This document shows positions 1 through 64,000 of a stretch of DNA of 64,000 nucleotides, piece after piece; within the stretch, counting starts at the first letter, position 1, and each line of letters starts with the position of its first letter. This stretch comes from Yuukianura sp. NJ FZ-2021 (lineage: Eukaryota): assembly GCA_046563655.1 (NCBI GenBank), contig CM102289.1, forward strand, positions 7,750,001-7,814,000, read 5' to 3'. A model generated the notes under the pieces. It saw only the letters and a program-made list of their open reading frames with translations. It was not told where the DNA came from and ran no database searches. Both the position numbers and the translations under genes were made by a program.

Positions 1-1676
1 GGCCACCACATCCAAACCGTACTTGATTCCAGAAAAATTAAGAATCTGTTCCAGGCTAAGTCAAGAGGTATGACATTCTACTGCCAAGTACTTGCATTGT
101 TAACATTCGAACTAATTTATAATTGCATTTCACTTTCTTCTAGATATTTATCAACGTGCCTGATTTAGCCGAGCGAGTCGAGATTCTAAAGTCTATGCAA
201 GCCGAGAATTCAGAACTTTCATCACTGAACATTGAATTCTTAGCGAGAAGAACTCCGGGATACGTTCGCTCTGACCTAATTCGATTAATCAATCTGGCGC
301 TACTCAAATCCCATGTTAGTCAATGCGACTTTTACTCATGATATCATTATGATTTTATAATTTAAATCTTAAACTTATTAATTTTACATAGGAAACAAAC
401 GACTGTCAAAGTTTTGAGAAACATCTCAAGTTTGCCCTCTCTCGTGTCCTTCCTTCTGTACTGCAAGGTGGCATTGGTGTAATAAGCAGCAAAGTTTCTG
501 AAGGTTTGGAACGCATTTCTGGGCTCGACGCTGTCAAAATGGAGCTAGTGCAAACAATTGTTTGGCCATTGGTCATTCCAGAAGCGCTGGAACGGATGGG
601 AATTCAGCCTCAGAAAGGTATGCTGAAGTTTTTTTTGTGCAGATTATGGAGAATGTTGGAAGTAAAAATTAGTTTGTTTGCAGGAATAATCTTGTACGGT
701 CCTTCAGGATGTGGGAAAACATCGCTAGTACGAGCTATAGCCAGCAGTCATCATACCAATTTCATCTCTGTTTCTTCCGCAGAATTATTTTCTTGTGGTG
801 TTGGAGACAGTGAAAAAATAATTTCTCATTTATTTCATTTAGCGAGACAAGCATCTCCTTGTGTCCTCTTCATAGATGAACTTGGTAAAAAATAATTTTT
901 TTTTAAATTTATGTCAACACTGTGATCTAAAAATAATTTTTTTTAATTCCAATTTAGACGCGATTGTTGGCTCAAGGGATTCGAAATCTTCCGGTGGGAA
1001 AGGAGTGAATGACATGATACTTTCAATGCTTTTGACTGAGATGGACGGAATTGGACAACGGAACTCATTTGCCGTTCAAGGACATGATAAAGTAAGTAAT
1101 AAAAGCTATTTATTGTAGGTCTTTTTGCGAAAATCTGATAATAATGAAATATTTTTATCTTAAGAAATCGCCAGCATTTGGGCAGCGATTTGTAGTCGTT
1201 GGAGCCACCAACCGTCCGGAGATGATAGATTCGGCATTACTCCGCCCAGGACGCTTCGATCGCCTTGTCCCTGTACCTCCGCCAAACGAAACTGATCGAC
1301 TAAAGTTGTTGAAGAACTGTACCCGGAATACTGCTTTAGGCAATGATGTGATACTTGAAAGCATCGCTAAAAGAACAGAGCGCTTCTCTGGTGCGGATAT
1401 TGTCAACCTTTGCAGAGAGGTAGGGAAACTCGACATGTAAAGTTAATAATTTCTTCAACCTGGTACAAATTAAGTTTGTTTTACTTGCAGGCGGGACTTC
1501 GTGCTCTTTCCGAAAATATCGACGCTACTTGTGTATCAATGAAGCACTATGAAGATGCTTTAAGTGGATGTTCTCCTTCGATATCTAACCAATATCTAGA
1601 TTCCTTTTACAAATATTCCTCCCGAGAAGCTGCCAGCACACTGCATATCGAACTGAACTCTCTGAACATTAATTGA
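1..1676 (+). CDS. SPATA5L1: AAA+ ATPase, SPATA5L1/AFG2B-like; 3' part only (end of D1 and complete D2), multi-exon, 5' end outside window
   Basis: Spliced translation gives D2 Walker A GPSGCGKT, Walker B VLFIDE and SRH GATNRPEMIDSALLRPGRFDR. The segment GLDAVKMELVQTIVWPL..VGDSEKIISHLFHLARQASP..LSMLLTEMDGIG resembles SPATA5L1 D2. Stop TGA at 1674-1676. Subfamily call is from memory. Confidence 0.8.
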
Positions 1677-2009
1677 TCATTACAATTATTTTAACTTTGC
1701 GAAGACTTAATTCAATTGTAATTGGAATGTCGAAACATTATGGCTTTATGTAAACAAGTATTTTTATAAATTACTTTTTTACGTAAATGAACCTTCGTCA
1801 CCAATCATTAAAACATTTTTGTCAAGCCAACGGGAGGCAAGTTTTCAAAAATCTTTAAAAACAATTTGAAAACGTCACCAACTTGCGGAGCAGCCGCTGC
1901 TGCCGCATCTATCAGAGACGGAGACGTTGGAAGACGCTGCTGCTAATGCAGCTTTTATTATTATAAGAATTATGTAATTTCATTACTTCAATTCTCCCCA
2001 ACCTCCAAC

Positions 2010-5000
2010 ATGTTTGAGGCGTACTTACGAGACTTAATTACTACTGTGCTGGGGAACTTCTTTGAGAACATTGATGCGACGCCATTGGAAGTATCCTTAT
2101 GGAGAGGTTAGAATTTTCAAATTTCATTTCGATGACATAACTTATTTTCCCGCCATTTCTTTGTTTCACAGGTGATGTTGTCCTGCGGAATGTGAAAATC
2201 AAGAGCACTGTCATGATTGACTTTTACTTGCCATTCAAGATAATTGCTGGCAGAATCGGTATTTCAATTTCAATCAAAAATTTCATGAATTACAGCTAAA
2301 GATATATTTTTTTGTCTTTTAGGAACCCTAACGTTGAAGGTCCCTTGGTCGCAAATCTACACCGCTTCAGTGGAAGCTACAATGAAAGATTGCCATCTTA
2401 TCGTCAATCCATGTCAGACAGCACCGTATAATGCTGAAGAGGAGGAGCGATATGAGCATCATAAGAAGATGCAATCGGTAGAAAAAATTGAAAGAAAACT
2501 TCGAGCGGAGCAAGCAGCTTCAGAAAGCAGAGGTCAAGTTCCAGAATAATTTTGTCCAAAAACAATGCAGGAGTAAGATTCTTTTTTAATTTTAGACTCC
2601 GTGCCTGGTTCCGGCACATCCAGCGCTTCCAGTGCAAAATTTAGCCAAGGTCTGCTAATGCTGATCCTCAAAAATTTGCATCTTCATGTCGATGGACTGC
2701 ATATTCGCTATGAAGATTCCATCAGCAATCCCACGGTTCCGTTTGCCCTTGGAATTGCTCTGAATACTTTGAACATGCGCACAACAGACAGCGCCTGGAA
2801 TCCAATTCGGACGAGTGAGGAAGCTGGAGTTCCAGTAGTCACGTACTACAAGCATTTGAGTCTCCAGGGATTGGCGGTATATTTGAATTCAGATGGAAAC
2901 TTGCTGGGGAAAAAATATGAAGAACAAGAAGAGATGCTGGATGCTTTGAGAAATTTGACCCGTTTACAAATGCATACGCTCAAATATTGTAAGTTTAGTA
3001 CTGAACTATGTGATACAATTTAAAATTTTGAAAATCTTGACAATTTGAAATTGTTGACAGTGATTGGTCCAATTGCTACTGAAATGAAAATGCGCGTTAC
3101 ACCGAATCCTGATGCACTTCCAACACCATTCGCATTGCCTAAACTGTCATTGGAAGTTTCGATGGATCAACTTACTTTGGGTAAATGACAAAATTTCGAT
3201 TTCGATTTTGAAAAATTTCGATTTGAAAGTGTTTTTTAAATAAAATAAAAATTTATTTTTGAAAATATTTCAGGCATTTCAAATCTCCAGTTCCAAAATT
3301 TACTCTATCTTGCTGAAACCGTCGAATTCATGTCACGAGGCAGACGCTACCGCAAGTTTCGTCCCGCAGTCAACTCATACACCGGAAATTCTGCATTGTG
3401 GTATGCAAAACTTTTGTTTCAAAATGCACAAGCGCACGTTGCCAAACTCTTTGAGCAACAAATTTAGTTTCATATACTTTAGGTGGCAGTTTGCTTACGA
3501 CTGTGTTGTCTCTCAAATTCGACGAAAACGACAATCATGGGACTACAACAATATTAAAAATCATCGCGAACTCGGTCGGCGTTACTGTGAGGTGTGTTTT
3601 ACACAATTTTGGAAATACTTTGATTTTTTTTTAGTTTGATTTTTTTTTGTATAGAACTACTACCAGAAAGTTGTGTTACACAACAACAGTTTAGCGGTGA
3701 AGAACAATTTGACTGCCTGTGAGAAAGAACTTGATGTGTTCAATATCGTCTACCTTCGAGCCAAAGTTCAGGTTACGAAAGAACGTGCGGAACAAGCGGA
3801 ACTTGAATACAAGAAACGATATGGCTGGTTGTCAACTGTATTTGGCTGGAACGCGGCCGAAATGGCCGCTGAATTTGAAACAAAATTTCGAGAATCGCTG
3901 AGCGATCAAGAGAAAAAAAAGCTGAATCAAGCAATTGGGTTCAGTGAAAACACTGCACCAACAGTTTATCCCAACGACTACGTTAGTCACACACTTTCCT
4001 TTGGAATTGAAACTCTGAGTACCTTCATCACGGACTATCCAAGCACCAAGGAACCAATCGGACGACAGTTAATCAAAATCACAATCAAAAACATGGAAGC
4101 AGGGTAATTCATTTGAAATACTGCGAATTGTCATCGGATTTCAATTCTGTTTGGATATCATTTAGAGTTCAGTATCGTCCTGCAGTACATGGATCGAACC
4201 TGCACGCAAGTATTGGAACTGTTGAAGCTGATACTGTCGAGACTTCCGTTTTGTCCACATTTTCCATTTTGAAAACACACAAATTGAAACCGGACGAGAA
4301 TTTTCTGGAGTTTGAATGGGAGCGCCGCCCTTTCAATACTACTGGCAGCAAGCGCATTACGCTAATTGCTCAAGCGCTGGGATTTATTTACAATGCCAAG
4401 ACTCTACAGCAAATCCGAAACTGTTTTGCTCTTCCAAAGGAAATCCAATTACAAACGTGAGTTCATAAAACAAAAATTTTGAAAAAGAAAATTGTTTCTT
4501 AGTAATTTATGTTTACAGATTGCGACTGAACGCAAAAACACGACTGAATGAATACAGGGAAAATGTGTTGATCTACGTACAAGACTGGATTCAAAAAAGT
4601 TATGAAGGGCACCTCATTCTCCGCATTGAAATGGATGCATCCTATTTAATCATTCCAGAAAACGGAGAATTGAAAGAGTATGTTTAAAAAAAACACGATT
4701 TGTTGAACCAGACTTTAAAAAAATGAATTTTTCCCTCAGGAAATGCAATTGTGTCATCATTGACTCTGGCCAATTAAAAATTCAAAGTCGAATTCAAAAC
4801 GTAGAGGACGCTAGGGATGACCAATCGGAGCATGTCGTCGCCAGCCTGAGAAATGCCAAGGTAAAGTAAAATTTGACATTTTTTAAAATTTGACGATTTT
4901 TTTAAAACACAAGATTGTGTTGGTGCTTCCTGGATTCGAAAATGGCGTACTGCTGCCAATCAGAAAACGTCTCTTGACTGCTTCAACGGCCGCTAGCTCT

Positions 5001-6246
5001 CCCAACTTGAATGAATCCATAGTAGAATCTTTGGTTTCGTCAGTTCGAAATGCGACTCCAAAAAGAAACGAAATTGTCAATGTAAGGCACTACATACTTT
5101 TTTTTTTTTTTTTTGTAATTTTTCAAAATTTGCGGCACATAAAACGCTGTAGTTCATGTATCATCAATCTCTTCATTTGATTTATCTAGCTAATGGATCC
5201 TGTACAAATTTCAGCAACTATAACAAAATCAGGAGACGAAAATATTGTCAACACCCGAATTTCCGACATCTCTTTGCGATTCAATCCAAGTATTTCCTTA
5301 TTTTAGTTGGTTTATTTGTTAATAATTAAGAAATTAAACCAACTTTATTACAGATTGTCTATATGAATTTTGAATTTTTCTTTGTTTACAGTTTCAGCAG
5401 AATTGTTTCGACGCATTTCAAAGTCCTGGCATGATTTGGATTTCGAAAATGGAATCAAACAACTTGCCGAAGATTGCACTTTTATGCAAAATTTTTATGA
5501 TCACTCAAGTCCATATGTCCAGAACTCAGCTATTCATTCTTATTTGCGCCAAGTACAAGAAGGACAGTTTGTGTTGAGCGTAAGAATAGTTTCTACGGTT
5601 TTGAATTAGTAATTAGAAGAACTACTAAAACTTATTTTTGTTTCCAGAATTTGAAACAGGGTGAAGAAAAACGTACACTGGACAAGTACATTTGCCACGC
5701 TCTGCTTGGAAATCCCGCGGCAAATATGATTCTTGTCACCACGGATCACGTTTTCTATTTGGGTTTCACCGACATTCATGGAAAAGTCAACGTAATTCAC
5801 TAAACTAATCTGCATCATGCACTTATTATTAAATTTCAAAAAATATTTTAGGTCACGTGGGAATATTCGTACGAAGATTTCATTGATCAGCCAAAGAAGA
5901 CTGAGCAGACTCCAGGCGAGATTGGAATTACTTTTAACATCAAAAAGTCAACGAAAGAGGGCGTGGCAACCTCAAAAAATTCAGCCAAAAATTCAACCTT
6001 GGCGGAAACCTCAACATTCTTTTTACTCATCGAGGAACCTCCAATTTGTGACGTAATTCTTAAACTTTTTACGCAAATTAACCTACTCAAAACGTGAAAA
6101 CCAAGTAAAGTCTAGCTAAAACCTATTTTTGAATTTTGCAGTGGATACTCACAAAAATCATTGAATCTCTTGCGCAGTATCGGTTGGTTCGAACCTGTGA
6201 CGAAGCTACAACTTCCTACACAAGTCCAAACGTTGCACAACATTGA
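2010..6246 (+). CDS. Short VPS13-like protein (chorein N-terminal region plus C-terminal PH-like domain), about 17 exons, about 1,020 aa
   Basis: Starts MFEAYLRDLITTVLGNFFENIDATPLEVSLWRGDVVLRNVKIK..GTLTLKVPW (chorein N). Also IRYED..PFALGIAL, WWQFAYDCV and EKKKLNQAIGFSE. Ends with DKYICHALL..MILVTTDHVFY..VTWEYSYEDF..WILTKIIES, like the VPS13A/C C-terminus. GT-AG introns, phases checked by hand across the 3' exons; stop TGA 6244-6246. Confidence 0.85.
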
Positions 6247-6575
6247 ACCTCATTCAAATTTTCATTCACTCCTACTCAAAATTCCACTTTTCCAACAAAA
6301 TTTCCCACTTAAATGAATACAACCTGCTGATGCTAATGTCACCGTTACACGTAGAATGTAAATAACCGAATGGAAAAACCTAATTGTTAATTGACATTTC
6401 ATGTTGTGTGTGATGATCCTCTCTTCCCGTTTGGTATTCAAACTTTGAACTGATCTGGATTAGGAATTACCGTATTTTTTTTACCACTTTACGGGAAATA
6501 CCAAGCGAATCAGTCACAATTTCAAGTGGACAGAAGTGTTACGACAAGTGACGATTAAACTTTACTACTTCTTCC

Positions 6576-7550
6576 ATGTTGTCGTTAAACACAGTTGTAA
6601 TTAGTGTAATGTGTGATATTGTACGATTTCTTATTATAATTCTCACCTTTACTACTGTCGCCAGTAGTAAAGCATTGCCAGCAAATACGGTAAACGCTTC
6701 AACATTCATCTCATCTCAAAATTGTTCTCAGTACATATCGGATCCAAAATTTCGATTGGACCAGGTAAGTTTTAAAAATTTCAAAAACAACTTACATAGT
6801 TATTTGAAACAACTACCTTATTTTCTCGCAAATAACGCGCGCATTATCTGTGAAATTACAGAGAATTTTGGAATTGAAATTTTTATGTTGGCATGCGTTA
6901 GCTGCGAGAAAATGCGGTAGGATTTGGAGAAAGTTGTAAAAGAATTTTTGTAAAAATTAATTTAAAAAAAAACTTTGTTTTTTTCAGTTTGAAGGAAACT
7001 GGAACTATATCAGATACTTTAGTTCTCAAATTAACAATCCGCAATGCATGACGCTACATTCCAAAATCGAAGACACCAAAGTTGACATGACCATTGGCCT
7101 AAAACTAAGCAATGGAGATGGTTTTAGTGGTCCAGAAAATACAGACGAAAAAACTTGGACACATTTCATCGATGTATTCGGTTACGTCGAAATGGACAAA
7201 AGTCGACAAGATGTTCCTGGAACATGGGCACTCTACTCTGACTTATCATTGGGTAAACCCTAAGTTTACACTAGTTTTATGATTATGGATTAATTGTGAA
7301 TTATCTTCCATGTCCAGCCCCTTCCAAGTGGATCGTTTTATCAGGCAATTCTTGGGAAGTTCTGTACATGATTTGTGGCGACTATCCAGATCAGAGTTCG
7401 CGAGTCGGCGAGATTGGAATTCTCAGTAGGGGAACTACGATTCCAGACCAGGAGGTCAGACACTTCCAACAAATCTTGGACACTTACGGTCTCAGCGTGA
7501 CACTCGATGAAGTTTCCCATACTGATTGTGATACTGTAGCAGTACTCTAA
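6576..7550 (+). CDS. Secreted lipocalin, apolipoprotein D-like; exons about 6576-6764, 6987-7252, 7318-7550
   Basis: Hydrophobic signal (FLIIILTFTTVASS). SCR1-like CSQYISDPKFRLDQ|FEGNWNYI containing GxW. SCR3-like GILSRGTTIP. C-terminal Cys (SHTDCD). Start could be ATG 6576 or 6609. Confidence 0.75.
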
Positions 7551-9299
7551 GTTTTAAGCATTATTATGTATAATCATAAGCATTACGAGTACAACATTTT
7601 GAAATTAATCTTAAGCTTTGCTAATAACTTTTTGGAGTTCGCGTCCTAAACTTAATCATTTCGTACAAAACAAATATTATAATACCTAACAAAGATTTCA
7701 AAAAATCAAATCACTTTTGTCCATTTGTTTATGTTTATACAAATTTTTTTGGAGATTCTAGCCTAAGGTTTGGTCACTTTCTGAAAAAAAAAGCGTCACA
7801 ATTTTTATCTGCTTGTTGTGCAAGGCAAATCTAAATGTTGTTCTAAATTGTGGTTTAATTTAACTTTTTTTCGATTTTGCATTTTAGAATTTTTCAAGAA
7901 ATTTTGGCTCATGTTTTTAGTAGTGGTGTTTTTAAATTCCTTTTTTCTAAATTGAGGTTTTTTGAAAAACTTTCTGCATTTGACTTTAATGAACCAGCGG
8001 AGAAAGTGTTCTGAATGTCTTTTGATGACACACGGAGGTTTTCGTCTTTTGTGGTTTTCCTTTTGTAACGTTTTGAACTAGTGAGGGAAAGTGATCTGCC
8101 TGGTTTCCTTAACAAAGAACACAGGAGTGAGTCTCCTTCATGATCAGAAGATGTTTATGCTCTCAGCATTGTTCAAATCACTTCAAACGGAAAGACTTTC
8201 TGCCAGATTAAGATTTCAAACAGGAGTTTTTGAAAGTAGGAAGTTTCAGAAAGCGTTTTCAGATTTTAGTCAAGCGAAAATCTTTAAGAAAATGGAAATG
8301 GATGTAAAGAAGCAACGTTTGTGGTTTTTTGAACGAGTAATTACAAATTCAAAGTCCGTTCAAGACTTTTGAAGTGGTGTTATTTAGAGTAATGAAAGTT
8401 TGTACACATCAATGTGTAGCTGCTTCTAAAAGTTTAGTTTTACAAATGTCAAAAACTTAAAGGCAGGCCGTGACGCGATATTTAATTTCGAGTGCTCCAA
8501 ACTTGAACTAAGAGTTTTCAAAATTTTGAACTTTGTTGGTTTCTATTTCCAAGCAAAATTGGAATACAAATGACTAAAGAGTTCAGCTGAATAAAATGTA
8601 TCATTTTAAAATTTGAATTTTGAAACTTTCAGAAACTTATGGTTTATGAGACAGAAAATTTGAAATTTGGACGAAATTTCCAAACAGTGGTTTTGACATA
8701 AAGCTTTTTGAACAAAGCTTGAACTTTTCTCAAATAAAATTTTGAGTTTAATTTATTTTGATTTTCTAAAACTTTTTATTGTAACTTAAATACTTACTTA
8801 AATTCTTAGTTAAGTAACTTTGTTAAGTTTAATGATATGAGCTCTTCATCACTCCTGAGCAGAGAAGTTAACTTAACTTTCATAAATACTTGTGTTATCA
8901 TTATGTAATCTCCTAAATTCCTCCAAGACGTAAACATTTTTTGGCAATTTTCGAATCCACTCGATGTTTAGATAAAAAACACAACTAAACTACACGGTTT
9001 TTCTAAAAGTTCGCACTGGAGACTGGAGTTTATGAAATTTTGAGCTTACTTTCCACTTTTTCTAGTGCTGGTTTTTAACTTATTTAAAGTTGTGTTAGTT
9101 CGTTTTTTTAGGTTTAAACTTTCCTCTCTCTTTTTTTTTGAATTTCTTTTTCGTATTTACACTTCTTGCTTGATTTTTTGTTAGTCCAGACATAAATAGA
9201 GTATAAAAGTATTTGTGTTGATTTTAGGTAGGATTTCTTGCGAAATTAGTTTCACTTTCACCCTTCTAATGGAATTCTGGGAAAGTTGAGAAGGTGTAG

Positions 9300-12200
9300 T
9301 CATCTCCAAGTCAGAGTGAAAGTTGATCCCAGTGTTTTGCTGCTGATGATAAGTAAACAGGCGGGCAGGAGTGATGTTAGGGAAGGGATTGACAGTAGTG
9401 CTGATGCTGATGATGAGACTTCTGACCTACCGCGTCTCACTTCCGAATTGGCAGAGTCTGCTGAATTGTGATTAGTTCCTGGAAGTCCAGGGTCAAGGTA
9501 GTCCCGTGCAACTGTACCTGGAAAACACGAGAAAGGGCAGGTCAACATTATTAGAAAGTCATCAACTGATGTCAGAGATTGCACTCTAGTCTAACTTAAA
9601 TCAAGAACACTCCAGCCTTAACCTAAAGCTCAACCTAACCAGGTTCATTCCATATGGCTCAAGGCTAAGGAAGAGAAAGTTGAGACACTTTTATTGACAA
9701 TGAAAACGTCAAGGAAATGAGATCAAAATCATTCACTTTCTCTTTTTTTTTACCCCCGTATTGAACTACCGCAGGGATGGAAATGAACTTCTAAGTATTA
9801 GAACATTGTTCTAACTCTAACCATTTTGATTGCACCGTGAATCACATCCTGGTTTTATTCCAAAGTTCAAATTACCCGCCCTAACCACCAACCGAAACCG
9901 ATTATCACCATTGTCTCTAGCACAGAGAAAGACATAATCGAGGCCTTCGGTTTTCCACTTCCAGCCTCATTCGTCAGGGCACTAAAATTTAAGAGGTCGG
10001 AGGTCTACTTTCTAAAAGGAGATAAACATAAAGCTACTTTTTAGGCACTTTAAGTACTCCTTGGTCCTTGTTACCGCTGAACCTAGCTGATGTTAGCGTA
10101 ACCTAATTTAGGAAAACTAACCTTAATTTTCTTATAAGGTTGAAGGATAACAACGGAAACCAACATAATAATCCAGTCAAGAGTGACATCCCATTTGGTT
10201 CAATTTGGCCGTTTCTACCAAGATTTTAATGTTGGTTGTAAGATCCATTTGGAAAGTACTTTCACTCTTGGAGTCTGTTGTTATTACTCTTTTATTAGCA
10301 ATTGACTCTAAAGCCACTTATGGGACATAAGGAGTTGCCCAAGTCTTAAATTTTAATATTTTATGATATTCAAACACTATGCTTTTTCCCGCTTTCTCTA
10401 AGCCTAACGCTTGCCTTCTGTAATCTTACATGCAGTGTTACGTAATTTTTGCGGAAGAGAAAATTGTCAGTGACAGGCAAGATAAGTAATCATTTTTCCA
10501 AAGTTAAAGTGGTTTCACAAGATCCTAAAGCAGACATAGTTTATTCCCTCAACCTAACCTGAAAATAAAGTATGCACGAGGAGAAAGTTGCAAAAAAGAA
10601 GGAGAAAGCAAATTAAGTGGATAGCTTCGTAACGTAAGGATTGTCAAGGAAATGGACTCGGTTGCTTAGTAACGAAATATTACAAAAATTGTCTAGAGAA
10701 ATATGAAAAACTTTTCCTCTGTGGAGTAAGGGGCCTCAATTTCCCTTCAATTTTGTTCTTGGAAGAGGGAAAAGTTATTATTTCTGAAAATTTGATATAA
10801 TGTTGTTCTTCAAAAGAAAAAATGCGGAGGTTGGTAAGATCTCGTCAATTTGGAAATGATTGGCCCAAATGATCTCTGATCTTCTTTTCAAATTGGAATT
10901 GAGCATGGAGATTATGATGAGATGAGGAATTTTTATATTTTGAAGAAAAATACTTGAAAGTAATAATGTTTGAAACTTTTCGTAAATTTGTTCCAAATCT
11001 ACTGAGACTGAAGATGAGCCTTGTGGTGAGGGTTTGTCATTGGAATTCTTAGAAATAGTAATAAACTGATCTCAAATTGAGAAATTTCGGCAAACTTTTC
11101 AAAAAAGTACTTTCTTTTCATATTTTTTTGCAATATGTTAGTACATCACATGAACTTAATATTAAAAAAGTTCTCATACGGGTGGTTGAAAGAATGTCAA
11201 TATCAAAAAAAGAATTTTCGAAATGCTTTCTCTTTACTTTCGAGTAAAATAAAAAGTTTTTCCCCCGTCATAATTTCATTGATTCAAATATTTGAAAACA
11301 CTTTGTATGAGTTTTTTGGTTTTATAAATGTTTTTCTTACAAATATGGATTCTGAGTTTTTTCTCTGTATAATGCAATTGTTTTAACTTTCACTTTTCAT
11401 GTTCAGTGAAAATGAAATGTTTTTTTTTAAAAATCTGCATTGGGTTCATGATCCTTATTTTCAATTTGAATGGAGGAAAGTCAAGGGCTTGACAGTTGAC
11501 TCTCGACCAAAAGCTTTTGTTATAAAATCAAACACTTCAACAACGCTAGAATTCAAACGTTCATAAATATTCAGCAGGATGAAGGATGCAGTTGAATTGT
11601 ACAAACGCGTTTTCCAGAAAATGGAAATTAACGTAAACCCCGCTCACGATTGCTCCTCATTTCTATTCTTTTGTTATTTTAAAATTTGGAGAAATGGCTA
11701 ACAATTCTTGAAAAAAAATTTTAATGCTCCAGAAATCCAGGAATTGAAAAAAGAGAAAGTATAATAATTCAGTACAACTGCCACAGGCAGTGCCGCTTTG
11801 AGAAACAGAGTACAAAATGCTTAGAATGTTTCGTAATTATGAAAACTTTGTCTAAATTTCAAAATTTTAAACTTGAGCTGCGAAGAACAGAGAAAGTACT
11901 ATGCGCTAATTTCAATCTTTTGTAAATATTTGAGGAGCTGTTAACGTTCTCTGTTGGCATAAGTGGATTTGAAGTGGGTTGAGTGAATTTGAACTTAAGG
12001 GCGGCAGGCGAGGGCCCTTGAGTTCCTTAATGAATCGTTATACTAAGGTTAGGTAAAAGTTAGGTTATTCTTCTGCCTTGTTCTTAATTCCTCAAGTGTT
12101 TGCTAAAGAAGGAATCACTTACCGAAAGTCCATTGAGACTCTGAATTCTTGCGATGATGGTTGTGATGGTTCCCAGACCCTCGGCCTTCCGTGCTCATTG

Positions 12201-15200
12201 GAGGAGTAGCAAAACCTAGGTTCAAAAAGCCGCGCTTAAACCAAACTTTTCAAAATGCGTAACTGTTGTTCATTAGCCGAAGTATGATGTGTACAAACAC
12301 AAGTTCGACCATTGTCAAGAGATAGCGGTAAATTCAAAAAAGTGTAGAGAAAGTTTACTTTCATTGAGTAAATTAGTGAAGATGTGATAATTAGACAAAG
12401 CCCCTTGACAGTCAGAGTTTGTTTTAATTATAACAAAGAAATGGAGCTTGTTGTTGTTAATGAGGCGGATTTTTACTCATGTTTTCTGTAAGCTCCTGAG
12501 ACTTTGTTGTTGATTTATAAACTTGTTTGTAAATGAAACTTAATTATTGTAAACAATTTAGCGTGTGTAGAGAGTTTCTTTTAATTAAGAAAATAATCTC
12601 ACCTGGTAGAGTTACAATTTGATTCTCCGTTGCGCTCAACGTCACTTTGTTCATCTTAATTTCTGAAAACAAGAATTAAAATTAGTACTTATTGTTAGAA
12701 GTTAAAATTTTATTAGTTTTCGAAAATCCTTATTTTTTCTCAAATTTGTTTCAAAATTTTCCGCCGTCACAAAATTAGGTTTTAAAGGCACTTAAGTCAT
12801 GTTACTTTTCAACAGTTTTCTCCGAGTGTTTGACCTGTCTACTCGCAAATGCCACGCAGCATGGGAATCGTGAAAGTAGAAAGCACGTATAAAGACGCTT
12901 CTACTTTTTGAATCAAGCAAAACTTGTAAAAATCGGTAAATTCTTTTAAAAAAATTTAAAAGAATTTACATGCTCATTTAAAAAAATCATTTTTAACAAA
13001 ATGCAATGGTTTTCGAAAATGGAGTTAGAAATTGACCACATTATGACAGTGGGCAGTCGCTGAAACTGCCGTTTTATGTACATGTGACTCATCTCCTAAT
13101 GTGTCCTATCAACTTTTTAGGTTTAAAAGTTACTGTCAAGTATATTTTTAGCCTGTAGTGGCCCCTGACTCACGACTCTGTCACAGTCATCGCATTTTGA
13201 AAAAGCCGCTTTCGAATTGATTTGTTGTGTTGTGACTCTCAACTTTCTACTTGAGCTAATTCAGTAAACATGTCATCCAGAGGACAAGTAGCCCAAAATA
13301 TCAATAATCATCAGCCTCAGTAGTCAGCAGTGAGTCTCCAGACTCTAGAAAATATTGGAGACGCGACAGAGGCGCAGCAGGATGTTAGCGTAGGGGTGAT
13401 GATGGTCCAGAACACAGTTTGTTATATTCAAAATTCAGCGGTTTGTGATCTATCATCTTCCCACAGCAGGGAGGTTTGTTGATCGATTTCATGCTAAGTA
13501 AGTTCTGGTAGGGGGAGAAAGCATTGTCCTCTAAGCGTTCGAAAGCGGTTCATTTCCAACGTTTCTCCAAAATTGTTAGGCTATACTCCATGTATTTTTG
13601 AGGTAAGGTGTATATTTTACGGAAGGAAAAGAAAGTGCGGGTTCTTTTGAACCTAGTGCATACTATATATTTTATTTGTGTGTTTGATATTATTATGAAC
13701 AGTGTAGTTCTATATGAAAGAGAGAACCATGCGGTGAGACGACGTTTTACTAGAAAACTGGAGAAGTAGAAAATATTTTGTAGATTTTCTAGACGAGTGG
13801 CTGGAGTTTAGGCTACGGAGTGGAGACTTTTTAAAGAAAGAGAGAGGGTGATAAATAATGGGAAGAAAGGGAAAGTGCATCGAGGCAGGAAATATGGCGG
13901 AAGAACGGAATGACAATCCATTTACACTGTAGAATCCAAAGGCTCTTAGTCTTTGGATCACAATCACTCTTCATAAAAGAATCCCAGGCAAGATCATCTT
14001 CCAAAGATGAGAAAAAGTGTATCACCAAATCCACTACTTACAGTCTACCGTTCGACTATTTTCAATTTTTGATTTTTCAATACTCCCCGCCCAAGTTTCG
14101 TTTGAAACTGAAGGCTTTCAAAAAAAAAGTTGGTAGAAAACTTTCAATTTTTATCCTACAAAGAAAAAAGTCCAGTTTGGCGTTTAAAAAACGGAACAAA
14201 TTAATACAGCGTTGAACGAACATAACTTCGAGCCAACAAATTACGTACAGGCATATGCGTATATGATTTGGCACGCTTTTGATTTTTCAAAATTTTGAAA
14301 TTTGAAAAAAGATTACCGTGGACTCGAATGCTTTCTTCGGCTCGTCCAATGGAATTGGTTGCTAAGCAGTTGTAGATTCCGATGTCCTTGCGAGAAAAAT
14401 TGCGGATAGTGAGCCTCATGAACACTTTGTACGAAATTCTCGTTTCTTCAATCACGTATTTGGAACTGCAAATTCAAGTTCAAGGTTAAATGAGTGGGAC
14501 AAATCTACAAGACGTTGTAGATTTCATAAAGAAAATTTTGAGAAATTTTAAAAGGCATAGAAGATTTTTTTTTAAAACTTGAGTACCAGCATTGTAAAAA
14601 TTTAAAAATTGGCGTTATGAAACGGAAAACCGTTAAAGCGTATCCCTCCAAGCGTTTGTATGGACTTATAATGATTATAAATCGTTGTAAAGTTTCACTT
14701 TAAGGCGCCACATTTTGAACCAAGCGGAGAAAGTTTGTTAAGGCGCTAAGGAAAAAGTACCCTGCTGCGTTTCGACTTTCAGTTTCATACTGTGCAGTAC
14801 TAATTGCCTTCCGCACTGTGAAACTACGGTTTGGCTAAACCTAACCTGTCTAATCTTCCATCATCTTCTCCCGTTTTACTTAAAAATGGAAACTACACGC
14901 TAGTTTCTTTGCGAAAGAAGGAAATCCGTAATTTGAGAAAGTGAAAGTTTAACCTTGGATTAATAAATTCATAGCCCACATCAGAGTACTTTTCTTGTGG
15001 TGAAAGTTAGGGTTAAAAGGTGCTAAGTGAAATAAATGATTTATGTAATGGAAAATGACCTATTTTTCAGCCCTAACCCGTCAATGAGCATTTCACCGCG
15101 ATTCTTCATCCAGTAGCTGAAAGCCTTTGGGCATGCTTCAACATGACACTCCAGAACGACCGTGTCACCCAACGGAGATCCAAGAAGTTGACTCGGAACT

Positions 15201-18200
15201 TTTATCAAAGGAGAAACTGCAATACAGACACACAACATCAGGATCTGACAAGGTCAAATGTCAAAAACCGAAAATCGGGTGTTTCAAAGTATCGAAAGCA
15301 AAAAAATTCCGCGGAAGAGACTTCTTTCATTTAAAATTTAGTTGTCAAACTTTAGAAAGTTAGATTTAAACTAAATCTTTGAATTCTGCTTCTAGATTGC
15401 ATCTAACTTGGTGTGATTGCCTACATGGTACTAAAAATTCAAAAGAAAAAATAAAATTGCAGTTGGTTTTGGCAAAATTGTTTTGCTTTCTGAGTTATTG
15501 TTTGGCTCTGTCCGTTTAAATTCTTTGGGAGACAATGGATTTTTGACTCAGAATTGATTTGAGCCAAGGCAGTTGACAGAAATGAAGGGGCTGTCAGTCT
15601 GAAGATGTTTTCTTTTGAGCCAACTGAACTGTGTTGGGAAATGGGACTGTATGAACAGATTTGTCAAGGAGGATTCCCTCATATTGGCAGAGAAAGACCC
15701 AGAGAAAGTGGGATTCCATTGGAGTCTCAATAGACGCTGAATGAAATACTACTTTCATTCCCTCTTCAAAAGAAATCTCTCTCCTTGTGTCATGAGGTAC
15801 ACATACAGTGTCACCCACAATTTCCAGTTTCAGCGAAACTACAAAAACTACAAATGGAGCAATCTGATTGGCCAGGATCACTTAAACCACGTCATGATTG
15901 GCTACATGCTATCAAAACTAAATTAACTAACGTTTAACAAAATGAGGGACACTCAAAATTTTTTAGTTGGAGAGAGAACGTGAAACTGAAAAACGTTACT
16001 AGCCATGTATTTTTGCTCTTTTCGATTTACAACTTAACTGGAGAAAAGGAATGTCACAAATTAAATGGATTCGTTATCATTAGTTGTCGGGGAAGAGTCA
16101 AGGAGTCATCCATTTTTCTACTCCAATATAATTAATTGCTACAGAAAGTTCTGCCAAAAATCTATTCTTCAATATGCTTTCAACCAAAAGCCAAAAAATT
16201 GCAATGAGCATCCAATAAATTTGTGAAGAGGTCAAAGGTGACATGCTTTGTTCAACTTTTGTTGAATCAGAGCAAACTCTTTGTCCTTCAATCACATGAC
16301 CATAAAAAATCCTCAACTAAAAATTAGAAAATCGGTTTTCAATAATTTGGTTGTTCTATTTTCTTGTGTGCAAATTTTGACAACTTACAGTTGACGTCGA
16401 GTGTAATCCGTTTGGAAACGGCTGGAGGAACGTCATTGCTAGCTGAAAAACAGAAAAGAAAAACGTAAACAAGGAAGGAAGAGATATGGAAGTTGTTAAT
16501 TGGACCGGGAGGAAGAGGCTATTTGAAAAAGAGGCGGGAAATGCAATTAAAGAAAGTAATTTAAAAGTTAAGTGAAAGTGGAGAAAGTCTTTTTGGGCTA
16601 AAGTTTCCTCCTAACGTAGTTGCTTCTGTAAGTACAAGTTGAGAAGACTAACCAATACACAGGAAAGTTCCCATTTGCTTTCTGTCCAGTCGAATGAACT
16701 GCAGAGTGTCTCCAGTGAGATTTTCAAAACCTAAAAAAGAGAAAGAAAAAAGAATTTTTTTTTGAAACCAAAGCACGCATCAAAAACTCATTTCATTTCA
16801 TCACATTTTTATACTTTTTTAGTTTCTACACCCTCTGCAGAAAGATGCTCCTACAAACAAGCAGGAAAACAGAGGAAATCCAAACGCGATTTTCCAAGTT
16901 TGAACGTGTAATAACTTACTCCTTTTTGCTCTTTTTTTTTACTTTCTTTTTCTTCTGATGGGAACAATTTTTCTCATTTCAGTTTCAGGTTTTAAAATGG
17001 AAAAAACTTTTTCAGAAAACTTTCTTTTGAAATTGTCTTTAAATGAAGCATTTTGGGCCTCCAAATAATAGTGCTGTGATGTGGTCATCAAAGTAAAAGT
17101 TCTAAGGAATCCCACTCACGATTTTCCCGGTTCAAATGAAAAGCCCGCCAAAAATAGTCTTTTCGTGTGAGCTGTATAAAAATTGGGTGCTGAAGGAAAT
17201 TTAAGTGATGAGAAAGCTATTAGGGAATGGGTTAGCATCTGGGACCGACGACCAAAGAAGAAGCTTTTCATACGTTAGGTTATAGAGAGAGTCTTTTAGG
17301 TTAGGCAAGTTAGGTTTTAGGGTATTCAAGAAAACAGTAAGTTAGGAACTGGATTTGCATTTTCTTGTATAAATTTGGGTGGAGAAAGTCTAGTTTCAGA
17401 GCTCACTAACTCTGGAGTTCAAATTACACTTCCGCTGGAACAGAACAAAAGAATGGAAACGACACTACTTACTTTCACTTGACTCTTAATCCATTGCCCT
17501 CTTCATATTAAGAAACAATTTCAACAGCCAAAGTACTACACTACTTGTTACAAAATCCATTTCATGTTAACTACAAAATTAAATGCTAAAGTGGCTAAAA
17601 GAAATAAGCTTAAATAACTTTCCAGCCATGAATTCAAATTGGTCTAAAACGGAAATTTTAGAAGCTTTCTATATCTTTCTAATGAAAACGAAAAAAGAAT
17701 TTGGCGCAGTAAAATGAATTTTTTGGGTCGTATTTTGTTAAGTAAAGAAAAGAAACTTTCTTTTGTGGAGTTATAGAAAATAATGGTGTGAAATTAGGTG
17801 ATAAATTGAGGACTGCGGGAGAAAGTGAGTGAAAGTGAGTCCGTGCCTCCCCCTGAACTGCAAACTCCAATGTTTGAGCTTGGTAGTGTTATGTTAGTTT
17901 TTTTTTAGAGTCCTGCTGCTTGCTGTACCTTTAGAGTTGTGCTTAGCCTCCTTAATGTTTACCTTTATAGACGTCTCTGAATCCACGTCTCAGGATAATT
18001 TTCTCACCGTCTTCCCTCTTCCAAGTGATTTTAGGTTCTGGATGTCCCGTAGCTCTGCAGTGTAATGTCGCATTATCCCCTTCTCTCACTGTTAAATCCG
18101 AGCTTGTCTCGGCGTCAATGATATTCGGAGAAACTGCAACCAGAATTACATAGGGTAATCAAACTATGGAAACATTTGGAAACTTAGTTTCTAACCAAAC

Positions 18201-21200
18201 AGGCTTTCTCCGTTGCAAAAGTAACAGCATGATGCATTTTAATCATCATTTTGACTCAGGGATGCAAGGTTAGAGCACTCTGGGGTGCTTGGGGAGAGCT
18301 TTTTTTTAGTTTTTAAAAGTTTTGAAAATAAAACGAAAATTTTTTTTGAAGAAAACGATCCCTGTGTAACATCAAAAGAGAAAGAATAATTACTTTTTCT
18401 CCTGCTCAAGTTCTAATGATTATCTTGTTAACAAAAATTATTCTTAGAAGATCCGCGTCTTCTCTCGCGTTTTTAGTTTTTACAAAGATCTCATCATCAT
18501 AAAAGATCCATTGCACAAGCGGCGCTCTGACGTTGTCACTTTCTCCACTTTTCACGGTTTTTTTTTTCAAAAAACTACAACAAAGTTCAAGTTTCAAAAG
18601 TTCCGCTTTTTTGTTGGTTTCGTATTACCCGCTTTAGGAATTTTAAATCCCGTGAAATTTTAAGACTCATCGAGAGCAGAATCTCATGCTATTTGAAAAG
18701 CTGCAGTAAAAGTTGTAAGTTTTAGTTTAATTTTGATTTAGTGTTAAACTTAAACGGGAATTTCAAAATTTAGGTTCGGGTGCGGCAAATTGAATGAAGA
18801 CATTTCGTTATTTTTTGGTTATCAAATCTATCACTTTGTTTTCATTTTGTGTTTTTGTTTCAGTTTTTTTGAAAAGTTAATTTAGTTATTCTGAAATGTT
18901 GTTGTGGTTCTTGACGTGTCTTTTCCCAGTGTCAAATTCAATTAAAATCTTAATTTATGCCGTTGTCAAGAAGGAGCCTGGAGAAAGTTAAGAAGCTTTC
19001 GAACTTTATTAGGCGGGAGAGAAAGCACAACTTTCTCCAATAAACACACAGCCCAAGTTCCACTAAAGTTTTTATGTGTTGTGTTGCACGAGACTCCTAC
19101 TGTACAGCCTTTTTGCAGGGCTTAGGGTGACGACATTAAGATCTCTATGGAATTTCTTCTTTTAAAAGAAAAAAGAAAGCTTGAGCTTAGAGCCACCCCT
19201 TCCTCTTCTCATATCTGCTCTAAAATAAATCATTTCCTTCACCCTAATACCACCGTGTCACTTTTACGGCAAAACTTATGCAACTTCTCATAGGAAGAAA
19301 GGAGAGACAGCACAAGGAAAAAGAAAGTTTATTACAAAAGTACAGCAGAAACTGAAGCTACTCATTTACACTTTTCTGGGTCGTATTTCATACAATATAA
19401 CTTCGATTCAAAAAGTATACAGGGAAAATAGCAGAAGGAAAACGAAATTTTGAGATTTGATGCGGGAAATTTTGAGTTTTGTGTGGAGATCGGACGTAGT
19501 GCATAGTGTACTGACAGAAAGTCACACTAATGTTCAATCAATCAGAGTGAATGCGTTTTGGTTGTTTTAATTAATTACGCGCTTCGTGTCATCTTTGCCG
19601 CAGAAAGGAACTTTGGCTTGTCTTCTTGTCGGCTCGTCTTTGAAAACTTTGAAAACTTTCGACATGTTTGAACAAGGTGTTGAACTGAATCAAAGCAACG
19701 CCTTTGACCTTTGACCTCGAGCGCTGTTTTAACTTTCACTTGGCTCTTGAACAGGGTTTTAACATTGAGGACAAACGTACTTGTGACATGTTTCATTGAA
19801 ATACAATAACATTCCTTTCAGATAAGTTCCAAATTCTGAAACTGTTCATATTTAGCTTGATTTTTCAATTTTGAAAAGTTTTGGTTATGCTTTCCTTTGT
19901 TTGGAAACGTTGTGAGTTGAATTTTAATTGAATTCTGGGAGCGATAAGAAAACGGAGGAAGTGTTTAAATTATTTTAAACAAAAAGTTTGTTATTTCTGG
20001 AAGTCGTTGGGATACGGTTGTTTTGCTGTTCTGTTTCTTTTTTTTCAAAAAAGTTAGAATTTTTCTTTTTTTTAGAAAAGTGAAAAGGCATTGTTCTTTT
20101 TACCGCAAAGTTTTGGCTATTTGACAGGAATAATAAAAGTTTGTTATAAACTAAATTGAAACCCTCCGCATGACTTGTGTTTGTTATGAGTTTTAGTTAA
20201 TTAAATTTTGAAAACTGAAAAGAACATTTTTGTGCTGTATTTCCAAAAGTCAAAAAGTTTTGACTTCAATTTATTTTTAGAACGGTGCCTTTTGTTCAAA
20301 CAATGTTCAAATATTTGAAGAAATTGGACTTACGCTGAACGTCAATACATCCCAACTGCTTCCTCATGATTGCCGTATTGATTTGACACCTAAAAGACAA
20401 GCGGAATCGTGGGAATTGAAGCATGAGCGTTTGAACTGACAAGCTCATTCTCTATTTTCGACTTACTCGAATGTACAGCGTTGCTCAAAATCTTTGAGAG
20501 TATATTTTGAAGTGAAAGTTCTTGTTGTTTAGTACTTTGAGACTAAAAGTTGTTGAGCAAGCTGTACATTCAGTACTGTAGACTGTGTTACTTACATGTA
20601 ACATCCTCGATCACTCTGTCGAACTTGTCTTAAATGCAGATTCCACGTTTGCATTCCATCATGAGTAAAGCTTACACGGGTATTGTGTGTAACAACTTTG
20701 GAGTCAAGTATCAAAATTGTCTGATCTTCTGCTCGGATCCATGCTACCTGAAATTTCAAAAAAAGAAATTCAATGTGCATTTCAAAAAAAAATTTACGTC
20801 AAGTTCGACAACTCTAAAACCCTCGGTATATTTTGAAATCAAAACGATAATGAGTTCAACTTTGAATTTCACTCTCTCGCTTAAAATACTTCAAAGTTTT
20901 TAGAAAAACAAAAAACAAAAATCTCAAAGTTTAAACAGAAATTATTGTTTTAGTGTAAATGCGATATTCTAAGAGCGGTTTTAGCATTTTTTTCTTCTTT
21001 GGTGTCATAACACATCTAAAGTGAAAGTGTTTGAAGGGTGGGGCGGGAGTAGTGAAGATAAAGCGTCCTTTGTACATGAAAAATAAGGGCGGGAAGTTTT
21101 GAATTGCCGCCGAATGTTTTTTGAAAATGTGGAGAAAGGAAAGTGAAAGCATGTGCCATAAACTGGGTCATTCCCCTCCCTAAGTGTGAATAATCTTTGT

Positions 21201-24200
21201 CTTTGTGGACCTCTTCAGTGTTATTATTATGTTTTGCCAAGGGACCTCAACTGCCAACCATAAGGAATACCTTATGCTTTCACCCTCCTCCACTGAGCAA
21301 CTCAATGGACAAAAGAACCAAATTAAATGACTCCTACAACTATGCTTGGAAATAAAACAACGAACGAGCTGGTTTAAAAAAGGAAAAAAAATATTGTTTT
21401 TTTTTCTGCCCTGCTTTGTAGAAATTCTCCGGTTTGGTGGCAATTTATTTTCAAAAAATCAATTCAAATTTCCTTTCAAGTTTTCTGCAATTGGCCAAAA
21501 TTTGTTTTAATTTTTTGGCTACAAAATTTCATGCAACTAGCAACTGGCGACGTACGTTTGAAATAGCACCACTTCACTTTCACTATGAAAATGCATTCGA
21601 ATGTAAAAGTTTTGTTTAGATCGATGCTACATGCTACTTTGTTGGCTTGAAGGTAACTAAAAACTGCACAGTCCAAGTGCAATGTCATGTCTCTCTGTTC
21701 AAACTTTCTTTTTGTTGCATTTTGGAATAGGACATTTCGGAGAGAAAGTAAAACCGAAATTAAAACCTCTTAAAATAATTTGAAACTCTTGTAACTCTCC
21801 CTTCCACCTCAACCACATTGGATTTGCTCCATTAAATTCCAACATCTTTTTAACTACGTTCTGCACTACTTTCACCTCCACCACTAACCATTACTTTTGA
21901 TGCAATGATTCCGAGAAGGTGAAAGTGAATTCCTTTTAACTGCTGTTTTATCTTTTTGCACTGAACCCTTTTTTCGTGCCAAACATTGAATTTAATTTGG
22001 TGATTTTGGGTTTATACATTGTTGTTGTTTTTTTGCAAGGAACTGAACTGTAACGGGAGTATTTTTTTCAAACTGCTTTGTTATTTTTGCTTTTGTTGAA
22101 GAAAGTGTAGTTTTAGATTTTGTTAGGGTATGCTAGGTTATGTTAGGTAAGGAACTTCAGAAGCTGTTGAAATACATTACAATCTGAAAGTTTGCAATGG
22201 ACTATTACGGCGTCCTTTCTGTTCACGCATTATTTCGATGCGCTTCGCTGTGTTCTCCATGTCCATAACCGGAGAAAGCAAAATTTGGTCGTTTCTTTCC
22301 GTTTACAGTGTGATCAAACAATTTCAAACTTCACTTTCTCCCCTTTATTTGCTAAATTTTGAAAAATTTTACTTTTTAACAAATGCATGTACACTAGCTT
22401 GTCAAGCGCTAGTATTTGGCTAGAGTTTAAAAATTTTTACTGGTTTTGTTCTGTAGTTTGTGAACTAAAAACATTTCTGTGAGTGTTGTACTTTTTTATA
22501 GGTAAAGTTTTGGCGGAATTTGGTGACTAACTCTGAATTTTTGGTGTTTTGTGTTTGTAAGGATGAATCAAATAGTGGAATGTGTGCGTAGGGATTTTAT
22601 GGCCCAGAGCAGAGACCGATTACAATGAATTTTTGTCACATAAAACAAGGGCGGAATGTCTCACTTTGTGGTTGAGTCTATTTTCAAATGCGCATAAGTA
22701 AATAAGCAACTTTCTTTGTTCAGAACACGATTTCAAAACAAAAACAATGCAGCAGTATACTAAAATAAAGTTTGAACTTACTTTGTATTTCCCCAAGTTG
22801 GAAACGACACAGGAAAGAATTGCTTCTCGACCTGCTGGAACTGTCACATTCTTGATCTTTTCTACAAAGTCAGGTTCTCCGTTAAATCCTGCTCCTAAAC
22901 TCTCCGGAAACGCATCTAAAATTCAACAAAAATTGCATTTATAAATTATTGTTCAGTTTTTTCAAAATTTTTTGCAAATCAATCACAACCTGTAAATTTA
23001 AAAAAACCGCCCCCTTTTATCAAAATTTCAAATATGTTGCGTTGTTCTAGTTTTGTTTTCAAGAAATTGAAAAGTGTCACTTTGTTTGAAATTTTTGTCT
23101 TTTTTTCAAACATCACGCCCCTAATCTAGGGCATTTTTTATTTTGACAATTTTGAGCCTTCTCATCTCATTCTGACATTGCAAATCCACGAATAACTTTG
23201 ACTTTGCGAAGTTTTGACACAAATGAAAAAAATGTCAAGCCATATGAATCGATTCTCAGCCTTAGAATTGCAAGTTAATGATGCCGAAGCCCAACTCTGC
23301 TCTTTTTGAAAAAAAAAGTTCAAATTTGAAATTTGGAAAAAGAAAAATTGGAAAAGTCTACTTATTCAATTCACTCAATTAGTCACTTTCAAAATTAAGT
23401 TCAAGACTTTGTGTAGAAGAAAACACGAGAAAAGAATTGGGAGTGGAGGAAGTTGGGCTTTCGTTGAAGAAATGAATTGAAATTATCCACAAAAAAGAAA
23501 AGTGTAATTTATAAAAGATTTCATTTCAGTTCCTTTCACTTTCTCCTCTTTCCATTTTCTTTTTTTCAAAAAGACTTTTTTAGAAAACCAAACCAAAATC
23601 ACCACGCTCAGCCTCCTTCTCTTGACATTAGGAAAAACCAAATCCCACTTCCAAATCTTCTGGGGAGCAGAAAAAAGTTTCTGATTCATTTAGAAGCGTT
23701 AGTCAAATTTAACTAATAACAAATGGAAATTGGAGTTGAAGCGTGGAGAAAGCTCTCGTTTTATTCGACTGCTTTCTCCTATGCTCACAAAAACCTAACA
23801 TAGCCTTTGCTTTCAGTCTAACTTAAACTAACCTAACGTAGCTTTCGCATCTCAAGTTGCCTTTCTCGGAGAAACTCAGTCATTCATTTCATTCAATCAC
23901 ATCTGCTCTGAGACTTCACCCAGTTCTAATTCATACACACCGAGGCGTGTAACCCACAAAAAAATTCAGACAAAAATTTCTCGCTTTTTTATTTTTCAGA
24001 TTGTATAAGGAAAAAGTACATGTAATTTAACAATTGCACAAGATTTGATTACTCTTGCTTTGGATTGTAGGATTTTATGTAAAACAAAAAAAATCCAAAG
24101 TTGGAAAATCATAAGGTGGAGTAATTTGGCAAGAAATTTTGGCAATTTGCTTTTCGTAGAAAAAATAAAATTTTCATGTGCAAATACCGAAAGCCCAGAA

Positions 24201-27200
24201 TTTCTAGATGTTCAGGTTAAGGAAAACAGAAGAAAAATAGAATTATGCTAAATTAGACACCACATAAAATACAAAGAAAATTACAAATTCTAAAAAAGTT
24301 GGGCTTAAAAGGTCTCACGCATTTTTCTTCAAAACGGAGAGATGTGCGAATCATGTTTTTCGGGTTCAAAATTAGCTTCAATTGGTTTTTGCTTGATTAA
24401 AAAAGCAACTTTTTTTTTTTACAAACATTAAAATTTTGGTGTCGGTAGTCGTGCGATTACAATGCATAACTATGAATCCTTGCAGAAGTTTGCTTTTAAT
24501 TTTCCTTTAAATTGTATGAAGTTAATGAAGATACGAATTATGGAGTTAAGCATTCAAAGATCTGTAAATATAATGGGCAAGATCGAGAAATTTCTGGCGT
24601 TTTTGTTGCTAACACTGCACGGGTGCGTGGCCTTATTTTGAGAATGAAGCGTAATTGATGGGATCGCCTTTCTTTTGCTATGTTTATCTGGGCTGATGGA
24701 GAACGTGATTCTGAGCAGATCAGCTCTTATAAGTGCCCGAAGTTCCAGAAAAAGGCGGGGAGTTGGTTCCATTTCAAGAAAAAATAGATCGCCTCGTACC
24801 AGGAAATGCACCGTATATGTCTAAAACCGCTGGCGATTTGAACCTCTCCAGAACCTCGTAGAGTCTTCTGGAAAATTTTTGGGCCATGATGATCTCAATG
24901 ACAGGAGTGAAAGATGCATCTTGCAGTTTGCACTCCTCAAGCATTATTTACAAAACGTAAGATCACCCCTCAACTTGACTCTGTGTCTACACTGTTCACT
25001 TTCCGTTCATCTTGAATTTAGACAGAAAACGAACTCTTCGTCACGTTTTTCCGCAGTTCACAAATGTTTACTTAGCACATCACTGAAATCCTATCTGTTC
25101 AAGTGCATCTCAATTTCTTACTCAAAATCTCCCACTTCTTTTCCAGGATCAATTCTGTTTGTTCCTAATCTCAGATGACTCAGACCTAATGTCAACCTAA
25201 CAAAAACAAGTTAAACAAATACGACAAAAATTAAATAAGCTAAAAAATAAAATTTTGGAAAAAAGTTTCTCCTAATTTCGCCTAGCAATAACCATAATTT
25301 GGCTGTTGTGTGGGTGTAAGATGGAAATTGGAAAGGAGAACTGGGGAAAGTGAGTGTTTTTCCATTAGAGGGAGGAGCAGTTAGTAGTGAAAGTAAATTG
25401 TGTTGTAGTAGAGAAGTGTTTTGTAGTTTGGCGCCTGGGAAGAAGAAGATGAGGGTGAGTTTATGGAGGGCGGTGGGAAGTGATGCGGAAGGACCTGAGT
25501 AATTAGATTTCCTTAAAATTATTGTCGCTGATCCAAGAAACCACGCTGTGGATCCTATGGAATTACCAGTACATGTAAGGTTGGAAATGTACAATGAGAA
25601 AGTATAGTAGAGTCCCAAAGACAATAAATAGGAAAAGCACTTCTAATCTTCCTGGTCTATTTCTGGTTAGAAGCGTAATTACAACATAAGGACAAAAGGT
25701 GGCTGTACACAAAAAGAAAGCGGAGTTAGAATGGCATTGGTGGCGTTGGGGGATCCGTTTGTGTTGTCAAGGAAGAGTGAAAGTGTGGATAATGGATCAG
25801 GTCATTTATTTCTTTTTCCAAAACACTTTTGCAATTACACTTCGAAGTACAAAGACAAGTTCATTTCAGACCAATGAGAACAAGGAAGTTTGAGCGGCAA
25901 ACAAACTTGTGCTAAAAAAAATAAGAAGAATTTATGCCACTTCAACTGATTTAACCTAAACCGAAAAAATTTGGAGTCTAGTTGTTTTCTTTTTGCAAAA
26001 AGAATACACATTGTGGACAATGCCGAAAAACCTTCTTCTACCCCAAACTATTTCAAAAATGTTTTTAAAAAAAATGATCAGCGCCTAAAAACAAAAAAAA
26101 ACTGACACCATACTGACATAAGAGAGTAGTGTTACAATTGAAAAACTCAGCTTTTCTGTAGTTTCTAAAAAAATGTAGAATTTTTTGAGAAAACTTTGTT
26201 TTTGTTTTTTTGGTCAAAATTCGCACAATTTCCAAAAATTCCGAAAACGGTTGCAGCGCTGCTGGTGAATTTCCAATTTGAATTTGGAAACAAAACGGAA
26301 AGTAATTTTGAGTCTGAAGTGGATTGGAAATGAGTATTGGTTTGTTGTTCAGTTGAAACAGCATTCTGCACTAGAATTTAGAACTGCTTGGCAGTATTTT
26401 GGTAGTGTTGAGGGTAAGTGGTGGTTGTAGGAGGGATCATTACTGGAAGAGGCATCGGAATGAAGTGGAACAGAAGTACATAATGTACTTGCACTTTCCA
26501 ACACTTTCCTTTCTCCACTTTCACCCTGTGCTTTTCTTGTGGGAAAAAGAAAGTGGAGGCAATCTCCCTCCAGGAATTCAATTCTGCCACCCTCCAGTTG
26601 TTCAAACAGGAGAAAGGTAATTAACACCACTGCAGAGGCAAATGCCTTAAATCCACTTTTGTTCAAACCATTTCTTCTGTCCTGGCAGTACTTTCCAAAG
26701 CAGTGAACTTTTCCTGTTCAAAATGAAACCAAACACTACCATCAACATCACTTCGACGTTTCTCGTGACATTAGACAGGGTCAAAGGTTAAGCTTTCACA
26801 CACACAGGCTTCAATAAATTTTAAATAAAAAAAAACACCCCGTTTAAAAAATGTCGTTTTGACAAAAAAAAAATCTTTTACTGTTCACAAATTTCAAAAA
26901 AGGAATTTTAATTTATACCAACTTTCCCCCTGGTGACACTTTAGTCAAACCAAAATTAAATTTTTACCCACTTATTAACATCCCCTCTGTCAAATGACAA
27001 ACACATCTGGTATAAACTTACAACGCAAAAAAGGAATTCGTTTTCAAAATCCTATTTTTCAAAATTTTAAATTCTACCATTTTATCAAAATTCAAAATTG
27101 TGAGTGTAGCAGTACACAATATTTTTTCAAGCTAAAATTTTGAACGTCCATATCGATTTTTTTTGTCAAAATTGAAAATCAGCAATACATAAGTAACGAT

Positions 27201-30200
27201 TTGAGTAAAAAGAAAAGATAAAAAGTAAAACTGAATTCCGGGATGAATTCTCATAAAACAAGTCAAAAAACAAAAGAAATGGAAATGCAAGATCCGCATC
27301 TCTGGGATTAAATTCGCAAAGCGAAGTTTATTATCCGTATTGTATCGAACACAACATTCCTTTGATCATAAAAATCCAAAAGGAGTTCGCTTTCTCCCCA
27401 CTTTTGAAAACAAGAAAGTTTGTAAAGCATAGGAGAGAAAACAGGAAAAAGAAAGTACAGTGTGAGATATACAGAAATATTTATTGAGTCAATTTGTGAA
27501 ACTGTTTTGTTGTGTACCAGTAGTTGTATAAGAAAGGAAGAAACGCAGGGTAATTTAATCCATTGTTATGACATGTTATAGGATATGAATACACGAAAAA
27601 AAGGAAATGTAGACTTTGGCTCAGATCAAGAACATCTCCAAGCCAAACAGAAACCTCCGCCTCCGTTTCCGGTCGTTTCAGCATCGGGATTTTGTTGTAC
27701 AGCTAGTTTTTTGGCGGTTTTGCAAATCCTTCCATTTTCCGTTTCCAAGTACTTGTTTACTATCCAAAAAACTATCCTGTTTATCTTCTCACTTTCTTTC
27801 AGAAAAGACTTCAAGTTCAAAGAGAAAGTAGATACGGAAATGTCGATTAGGACGAATGACAACTCACCAAAAAAGAGACTGGAAATGACTTGATCTGACT
27901 GAAGGACCTCCGACCTCTGGAAGCCTCTTGGGCGACTACTTTTTACTTCTGCTTTCTCTCACTTACATTCTGAAGCACCCCTTTCAATTTATTTCAATGT
28001 TCAGAGAGGAAGACAATTCCATAAATCTTCCACTTTCCAAAGGGATTGAGATGACAATGGAATTTAGGCATTTAGTTTCTCCCCCCACCCAAACCATTTC
28101 CAATGGAAAAATCCAAAACTGGAACCACCACGGGCAAAAAAATGCTTGCTTCGCCTCGTTTCCGTTTTATGCGCTTTTTCTCCCTCCTCCTGAAAAATGC
28201 ATCCCAGTTGCCAACTTTTTTTTCCCGTCATGCTGTCAAGGCTCTCGATTTTTATCAAAAAACGAAAACCGTGAAGCAGTAGCACTCGTACAAAGTTAAG
28301 AAAAACAGGAATTGTTTTAACTTTTTAAAATTTTTAGTAAAATGTTGGAAATTTAATTAAAAGAAAAGTTTATCATTTCCAGTATTGTGAAATAATAAAC
28401 AGTGATTGCAGCCGATGGACGGACAGACAGACACGGTGAATACACAAAGTAGCTCAAATGTTTATCATATTGTTTTATGAAAATTATATTTTTGGTACTA
28501 TTTTGAGTTGTAATACTGATATATGTGGACGTAGTGAGGTCAACAGCGCATGTTTTTAAGTGTTTTATGCAATTGTCAGTCAAGTGGAAGGAAATGGTCA
28601 GGGGAAGCAGAAAAATGTGTGGCCGAACAATAACACTTTGGATATGTACTTTTAGAACCGCAGGGATGACGAACTTTTACCTACTCAATTGGAAGGAGAA
28701 AGTTTTTGGTTTGAATTAGGCGGGAAATGAATTATGAGCAACGGGCGAGAGGGGTTGTGGCCTATCACTTTCATTTTTTCTCTGGCAAAAATGAGTTCTT
28801 TTTCTTTTTCTAGCATTCCATTGTGTCCAGAAATTCCAGAAGTTTTTTTTTCTTTTGGGAGAAAGCATTTTGGTATATTCTTGTAGGTTTCATTCCGCTA
28901 TGAGTAAGATTTAGTTCCGAAATGACAAATTTATTGAGACGATCCCATTACCATGAAGTAGAAACTGAAGCCAGAAGTTACTCACCCTTGTCTTATGGGC
29001 CATTGGCCAAAATATAAATTGCATTATATATTTATTTATAATTAATAATTTCCATGTTTTTCTACTTTTGGTTTAAAAAAGGTCAAAGACGTTTGGAAGT
29101 TCAAGGGCTGCAGAATGCGACAAAAGTGTTGGTGAATCGAATTGGTGAAAGTTGAATTCAAAATTCTGTTATATCAACTTTCACTTTTATATTTTTGAAC
29201 AAAGTGGTAGGCTGGTGTTGTTAGTTTCGAAAGAGTTGAAATAGGAAGCTTTTGGTTAGATTTAAGAGTAGGTTGGACAAAAAAGTAAGGTTATGTTGGG
29301 TTAAAGTTGTTTAGAACCCATCAACGCCTTCCATGATTGCATCACAAATAAAAGAAAGGAAAGATCCGAATCGGTATTTGTATTCTACTGAGGCTACCCA
29401 CTTTCAATGGAATGGATCATGGCAGGGTCACTGATTTACGCATTAGTGGCTCCACGAGCTCTTCCCCTGCTTTCACTCCAGCACAAAATACCATAAATCA
29501 GGATCCCAACGCTCATTCCACTGCATTCCCTTAACCACCCCACGAATTCCCTCTGAATCATCCCACAGCTCTACAAACTCTCGCCAAAACACCTTTGCGT
29601 TTCCAAGCACATTTGACCTTTCACTTTTTCGGATCAGGGTCAAACCACAAATTTAGAAAAGTTTGCAAAAAAAAAAACTAGAAAAATTACAAAAACGAAA
29701 ACTACCCCACACATTACTTGCAATCTAAAAAACAAAACATGAAACTCACGAAGCAGTTATGCATCATAATTTTGAGCTGGAGATTTAAATTTTTGAAAAT
29801 TTAGTACTTAATAAGGATCGAGAAAGGTTTTATATGTTTGAAACGTATGTTTGCACTCAAGTTATAGTCAGGCCTTAGGGAACTTTCTCCAGGGGGCGAA
29901 AGCGGAGAGGGTGATATTTGAGGGTCCTCATGCATGAAGAATTCATGAAATGGCTTTTCCCCCTCCATCCTCTATTCTGGATCCAGATGGATTCTGGAAC
30001 TTTTCTTTCTCTTGGTCTCTCTGGACATAGGATGATCCATGTGGAATGACAGGGATGAGAATCGGATATGTTAGTTTCAGGAATTGGCCTTGACTCAAGG
30101 GGTCATATGGGTCCTGGGGTCAGGTTAAGACCAAGCTAACGTAACCTAGGACAGAGTAAGTTTAGTTTTTTGGACATATTGGCATTGGTTGTGGTGGAGT

Positions 30201-33200
30201 TGCAACGGAGAAAGCAGAGGAAGGAGCTCAGGTGTGTCTTTAGCCCAGAACTTTCCCCGGGGATTCACTTTCTCCTTGGTTTTGCCCATTTTCAAACCAA
30301 CTTAAGGTTAGTAAAGTTCTGTACAAAACCTAAAGCTTAGGGTGGAAATTACGTCCGTGGGGACACACAGTCGCCGGAGCATGTGTCGACCATCAACGGA
30401 AATTGCCTTTTAAACCGTTTATGCACAGCAAAGCACTACTAATATTACAAAAAAAAAACGCGTTTTGTTACTGACTATAAACTTTCTGGTTTAGGTTTTT
30501 TAACTACCGATTTTCAATTTTGCAGATTTCTTGTCATTTTGCAAAATGAAAAATGCTTACGGTTATGTTTTTTTCAAAAACCAATTTTTTAGTTGCTCTA
30601 AGGCAGAAATCAATCTTGAAAGTGAATATTGATGACAAAAATTTCGTAAACCTAACGTTATAGCCTAACCTGAAGGAAGAAAAATGATGAAGAAATAAAG
30701 ATGATGAAGGAATTAGGGATTGGGCTTCCGCACCTGTCGGCCGCTCAATTTCAAATATTCAGTTACCGCTCTTTCTCTTTTCGATGGATCCACTTTTGGC
30801 AAAGTGGGTGAAAGTGAATTTTACTTTCACTAGAACCAAAAGCATATCCATGACATCCAGATTCTAAGTGAAGGGTGGAGAGGAGCACATCTTCCTAAAT
30901 GGTCTCATTTTCATACTCGGAAGCAATGCCAACCGCCTGTGTCACTCTCCATTTCAGCCCTACTTTCTCCACACACACAGTTTGAAATTTAAGCGCGGGA
31001 AAAGCAGAGAGAGAGGACGTGAGTTCTCCCTGGAGTGGATGCATATCAATTTATGAGAGGAATCAATTTATATAGCACTCTAGTGTGGTACTAAACTACA
31101 CCAAAACCTCTTCCTGCAGGGAGAGTCTCAGATGTGGGCTTTGATTGAAATACAGATTTTCAAAATCTGAAAAACGTTTTCCGAAAAAAAGCATTTTCAG
31201 GAATTTTTGAACAGTTATGTTGATCCAGGTATGCTTTATGAATACTTCATTGAATGGAATGGCGGAGGGTGAATTTTTGAAAATTTAGTTTCGATTTTGA
31301 TGAGTCAAGAAAAAGTGAAAGTTGGTTTCATTGTTACTTGTGGTGCAAATGAAGGATTTTCTCTTCTGGAATAGTTTTCCCCTGAGGGAATTGAAGTGAA
31401 GGAGGGATGGAGAGGGATCAAGTCTGCTTAGGTTGTAATCTAAACTGACCTCAGCCACACCACCACCATCAGTCGAAATTAACTAATCGAAAAGTGAACT
31501 GAGGTGAAGCAGAGATCATTTCGGATGCTGCAGGATGGACCACTAATGATAATAGTCAAAGTCCTCCCCTCGCCTTTCTCTCGAAACTTGATTAACGAAG
31601 GGGTTGATTTTCCAGAAAGAATCGAAAAGACGTGTCGTAGCCTATTCCACTTTCACTTAAAAAACGAATTCAAAAAAAAAATTCTAATTCAAAAAACTTC
31701 AAATTTGATGATATTGGTTAAACCGAAACTTATTACAGTCTCAACATAGTATTTTTTTGCAAAAACAAAAAAGTGAAAGCAAGTCGTGAAATTTTGGAAA
31801 CATTTTTTTTGTGCAGATTTTATGATTTTTATGAAAGAAAGTTACAAAAAAGACTCTGAATAGAGCTTTCACTGGAAACTGTTTTCATTAACTAATTGAT
31901 TTGGTAGAATGACGAAAGTCCGGGGATGAAGTGACATGCAAGTGAAGGTTTTCGCAGCATTGACTTGATCATTTCCTCTTACAAGTCAATGAAGCTCCGT
32001 CGAACAGATTCTATTGTTCTTTTCCCTTGTCTTGTACTTCAAGTTAGGCCAACCTACCATCACCCGCCTCCTTTCAGTCATTGTTCGCCCAGTCAGTCAT
32101 CCAAAGTCTAATTTCTCTCTGTGCTGTCTATCGCTCAGAAAGTTTTTCCATCACGTAAAGTATTTAAGCTGATATGAAGTGAAAGCCCCACACAAAACTA
32201 CACTTTATCCCTCCAACAAGCCAATTCCGATGAAAAACGAAATCAAAATCCTCAAAACTTCTATTGAGCTATGCATCTCAATTCCTCCTCAAAGTTATCT
32301 TTTTCAAAATTTGAACAAACTTTTTACCAAAACCAAAAGTGTAAGACTTTCACCAGAAGTGAGTTTCAAATTCTTTTGTTCTGGCTTTTTGCGGAAGTCG
32401 AAACAGAATCATTTGATGAAGAAGAATGGAAGTTACTGCGTCCTTCCCTGATTCATTTCTGCTTTCTTCAAAGTTCTTCTTCTGTCGTGTGTAATTGAGT
32501 ACATCATTGCTCATTTCCCCCTCAACAATGCTACAGACTGACTGCTTTTCCCCTTGTTCCAAGCCTGATTACAACTGAAAGCTTCAGGAAACATCCAAAA
32601 GGGAATGGAAAAAGAGCTGAATCGACTGAAACGGTTCGATGCTTCCGCGTCTTCCTTCGTCTGATGTCGCCAATCCACCAAATGAACTCTGAATTGGAAT
32701 CCAAGTTGCAAAAACGAGACTCGCACGAGAAATCAGATCACATTTAGATCAGGATTCCAACTTTTTGTGTGGTAAAGCGACGAGCCAAAAACTACCCGCC
32801 GCTTTTTCAAATTTTTACATAGTACTAAAACATTTAGAATCAACGTACTTTCTCTTTCAATGCCAAAAACAAGTCGAGTCAAATCAAGAGGGCTGATCAA
32901 GTTCTCAAAAGGATTTGACTTTTGGTAATGTTTTTTTGCTTAAAGCAAAAAGCACCAAAATTTGTAGATAACTCTGAGCGTCAGTTCTATTTGGCTCTTA
33001 AAAACTGTTCGTTTGGATTGGCGGGGAAGTGAAGAGGAAAGGAACGTCCAGTTTTGAAATTGGAGCAGAAGGGTTTAGTACAAAAGTAAAAGTGATATCA
33101 CTTTCACTTGTGCTTCAAATGGCGGTGGATGCATTTGAGGATGGTGGTGGTGCTGTGGTGGGTCTGGCGTGTGCCCCACTTGGTTATTTGATGATATGGA

Positions 33201-34705
33201 AAGAGTAGCAGTTGGAATTCAATGGAGAACAATGACTTTGGATCTGATTTTAAGTCGAAAGGACGGGAAGCTCTTCAGAAGTGTCTCGGCCACTTACAGC
33301 TTTGTACTTTCCCGCGGGAAATCCAATGCGTGATCTAGCCCCATTTCAACTCCAAATCTATTCCGTTTGTTCTGCAAATGCAAATCTAACTTCCAGCGAC
33401 CATGTCTCCGTTGATTTGAAAACAAGCGATTAAAAAGCCAACTATATTCGCTTAGTTTTTCTGAGATTTTTGCCAAAAACAAAATCAAAAACGGAGAAAG
33501 CACTTGTACGAAAGTGAAAAAGTTTAAAATCCAGTTTTTACGGCAAAATTCAATCGTTTTAGTTCAAATTTCTTTCAAAAAATTGCGCAACTGATGCAAC
33601 TGCGGTTGTATTTTTTTTTGTTGGCCAAAACAATTGCAGGGGCTTAGTCTGGACAGTTCCATTCGTCTTGTGGATTTATCTGAAGACGGGACAGTGAAAG
33701 CGACACCTGAGAATAGGCTCTTATCCATAACTTGTCGGCTCAACTTGATTGATAACGCTAACTACACTTTAATCCTAACAACCAAGGATCTCTTGCTTAC
33801 TTCTAACTTCTCAAAACAACTGATGTACAAGATATGAGTGAAAGCTGAGGATGAGAAACTTAGAGGGATGAGAAAGTTAAAGAAAGCACAAAGTCCGAGG
33901 AAAGTGAGAAAGTGGTTGAGCTGAGCTTAGCGTGTTTAGACATTTTTAAAGCTGGCGGGAAAGTTAAAAAAGCGCGGGAAATTTGAAAAGTAAGGATATG
34001 TTAAGGGAGAAAGCATAGGGGGATGAATTGTGAGTGAAAGTTGAACAGGTGGTGGAGGAGCAGAGGAAATGTCATCACTCCTCATTTATTTTGTACGATA
34101 AGGAGTAAGAAAGCGGCTTACGCCCAAAGTATTAAAGTGTCTTCCAACCTAACTAACCTAACAGAGAAAGTCAGGCTCAAATTGATAAAAGTCTAAGACT
34201 TTCTCTCCCTCTTTGTTAAACCTAACCGATTCCTGCTTTCTCCACGTTTGCTCTACTTTCATCGCAAAATCTAAAGCTCAGGGGGCTCAAATTCAACACT
34301 TTTCAAATTTCCCACTTTCTTTGACTTTTGGAACGAGAAACTCAATTTCAATTAACATTTTGAGGTTAAAAGTTCGTTAAACTTTCACCTTAAAGGCTAA
34401 GGTTCGCTTAATCCAGAATCTTAGAAACGAAAACTCAAACTTAGAAACCAAAAATACTCTTAACCAAAATTAACTTTCTCCGTTTTTATTTTTCTCCTTC
34501 GATTTCAAATTCTAGCCAACATTTTTTTTAAATATTCCCAAAACTGTGATTAGGCTAGGTAAGGTATTAGTGTTTTTGAAAATACAAAAGTGAAAGTAAT
34601 GAAATTTTTGTTACCTGTGAAACCGGCATTGGAGACAACTGGAGGGACGTGGTTGGTTGTGACAAAGAAGAATAACAAGATGAGGAAATTCGTGTTTCGT
34701 GCCAT
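9300..34705 (-). CDS. DIP-gamma: Dpr-interacting protein (DIP-gamma-like), three Ig domains, probable GPI anchor; 12 coding exons over about 25 kb
   Basis: Exons about 34615-34705 (signal MARNTNFLILLFFFVTT), 22782-22915 (EPDFVEKIKNVTVPAGREAILSCVVSNLGKYK), 20595-20747 (VAWIRAEDQTIL..SDRGCYM), 20334-20388 (CQINTAIMRKQLGCIDVQ), 17964-18134, 16654-16730, 16389-16443 (ASNDVPPAVSKRITLDVN), 15078-15217 (PSQLLGSPLGDTVVLEC), 14317-14465, 12603-12662, 12123-12215 and 9300-9517 (Ser-rich then hydrophobic tail). Confidence 0.85.
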
Positions 34706-36510
34706 ATTTCACCTGAAGACGAAGGGTTGTTGTGAGTTAGTAGTGTTAGGTTCGAAGCGATTTAGATTGTCGGGAAGTGATAAGCTTTAGACGCTCCGAA
34801 ATCCACTCACTTCCTCTGCAAAATGCTGTTTTTCCTTCCAGAATCTTTATGCTGGAGGAAGGAACTGTCTGTATTTGTTTATGCAAAAGAGTCTTTAGAC
34901 TTCTGGATCACCACTTCCTCCTCCCCTAACGTGATTCAATTCAAGCGTTGCCAATTGACTTCACAAAAAAACTTCCTTAGCGATTTGTGAACTTTCAAAT
35001 TCAAAAAATCACTTCTGACTTTCTCCAAAGTTTAATAATTTTCAATTTTAAACGCTTTAAGTTCAGCGTTATTTCCAAAAAGAAAAGTCAACCTTCCCTA
35101 GTCGCAATTGAAATTTTAAATACAGTGTTTAGAAAATCTGTGTAAAGTGGTATGAAAAATTCTAAAATTTTGAAACCGAAAAATGTATGAAAACGAATTT
35201 GAAATTTTTTTTTTGTACTTTGAAGATAACAATAGCTGTTCAAGAGCTGGAGAGGAAATGGAACCACGAAAAAAGTTTGTTCAAAGTGAAACTTTTTAGT
35301 TTTCCCTCCACTTTCAAGGGGGTTGAAACTGTCGCCTGGAGGGAATTAGGCAGTGGACTGTGTGAAGCTATTTCTCAATCAATTTAAAACTCCTTTGTCC
35401 CCTTTCAACTTGTCGGAGATACTGACAAAATGCCCGCGTTACTACAAAATACCCGCGTTTCGTAGATTCTACCCGCTTTTCCAAAAATTCCAAATGTAAA
35501 AAGAGTCCTGCCTCCAGGAAATGTGAGAATTAGACCACAACCGATAACTTTTTCGACTCTTTTGTTCTTCTACACTGAGATCTGAGTTGTAACTGACGAT
35601 GTTGGGGCTACTTCGGAGTTCAAATGGCAGGAAAAGTGGAATTGCGGATATTGCTTTGGATGTTGGAGCCAAAGTGCTGAAGTAGGAACTGAACGTAGTG
35701 GAAAGATCCTTGTTGATGGAACATTAGTTGGATGCTGCTGGATGTTGGAGAGTATGCGTTTGGGGCTAACCTAAAACCTAACGTTGGAAAGCATACGATC
35801 GTGCTTTCTCCGTTTTTTTTTCTTGGCGGGTGAGAAAGTGTGGGGGAGAGAAAGCAACCCCCGCCAAAGTCCTCATCTTCCTTCCGAAGAAGATCAAGAA
35901 ATGAAATATGTCACAAATATCTCCCGGGTCTTTTTTCGGGGAGAAAGTAAAACCAAAGGAATCTCACCAAAATTATTGCAATGGAATTCGGGAGACTCAT
36001 TCTCGTTTCGGGAGCAATACAGCACTGCAGTTGCGGCAACCGGAATGACTCACATTTACTTTCTCTACATCTCAATTTTGAACAAAATTTTGAAAAAAAA
36101 AAATTACAAGTTTTTTGAAACTTCGGGTTCAATTGTGCCAGCATGTTCTGAAGTTGTAGAAATTTCAAACATTCCTTCTTAGATTTGATCCAACTTGGTA
36201 ACTCTTCGGCAAAATTTTGAACTTTAATCAAAAGACCACAAACAACTAATTGAAAATTTGAAATTTCGCCTCGTGCTAGCAGATTAGCTGTAAAAATGAC
36301 GTGCAACTAGGAGTCAGCAGGCACAAATTTGGTTTTCCGGGTTGATTATTTCCCTTAATTAATTTATCACTAACCTAAACTACTTGCACAGGTATGGAAA
36401 ACCTTAACATATACCGCAGACAGGTCACCTGATTTTCTTAATCACAAAAGTTTTAATTTCTACCACAAAATAGACCGCTTTTCGAATACCGAGATCTAAT
36501 ATTTTGTTGT

Positions 36511-36516
36511 TATAAA
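36511..36516 (+). promoter_or_regulatory. TATA box of EF-hand gene 1
   Basis: TATAAA about 94 bp upstream of ATG 36605, followed by an Inr-like TCATTT near 36532. Confidence 0.6.
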
Positions 36517-36604
36517 TACTCCCATTCTGTTTCATTTCAAACCACTTCAAACTTTGTTTTCAATTTTTCGTAAGTTCTTTTTCTGAAAATCCACCAAATT
36601 CAAA

Positions 36605-37114
36605 ATGGCAACACGAGACATGTCAATTCCCTACACGGAAGAGGAGATCCAGGACATTATTGACGTTAGCAAGACCTACCCAACGTACGATGGACACTCC
36701 ATCAGTCACAAGGACTTTGGACCATTGTGTGAGTTCATGCGCTGGCCACGATCCAAGGCCCAATTGGACGCCTTCAGCGAGTACTACGAGAAGCACTTGG
36801 GTGGACGTCTTGGACTGGAGGAAATGAAGCAACTTATGCGAGATCAACGCTCACCACAAACCCATGCTGGCTGGTACGCCAACAAGTTTGACCTCAACAA
36901 GAACGGATACATTGACAAGGAAGAGTTCGATGCTGTCTATGCTTTGATGTCCGTACAATGGCCAGCCATTGCTGGAAAGAGCTACGAAGACTTTGTTAAC
37001 GAAGCTGATACGAACAAGGACGGAAAAGTTGACATTCAAGAACTCATCAACTGGCTTGCTTCGGTCCACAAACCGTGTTCGAAGCCCTGCTGCCCGAAAA
37101 GCGCATGCGCTTAA
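36605..37114 (+). CDS. Intronless calmodulin-like EF-hand protein, 169 aa, with Cys-rich C-terminal tail
   Basis: Canonical loops DLNKNGYIDKEE and DTNKDGKVDIQE; degenerate N-lobe. AAAATGG start context; AATAAA at 37182-37187. Confidence 0.9.
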   Translation: MATRDMSIPYTEEEIQDIIDVSKTYPTYDGHSISHKDFGPLCEFMRWPRSKAQLDAFSEYYEKHLGGRLGLEEMKQLMRDQRSPQTHAGWYANKFDLNKNGYIDKEEFDAVYALMSVQWPAIAGKSYEDFVNEADTNKDGKVDIQELINWLASVHKPCSKPCCPKSACA

Positions 37115-37535
37115 AGCAAGTAATGTCATGAAAAAGTTCATTCAAAATTACATTGAGGAAATGTAGACAATTGGCAAACTAAATAAAACTGAATCTGGAA
37201 CCTCTGATTTATTACGCGGTCTGGCAAGTTCTTTTAGTCAAAGTCGTAATTGCTCAAAACATGATCTGAAAACTAGAAAAATGTTGGAAAATGTTCAATT
37301 TTTTTAAAAGAAGAAGAAACAAATAGCAAAAAGTCAACTACGGCCAGTAGTTTCTGAAATAATTGACGCTGCGGATGAAATGGACAGTCAGATATTCAGC
37401 CAAGGTCAAACGTTAAACCTGCATTCGCTCCTTAATTTACTTAATTAAACTAATTAAAATGTTTTCAATTATGGAAGTAGTCGACTTTGATAGCTTGAAC
37501 CTGTTTGATTTTTAAAAATTAGGCCAAACTGTAGG

Positions 37536-37543
37536 TATATAAA
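37536..37543 (+). promoter_or_regulatory. TATA box of EF-hand gene 2
   Basis: TATATAAA about 90 bp upstream of ATG 37626, at the same spacing as in the paralog. Confidence 0.6.
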
Positions 37544-37625
37544 CCCCTAAAACATAGTTTAGTCCAATTTCAAACGCAATCTTCAAAAATCTTTGCTACT
37601 CAATAAGTTGAAGAGATAAAGGAAA

Positions 37626-38096
37626 ATGGCGGGCCGTGACATGTCTGTCCAGTACACCGAAGAAGAAATTGAGTCTATCATTGAGGCTTGTAGAAAATTT
37701 CCAAGTTGTGACGGAAAGTCGTTCAGTACTTCTGATTTTGATCTGGTAGCTCCCATCATGCGCTGGGATCGTACACAGGCGCAAGTAGATGCTTTTCGGA
37801 GGTACTGGCAAAAGTACTTGGGAGGACGCCTTGGGCTGGAAGAGTTTAAGCAACTTCTGCGTGACACGACTTGTCCCAGTGCCCATGCTGGTTGGTTTGC
37901 TCGAAAAGGTGACCTCAACGGAGATGGAACTATTAGTAAAGACGAGTTCGAGGCCATCTACGAACTCATGTCTGTCCAATGGTCAAAAACTACTGGAAAG
38001 ACTTTCGAAGACTTCGTGAGGGAAGCAGACACAAACAAGGACGGACGCGTTGACATTGCTGAATTTACGGCTTGGTTGGCCAAAAATAGTAAATGA
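37626..38096 (+). CDS. Intronless calmodulin-like EF-hand protein, 156 aa, tandem paralog of 36605-37114
   Basis: Loops DLNGDGTISKDE and DTNKDGRVDIAE. Shares RDMS.YTEEEI, MRW.R..AQ.DAF, LGGRLGLEE, HAGW.A.K and MSVQW with the paralog. AATAAA at 38160-38165. Confidence 0.9.
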   Translation: MAGRDMSVQYTEEEIESIIEACRKFPSCDGKSFSTSDFDLVAPIMRWDRTQAQVDAFRRYWQKYLGGRLGLEEFKQLLRDTTCPSAHAGWFARKGDLNGDGTISKDEFEAIYELMSVQWSKTTGKTFEDFVREADTNKDGRVDIAEFTAWLAKNSK

Positions 38097-38442
38097 AAAA
38101 AAAAAACTTTTTTCGTTTCCAAATTTTCTATTTTGTTTCTTCGGCAGCTAGATGAGCTTAATAAACTATATAATAGATTTTTCTGTAATTTCAAACCCTT
38201 TGCTTTTGTAAACAAGGAACAAAGTTTCATACCTTGATTTGGAAAAAAGGTTTTGATTTAAATAGTTCGACAACAACGAAATTTTGCTTACAATTCCATC
38301 TTACAATTAGTAGATTTCTCAACCTCAGATACAGACTTTGTTTAATTAATTCCTGCTTGCCTTGTTAGTTAACCAACAAATTTAACTTACATTTGCGGTG
38401 GAATTCGTCAATTACGGCACCGCAACTACTTGAAAATTTGCA

Positions 38443-38589
38443 ATGGCCTCCGTACAATGGCCAGCAGTTACTGGGAAGAGCTACGAAGACTTTGTCAAAG
38501 AAGCTGATACGAACAAGCACGGAAAAATTGACATTGAAGAACTCACTGCTTGGCTTACGTCGGTCCAAATATCGCCAGTCAAGACCTGA
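38443..38589 (+). pseudogene. 5'-truncated third copy of the EF-hand gene (last EF-hand only; 48-aa ORF)
   Basis: Translates MASVQWPAVTGKSYEDFVKEADTNKHGKIDIEELTAWLTSVQISPVKT*. DNA closely matches about 36950-37070; no recognisable upstream homologous part. Confidence 0.75.
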
Positions 38590-41482
38590 GCTGAAAAATC
38601 GGATGGTCGACGCATTCACTCATACAAAAAATGAAAATACAGTAGCCAACGAAAGGAGTTCATTTCAAATTGTATTGAAAAATGGTACTAAATTTGCTCA
38701 AACGAAATTAAACTCAATCTGAATCTGTACGATTTCTGTTAGTTTCATTTCTATAGTTTAAAAATTTACAAAAACAAAATATTTGACATGCTTTTTTTGA
38801 CAAATCGTGTTTCCTAGCTAAAGATTTACATATAGGTTTATCATCAGCATCTTCCGCAATATTGTTGTTGTAACCACCAGTACATTAACGCCAATCTTCT
38901 TTTCCCGCCAGTTTCCCCACGTCATTCAAGCTGTGACGCTGACACCAAAGCCTCTTCTCCCGCTTTCACTTTATTAAAGTTTATTTCCATATTATTTGAA
39001 AGAGTTTTTCACTTTCCCTGTCTCTCCCTAAGACATATGCATAAACCTCTTTTCTTTTCTCCGAAAACCCCCATTTTCAAATCCTGACCACCCGCATAGC
39101 GCCCCGCCAAAATAAAAAGTTTCAAAATGAAGACATCCGCCTCTAAAACTGTGACGCTAAGCTCAATTTCCCCTTTTTCATTTAAGTTTTTCACAAAAAG
39201 TGTGAAAGTTTTTGTGCAAAAGAAGCACAGCAAACAATGGAGGAGGGATGAAGTTGTTGTTGACAAAGGAAAGACTCTGTTCTGACACCCCCAAAATCCT
39301 TAATTAACTCAAACACTGTGTATACTGTGTATGTAGAGACAGCCATGTGCTAAATTTCAAACAACACAACTTTCACTATGGACAAAATCAAGTGAACAGA
39401 TGCGGTTTTCCATATGCAGGAGAAAGTGGTTCATTTTGGGGTTCAAATTTGTGGAAAACCAATTCACCAACATACATTATCCTATTTTAGAAAATGTGCG
39501 TTTTCTGTACAAAGTACTTTGTTCGAAATAGTACGGCCGTACCCAAAGTCATCTCGTTCTAAACAACAAGCGGAGCTTTCCCAATTATTTTCATCCCCCT
39601 CGAAATTTCGAAATTTCGAAAATCATTATACTGGGTTCAGGATTCTTAATTGTGCAATTGCGTTTCTCCCAGTTCAACATGTACAGTGAAAGTAATGATT
39701 TCTGCGCAGGAGAAAAATTCCATTGTTGAAATTTTATGAGCTGCAGAATTGGGGAAGTCTCATTAGGAATATTTAGTGCTGCTTTTGACATGTCGCGTGG
39801 CGAAAGCATAACAAACAAGTGAAGCAGAAATCTGTATTTTATTTCACTTTCTCCGGCAAATATGTTTTTTTTTGAAGCTGGTTGTTCTCCGTCTCAAATG
39901 TTTTTCAAATTTTACTAATCATGTTTTAAACTATGTTTAGTTTTGTATTTTGTTTTAAAAATTGATAATGTCCATAAGAAACCGTAGAAAGAGCAGCCAG
40001 CAAAACCTTATTAGAATTTCGACCTCATAATTCTTGTGTGGCTGTATTCAAAAGTTGGCGGCGAGTTGACAAGATTAGGCGGAGCAGTTCGAGCTGATTT
40101 ATCCCGGAACTTTTGTAACACTTGAGTCACCTTCTTCCACGGTTCACACTGTTCTACTTTACTGTTGAAACTTGTTCACAAGGAACACACTGTTGTGTTA
40201 GAAGATAGTAGTAGTTACTCCCTCCAGCAGCCGTTCATCTCCCTCTTGTTTCACAAGGAGAAAGTCACATTTTAAAAGAAAACTTCCCAAGGGAAGACAG
40301 GAAGGATTTTACCTTTACAAAAGCTCAAAGGCCAACAGCTAACCAAAATCCCTAAAAACTTTCCAAAGCAAATCAAAAGAATAGGTTTCGCATTCCATTA
40401 ACCTTATTTCCAAACCGACAGAGAATAATCATCTTAGTTCTAAAAAAATCAAAATCTTTAAATATAACATTTATTTTAACATTTCAAATCACCAAGAAAT
40501 TTTAAACTCTTGAAAACTACAACGGGAGTTTGCTGCGCAATTTTTCTTTGTAATTCTGCAATGTTTTCTATCGCTCAACTTCGAGAACTGCATCAAAGGT
40601 TGAACTATATTATGAAAAACTTTTAGAAAAAATTAGCACGGAATTTCATCATTTAAAAGATTGAGTAACTTTGGGAGTCCATATTTTCTGACAACTGTAA
40701 ATCTGCCATAGGATCTCTACAAATAAACGACTTGGAAGAACTTTTGGTTTGCACAAAAAAAAATCTTTAGGAAGATCTTGTGGAGAAGTGAACATATGCT
40801 GGTCATTTAAACTTGGGAAAGGCTGATTTATAAGTGCGAAAACTCTCCTGTGCTAAGTCCTGCCCTGCGGTTACTTTCTTCGAAAACTAAGTTTATTTGT
40901 TACAGGGAAATCTATTAGGAGAAAACTATAAAAATAGAAAGATTAATCGTGTGAAAATTTACCACACTGGTCAATACGCTCCTCTCAAATTGCGGAATTT
41001 TCAAACAAATGGCGCCCTTTGCAGTATTCTTCACAGGCTAACCAAAACGTGTTTTAGTTTCTGCGTGTTGAAAATGATGTCACTAATGCGCAGTATAGTA
41101 TGAAATCATAACTTTGTTTTTAACTAACACCATGAAAAACAATCCTAACCTTAATTAAAATCTTTGTACTGGGTTAAGGTACATTTTGTACGTCATAAAT
41201 AGTTGTGAAAGGCGGCATAAATTTAGAGGTGACATTGAAAATTTAACGAACCGGTCCAAAATTGTTCAAAAACATGTCCATGATTTTCTTTTTTGCTGTT
41301 TTTTAAAGTTGTAAGTCATGAAGATGATATGCGTGATGATTACATTATTATTTGATTGTTGGATTCCAAGAAGTCCACCTTGGTTTTCTTCTACCTTGTG
41401 TTGCTAAGCAGTGTTCAAAAGTTATGTAAATGATAATCAGTAGCACAATAATGCAACGAAAGACCATGTCCAATGTCAAATC

Positions 41483-41520
41483 TATAAAAGAGCAGTCCAA
41501 GGCAAACCTTCATCTCAGTT
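41483..41520 (+). promoter_or_regulatory. TATA box and initiator of the C2-domain gene
   Basis: TATAAAA at 41483 and arthropod Inr TCAGTT at 41515-41520, about 30 bp apart; ATG at 41554. Confidence 0.7.
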
Positions 41521-41553
41521 GCGGCTGAGTGACTGTGGAGGAAATTTTGAAAA

Positions 41554-43972
41554 ATGGGCCTACGACATCTTTTTTGTCTTTTGGTGGCTCTGGGAGCCGT
41601 CGCCGCTGCTCCTATCACCAAGGAACGGCTCAGATTCAAACTTTCGGCTAGGTAATTTCATAGCTGATTAGCATACTTTTGGACTGATTTTCAGTTTTCA
41701 AAAAAAAAAGTTGAGGTGGTAGCTTTTGAGTCAAAGAATTATAAGGGTTGTAATAATTTTTACACAAAAAATTTAATTTTTGCAATTTTTTTCGTCAGGG
41801 GATTGCCGGATAAGGATAATCTTGGCACCATTGACCCATATGGTAGAAAATATACATTCGCAATTCTCCGTTGTGATGAACTTTTCAAAAAATAGTTTTA
41901 AAAAAATTGTTTTTAATAATTTTTTTTTAGTGGAGGTGTATTACACTGAGGGAGGGGTAGGAAGTACAAAAGAAACTAAATTGGGAGTAACTGATGCCAT
42001 CAGTGACAACGAAAATCCGGATTGGGGCAAAGTTTTTGAATTTGATTTTGACAGAAGCAAAAATCAGGTTAGCTTCTTTCAAAAAAATGAAACTTTCAAA
42101 AAACTTTCTAGTTTCCAAATATGAGAAAAAAAAATTATTGTCATTTTTAGCAATTTCACTTCCTCATATGGGACAAAGATCGTAAGTGATTCTAAAAAAT
42201 TAATCATTGCCAAAATGTAAAACACATAAATATTTTTATAATGATTTAACAAATTGTATAATAAATTAACAAATTCATAGACGCCAGGGAAGATGACAAA
42301 GGAGGACAAGTTTGGGTGGACGTAAACGACTACGTGGACAAAGGGCAACTCATCAACTCCAACCTCGACAAGCAAGGGCAAGTGCCAAAATTTGAATTTT
42401 ATTTTGAAAGGTGCTAATTAAATTTCCGTTTAATTCCAAACACGTAAAAATTTTATACTTTCAGATTTCTCACAGTGAAGTCAGCCGATCCCACCCCCCA
42501 ACAGCAATCTCTGTCCACTCCTGGCACTTTGCCATATGCCCCAGGCTCACCAGAAACTGGAACGCTCACTTTCAAAATCTCTGCCAAGTATGACCTGTGA
42601 CCTTCAAAATTAAAAAAAATCAAGTCTCAATGCAATTTTTTGTTTCAGTGGACTCAAGGACAAGGACAACTTTGGCAAAACTGATCCCTATGCTGAGATC
42701 TTCTACACAAACGGCCTTACGGGAAAACCAACAAAAATTGGACGCACTAACACGCTTTCTAACACGAAAAATCCACAGTGGGGAGAGTCCTTTACGTTGG
42801 CATGGGACAGGAAGAAGGAACAGCGAATCCTGGTCAAAATTTATGACAATGGTGATAATTTTGAAAATTTTCAAAAATAATTTAACGCAAAACAAAATAG
42901 AGTGTGAGTAGCAAAGTTTCATTTTTTTTGCAGATAATTTCAGGGAAGATGACAAGGCTGGCTTAGCTTGGCTGGAGGTCAACGACTATGTCGCCAAAGG
43001 TCAAGTGATGACCGTCCGTTTGAACAAAAAGGGGTAAGGCACTGCTTTAGCATGCACAAAGGTCGAAATTCAAATGTTCAGCAACTCTTGCTTTGATTAG
43101 AACCATGACAATTGCAAGAGCTGACGGTTTGCCGCCAAATCCGTACAACCCAGCACTGGCCATCGCATCACAACAACAACCAGGAGCTCGTATTTCTGGG
43201 GAATACCCGGTAACTCCTACGCAATATGTTCCAGGCCCACCATCTTCCCAGTTTCCACAATCACCGCAACAGCAATTTCCTCAACAGCCGTCTCCGCACC
43301 TAGCTCCAGGTCAAGTACCTCAGCCACAATTTAATCAACAGCCATCCGCTCAACAGTTTCCAGCGTCTCCAATCAACACACAACAAAGAGGTCCACAGCA
43401 ACCGCAGCCAGCCATTCCGCAGTCGCCGGTCAAAGTACAACCTGTAGCTCCAAGAACTCAATATCCAATCAAAATGAGGATTAAGCTCTCCGCAAGGTAT
43501 TAAGCTACCGTTAAGTTAGACTAATTGCAGTTTGAATTTTAATTAAAAAGTTAATTAATTGCAATGTTAACTATTGGCCATTATTTAGCAATTTGGCTGA
43601 CAAGGATCTGATTGGTACGTCCGACCCGTACGTCAAAGTGTACATAACGCAAGATGGCGTTCCAGAAACTCTGATCAAAACTGGAACGGTGTTGAACGAT
43701 AATGAAAATCCACAATGGGAAGATATTTATGAATTCGATTACGATCCTGCCAAGCACCAGGTAATTTGTATTATATAAATACAAAAAATATATTAAAAAT
43801 TTAACTGTTTTATTGTATTTTTTAGAAACTTCGATTTCTAGTTCTGGACCAAGACGATAATCTCCGAGATGATAACCTCGGAGAAGCATTTCTGGATACT
43901 TCTGAACTGGAGCTTAGAAACTACGTCATCCTCAGACTCACGTCAGGGTCATTGACCGTTATGAAAGTATAA
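41554..43972 (+). CDS. Signal-peptide protein with three copine-like C2 domains and a Pro/Gln-rich linker; about 11 exons, about 515 aa
   Basis: N-terminus MGLRHLFCLLVALGAVAAAP. C2-1 FKLSARGLPDKDNLGTIDPYV..DNENPDW..WDKD; C2-2 FKISANGLKDKDNFGKTDPYA..KNPQW..YDND; P/Q-rich exon 43101-43496; C2-3 IKLSASNLADKDLIGTSDPYV..DNENPQW..LDQD. Stop TAA 43970-43972 with AATAAA just after. Confidence 0.85.
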
Positions 43973-44572
43973 GTTTTGTTAACTAATAAAATAATAGTTA
44001 AACAATTTATTTCTTTTTCTTCTCCAACTGTCTAATACATAGTAACTATTTACTAATTTAATAATTATAATTAGTATTTACTTTACTTCAAAAGTTAGTT
44101 TTAATTCTGGAGGTACCTACTTTTTTGTGCACAACCTTGTAGATTGTATGCAATCGTATACAAAGGATTCGAATAATTTGGCAATGAACTTAAACATTCG
44201 AATTATTGCATATTTATTCAAGACAGAATTGTATAGTCTAGTATTCAACTTCGACGTAGTTGCTTAATAAGGACGTTGACTAGAACGGATCTGCACAACA
44301 TTATTTTACTCTGTATATTGATATATACGTAGCATATGACGTACACTTTCTGAGTTCTTTTCCAAGTAGAGACAAATTTTTCGGCCAAAAAACGTTTCGT
44401 TTTGCTAAAACTAAGTTTTTGATGTCAAAACATTTTAAGTTTGCAAAAAAAAATTGGTACGTCTACTAGTAGTGCATAAATGGAGCAGAGAATGATTTCA
44501 AGTTATTTTATATGTGAGCGCAGGTTAACTTGGCCTAAACTGAATTCAACTGAACCTGTTAAGCTAATAACA

Positions 44573-46770
44573 TTATTCAGCTGGTTTGACCTTTTCAATG
44601 ACCTGTGCCTGATTGCTCTTGTTATACTGCATCATGAGGAATCCCCCTGCGGCCAAACTAAGACCACAAAACATGATGAGAAGCCATTTGAGAATTGACC
44701 AAATAGAAAGTGACGTTTCCAGAAGCTTGATGAGTCCTTGATTCTTGGCGTCGATGTTAGCACCTTCTTGGACCCACATCAGTGGAAGGAGCACTGTCGT
44801 AACATTGGCAAATGTCGGCATTGCTGGCCACTGCTGTAGTTGCATGTTGAACTGAAAGCGATGTTTTGCTTCCAACGTTGCGGCTGTTTTCTACAGAAAG
44901 ATTTTAAGAGTCTCAATTAATTTCTTTCATACAAATTTCAAATTTTGAAATAAATTTAAAAATTTTGAATGTACCGGGTGAATTATGACGTGTCCAGGAT
45001 GATCGTGTTCATTCGGGCGCATTCCTTCTACACCCTCACGAAACTTCGGATCAGCATCAAGAAAATGCGGTTGTGAAATTACCAGCGGCGCGCCTGTTCG
45101 AAAGTGAATTTTTGTTTTAATTGAAAAACTTTTTTTTAATTGTCAAAATTTGAAAAAAAAAACCTTCAACACAGGGTGCAATGCTCATAATGCCGTTGGA
45201 CGTGGTATCGCATTTGCTGCTGTTTTTCTCAGGACAAAAGCACCAATTGTCCGGATTTTTTTCAATACTTTGATAAATACTTGGCGCCATTTTGTATTTA
45301 AAAGCATTTATTCCTTGGTATTCCACATTTCCTGCGTACTCATATCTCAAAGTACGACACATTTGTGGAATGAAAAGCTCCAAGGGGGTCTCTGTCGTCA
45401 AAAATGGTCTGTGCATCATACCATCCGTCCCTGTTCCAAAAATTTCCAAAAATGTTAAATTTTGAACTTGAGTTTTCCAAAATTTTGAAATTTGAACCAA
45501 CCGTTGATGGCGTTACAACTATCGCCTTTCCAAACAGTCATTGCTTTCTTGCCATTGTAACTTTGAATTCGAGTGAGATCTTTTGAATTTGACTTTCCAG
45601 AAAGTACTACCCAGTTCCCATCACTGGATCCATTTTTCTAAAACACAGAAACGGGAAATTGAAAATGAGTTTCTAAAAAACAAGTTTTTTTTTAGTTTTT
45701 GGAAATTTACTCCTTTGAACAGTCCCATTTTTCCATCAGCGATCATTTCAGGAACGTGGACTTCTCCGGCAGCTTCAACCATTGGATCCTTCAGGAGATC
45801 CAGAAATGCCTGGACACTGAATCCATCAAACATGAATTCCCGCACAGTGTGTGTTTTCACAAGCGTTTCGCCTTTTTCAGACAACATTGAGTCCAGTGTC
45901 TCCAGCATGAATTCCACATCAGTAAAGTCGTGTGCCATTTTGGCAACGGCCTTTAGGAACAGAATTTAAAAATTTAAAAGTTGAACTTCATGTGTCAAGG
46001 TTAAGCTAACATTTGAAATTGAGTTAGAATTATTTTGTGTTTCGTTTTAGATTAAGTTGTTACGTTAATCTGTTTACCACAAATGGAATATTGATGAATG
46101 TGATGACATCTTCATCACTTCCAGAGGACATTTGCGGTTGAAAGTAGTACCTGTGGATGTTATCGTACCGAAGTGTGTCAGTAGCTTCGTCAACAGTTAT
46201 ATTAACTTTCTCGAGGGTTTCTCTGTATGCACATACAAAAAAAAACAGAAAGAGTTTCTGAACTTTTGGAAAGTTTTTCTGAGAATAGAATCCGAAAATG
46301 TTGAATTATAAATGCAATTTGTCGAAATTTTGTATAAGTTTTTGAATTAGGTTGTTTTTTAATTAAACTTAACGATTGTTGTGACCTTTGAACTTACAGG
46401 TAAACATAAGGTCCGAGTTCATCCAGAATTGGTTTAGCACCAAATTTGATATCTTCTGGATTCGTTATGTTAAATATTCTGAGTCTCATGTAGATTGGAA
46501 CCGGTGGGACTCTCCAAATTTCGAAAGTGTCACTTCCTTTAATAATTCGAAGTTGCTAAAAAATCAGAAAACAATCGCTTAGGAATAAAGCCTTATGCAT
46601 TTTGTCCAAAATTGTCAAGTTTTTAAGTAAGATTTGAAATTTGGAAAATATTTTACCTTGCCTACACCAAAATTAACAATCCATTCGAGTCCTCCAAGTG
46701 CCAATGGAAAAAGTACCAACAATCCTCCACTTCCGCCACCGAGCAACAACATCCAAATGATTCTTGGCAT
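44573..46770 (-). CDS. CD36 / scavenger receptor class B family protein (SR-BI/SNMP/croquemort-like), about 8 exons
   Basis: N-terminal TM (MPRIIWMLLLGGGSGGLLVLFPLAL), WRVPPVPIYMRLRIFNITNPE, LGPYVYRE, GTDG..RPF, NPDNWCFC, GAPLVISQPHFLDADP, LLPLMWVQEG and C-terminal TM (WLLIMFCGLSLAAGGFLMM). Confidence 0.92.
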
Positions 46771-48804
46771 TTTGCACAAAAGTTTAAGTTTTTTTTCTTT
46801 GTCAAATTCTCAATTCTAATTGTAATTTTTGATTTCAAATTTTTACACTACTAGTAGCAAAATCAAAATTTCAAAGTTCAGAACTTTTGAAACTTATGCA
46901 ATGCAGGCTAACGTCAACAAACGGAAGTGACCTATAAATTAGAATTTTTTCTTTGGAAATTTCTTTAAGTAGCCTTTGTTCCAAACAGTTTGAAGTACGT
47001 CGTTCAATTGCCAAGTTCTAATTTCGAAGGAGCTAATGTAATATTTTGTGCAAGCTAAGGATTGCTATGTTAGATAAAAATTTAAACAATTTCGAAAAGT
47101 AATGGAAATTAAATATTCAGTCTCAGAAAGTCCGAATACTGGGAAAGTGGGTTGAGGCATTTCAAAATTTTGAGAAAGGAAGAATTTCAAGGTCAATTGA
47201 AAACTGGAAAGAGGAGGGTTTTGCATTCAAGTTGAAATAAAATATAGATTATTGACATTTAGGCAAATTTAGCCTTAACCTTATTCTTCTTCTTCAAAAC
47301 ATAACTGTTAGTAGAATCTAAATGAGAAATCTAGGATTGCTGTTTTCGAAAATTTTGTATCCACCAAAATTTTTGGTTAAAAGTTCCGAGTTTTTCAAAA
47401 TATGAAATTTTTAAACCCACAACTTCTTACGAAACCAATGCCACCAAATGGGTGTTTCTCAATTTAAAGTCCAAAATTTACCAAATGCTTAAAATAGACA
47501 GTATTATTTTTTTTTGGCCTGCATAAAAATGCAGTGCTTTTCTTAAAAGCTTTTTCTAAAATCCTTTGCAAAATGTGTCTCAACGGTCACATTCTTTACT
47601 CAATTGAAATTGATTCTTTTTTTGTGTTTGCATAAAATTGAATTTTAGAATTCAAAATATAACGGCGCCCTCTGGAACCAAAAAAATAGAATCTATGTTT
47701 CTTGTTCATTGTCTGAAAGTTGACGCTAACGACAGCGCCACCATTGATGTTTCGAGCGTTAGCCAATCCGAGAGCTTCTTCGTTTCTAGTCAACAGATAA
47801 TAACTTTTAAACCTTTTAGAAAATGTAACCAGAGAATTCTAGACTTCTAATGAAATTTTAAGATTTAGAGGCTCAAGGGATTTTGTCTTTTCTAAAAGTT
47901 TTTCCAAAAAGTGAAAGTAACCAAAAAACCTTGAAAGAAAAGCTTCTATTTGCTTTTGTTTTGGTTCGGAGGAGACACTGTAAAGCTCCCCCTCACTTTT
48001 TTAGTTAGCTTGATTCTAAAATGTAACCTAAAGACTTTTGGACTAGATTTGGAGAGAAAGTTGAAATGAATTGGATTAGGTGCTAGGAAACCACTTAAGG
48101 ATCCAGCTCACATTTCCCGGGCAATTAAAAGGCTCCGCTGGATTGAACCAAATGATCTTTGACTTGGAACAGACCGAGGCCTGCATAAGGTAAACCCAAG
48201 TGCCCTAACCTATGTGTTTCCAGAGCAATTTCCTGGAACACTTCCTTTGACATGGAGACTTAAGTGACAGGTTTGGAAGAAGAAAGGGTCTCGGGGGACC
48301 CTGTGGCTTCACCACCGTGAAATTGCATGCCAAAGAACTCCTCTTCCTAATCCAATCTCTCCCCCCACCAAAACAATAGTTTTAACATTCTGCGGTGTTC
48401 CCAATGCATATTCAAGTGACTTTCTTTTTCAATTTAACTTCAGAATACCATTGGAACACCAAAAAAAAAGGCGGCAAAGCAACGCCAAGAATCACGAGGT
48501 CAGTGATCTCTTTTTACAAAGTCTAAAATTCTATTTCAATTCTGAAAAAAAAATTAAATTTTAGTACTGTATTTCATTTTATGTAATTAGCTTAATTGCT
48601 AACTTAATTTACAATTAATGGTAAATCCACGCCTCTTTCAGACATTCAACTTATGTGTACAACTAAAGTTCTAAAAACAAATTCTACTAAAATTTAACAA
48701 CAGGCATAACATTTGCAAAAATTACAAAACTTCTTTTAAAAAAAAAACATGCAAAACAACGCTAAACGCAGTTTTTAGGTAATTTTAGCCTACGAAAATT
48801 GCGT

Positions 48805-49294
48805 TTATCCAAAGACGTTATGGAAAGATTGCGATGGATGTTGAGCAGCATGAATGAATCTGTTGACCACTTCTGTCCATAACTGCGGAAAGTTCCTCTG
48901 CACATGCGTAATGACACGACGGACTTGCGTTTTTACGTTTCTGTCACATCCAGGGCATTGACCTCTGAGGACTTCAGGAACCAAACCTGAACAAAAGACC
49001 CCAATGTACTAAAAATTGGATGTTTTAGAATTTTTTGAACTTTTTCAGAAATTTTTGAAAAAACTTACGTTTCAAATGTCTTCCATGGTTGTCACAAGGT
49101 GCTTTGTCCAGAACACAATTGATGACAGACATGACGAATCCTCTGTCTCGCAGCATCCTATCGACAGCCAAATTTTGCAAAATGCTTCTCTGGTTCCTCA
49201 GTGGACCGAAATCCAGCACACGCCTTCTGTGTGATCCACCATTTGAAAATCCCGCCACAATCAAAACGCCAAAAACGAAAACCAGTAGCTTCAT
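48805..49294 (-). CDS. Chemosensory protein (CSP, OS-D/A10 family), 2 exons
   Basis: Signal MKLLVFVFGVLIVAGFSNG. Four-Cys pattern C-X6-C-X18-C-X2-C in CVLDKAPCDNHGRHLK|RLVPEVLRGQCPGC. Intron about 48988-49068; reverse-strand TATATAAA near 49485-49492. Confidence 0.92.
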
Positions 49295-51042
49295 TCCTGC
49301 TGGGCCCAGAAAAGAGAAAGCGCCAAAATTCAAAATATTGTGTTAATGATTCCGAGCCAAAAAAGATTTTGAATCTCCAAAAAGTTTCGTAACACGCAAA
49401 CAGTCTTGTACACTTTCGAATACTGAACGTAACTTTCTTATGAAGGAGTGAGTGAACTGTTTGTAATTATAAGCTCATCGTACGTTTATATAATAAGAAA
49501 TGGCCGGATATCAGTGAAGGGCTGCTCCCTTCATCTCTTAACTATTAAATCACTTAAGGAATTAATGAAATGCACAACACGTCATCATCACCCAACCAAA
49601 GAAGATCTGATCTCGATGAGAGGAGAAAGTCTTGGGAAGTACAGGACTAAATGTTGAAAGATGTGATAATAATCGACGTTATATGAATTTGCTCATATCT
49701 CTCCAACCTTAAAATTTTGAACGTACGCAAGTTATTCATGTTAGGCTAAACGCTTGGCCGGATACAAAAACTTTCCAAGTATAATTGCGCTAATAAGAGA
49801 GACAAATGACGCTCTACTCAAAATTTTCTTGGAAAAGTATCACAGGATCTTCAAATTTTGAAATCAAAAAAATCCCGCTGAAGTTCCTGAATCGCCAAAA
49901 TTAATGCAAATTGATGTGGCTAAAAATACTCAAACGCATGCTCATTTACGAGAAATTTTTTCGGGAAAAATTACCCAAAAAACGGTACAAAAAACAACTG
50001 CAGAAAAAAAATTTTCGTTTTTTTTTTCTGTATTGAGGGCTTGGCGAGAATCAAATCAAAATTTTGTAAAACGTAATTTTAAAACTCCAGAATAATTGCC
50101 GATATTTTTTGTTACAAAAAGCAAAATTTCATACCTGAAGTTGTGTCCAAATTCAAAATTTGCAATTTTTTTTGCACGTTGAGTTGAAATGAGTCCTGCT
50201 TGGCCTGAGACTTGGACTAGTGGACTACAGGAGCCTAAGTGGGCTACTGGGCCACTTCATTTCCTTTGACTCCCTTTGTAACATTGGCAAGATCAATGTT
50301 AAGGCTCCCTTTGGTTAATGCCTAATGCATTTCGCATCTTCTTTAATTTGCACCTCTCTCTACATACTACATACGTGTACCAAGTGGCAACTTCAACACC
50401 TTCCGGTCATGGTCGCGAAAAAAAAAGTTGAACATTACTGTACACAAAACAATACAATTTTTAAAAAGTAATTTGCTGTGCTTTAGGCGTTTCTCTTCGG
50501 AAGATGCATTCCTGCTGAGCCACCGTAATTTGTTTCATATTCTTCCATTGTTGGCTAAATAATCAAGCAAATTGCAGTTTGGTTCATCGTCCGGAATTTG
50601 CTTTGTTCCGACATCAAAAACATTGTGCATTTTTTGATTCGTTGAACATGTAATTTTTAGTTTTTTTACCTGTATAGAGTTACGTACTTTTCGTGTTGGC
50701 TTGATGGAAATTATGGTCGATTTTTACACTGAATAAAAAGAATTATGAAGAGGGAAATCTGACAGAAACCTTGCAAAACTGGTAGGAATTTTATTTTAAT
50801 TGGAAAGGCCAAATAGAAAACAAAGTGAAAGTTTTGTACTGAAAAATCAGGAAACTTTTCTGTATAAATCAAAAATAAGAATTTAAATATAAATAATTTT
50901 TGCCTTAACCTAAAATATCAAAATAAGTTTGAAAAGTAAAAACAGAACGCTGAAGTCGAATTGACAAGTAAAACTCTATAACGAAACACATATTCAGAGG
51001 GCATTCTAACGATAAGTTAAAATCCAAAGAAAATTATCACTG

Positions 51043-53089
51043 TTAAGCCATACTTTCTGGATTTTCAACAGCTTCTTCGCCATCTTCCGTTCTGGCTGTT
51101 ATCACAACTTCGCTTTCGTAGCGTACCGTGAGGAGGCTGTACGATCCATCCGCTTGCAATTGATACCTAAAATTAACAAGTTATGTTCAAAATTAGCAAA
51201 TTCAGAATATAGTGTGAAAACATCAAGAATGAAAAACAGAAAATTATCTAAAGTTGACTCACCTGAATCTCACGTGACCTGCAAAAGACAAAGTATAAAT
51301 TCATAAATTAATACTGATGATAGCGCAAATAATAATGCTGGCAAGTATACCTGACGGCCAGTGCAAGTTGTGAACACTAATAAGATGCTTTGTTAGCGAA
51401 TTGCCACGGGAGTACTGGCGGTCGCAGAGATGGCAGCAGTAGTTGTTTACGCCTTGCTTCAAATTGTTATGTCTTTTACTACGGTGAGTTTCCAGCCCCC
51501 TTTCAGTCCGAGCTTGAAATTGACAACCTCCTACGGAACAAACTAGCGGCGGCATTAAGTGTAACGCAACATGTCGACTCAGGTCACGTTTCGTCTTGCC
51601 CCTATTAACCAAAGTACATTTAAAAATCAAAAATTAATTGGAGAATAGGATCGGCTAACTTACGAATAGGTACAATGTGGACATGGGTGTGACGTGTATT
51701 CACTATGACGGTAGATCATGTGAGATTTGAGTGCTGACGGGGAGACACAGGACATAGCACACTTGGAACATCGATAGTTATTGATGTGAGTCCGAATGTG
51801 ATCTCGAAGAAGTCGACCACTTCCGAACTCTTTGAGACATAAACCACAAGGGTGAACTTTTTCTTCTGGAAAGTAAAAGTTAAATGGTAAGCTCAACTTT
51901 TACAGAAGATGTACTATTTGTTATTTTTGAACTACTTCGTTCTTTATCTTTTTGTCGATGACAATGGTCGATGAGTCTGGTTCGAGTTGAAAAAAGACTG
52001 CCACAGGTTGGACAAGCATTGAGTTTTTCTTGAGTGTGACTCTTGATATGATCCAGAAGTTTGGTAACATTCTGATATGACCCTGTACAACCTGTATGTA
52101 TAAAGAAAGCATTAATCAATTAACTTAATAACTTAATTAAGGCTGTAAGTTACCTTTCCATTTGCACTTGATACCACCAGGAACGTTCTTCCCTTTAGGG
52201 TTCTCAAGACAGTGATAGCGGACATGATCGTAGTATTCTTGGATATTTATATGTACATCGCAACAAGCATCCCAAGCACACCGAAAGTCCGTGGTAGGTA
52301 CAGGTACTGCGTAAACCAACCGACTATCTCCTGGACACACCTACAAAATACTAGAAAATGTAGCATACCAACAGCATGTTATTATTTTGGACTTGAAAAA
52401 TTGCGTACCAATGGTGGTCCGTCTCCCTGAAATCTCCGAATGCAGTTGTCACCAAGTGACTTGAGCTTGGTATGGTAAATGTGAATGTAAACGTGGCGAG
52501 CAAATGCTTGAAATGTGTCTACGCGATAAGAACAATTTCCCCAGCGACATGTCAGCAGAGCTGAAACAAGATTAATCATAATACAGAACTGTTGATTCAG
52601 TGAGTATTGTTAACAGTTTATGCTTACAACTAAAAGCTTTGTCATCCGTTTGAACTACTTCAAGGTCAGGTTGTTTAGCATGAGAGATGACATGTTCAGT
52701 GAAATCCGGGAGGAACGCTGTTTCAAGATCACAGTCGCTCCAGCGACAGTGCAGAACGAGGTTTTCCATGGCAAATTTGACTGCTTTCATTGGCGGTTGA
52801 TTCTCTGCCATGTTTGAGTAGGTCATCTCGACCTCGGTGTCATTGCTGCTTGTTTCTAACAATACGAAACACAAATTCTTATCTGAAATCATTGTGACAT
52901 GCAATGCTTTTGTTCCAAAATTAGTATTTGTTTACCGCTTTGGACATCGTCATCCTCGTGAATTTTCTGTTTAACATCCTCCTTGTCTACAGCAGAGGTC
53001 AATGTCCGCTTGACATCTGACTGCGCATGCGTAAACTGTGGACTTTCTGAATCGTCGCTTGAGCAGAAGCTCGACATGGAGACAGACAT
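51043..53089 (-). CDS. HINFP: Histone H4 transcription factor (HiNF-P/MIZF), C2H2 zinc-finger array, multi-exon
   Basis: LHCRWSDC, RHVYIHIYHTKLK, HIKSHTQEK..ACPTCG, LRDHIRTHINNYRC, HMIYRHS and the conserved C-terminal HNLHWPSGHVRFRY..VRYES. Start at ATG 53089 is inferred from an upstream in-frame stop. Confidence 0.9.
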
Positions 53090-54645
53090 GACTAAACGTT
53101 TATTGCCAACAGCTGACCAGGTACCAGAAATACTTCCAACAGTACTGCTCGCAGCACTGGTCAGAAGTCACCGTTTGTCCTGGACAATACTGAAATAAAT
53201 GAAAACGACATACTAAAAACGAAATCCGTCTAGAAACTAAAACTAAAAAGTAATATTCATCTTAGCAGTTTTTCCCAAAATTTATCAGCCGAGGCGGTGC
53301 TGAATTTCGAAAACAATTTTCTTACCAAAGACGAATTGCTGACACAAAGACCAAAATGGCTCCTAGAAATTAGTGAACAAAACCAAAATAAAAAATTATG
53401 AGATTTCTTTTTCAAAAAGAGATGAATTTTGTTGTTTTGTCAGTTCATTTGTCTTTCCTGGTTCTTTTCCCTACCAAAATTTTTTGTACTTTTTATTCCC
53501 GCTCTTTGAAATCATGACCTTATGCTTATGGAAAAAGGCGTCACTGTTCGATTAAACAAGAATTTCAAAAATTTTTTAGTTCAACACAAATCTTTAAGGT
53601 ATATTTTGATTTTTGAAAAGTAGAGCAAACAAAATCCATACAGTTTTATGTGAACACGTCGATTTGCTTGAGTCAGTCGAAAAAATAAAATTAGTTTAAT
53701 AGAAATAGTTTAATTTGAAACGCTTCATCTCATTTAAATGGTTTACATCAAAATTCTTAAATTCAAAACTTGAAAAAATCGTCTCTATAGTTACATTATG
53801 CAGAAGTAGAACCGATGTTTTGTTTCTGTTCTAATTATTGTTTTCAAAGTTTCCTTTTTTGATATGAAGAAATAAGTTTAGAATGGGAAGCGGCTATCTT
53901 CTTTACGGAAATCTTGTTTAGCTGTTTTTAGAAATTCATCGTCTTCTCAAAATCGGTAAGTACTAAAAACGCCATTTTCCAAAATTCCAGGGGTCGAAAA
54001 AAAAACTATCCCGTCAATCAGATCGATCGAAATGCGAACGATAAGTTACTTGAATTTTCAAAGATTTCTTGAACCTTGTTTTAAATTTTAGCCAAACGCT
54101 TTGTAACGAAGAGCTTTTCAAGTAATTTTTGTCACAACCAATAATTCTTTGGAACACACAAGGAAAATGGTGGGCGTACGAAGAGAATAAAACAAAAACA
54201 ATTCAAACTTTTTGCGCGAGATTCAAAATAATGTCGCTCCGGCTCCATTCTATATCAAACTCACCATCAGCGCCAACCATTATGATTTTAGTCTTGGTCT
54301 GTTGGCGGAAACTTTAATTTAAAAAGTATGTTAACGAAACGGTGTATTTGTCAAAACCAGAAGCCAATTCCGGACTTAAATAAAAGCCAACTGTGTTTTC
54401 AAAAAGTAAAATCAAATGGATCTGCGTTGATTTGCACTCGGGCCAAGCTCTGGCCCATTGCAATTTTAATCTTCCCGCAAAATCCGCCACAGTGCCAAAA
54501 CAAAGTTCCGTTTGGACATTAAAACCTCCACCTCCTTCATCATTTCTTGCGCACTTCGCTCTGTATTGCCAAAGTTTTACGATTGTTAACATTATTTCCT
54601 GACTTTCAGGAACCGTGACCTCACTTGACCTCACTAGTGACCAAC

Positions 54646-57600
54646 ATGGACGAAGTATTTGAGCGCGGGCTTTTGTCATTTGCAAGTCAAGCATGGTGGA
54701 TTCAATTCATTGAGGCTGTTCAAGAGAATCACAATGAGGTCAGCTACCTTCCAGACCAAATCTCGCCTGCTGGGCCAAACAAAACTTTGTTCTGGGCTTT
54801 GAACACTGCAACTGATCTTGTAGATGCATCTGGTAAAAATAACTGTCTACAAAGTGCACAACTTTTTGAAAATTGTTGAAATTTTTTTTAATTTGAAATA
54901 ATTTTTGAAACAATTCCAGAAATCAAGAAAAAAGAAAAAATTTTGAGCTATGTCACGGAAAATGACATGGGAATGCTCAAATTTCTGGAACTCTTTGCAG
55001 TAATTGACATTCAAAACAAAAGAAACTAATCAAGTGGTGAAAATTTAGCTTAAAAGTTTCAAAAATTACTGATGACTGTTTTTTGATGCTTTTTTTTAGC
55101 ATCTTGGGACGTCATTGCCAATTGGTCTCAAAGTTTCTGCGCTAATTCGAGAGTTTGTTAATCCGCGAAACGGTAAAATATTGAAAACTTAAAAAATCGA
55201 AATTCGCTAACTTTTTTTTTCTGAAATTTTAAATTTTGAAAGGGCAATATCGGTCATTGGCTGTAAAACAACTGATTGGTTTGGAGCCAACTCAAGTAGT
55301 TTTGGATTTGCTTGAAGAAATTGGAAAACAGAAAGCAAGAACATTAGACAAAGATGCAATCGCTGCTTATCATATCATCACAGTCAATGCAATTTGGATC
55401 ACTTCAGTTATTGCCAAAAAAGGTTTTCAAAGTTTTGGACAAAATTTAAAAAAACAACACTTTTTGGATTTTAATTTACTTTTCAGATCCAAAGTTTGTC
55501 ACGCAAGTTCTGGAATTCAACAAATTGAAATTTGTTCACGAACTTGTGAAGAAAAACTTTTTTCATCCCAAAAACGAAGTTCATTACCCGTGTCTCAAAA
55601 TTCTTCGCGTCCTTGTCAAAGTTTGTAAGTTTTCTTTAAATTTCGAACTTTTCCTTAAATTCCGAAATCAAACAAACTCTTGTTTACGAAATCATTAGTT
55701 AAAAAGTTTTTGTCTTTCAGCAAAAGTGGGACATCTTCTTGCCAAAGACAAGTTTTTTCAAACACTTCGTAAAATTTTGGAATTGTACCTTGGAACGCCT
55801 TCAACAAAATTTCAAATGGTCCTTGAAATCCTAGTAATTCTGACTCGGACCAGCAGTAAGACACTTTTTAAAAACTTTTTTTTTAAAAAAAGTTTTCAAA
55901 ATTAAACATCTGTTTTGAAAATTGTCGTTTCTCATTAGAAGCCCAGTGCAAGCGATTTCTCAAAGCGGGTTGCCTCATTACTCTGATGAGAGTTTTTAGT
56001 TTTTGGCCTGTTTGGAAAGGACGCGGACTTCCGAAAATGTCAAAATGCGTTTTGAACATTTATCTCCAGTTGGCAACAACATGTAACTTTTTAAAACTTT
56101 TTCAACTCCCACTTTTTAAAACTAAGCAACACAAAAGAGACAATGTCAGAGTCTGTTTCAAGTTAGGCAGGATGCCAAGACCTTGCAGTTGAATGCATTT
56201 GGCAAAATATTTGACAAGTCTCATTTTGGCGGGTATTCTGAAATCTGTTTTCGGTTTTTCCAGATGCCGGCCGAAAAGCTCTTATTCGCACGGATGCTCT
56301 TCACAACATCCGCCACTTTTGTGAAAATTGTCCAAATGATAAACAATTTGATGAAATTATCATGCGAGCCTTTGCTGTCAACTCCCTAACTTATGGCAAA
56401 CACAAACTACCGTTCAAGGACATCAGTTCTCCCGCCAAATTTGAAATTGTTGGTGGAAATGGAAAGAAAACGAGAGATTCTGGAACGAGTAGTGACGAAG
56501 ATGACCCGGATGACCTGGAAGAAGTTTTGCCAAAGACCAAAAGAACTCGTGTTTTTGGTGACGAAGATGATGATGATGACGACAATGTTGATTCAGAATT
56601 TATGATTTCGGATATCGAACTGGACGATGGCAATAACGATAACGAAACGGATGACGACGACGTGACTTTGACCGAATCACGACCGGTATCAGCCGTTTCG
56701 GTTCGGAAAAGAGAAAGTCAAGGTCGTTTGGGCCGACCGGTGACGCCATACCCCAGACCGAAGTCATCCAAACCAAAAATGGAGGGATCCCCAGACTACT
56801 GTTACTTGTTGGCCTACACGCAGTTTTTTCAAGAGTTTGATCACATGGTCAACGTTCCGATTTTGCACTACAACGATAAAACTTATGAATCCATCGTGGG
56901 TGGACTTCTAAGGCGTTTCATTTCGGCCGAAACAAATGACGCCAACATTCCAAAATCTGAGCTAAAGCCGGACACTTTTGGCGGGAAATCTTACTGTATA
57001 AAAACATGATGCATTTAATTCACTGGTTTTTCAAAATTCCAAAAGTTGAATTTTTGAAATTTCAGATTTCGAAGGCAGCATTCCAGTCCAGGAACTGAGA
57101 AAGACGTATTTGGTAGTAAGCAACCAAGTTAAAAGTGTAATTCCTTTTGTGAAAGTTGCCTATCCAGAAATCACTTTTGCTTATGGCGGAAGAAAAATTG
57201 AGCTCACGACGTCCACCACAGATAGATTCATACTCAGGTTAGATTTCAAAATTTTGAAAAGTTCAAAATTTTAGAATAGGGTTTGAATTTTTCTTTTTTT
57301 TACAGAGAAAAAATGACTACGTTGATGCAACGGAATGCTGGTGTTGGAGCAATTTTTAAACCGCTTGTAGTTTACGACTTGGACGCTTTGCTTCATAAAC
57401 ACAAGAGTCCTGTAGCGACAAAAAGCAAATCAAAACTGAAAGCGGGATTGAGTACTTACGATATTCATGCATCAGCAGCACAAAATTTACCAACACTTGG
57501 AAACGATGATGAGCTGAAAGTTGGACAATTTGAAAAAAAGAAAAACCACTCGCTCAAATTCGAATCGAGATTTGAAGGAGGAAATCTGCGAAAAGCAATT

Positions 57601-59761
57601 CAGGTCACTCAGAAAACATTTCAATTCAGGCAGTACTTCAGAAACTGAATTACATTTTCAAAAAAAATATGAACTTTTTTCAAAATTTTAGGTTGGCGAA
57701 CGAGAGTATGACTTGTACATGATGTCAGACGTGAATTCGACTCGACACAACCAATGGTTCTACTTCCAAGTGAGCAACACTCCTGAAGACAGTCCAGTCA
57801 CATTCAACATTGTCAACTGCATTAAAACTAGCAGCCAATTCAACTATGGCAAGTTTTTCAAAAATTTTAAAATTCGAAAACTTTAAAATTTAGAAATTAC
57901 CAATTGTTGAACTTTTACTCTTTTTTCAAAAGGAATGCAGCCAGTCGTTTTCTCTGTGATGGAAGCAATGCAGGCGAAACCTGGGTGGGTTCGAGCTGGA
58001 ACGAACGTCATGTACTATCGAAATGGATTTCGAAATCCAGCGGGAAAAAAGAGAAAGTACTACTACAGTGCCACCTTTACATTAACATTTGCGAAACGCG
58101 GAGACATTGTCTACATTGCCTATCACTATCCATACTCATATTCAAGGCTACTGGTAACGCATTTTGAAAAAAATTTAACAATTTAAGAAATTTCTCAGTT
58201 CGAAATTTTCTAAATCTGTTTTTAGACAGAGTTATGGAGAATGACCAGAATGGCTTCAGAGACTAAACGAATTTTCGTCCGGTACGACATGTTGTGTCAT
58301 TCTGAAAACGAAAATGAAGTACCATTGATGACCGTCACTGCTCCGAATCACCCTAGGCATCCAATTGAGGTTTTTGAAATTCTGAAAACGAAATTTTGAA
58401 ATTTCCAATTTCTATCAATTTGTTGCACTGTTACAGTTTAACTTTTGCTGGTTTTAGCTCCGTGAAGTAATTTTCTTGTCATCGAGAGTCCATCCAGGAG
58501 AACCGAATTCATCTTGGGTGATGCACGGCGTTCTGCATCAACTTCTGTTTGGTTCTAACATGGAAGAGATCCTCCAGCGATACGTTTTCAAAATTTTACC
58601 AATGCTCAATGTTGAAGGAGTCATAAATGGATGGTAAAAACTTAAACTACAACTGACGCTGCAAATTTACCTATGAAAGCTTTGACTTAATTTATTATAT
58701 TTTTTGAAAAACTTACAGTGGAAGATGTGGACTCACAGATGAAGATCTCAACCGACGCTGGAAAGATCCTGACCCAAAGCTGCATCCCAGCATTTACCAT
58801 TCAAAGGTTAAAACCAAAACTTTAAAATTTTAGTTTCACCAAAACTTTAAAATTTGGAACATTTTCAAAAATTCAATTGATAGGCCCTGATCGAATACTG
58901 CTGCAAAATGCGTGCCAAAATTCCAGCACTCTACTGTGATCTCCATGGTCATTCACGCCGCAAAAACGTTTTCTTCTATGGCTGCTCACTGGCAAAGTCA
59001 TGGTCGCCAGAAGATCGAAACAAAGACGAAGAGCCCAACAGCATTCAAGTATTGTTTCTAAAATTTTGAAAGAAAAATTCACCCAAAATTTTGATTAAAT
59101 TTTGTGCAAACTGATGTTTAGGCTTTGCCAGAAGCAATGGCCCGCCGAGTTCCAACTTTTCAAATTTCGTACTGTAAATTTGACGTTCGAAAAGAGCGGG
59201 AAACAACTGCTCGTGTCGCCCTCTGGCGTGAGTTTGGCATAACAAGATCTTACACACTAGAGAGCACTTACTGTGGCTGTGATCGAGGTCCTTACAAGGT
59301 TAGTAATCAACTTTCATAATTTTTAAAAAATCAAAAAAAAAATCCAAAATTTTGAAATTTGCCCAGGGTGTGAGTATCGGTATCTCTCAGCTGATTGAGG
59401 TTGGTGAAGCTCTCATTGAGTCCTGCGCAGAACTGAACAATCCGCCACCCTCATCCGTTTCTATGTTTGACATTCCATCGGAATGGAGCAGTCATTTGTT
59501 AACCAACGACTCTAGTAAAATCAATCTCATCAGTTTTCCGGCCGAACCTAGGTACAAAAGTAAGCCTTTTACCACCTCCTGCTCCTGACCTAATACAAAT
59601 CAAGTACAGATGACCTTTGACCTAAGTATGACCTTTCATGTTTTATAGAGAAAGCGATTGAGCGTGGTGAACCTACTTCAACTCGAACCAAAACAAAAAA
59701 GAAACTTACACGTCGAGCTCGTGATGGGAAGAAACAAAATAAGACTTCCAAAAAACACTAA
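54646..59761 (+). CDS. AGTPBP1: Cytosolic carboxypeptidase 1 (Nna1-type tubulin deglutamylase) with ARM-like N-terminus, acidic linker and M14D domain; multi-exon, start and last exon approximate
   Basis: [42 protein letters not shown], zinc ligands SRVHPGE and DLHGHS, DLNRRW, and catalytic Glu in RSYTLES. N-terminal helical region ends GKHKLP before an Asp-rich tract. Could instead be the CCP1/CCP4 co-ortholog. Confidence 0.88.
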
Positions 59762-60268
59762 CCTAAAAAAATTTAGAGTTAAAACATCCTTCAGTTTCAC
59801 TCCAATGACGATAAATTGTGATTCATAAAAAATTTCAATGGAAGAAAATGAAGTAAACAAAATCTGTTTTTCAAAAAATTAAGGTTTTAAACTATGATCT
59901 ACGTCATAGTTGGATGTTGGACGTTGCAATTCCGGTTTTTTGTAAAGAGAAAGTTGGAATTTATTGAAGTTGTACTTTTTTGCACAGTTTTTGTCTGACG
60001 CATGTCGGTTTTACCATAAGATTGCTGTTTTGCTTAGACTTTAGCCAATCAAATTCTTAGCCTCTGGCACTTATTGTTTCAAAAGTTGTTCACCTTGATA
60101 CCCGTGAAATTTTTCATTGCGATTTTTTGTAAAATATTCCACTTGGTGTAGTTCGCAGTCTGACAGAGACTATATTACACTTTTTTTGAAGTTACTTTTA
60201 TTTATTTTACAATTTCAATAATTTTTTTAACTTTAACTTTAAGTTTAGAAAGTTCAGAATTTTGAAAA

Positions 60269-62049
60269 ATGAAAATGATCTCTGACATATTTCTTTTGTG
60301 TTTCGACGTTCTTGTAACAGTGATCTGTGTTCCACTGATTCTTCTGTTCCTAGCGCCTTTTCAATTGTACAAAAGTGGAGTGCAACTATTAGCAAAAATT
60401 TTGCATCCAGAATTTGTTCCACTGGGCAGAAACGATGCTTTTACAGTTTGGGACGCAGTGATGCCCATCAATGGAAGGCATGTATACAATGTCGGTGGGG
60501 TAATTCGGGTCAACGGGATCATCAATGTTCAAACAATCAGTGACAGGATATGGGGAGATGTACTGTCACAGGAAGTGAATGGACACAAACTGTATCCAAG
60601 ACTTTTTGAACAGTTTGTACTTTTTGGTGGATTTGTGTTTAGAAAAAAAATTGCGAAATTCAACTTGGATTTGCAAATTAGAGAAGTCAAAGTGGAAAGT
60701 GAATCACTTGCGGCGTTTAAAGCTGATTGGATTGACAAACCTTACGAAGAAGGCCAAGCACCGTGGGAAATTATTGTTATTCCGCAACTCGAACTTGGCG
60801 AAACGACGTTTCTACTAAAAATTCACCACGCCATCGCTGGTAACAATTTCATGAAACTGTATTTAAAAATTTTGATTCAAATGTGCGCAATTTTACTTCC
60901 TACATATTAAAGTCTATTTTTGTGTTTTGCAGACGCTTATAGTCTTTTGTATCTGTTTGATACATTTTTAAACAACAAGCTGCCAAAGCCACCTCCAGAA
61001 CCTAAAGACTCTTTGAAGGATCGGGTTAGCTCAAATGTTCAAATTTTCTAACTTTTTCTAAAAAAAAAGTTCAAATGACCAATGTTTTTTTAGACAAGAC
61101 AATTTTTTGGCGCCATTCGGATAGCAACAGGTTATATCATGAAGGTTCTTCGATCTTCCCGCCGTGTTCCATGGAAATCAAGAAACACAGACCTACCATG
61201 CTACGTCTGCGCAACTTCACTTTATTTTCCAGACATAAAACTGATTCAGCGTAAAACTGGAGCCAGTTACACGTCCATCATGTTGTCAATTTTTGGCGGG
61301 GTTTTGAGTCGCGTTTTAGAAGAAGCGGAAGATTCAAATAAAAATTCAACGTTATTGGAAACTGACAACACAGCAACGTTTGTTCAATTGTCTTTTCCTT
61401 GGCCAAATCACCCTCTCTCTGAACTCTGTAACCATTGGTACTGACACAAAAACTGAAATTTTGAAATTTTGAAACTACTAACTAATTTTTGAATTTTGAA
61501 ATTTTTAGGACTTCTGGTGGAATTCGAGTTCCTTTGGGAAAACACAAGGCTATAAAGCGTCTCAAATATACTGAAGCAGATTACCAGGATTTTCTAAGAA
61601 ACGAAGTCCATAAAGTGATGAAACGATTTTTGTTTCCAATTGGAGCAATGATGCCTGTCAAACTTTTCGCGAAGGGATTTGAATCTGCGCGCGAATTTTG
61701 TGGGTTAAGGACAATTCTAACGTCAGTTTTAGGCTACAATGAAAACTACTACGAGTTTGATGGACTTCCGGTCATTTCATTGTGTCCATTAACCAGCTTG
61801 CTGGGAACTACTCCAGGTTTTATTAAAAAAAATTTGCATTTAAAATTTTGAAATTTTTTTGAATTTTTCTGACAAATTTCAATTTTTATAGTGATGACTG
61901 GTCTTGCGTTTGCCTACAAAGACTTAGTCCAATGTTCATTCATAGCCTCCTCAGAAGTGGCAAAAGACCAAGATATGATGGATCGCATCGTGCAAGCATA
62001 CTTTGCCGAAGAAGTAGAAAAACTTGTCCAGCAACTTGAGGAATTTTAA
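60269..62049 (+). CDS. Wax ester synthase / diacylglycerol acyltransferase (WS/DGAT)-like O-acyltransferase, 5 exons
   Basis: N-terminal hydrophobic helix; YPRL, FNLDLQI, PWEIIVIP; active-site-like KIHHAIA|DAYS split by intron about 60840-60932; IKLIQRKTGASYTSIMLS; FPWPNHP..LCNHW; stop TAA 62047-62049. Confidence 0.75.
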
Positions 62050-63612
62050 GTACTGAAGTTTCAAATTTATACAAAAACGAACCTCAAGTTTCAAAATTTC
62101 ACAAAAAAAGAACCTCCTTTTTTCTACAAAACCTGAAAAAATCAACTTGAAAGCACTAAATTCTTAACTGATTGGAAGAAAATAAAATTCGAAGCTTTTT
62201 TATGTCTTGCGTGTTTCAGGCATCTTCTTCAAACACGTTTTTTCGATCGATCACTTTAAAACCAAGGTAAAAGCTAATTAAACCAAGGTTAATTAAACTT
62301 AGTTTAATTTTTTGAAAAAACCACAACGGAAGGTCTTTTGTATTAAAACTTATTTGATTTCATCAATTAACCGCAATACGTTTTTTGAATCAGCATGACT
62401 CTGCATTTGGCACACTTATTAAAAACCTCAAAATGTGTCACACCGCTTGCCGTAATACGCCAAGAAATAAAGAAAAAACGATACGGAAAAGTTTGAGAAG
62501 ACGCAATTTCGTTTTCAAAAGCTCCGTCTTTCATCTATAGCTTTTTAATTGCTCAGCAGCGTTTGTGTGTTACAGAAGCAAACTTAAGTCACAGTCTGGT
62601 GTCCATTTACTTTAATTTCTTTTGTCCTGATAAGATACAAAAGAGTAACTTCAAACCGCCCTTAACTACTTTGTAGTTAACTACTTACTAGTTCATCAAT
62701 GGCCAACACTACAACTACTCCTAATTTATTTCATAGCATGGAACTAAACCTAAAGTTTGCTTAAATTTAAAATTTAGTTTCCATCTAATTAGCAATTAGC
62801 ATCTGAATAAGCAGCAGGCACCTTTGTTTGTTCTTGGTTTTTGACATTCAGCAAAACCTAAAGTACGAAATTAGTCGTTAACTTCAAACTCACCGCTAGC
62901 AACTGCGCCTGTTTTGAAAAACTTGATTTTCAGGATTTTATGCAAATTTTGAAAAATTCTAAAGAAGTTTTTCGGAAAACCTCCAGTGACACCCATTTTG
63001 TGTCAAAAAAGTGTGATTGAAAGTAATGAAAGAACAATTGCACATTGAACAGGTTTTTTGGAAAAGATAGTACCAGGATATCTCATGTCGGTATTCGACG
63101 CTTTCCTGACGCATCCTGTACATTATATACACTGTGGTCCATGTGCTATGGAGTATCACTTTGGCAGTAGAAGTTCAACAGAATACATCATTGTGTACCG
63201 TTGTGTACAGGCCAAGTTTTAGCCTAACTTTTGTGAATTGAAAAGCAGACCTAACTGGATCTCAGGTAGGAAGTAGGCGGGAAGCATTGTGTTCTAATTA
63301 TATAAGTGTCAAGTGGTTATCAATTTGAACTCAACCACAAACACGCCTTGAATTTCAAATTTTATTTCCTGTCTAACCTTCACCTTGGACTAGAACTTCA
63401 AAAGTTACGAGCCTATAAGCTCCTCCTAACGAAAATTTTCCAATCGCCAAATTTTGGTCAAAGCGAAAACCGAGGACACCGAAAAGTTCAAAATTTATCT
63501 AGTGCGGTAGTGGTTGTGACCGAAAAAAAAAGTTATAAAAAAGAAGAACCGCTTTAAACAAGATTTTTCATTTTTGCCTGCATTGTATTTGGAACAAGTT
63601 GATTTCTTGAAC

Positions 63613-64000
63613 ATGGGGAGCTTAGACAAGAGTGAAGGAAACACTAAAAGCAGGTAGGTTTTTTAAAAAACGAGTTTTTCTTGTTTTTCTAAAACATGAT
63701 TTTAAAACAACTTTTTTTAATAGCATCAACCTGTTCCGGATGGAACTGGAACGACGACTGAAGGAAGTTCAAGATGACTTGATCATTGGCAACAGCGTGA
63801 CGATGACCAATGGGAAAAGTATTTCAGAAAACTTGGGCAGCAGCATGCCTTCTACAGCAAATAAGAAAAAGAATGACAAGCATTCCAAGTTGAAACTGCG
63901 TGATTTGGTGTCAACTTTCAAATATCTTCAGCCATGCTGTTTTCCGACAGTTTCACCTTCAAAATTTTCAAAAAATCCGTCCAGAAGGAGTTCTACTGTG
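63613..64000 (+). CDS. 5' end of an unidentified protein-coding gene, running off the window
   Basis: ATG 63613, donor AG|GTAGG near 63654, acceptor at 63723, then an open frame to the window end: MGSLDKSEGNTKSSINLFRMELERRLKEVQDDLIIGNS.. Confidence 0.5.

What the first reader, a model, noticed from the sequence alone, without database searches (positions are those of the whole stretch)
2010..6246. Mini-VPS13: chorein N-terminal region spliced directly to the C-terminal PH-like domain, about one third of normal length
Seen: hand splicing gives one frame-consistent ORF of about 1,020 aa with no internal stop. It follows VPS13 N-terminal motifs through ..IEMDASYLIIPENG..IIDSGQLKIQS..LMDPVQISATI..ISDISLRF (exon 5190-5289). 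Within the next exon (5392-5579) it switches to IHSYLRQVQEGQFVLSNLKQG..DKYICH..WEYSYEDF..WILTKIIES. Known: VPS13 proteins are 3,000+ aa bridge-like lipid transfer proteins with RBG repeats, then VAB, ATG2_C and PH domains; the ending here resembles the VPS13A C-terminus as I recall it. Inference: this is an internally deleted paralog lacking most of the groove and the VAB and ATG2_C regions. It could be a short lipid bridge for narrow contact sites, a shuttle, or a regulator of full-length VPS13.
Basis: partly seen in the sequence, partly recalled or inferred. Interest (0 to 1): 0.82.

Follow-up and report, generated by a model that had tools for sequence, protein, structure and literature searches.

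The report
Miniature VPS13 lipid-transfer gene
A probable springtail genome carries an intact gene for a one-third-length version of the giant lipid-bridge protein VPS13, which keeps only the front of the lipid groove and the tail docking domain; I found no description of such a natural short form.

Summary
Window 2010-6246 (+) splices through 16 short GT-AG introns into one open frame of about 1,021 aa. Residues 1-709 match the first 700 positions of a profile built from 30 full-length VPS13 proteins (564 bits). Residues 854-1000 match its last 130 positions, the VPS13_C PH-like domain (43 bits, 3e-16). About 2,250 profile positions in between are absent, replaced by 145 aa with no detectable similarity. 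The missing part covers the middle groove, the VAB domain and everything up to the C-terminal domain.

Contigs from two studies are colinear across the junction. Of the listed exonic variants, 17 of 18 are synonymous, and all 7 listed indels inside the gene are intronic. The gene keeps 15 of 16 residues invariant in VPS13 N-termini.

The neighbouring gene and a tree point to a springtail or other hexapod, not a nematode. By homology to a folded reference, about 4 RBG units remain.

No RNA run, whole genome or clear ortholog was available. Expression, paralogy and function are therefore untested. Verdict: a real gene and a new variant of a known kind, of moderate interest.

The parts
2010..6246 (+). 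Whole coding span of the mini-VPS13 gene (17 exons, about 1,021 aa, stop TGA 6244-6246)
   Evidence: Spliced ORF without internal stop, all introns GT..AG
2010..4827 (+). Exons 1-11 up to residue 709: VPS13 N-terminal groove segment (chorein N-terminus, RBG1-3 and the first two strands of RBG4 by homology)
   Evidence: Profile of 30 full-length VPS13s: residues 1-709 = positions 1-700, 564 bits. Pfam VPS13_N hits in exons 1-4 and 6-9. 15 of 16 invariant positions kept. Exon 4 matches solved VPS13 N-termini, 6cbc_A at 1e-15
4828..5522 (+). Residues 710-853 (end of exon 11, exons 12-13, first 44 aa of exon 14): lineage-specific stretch with no significant similarity; possibly the rest of RBG4 plus a helix and a linker
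   Evidence: No significant match: 4.9 bits, hhalign probability 3.4%, -0.2 bits with 175 of 497 shuffles as good. Exon-like GC of 0.37-0.44
5523..6180 (+). Residues 854-1000 (end of exon 14, exons 15-17): VPS13 C-terminal PH-like domain (VPS13_C)
   Evidence: Profile positions 2953-3081, 43 bits, 3e-16. C-terminal sub-profile 54.4 bits, 1.2e-16. BLASTP to the last 120-127 residues of P0139 and P0064, E 2.7e-10 and 5e-11. Pfam VPS13_C in exon 15
2010..2106 (+). exon 1
2172..2258 (+). exon 2
2323..2532 (+). exon 3
2596..2988 (+). exon 4 (best-conserved exon)
3061..3180 (+). exon 5
3274..3397 (+). exon 6 (its donor is the least certain boundary: GTGGTA)
3483..3591 (+). exon 7
3655..4103 (+). exon 8
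4166..4456 (+). exon 9
4519..4677 (+). exon 10
   Evidence: tblastn of P0139 residues 611-666
4740..4860 (+). exon 11 (detectable N-terminal homology ends here)
4914..5081 (+). exon 12
5190..5289 (+). exon 13
5392..5579 (+). exon 14 (holds both the end of the linker and the start of the PH-like domain)
5648..5791 (+). exon 15
5852..6052 (+). exon 16
6142..6246 (+). exon 17 with stop codon

Best explanation
This is an intact gene under purifying selection, in a probable springtail or other hexapod. It encodes a fast-evolving, one-third-length derivative of the VPS13A/C-type lipid-transfer protein.

Shown: it keeps the N-terminal chorein end and the first 700 or so residues of the hydrophobic groove. 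It then has 145 residues of lineage-specific sequence and ends in the VPS13 C-terminal PH-like domain. The middle groove, the VAB adaptor-binding domain and the region before the PH-like domain are gone.

Inferred: the retained groove is about 4 RBG units, roughly 6 nm long. That is too short to span a usual 10-30 nm membrane contact. I therefore think it works as a docked short lipid conduit or tethered shuttle. The PH-like domain would fix it to one membrane, through a protein partner such as an XK-type scramblase or through an organelle surface, as in VPS13A. The chorein-end groove would pick up or deliver glycerolipids at a closely apposed membrane, much as the engineered mini-ATG2A fragment does.
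For: Gene structure: 17 exons and 16 GT..AG introns of 53-108 nt give one frame of 1,021 aa; exon GC is 0.43 against 0.25 in introns.

Homology: residues 1-709 = positions 1-700 and residues 854-1000 = positions 2953-3081 of a profile of 30 full-length VPS13s (alignment). The C-terminal match runs across exons 14-17 in order and reaches the final helix. Per-exon Pfam hits are collinear. The gene keeps 15 of 16 invariant and 18 of 21 nearly invariant N-terminal positions.

Selection: of the 40 listed differences (464 in all), 18 are exonic; 17 are synonymous and 1 is not. All 7 listed indel rows inside the gene, and an 80-nt skip, lie in introns, although introns make up only 28% of the span.

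Not an assembly collapse: contigs of two studies are colinear over 4714-5422, 5424-5772 and 5774-6596 (X5), 5042-5418 (X2) and 5499-5747 (X3).

No hidden exons: tblastn of 6 full-length VPS13s finds nothing else in the 64 kb.

Groove size: in the folded reference N-terminus (P0080, pLDDT 69), homology covers RBG1-3 and two strands of RBG4.

Precedents read as passages: mini-ATG2A 1-345 transfers lipid and rescues autophagy (PMC6548141). The VPS13A PH domain alone binds XK and mitochondria (PMC9436381). VPS13C with an internal deletion still forms shorter bridges (PMC9303930).
Against: The exon joins, above all 13-14, rest on frame and splice-site logic only.

No ortholog of the same architecture was found. 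The best database hit to exon 4 is 42% identical, so conservation beyond two closely related samples is not shown.

The N-terminal branch is very long, 2.33 against a median of 0.61. That could reflect relaxed constraint.

None of the listed variants lies in exons 11-17, so selection on the junction and on the PH-like part is not directly shown. The listed variants are also a subset, chosen by support.

The exon-level Pfam VPS13_C hit is below the curated cut-off (19.5 against 21 bits).

My pattern scan found no FFAT-like motif, so ER docking through VAP is not indicated.

The 4-RBG count and the 6 nm length are transferred from a reference model and from papers, not from a fold of this protein. 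Residues 710-853 have no demonstrable fold.
Confidence: 0.55

Rival explanations
1. It is a regulator or decoy rather than a transporter. The short protein would compete with a full-length VPS13 for the PH-domain partner, or for the membrane site of the N-terminus, and so tune bulk lipid flow without moving lipid itself.
For: It keeps exactly the two ends of VPS13 that contact membranes or partners. In VPS13A the PH domain alone is sufficient to bind XK, and that binding competes with other binding sites (PMC9436381 passages). The retained groove is too short for a usual contact gap (inference).
Against: It keeps 15 of 16 invariant and 18 of 21 nearly invariant groove-region positions over about 600 residues, and 17 of 18 listed exonic changes are synonymous. 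A pure decoy would need only the end domains. Whether a full-length VPS13 exists in this genome is unknown.
Confidence: 0.15
2. It is a silent or decaying partial duplicate, a young pseudogene that has not yet acquired stops.
For: The branch is very long. No ortholog was found. The 145-aa middle stretch has no similarity to anything.
Against: All 17 exons are in frame with 16 canonical introns. With this much divergence (25-31% identity to canonical VPS13) a neutral copy would have acquired stops and frameshifts. Listed changes are 17 synonymous to 1 non-synonymous, and listed indels lie only in introns. Family-invariant residues are kept.
Confidence: 0.1
3. There are two products rather than one: an N-terminal VPS13 fragment (exons 1-13) and a separate PH-only protein (exons 14-17), or alternative isoforms that are never joined in one mRNA.
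For: Without splicing of intron 13 the frame stops 15 nt after exon 13, and exon 14 contains an internal ATG. Several database records hold N-terminal-only VPS13 forms of about 1,040 aa.
Against: Intron 13 is 102 nt, GT..AG, 21% GC, like the other 15 introns, and it keeps the frame. Exon 14 is open from its acceptor, and its first 44 codons lie upstream of the PH-like domain. There is no room for a promoter or a 3' end between exons 13 and 14.
Confidence: 0.1
4. It is an assembly artefact: a collapse or misjoin removed the middle of a normal VPS13 gene.
For: One sample is very heterogeneous (464 differences). Some contigs show odd joints: 6965 back to 5648 in X2 and X3, and 4891 to 6952 in X2 with only 20 letters on the shorter side.
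Against: Contigs from two studies run colinearly through 4714-6596 with no joint between 5290 and 5650. The N-terminal homology fades inside exon 11 and the C-terminal homology starts inside exon 14, with 145 in-frame residues of unrelated coding-like sequence between them, which a simple collapse would not create. The N-terminus is only 25-31% identical to canonical VPS13, so this is not a recently truncated normal copy.
Confidence: 0.03

Closest known systems
Canonical VPS13A/C-type proteins of arthropods (for example Tachypleus XP_076324166.1, 3,200 aa; Trichonephila GFY45163.1, 3,203 aa; insect Vps13)
   Same: The N-terminal 700 residues are homologous and collinear at 25-31% identity. The C-terminal PH-like domain is homologous, and family-invariant N-terminal residues are kept. 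In a tree the protein falls among arthropod Vps13 sequences.
   Different: It has one third of the length. There is no VPS13_M groove region, no VAB domain and nothing matching the region before the PH-like domain. No FFAT-like motif was found. The branch is very long.
Engineered truncations: VPS13C lacking residues 1,235-1,748 (PMC9303930) and mini-ATG2A 1-345 (PMC6548141)
   Same: Both show that a shortened chorein-type groove still folds. The VPS13C deletion still bridges, about 5 nm shorter; the ATG2A fragment still transfers lipid and partly replaces the full protein (passages).
   Different: Those are laboratory constructs. The VPS13C deletion removes only about 14% of the protein and keeps VAB and ATG2_C. 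Mini-ATG2A has no PH domain. Here the truncation is natural, removes about 70%, and keeps the PH-like end.
Plant VPS13X and BLTP3/SHIP164, the shortest RBG proteins described in Levine 2022 (PMC7613979)
   Same: Both are shortened chorein-N groove proteins: VPS13X has 9 RBG domains and SHIP164 has 6 (passages).
   Different: VPS13X keeps VAB repeats and has lost the PH domain, the opposite pattern to this gene. SHIP164 has no VPS13-type PH end. This protein would have only about 4 RBG units.
N-terminal-only VPS13 records of about 1,040 aa (Limulus XP_022255667.1, Ladona KAG8230080.1, Halocaridina KAK7070439.1); a human VPS13A short isoform of about 1,095 aa is recalled from memory, not checked here
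   Same: Similar overall length and the same N-terminal region.
   Different: None has the C-terminal domain: 0 of 19 representatives of 600-2,000 aa carry a full VPS13_C match. They extend further along the canonical groove (profile to about 866) and may simply be partial gene models.

Membership tests
VPS13 (BLTP5) family | N-terminal chorein / VPS13_N region, collinear with the family profile | tested here: met
   Pfam PF12624 hits in 8 exons, positions 1-653 in order. 564 bits over profile positions 1-700. 15 of 16 invariant positions kept. Solved VPS13 N-termini matched.
VPS13 (BLTP5) family | Long middle groove (VPS13_M; RBG5 onward) | tested here: not met
   No Pfam VPS13_M hit in any exon. 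Profile positions 701-2952 are unmatched apart from a 4.9-bit stretch. Introns are at most 108 nt. No other VPS13 piece lies in the 64 kb.
VPS13 (BLTP5) family | VAB (adaptor-binding) repeats | tested here: not met
   No PF25036 hit in any exon, whereas the references P0139 and P0064 show it. No profile match either.
VPS13 (BLTP5) family | ATG2_C-type helices before the PH domain | tested here: inconclusive
   Nothing matches the profile just upstream of position 2953. But the Pfam scan did not report an ATG_C family even for the full-length references at E 0.001, so sensitivity is unknown. Residues 811-853 could be helical (not folded).
VPS13 (BLTP5) family | C-terminal PH-like domain (VPS13_C, PF25037) | tested here: met
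   43.1 bits, 3e-16 against the full profile. 54.4 bits against the C-terminal sub-profile. BLASTP E 5e-11 to the last 127 residues of P0064. The exon-15-only Pfam hit is 19.5 bits, below the 21-bit cut-off.
VPS13 (BLTP5) family | Bulk glycerolipid binding and transfer along a hydrophobic groove | not testable with these tools
   This needs a fold of the spliced protein and a lipid-transfer assay.
VPS13A/C subgroup | FFAT motif for VAP binding after RBG4 | tested here: not met
   A loose FFAT-like pattern, written from memory of the motif, found no match in the 1,021 aa. A divergent or phospho-FFAT motif is not excluded.
VPS13A/C subgroup | Groups with VPS13A/C-type sequences in a tree | tested here: inconclusive
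   It sits inside the arthropod Vps13 group, but on a 2.33 branch with SH-aLRT 80, in a quick tree only. No VPS13B or VPS13D sequences were identified among the rows.
BLTP3/SHIP164 and ATG2 (other short chorein-N proteins) | N-terminus closest to that family, with that family's C-terminal end | tested here: not met
   No exon hit an ATG2 family. All named best hits are VPS13. The C-terminus is VPS13_C.

The most novel reading that the evidence does not exclude
This may be the shortest natural repeating-beta-groove lipid transporter so far: a VPS13 cut down by evolution to about four groove units plus its PH docking domain. It would be kept under selection in a hexapod lineage. The reciprocal-best 114-aa fragment P0001 from another sequencing run hints that the lineage is older than this species. 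It would work as a self-sufficient lipid conduit at very tight contacts, or as a scramblase-docked shuttle. If so, nature has already defined the minimal functional VPS13 module.
Probability: 0.3. Interest if true: 0.7.

Novelty: new variant of a known kind. Interest (0 to 1): 0.5.

Why it matters
VPS13 proteins are thought to work because they are long enough to bridge two organelles. A naturally selected form with only about 4 of 12 groove units and only the PH-like targeting domain bears on three questions. How much groove is needed for lipid transfer? Must a VPS13 bridge, or can it shuttle? Is the PH-partner contact, XK-type scramblases in VPS13A, the core functional coupling? At about 1,000 aa the protein is also far easier to express, purify and solve than full-length VPS13, so it could serve as a natural minimal model. 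If it turns out to be unexpressed, or confined to one species, it is only a curiosity of gene duplication.

Tried and rejected
- Nematode origin. I guessed this from the short introns and TTTCAG acceptors. I rejected it because the neighbouring AAA-ATPase exon is closest to springtail proteins (Orchesella cincta 54%, Allacma fusca 46%), and the VPS13 part groups with arthropod sequences, apart from nematode VPS13A.
- Whole genome: none is held, so a full-length VPS13 copy could not be sought.
- RNA evidence: no RNA holder was listed.
- Orthologs. Word-index searches found none with exon 8 (longer proteins) or exon 14 (similar length). Two metagenome scans with exons 4 and 8 found none. The representative library gave no hit above 42% identity with exon 4.
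- Earlier notes of this scan: nothing on this genome or sequence.
- Rfam and tRNA scans of the window: nothing.
- Similarity of the 710-853 stretch to any part of VPS13: 4.9 bits, hhalign probability 3.4%, no better than shuffles.
- Exon 15 against solved structures by sequence: no match.
- The spliced 1,021-aa protein was not folded, because the structure tools take only contiguous translations. A reference N-terminus (P0080) was folded instead.
- No copy of the gene region lies elsewhere in the window.
Full report
**Observation.** Window 2010-6246 (+) reads as a gene with short introns. A three-frame translation shows the open segments. A search over GT and AG sites within 8 nt of my first boundary guesses found 96 combinations that give one uninterrupted frame from ATG 2010 to TGA 6244-6246. 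The 10 printed were 1,013-1,021 aa.

I use this 1,021-aa model: exons 2010-2106, 2172-2258, 2323-2532, 2596-2988, 3061-3180, 3274-3397, 3483-3591, 3655-4103, 4166-4456, 4519-4677, 4740-4860, 4914-5081, 5190-5289, 5392-5579, 5648-5791, 5852-6052 and 6142-6246. All 16 introns are 53-108 nt and GT..AG. Exon GC is 0.37-0.45 and intron GC is 0.17-0.35.

**What the protein matches.** I scanned each exon against Pfam.
- Exons 1-4 and 6-9 (8 of 17) hit VPS13_N in collinear order, profile positions 1-653 of 1317. The best is exon 4 at E 4e-21.
- Exon 15 hits VPS13_C at E 9.6e-4 and 19.5 bits, just under the 21-bit cut-off.
- The other 8 exons hit neither family.

A library-wide HMMER search with exon 4 gave 680 hits at E up to 1e-3, and the best was only 42% identical.

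I built a profile from 30 full-length representatives of 2,883-3,541 aa and scored the spliced protein against it.
- Residues 1-709 match positions 1-700 (564 bits).
- Residues 854-1000 match positions 2953-3081 of 3083 (43 bits, 3e-16).
- The only thing in between is a 4.9-bit stretch.

BLASTP agrees. Residues 854-997 align to residues 3076-3202 of the 3,203-aa spider protein P0064 (5e-11). Residues 866-999 align to residues 3079-3198 of the 3,200-aa horseshoe-crab protein P0139 (2.7e-10). In P0139, Pfam places VPS13_N at 1-1066, VPS13_M at 1062-1868, VAB at 1949-2478 and VPS13_C at 3058-3181.

The C-terminal alignment runs through exons 14, 15, 16 and 17 in order and reaches the last helix. 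So the architecture is the front 700 residues plus the PH-like tail, and about 2,250 profile positions are missing. No other VPS13-like piece lies in the 64 kb, and the introns leave no room for one.

**Where the join lies.** Detectable N-terminal homology stops at about residue 709, in exon 11.

Residues 700-860 score -0.2 bits against the canonical 690-900 region, and 175 of 497 shuffles do as well. hhalign gives 3.4% probability. So the claim that VPS13 motifs continue through exon 13 is not supported statistically.

**Is it real?** Several lines say yes.
- Logan contigs from two studies are colinear with the window across the critical part: X5 at 4714-5422, 5424-5772 and 5774-6596; X2 at 5042-5418; X3 at 5499-5747. 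No joint lies between 5290 and 5650. No single listed contig spans all of it. Runs X1-X3 come from one sample, which may be the source of the assembly, so X5 is the only independent support.
- One search listed 40 of 464 differences. Of these, 18 fall in my exons, and 17 are synonymous against 1 non-synonymous. All 18 lie in exons 1-10.
- All 7 listed indel rows inside the gene (2264, 2306, 4482, 5301, 5632, 5634, 5635) and an 80-nt skip (3185-3266) are intronic. Introns are 28% of the span. These include introns 13 and 14, which flank the junction exon.
- The protein keeps 15 of 16 invariant and 18 of 21 nearly invariant positions of an alignment of 14 VPS13 N-termini.

Together these argue for a constrained coding gene and against a collapse or a decaying copy. 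No RNA run was listed, so the splicing itself is unverified.

**Organism and relatives.** The upstream AAA-ATPase exon (392-892) is closest to springtail proteins: Orchesella cincta 54% and Allacma fusca 46%.

In a quick maximum-likelihood tree of 36 N-termini, the protein lies inside the arthropod Vps13 group, which includes Diabrotica, Blattella and odonates. It is apart from nematode VPS13A. Its branch is 2.33 against a median of 0.61, and local support is only 80. The window is therefore probably from a springtail or another hexapod. This rests on one neighbouring gene and a weak tree.

Among the 150 best representatives, 27 carry a C-terminal domain match. All full matches are in proteins of at least 2,883 aa. 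None of the 19 representatives of 600-2,000 aa has a full match; P0058 has a 12.9-bit fragment. The arthropod records of about 1,040 aa have VPS13_N only.

Searches for orthologs found none. One lead remains. The 114-aa Logan fragment P0001 is reciprocal-best with this protein within the set (102 bits against at most 79 for any canonical representative), and it ends where exon 4 ends.

**How much groove is left?** I could not fold the spliced protein, because the structure tools take only contiguous translations. Instead I folded a reference N-terminus, P0080 (1,045 aa, 14-row alignment, mean pLDDT 69, pTM 0.60).

I grouped its strands by the rule of five strands followed by a loop (Levine 2022, passage).
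- RBG1: residues 1-91.
- RBG2: residues 150-293.
- RBG3: residues 484-594.
- RBG4: residues 647-788, followed by a helix and a disordered loop.

The mini protein aligns to P0080 up to residue 684 (model residue 689). That covers RBG1-3 and the first two strands of RBG4. Its next 120 or so residues are the right length for three more strands and a helix, but this is inference.

[quoted passage not shown] From memory, it sits in that loop after RBG4. An N-terminal fragment of about 160 kD has a groove about 160 Å long (PMC7199853, abstract seen in a listing). The retained groove is therefore roughly 6-9 nm. Contacts are usually 10-30 nm (PMC9481209, abstract seen in a listing).

**Mechanism.** Shown: the two ends of VPS13 are present, and the N-terminal part is constrained. 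Everything that follows is inferred.

The PH-like domain docks the protein. In VPS13A the PH domain alone binds XK and mitochondria. The short chorein-end groove takes up or delivers glycerolipids at a very close membrane. This resembles mini-ATG2A 1-345, which transfers lipid and rescues autophagy. VPS13C with an internal deletion still forms shorter bridges.

Because the groove is shorter than a normal contact, I favour a docked shuttle or a very short conduit over a classical bridge. The rivals are a decoy or regulator of full-length VPS13, an unexpressed relic, two separate products, and an assembly artefact. They are weighed in the Rival explanations section.

**Comparison and novelty.** Levine 2022 (passages only) gives VPS13A with 12 RBG domains as the shortest human form. 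It describes plant VPS13X with 9, which keeps VAB and lacks the PH domain, and SHIP164 with 6.

Two full-text searches found no paper on VPS13 in springtails, and none using the terms 'mini-VPS13', 'short paralog', 'truncated paralog' or 'lacks the VAB'. The C. elegans review lists only two VPS13 genes there, both over 3,000 aa. I read no supplements.

I did not test it.

On this evidence the gene is a new variant of a known kind. It is a member of the VPS13 family by both ends, but it fails the family's middle-groove and VAB features.

**Limits.** Four things were not available: RNA evidence, the whole genome, a fold of the protein itself, and any ortholog of the same architecture. Selection evidence covers exons 1-10 only and rests on a listed subset of variants.

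Noticed in passing
window 392-895 (+), ending near 1676: The upstream gene has an AAA-ATPase exon (Pfam AAA, 4.7e-19). Its best database hits are springtail SPATA5L1-like proteins (Orchesella cincta 54%, Allacma fusca 46%). This is the main clue to the organism.
   Followed up: partly
window 5648 and 6952-6965; also 4891: Contigs of runs X2 and X3 (one sample) join 6965 back to 5648 with 38 other letters between. One X2 contig joins 4891 to 6952, with only 20 letters on the shorter side. This may be a duplication of the gene's 3' part in some haplotypes, or misjoins at AT-rich acceptor-like sequence. No second copy lies in the window.
   Followed up: partly
proteins P0080, P0074, P0021, P0099 (database records, not the window): Four VPS13 N-terminal-only records of 1,038-1,050 aa come from a horseshoe crab, a dragonfly, a shrimp and a metagenome. 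All stop matching VPS13_N near profile position 866-885 and lack VPS13_C. They may be partial gene models or a recurrent short isoform.
   Followed up: partly
protein P0001 (Logan contig of 1,558 nt): This 114-aa fragment is reciprocal-best with exon 4 of this gene (40-42% identity, 102 bits against at most 79 to canonical VPS13s) and ends at the same exon boundary. It may be an ortholog in a distant relative. The contig could not be fetched.
   Followed up: partly
window 36587-37114 (+) and 37620-38096 (+): Two neighbouring open segments each carry paired EF-hand motifs (Pfam EF-hand_1 at 3e-13 each), which suggests tandem calcium-binding protein genes.
   Followed up: no
window 1500-7000 in runs X1-X3: One sample shows 464 single-letter differences and 70 indels over 5.5 kb, with several haplotype-like contigs per place. 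This suggests pooled individuals or very high heterozygosity.
   Followed up: no
window 6552-6920 (+): The downstream open segment begins with a hydrophobic, signal-peptide-like stretch and has no Pfam match. It is probably the first exon of the next gene.
   Followed up: no
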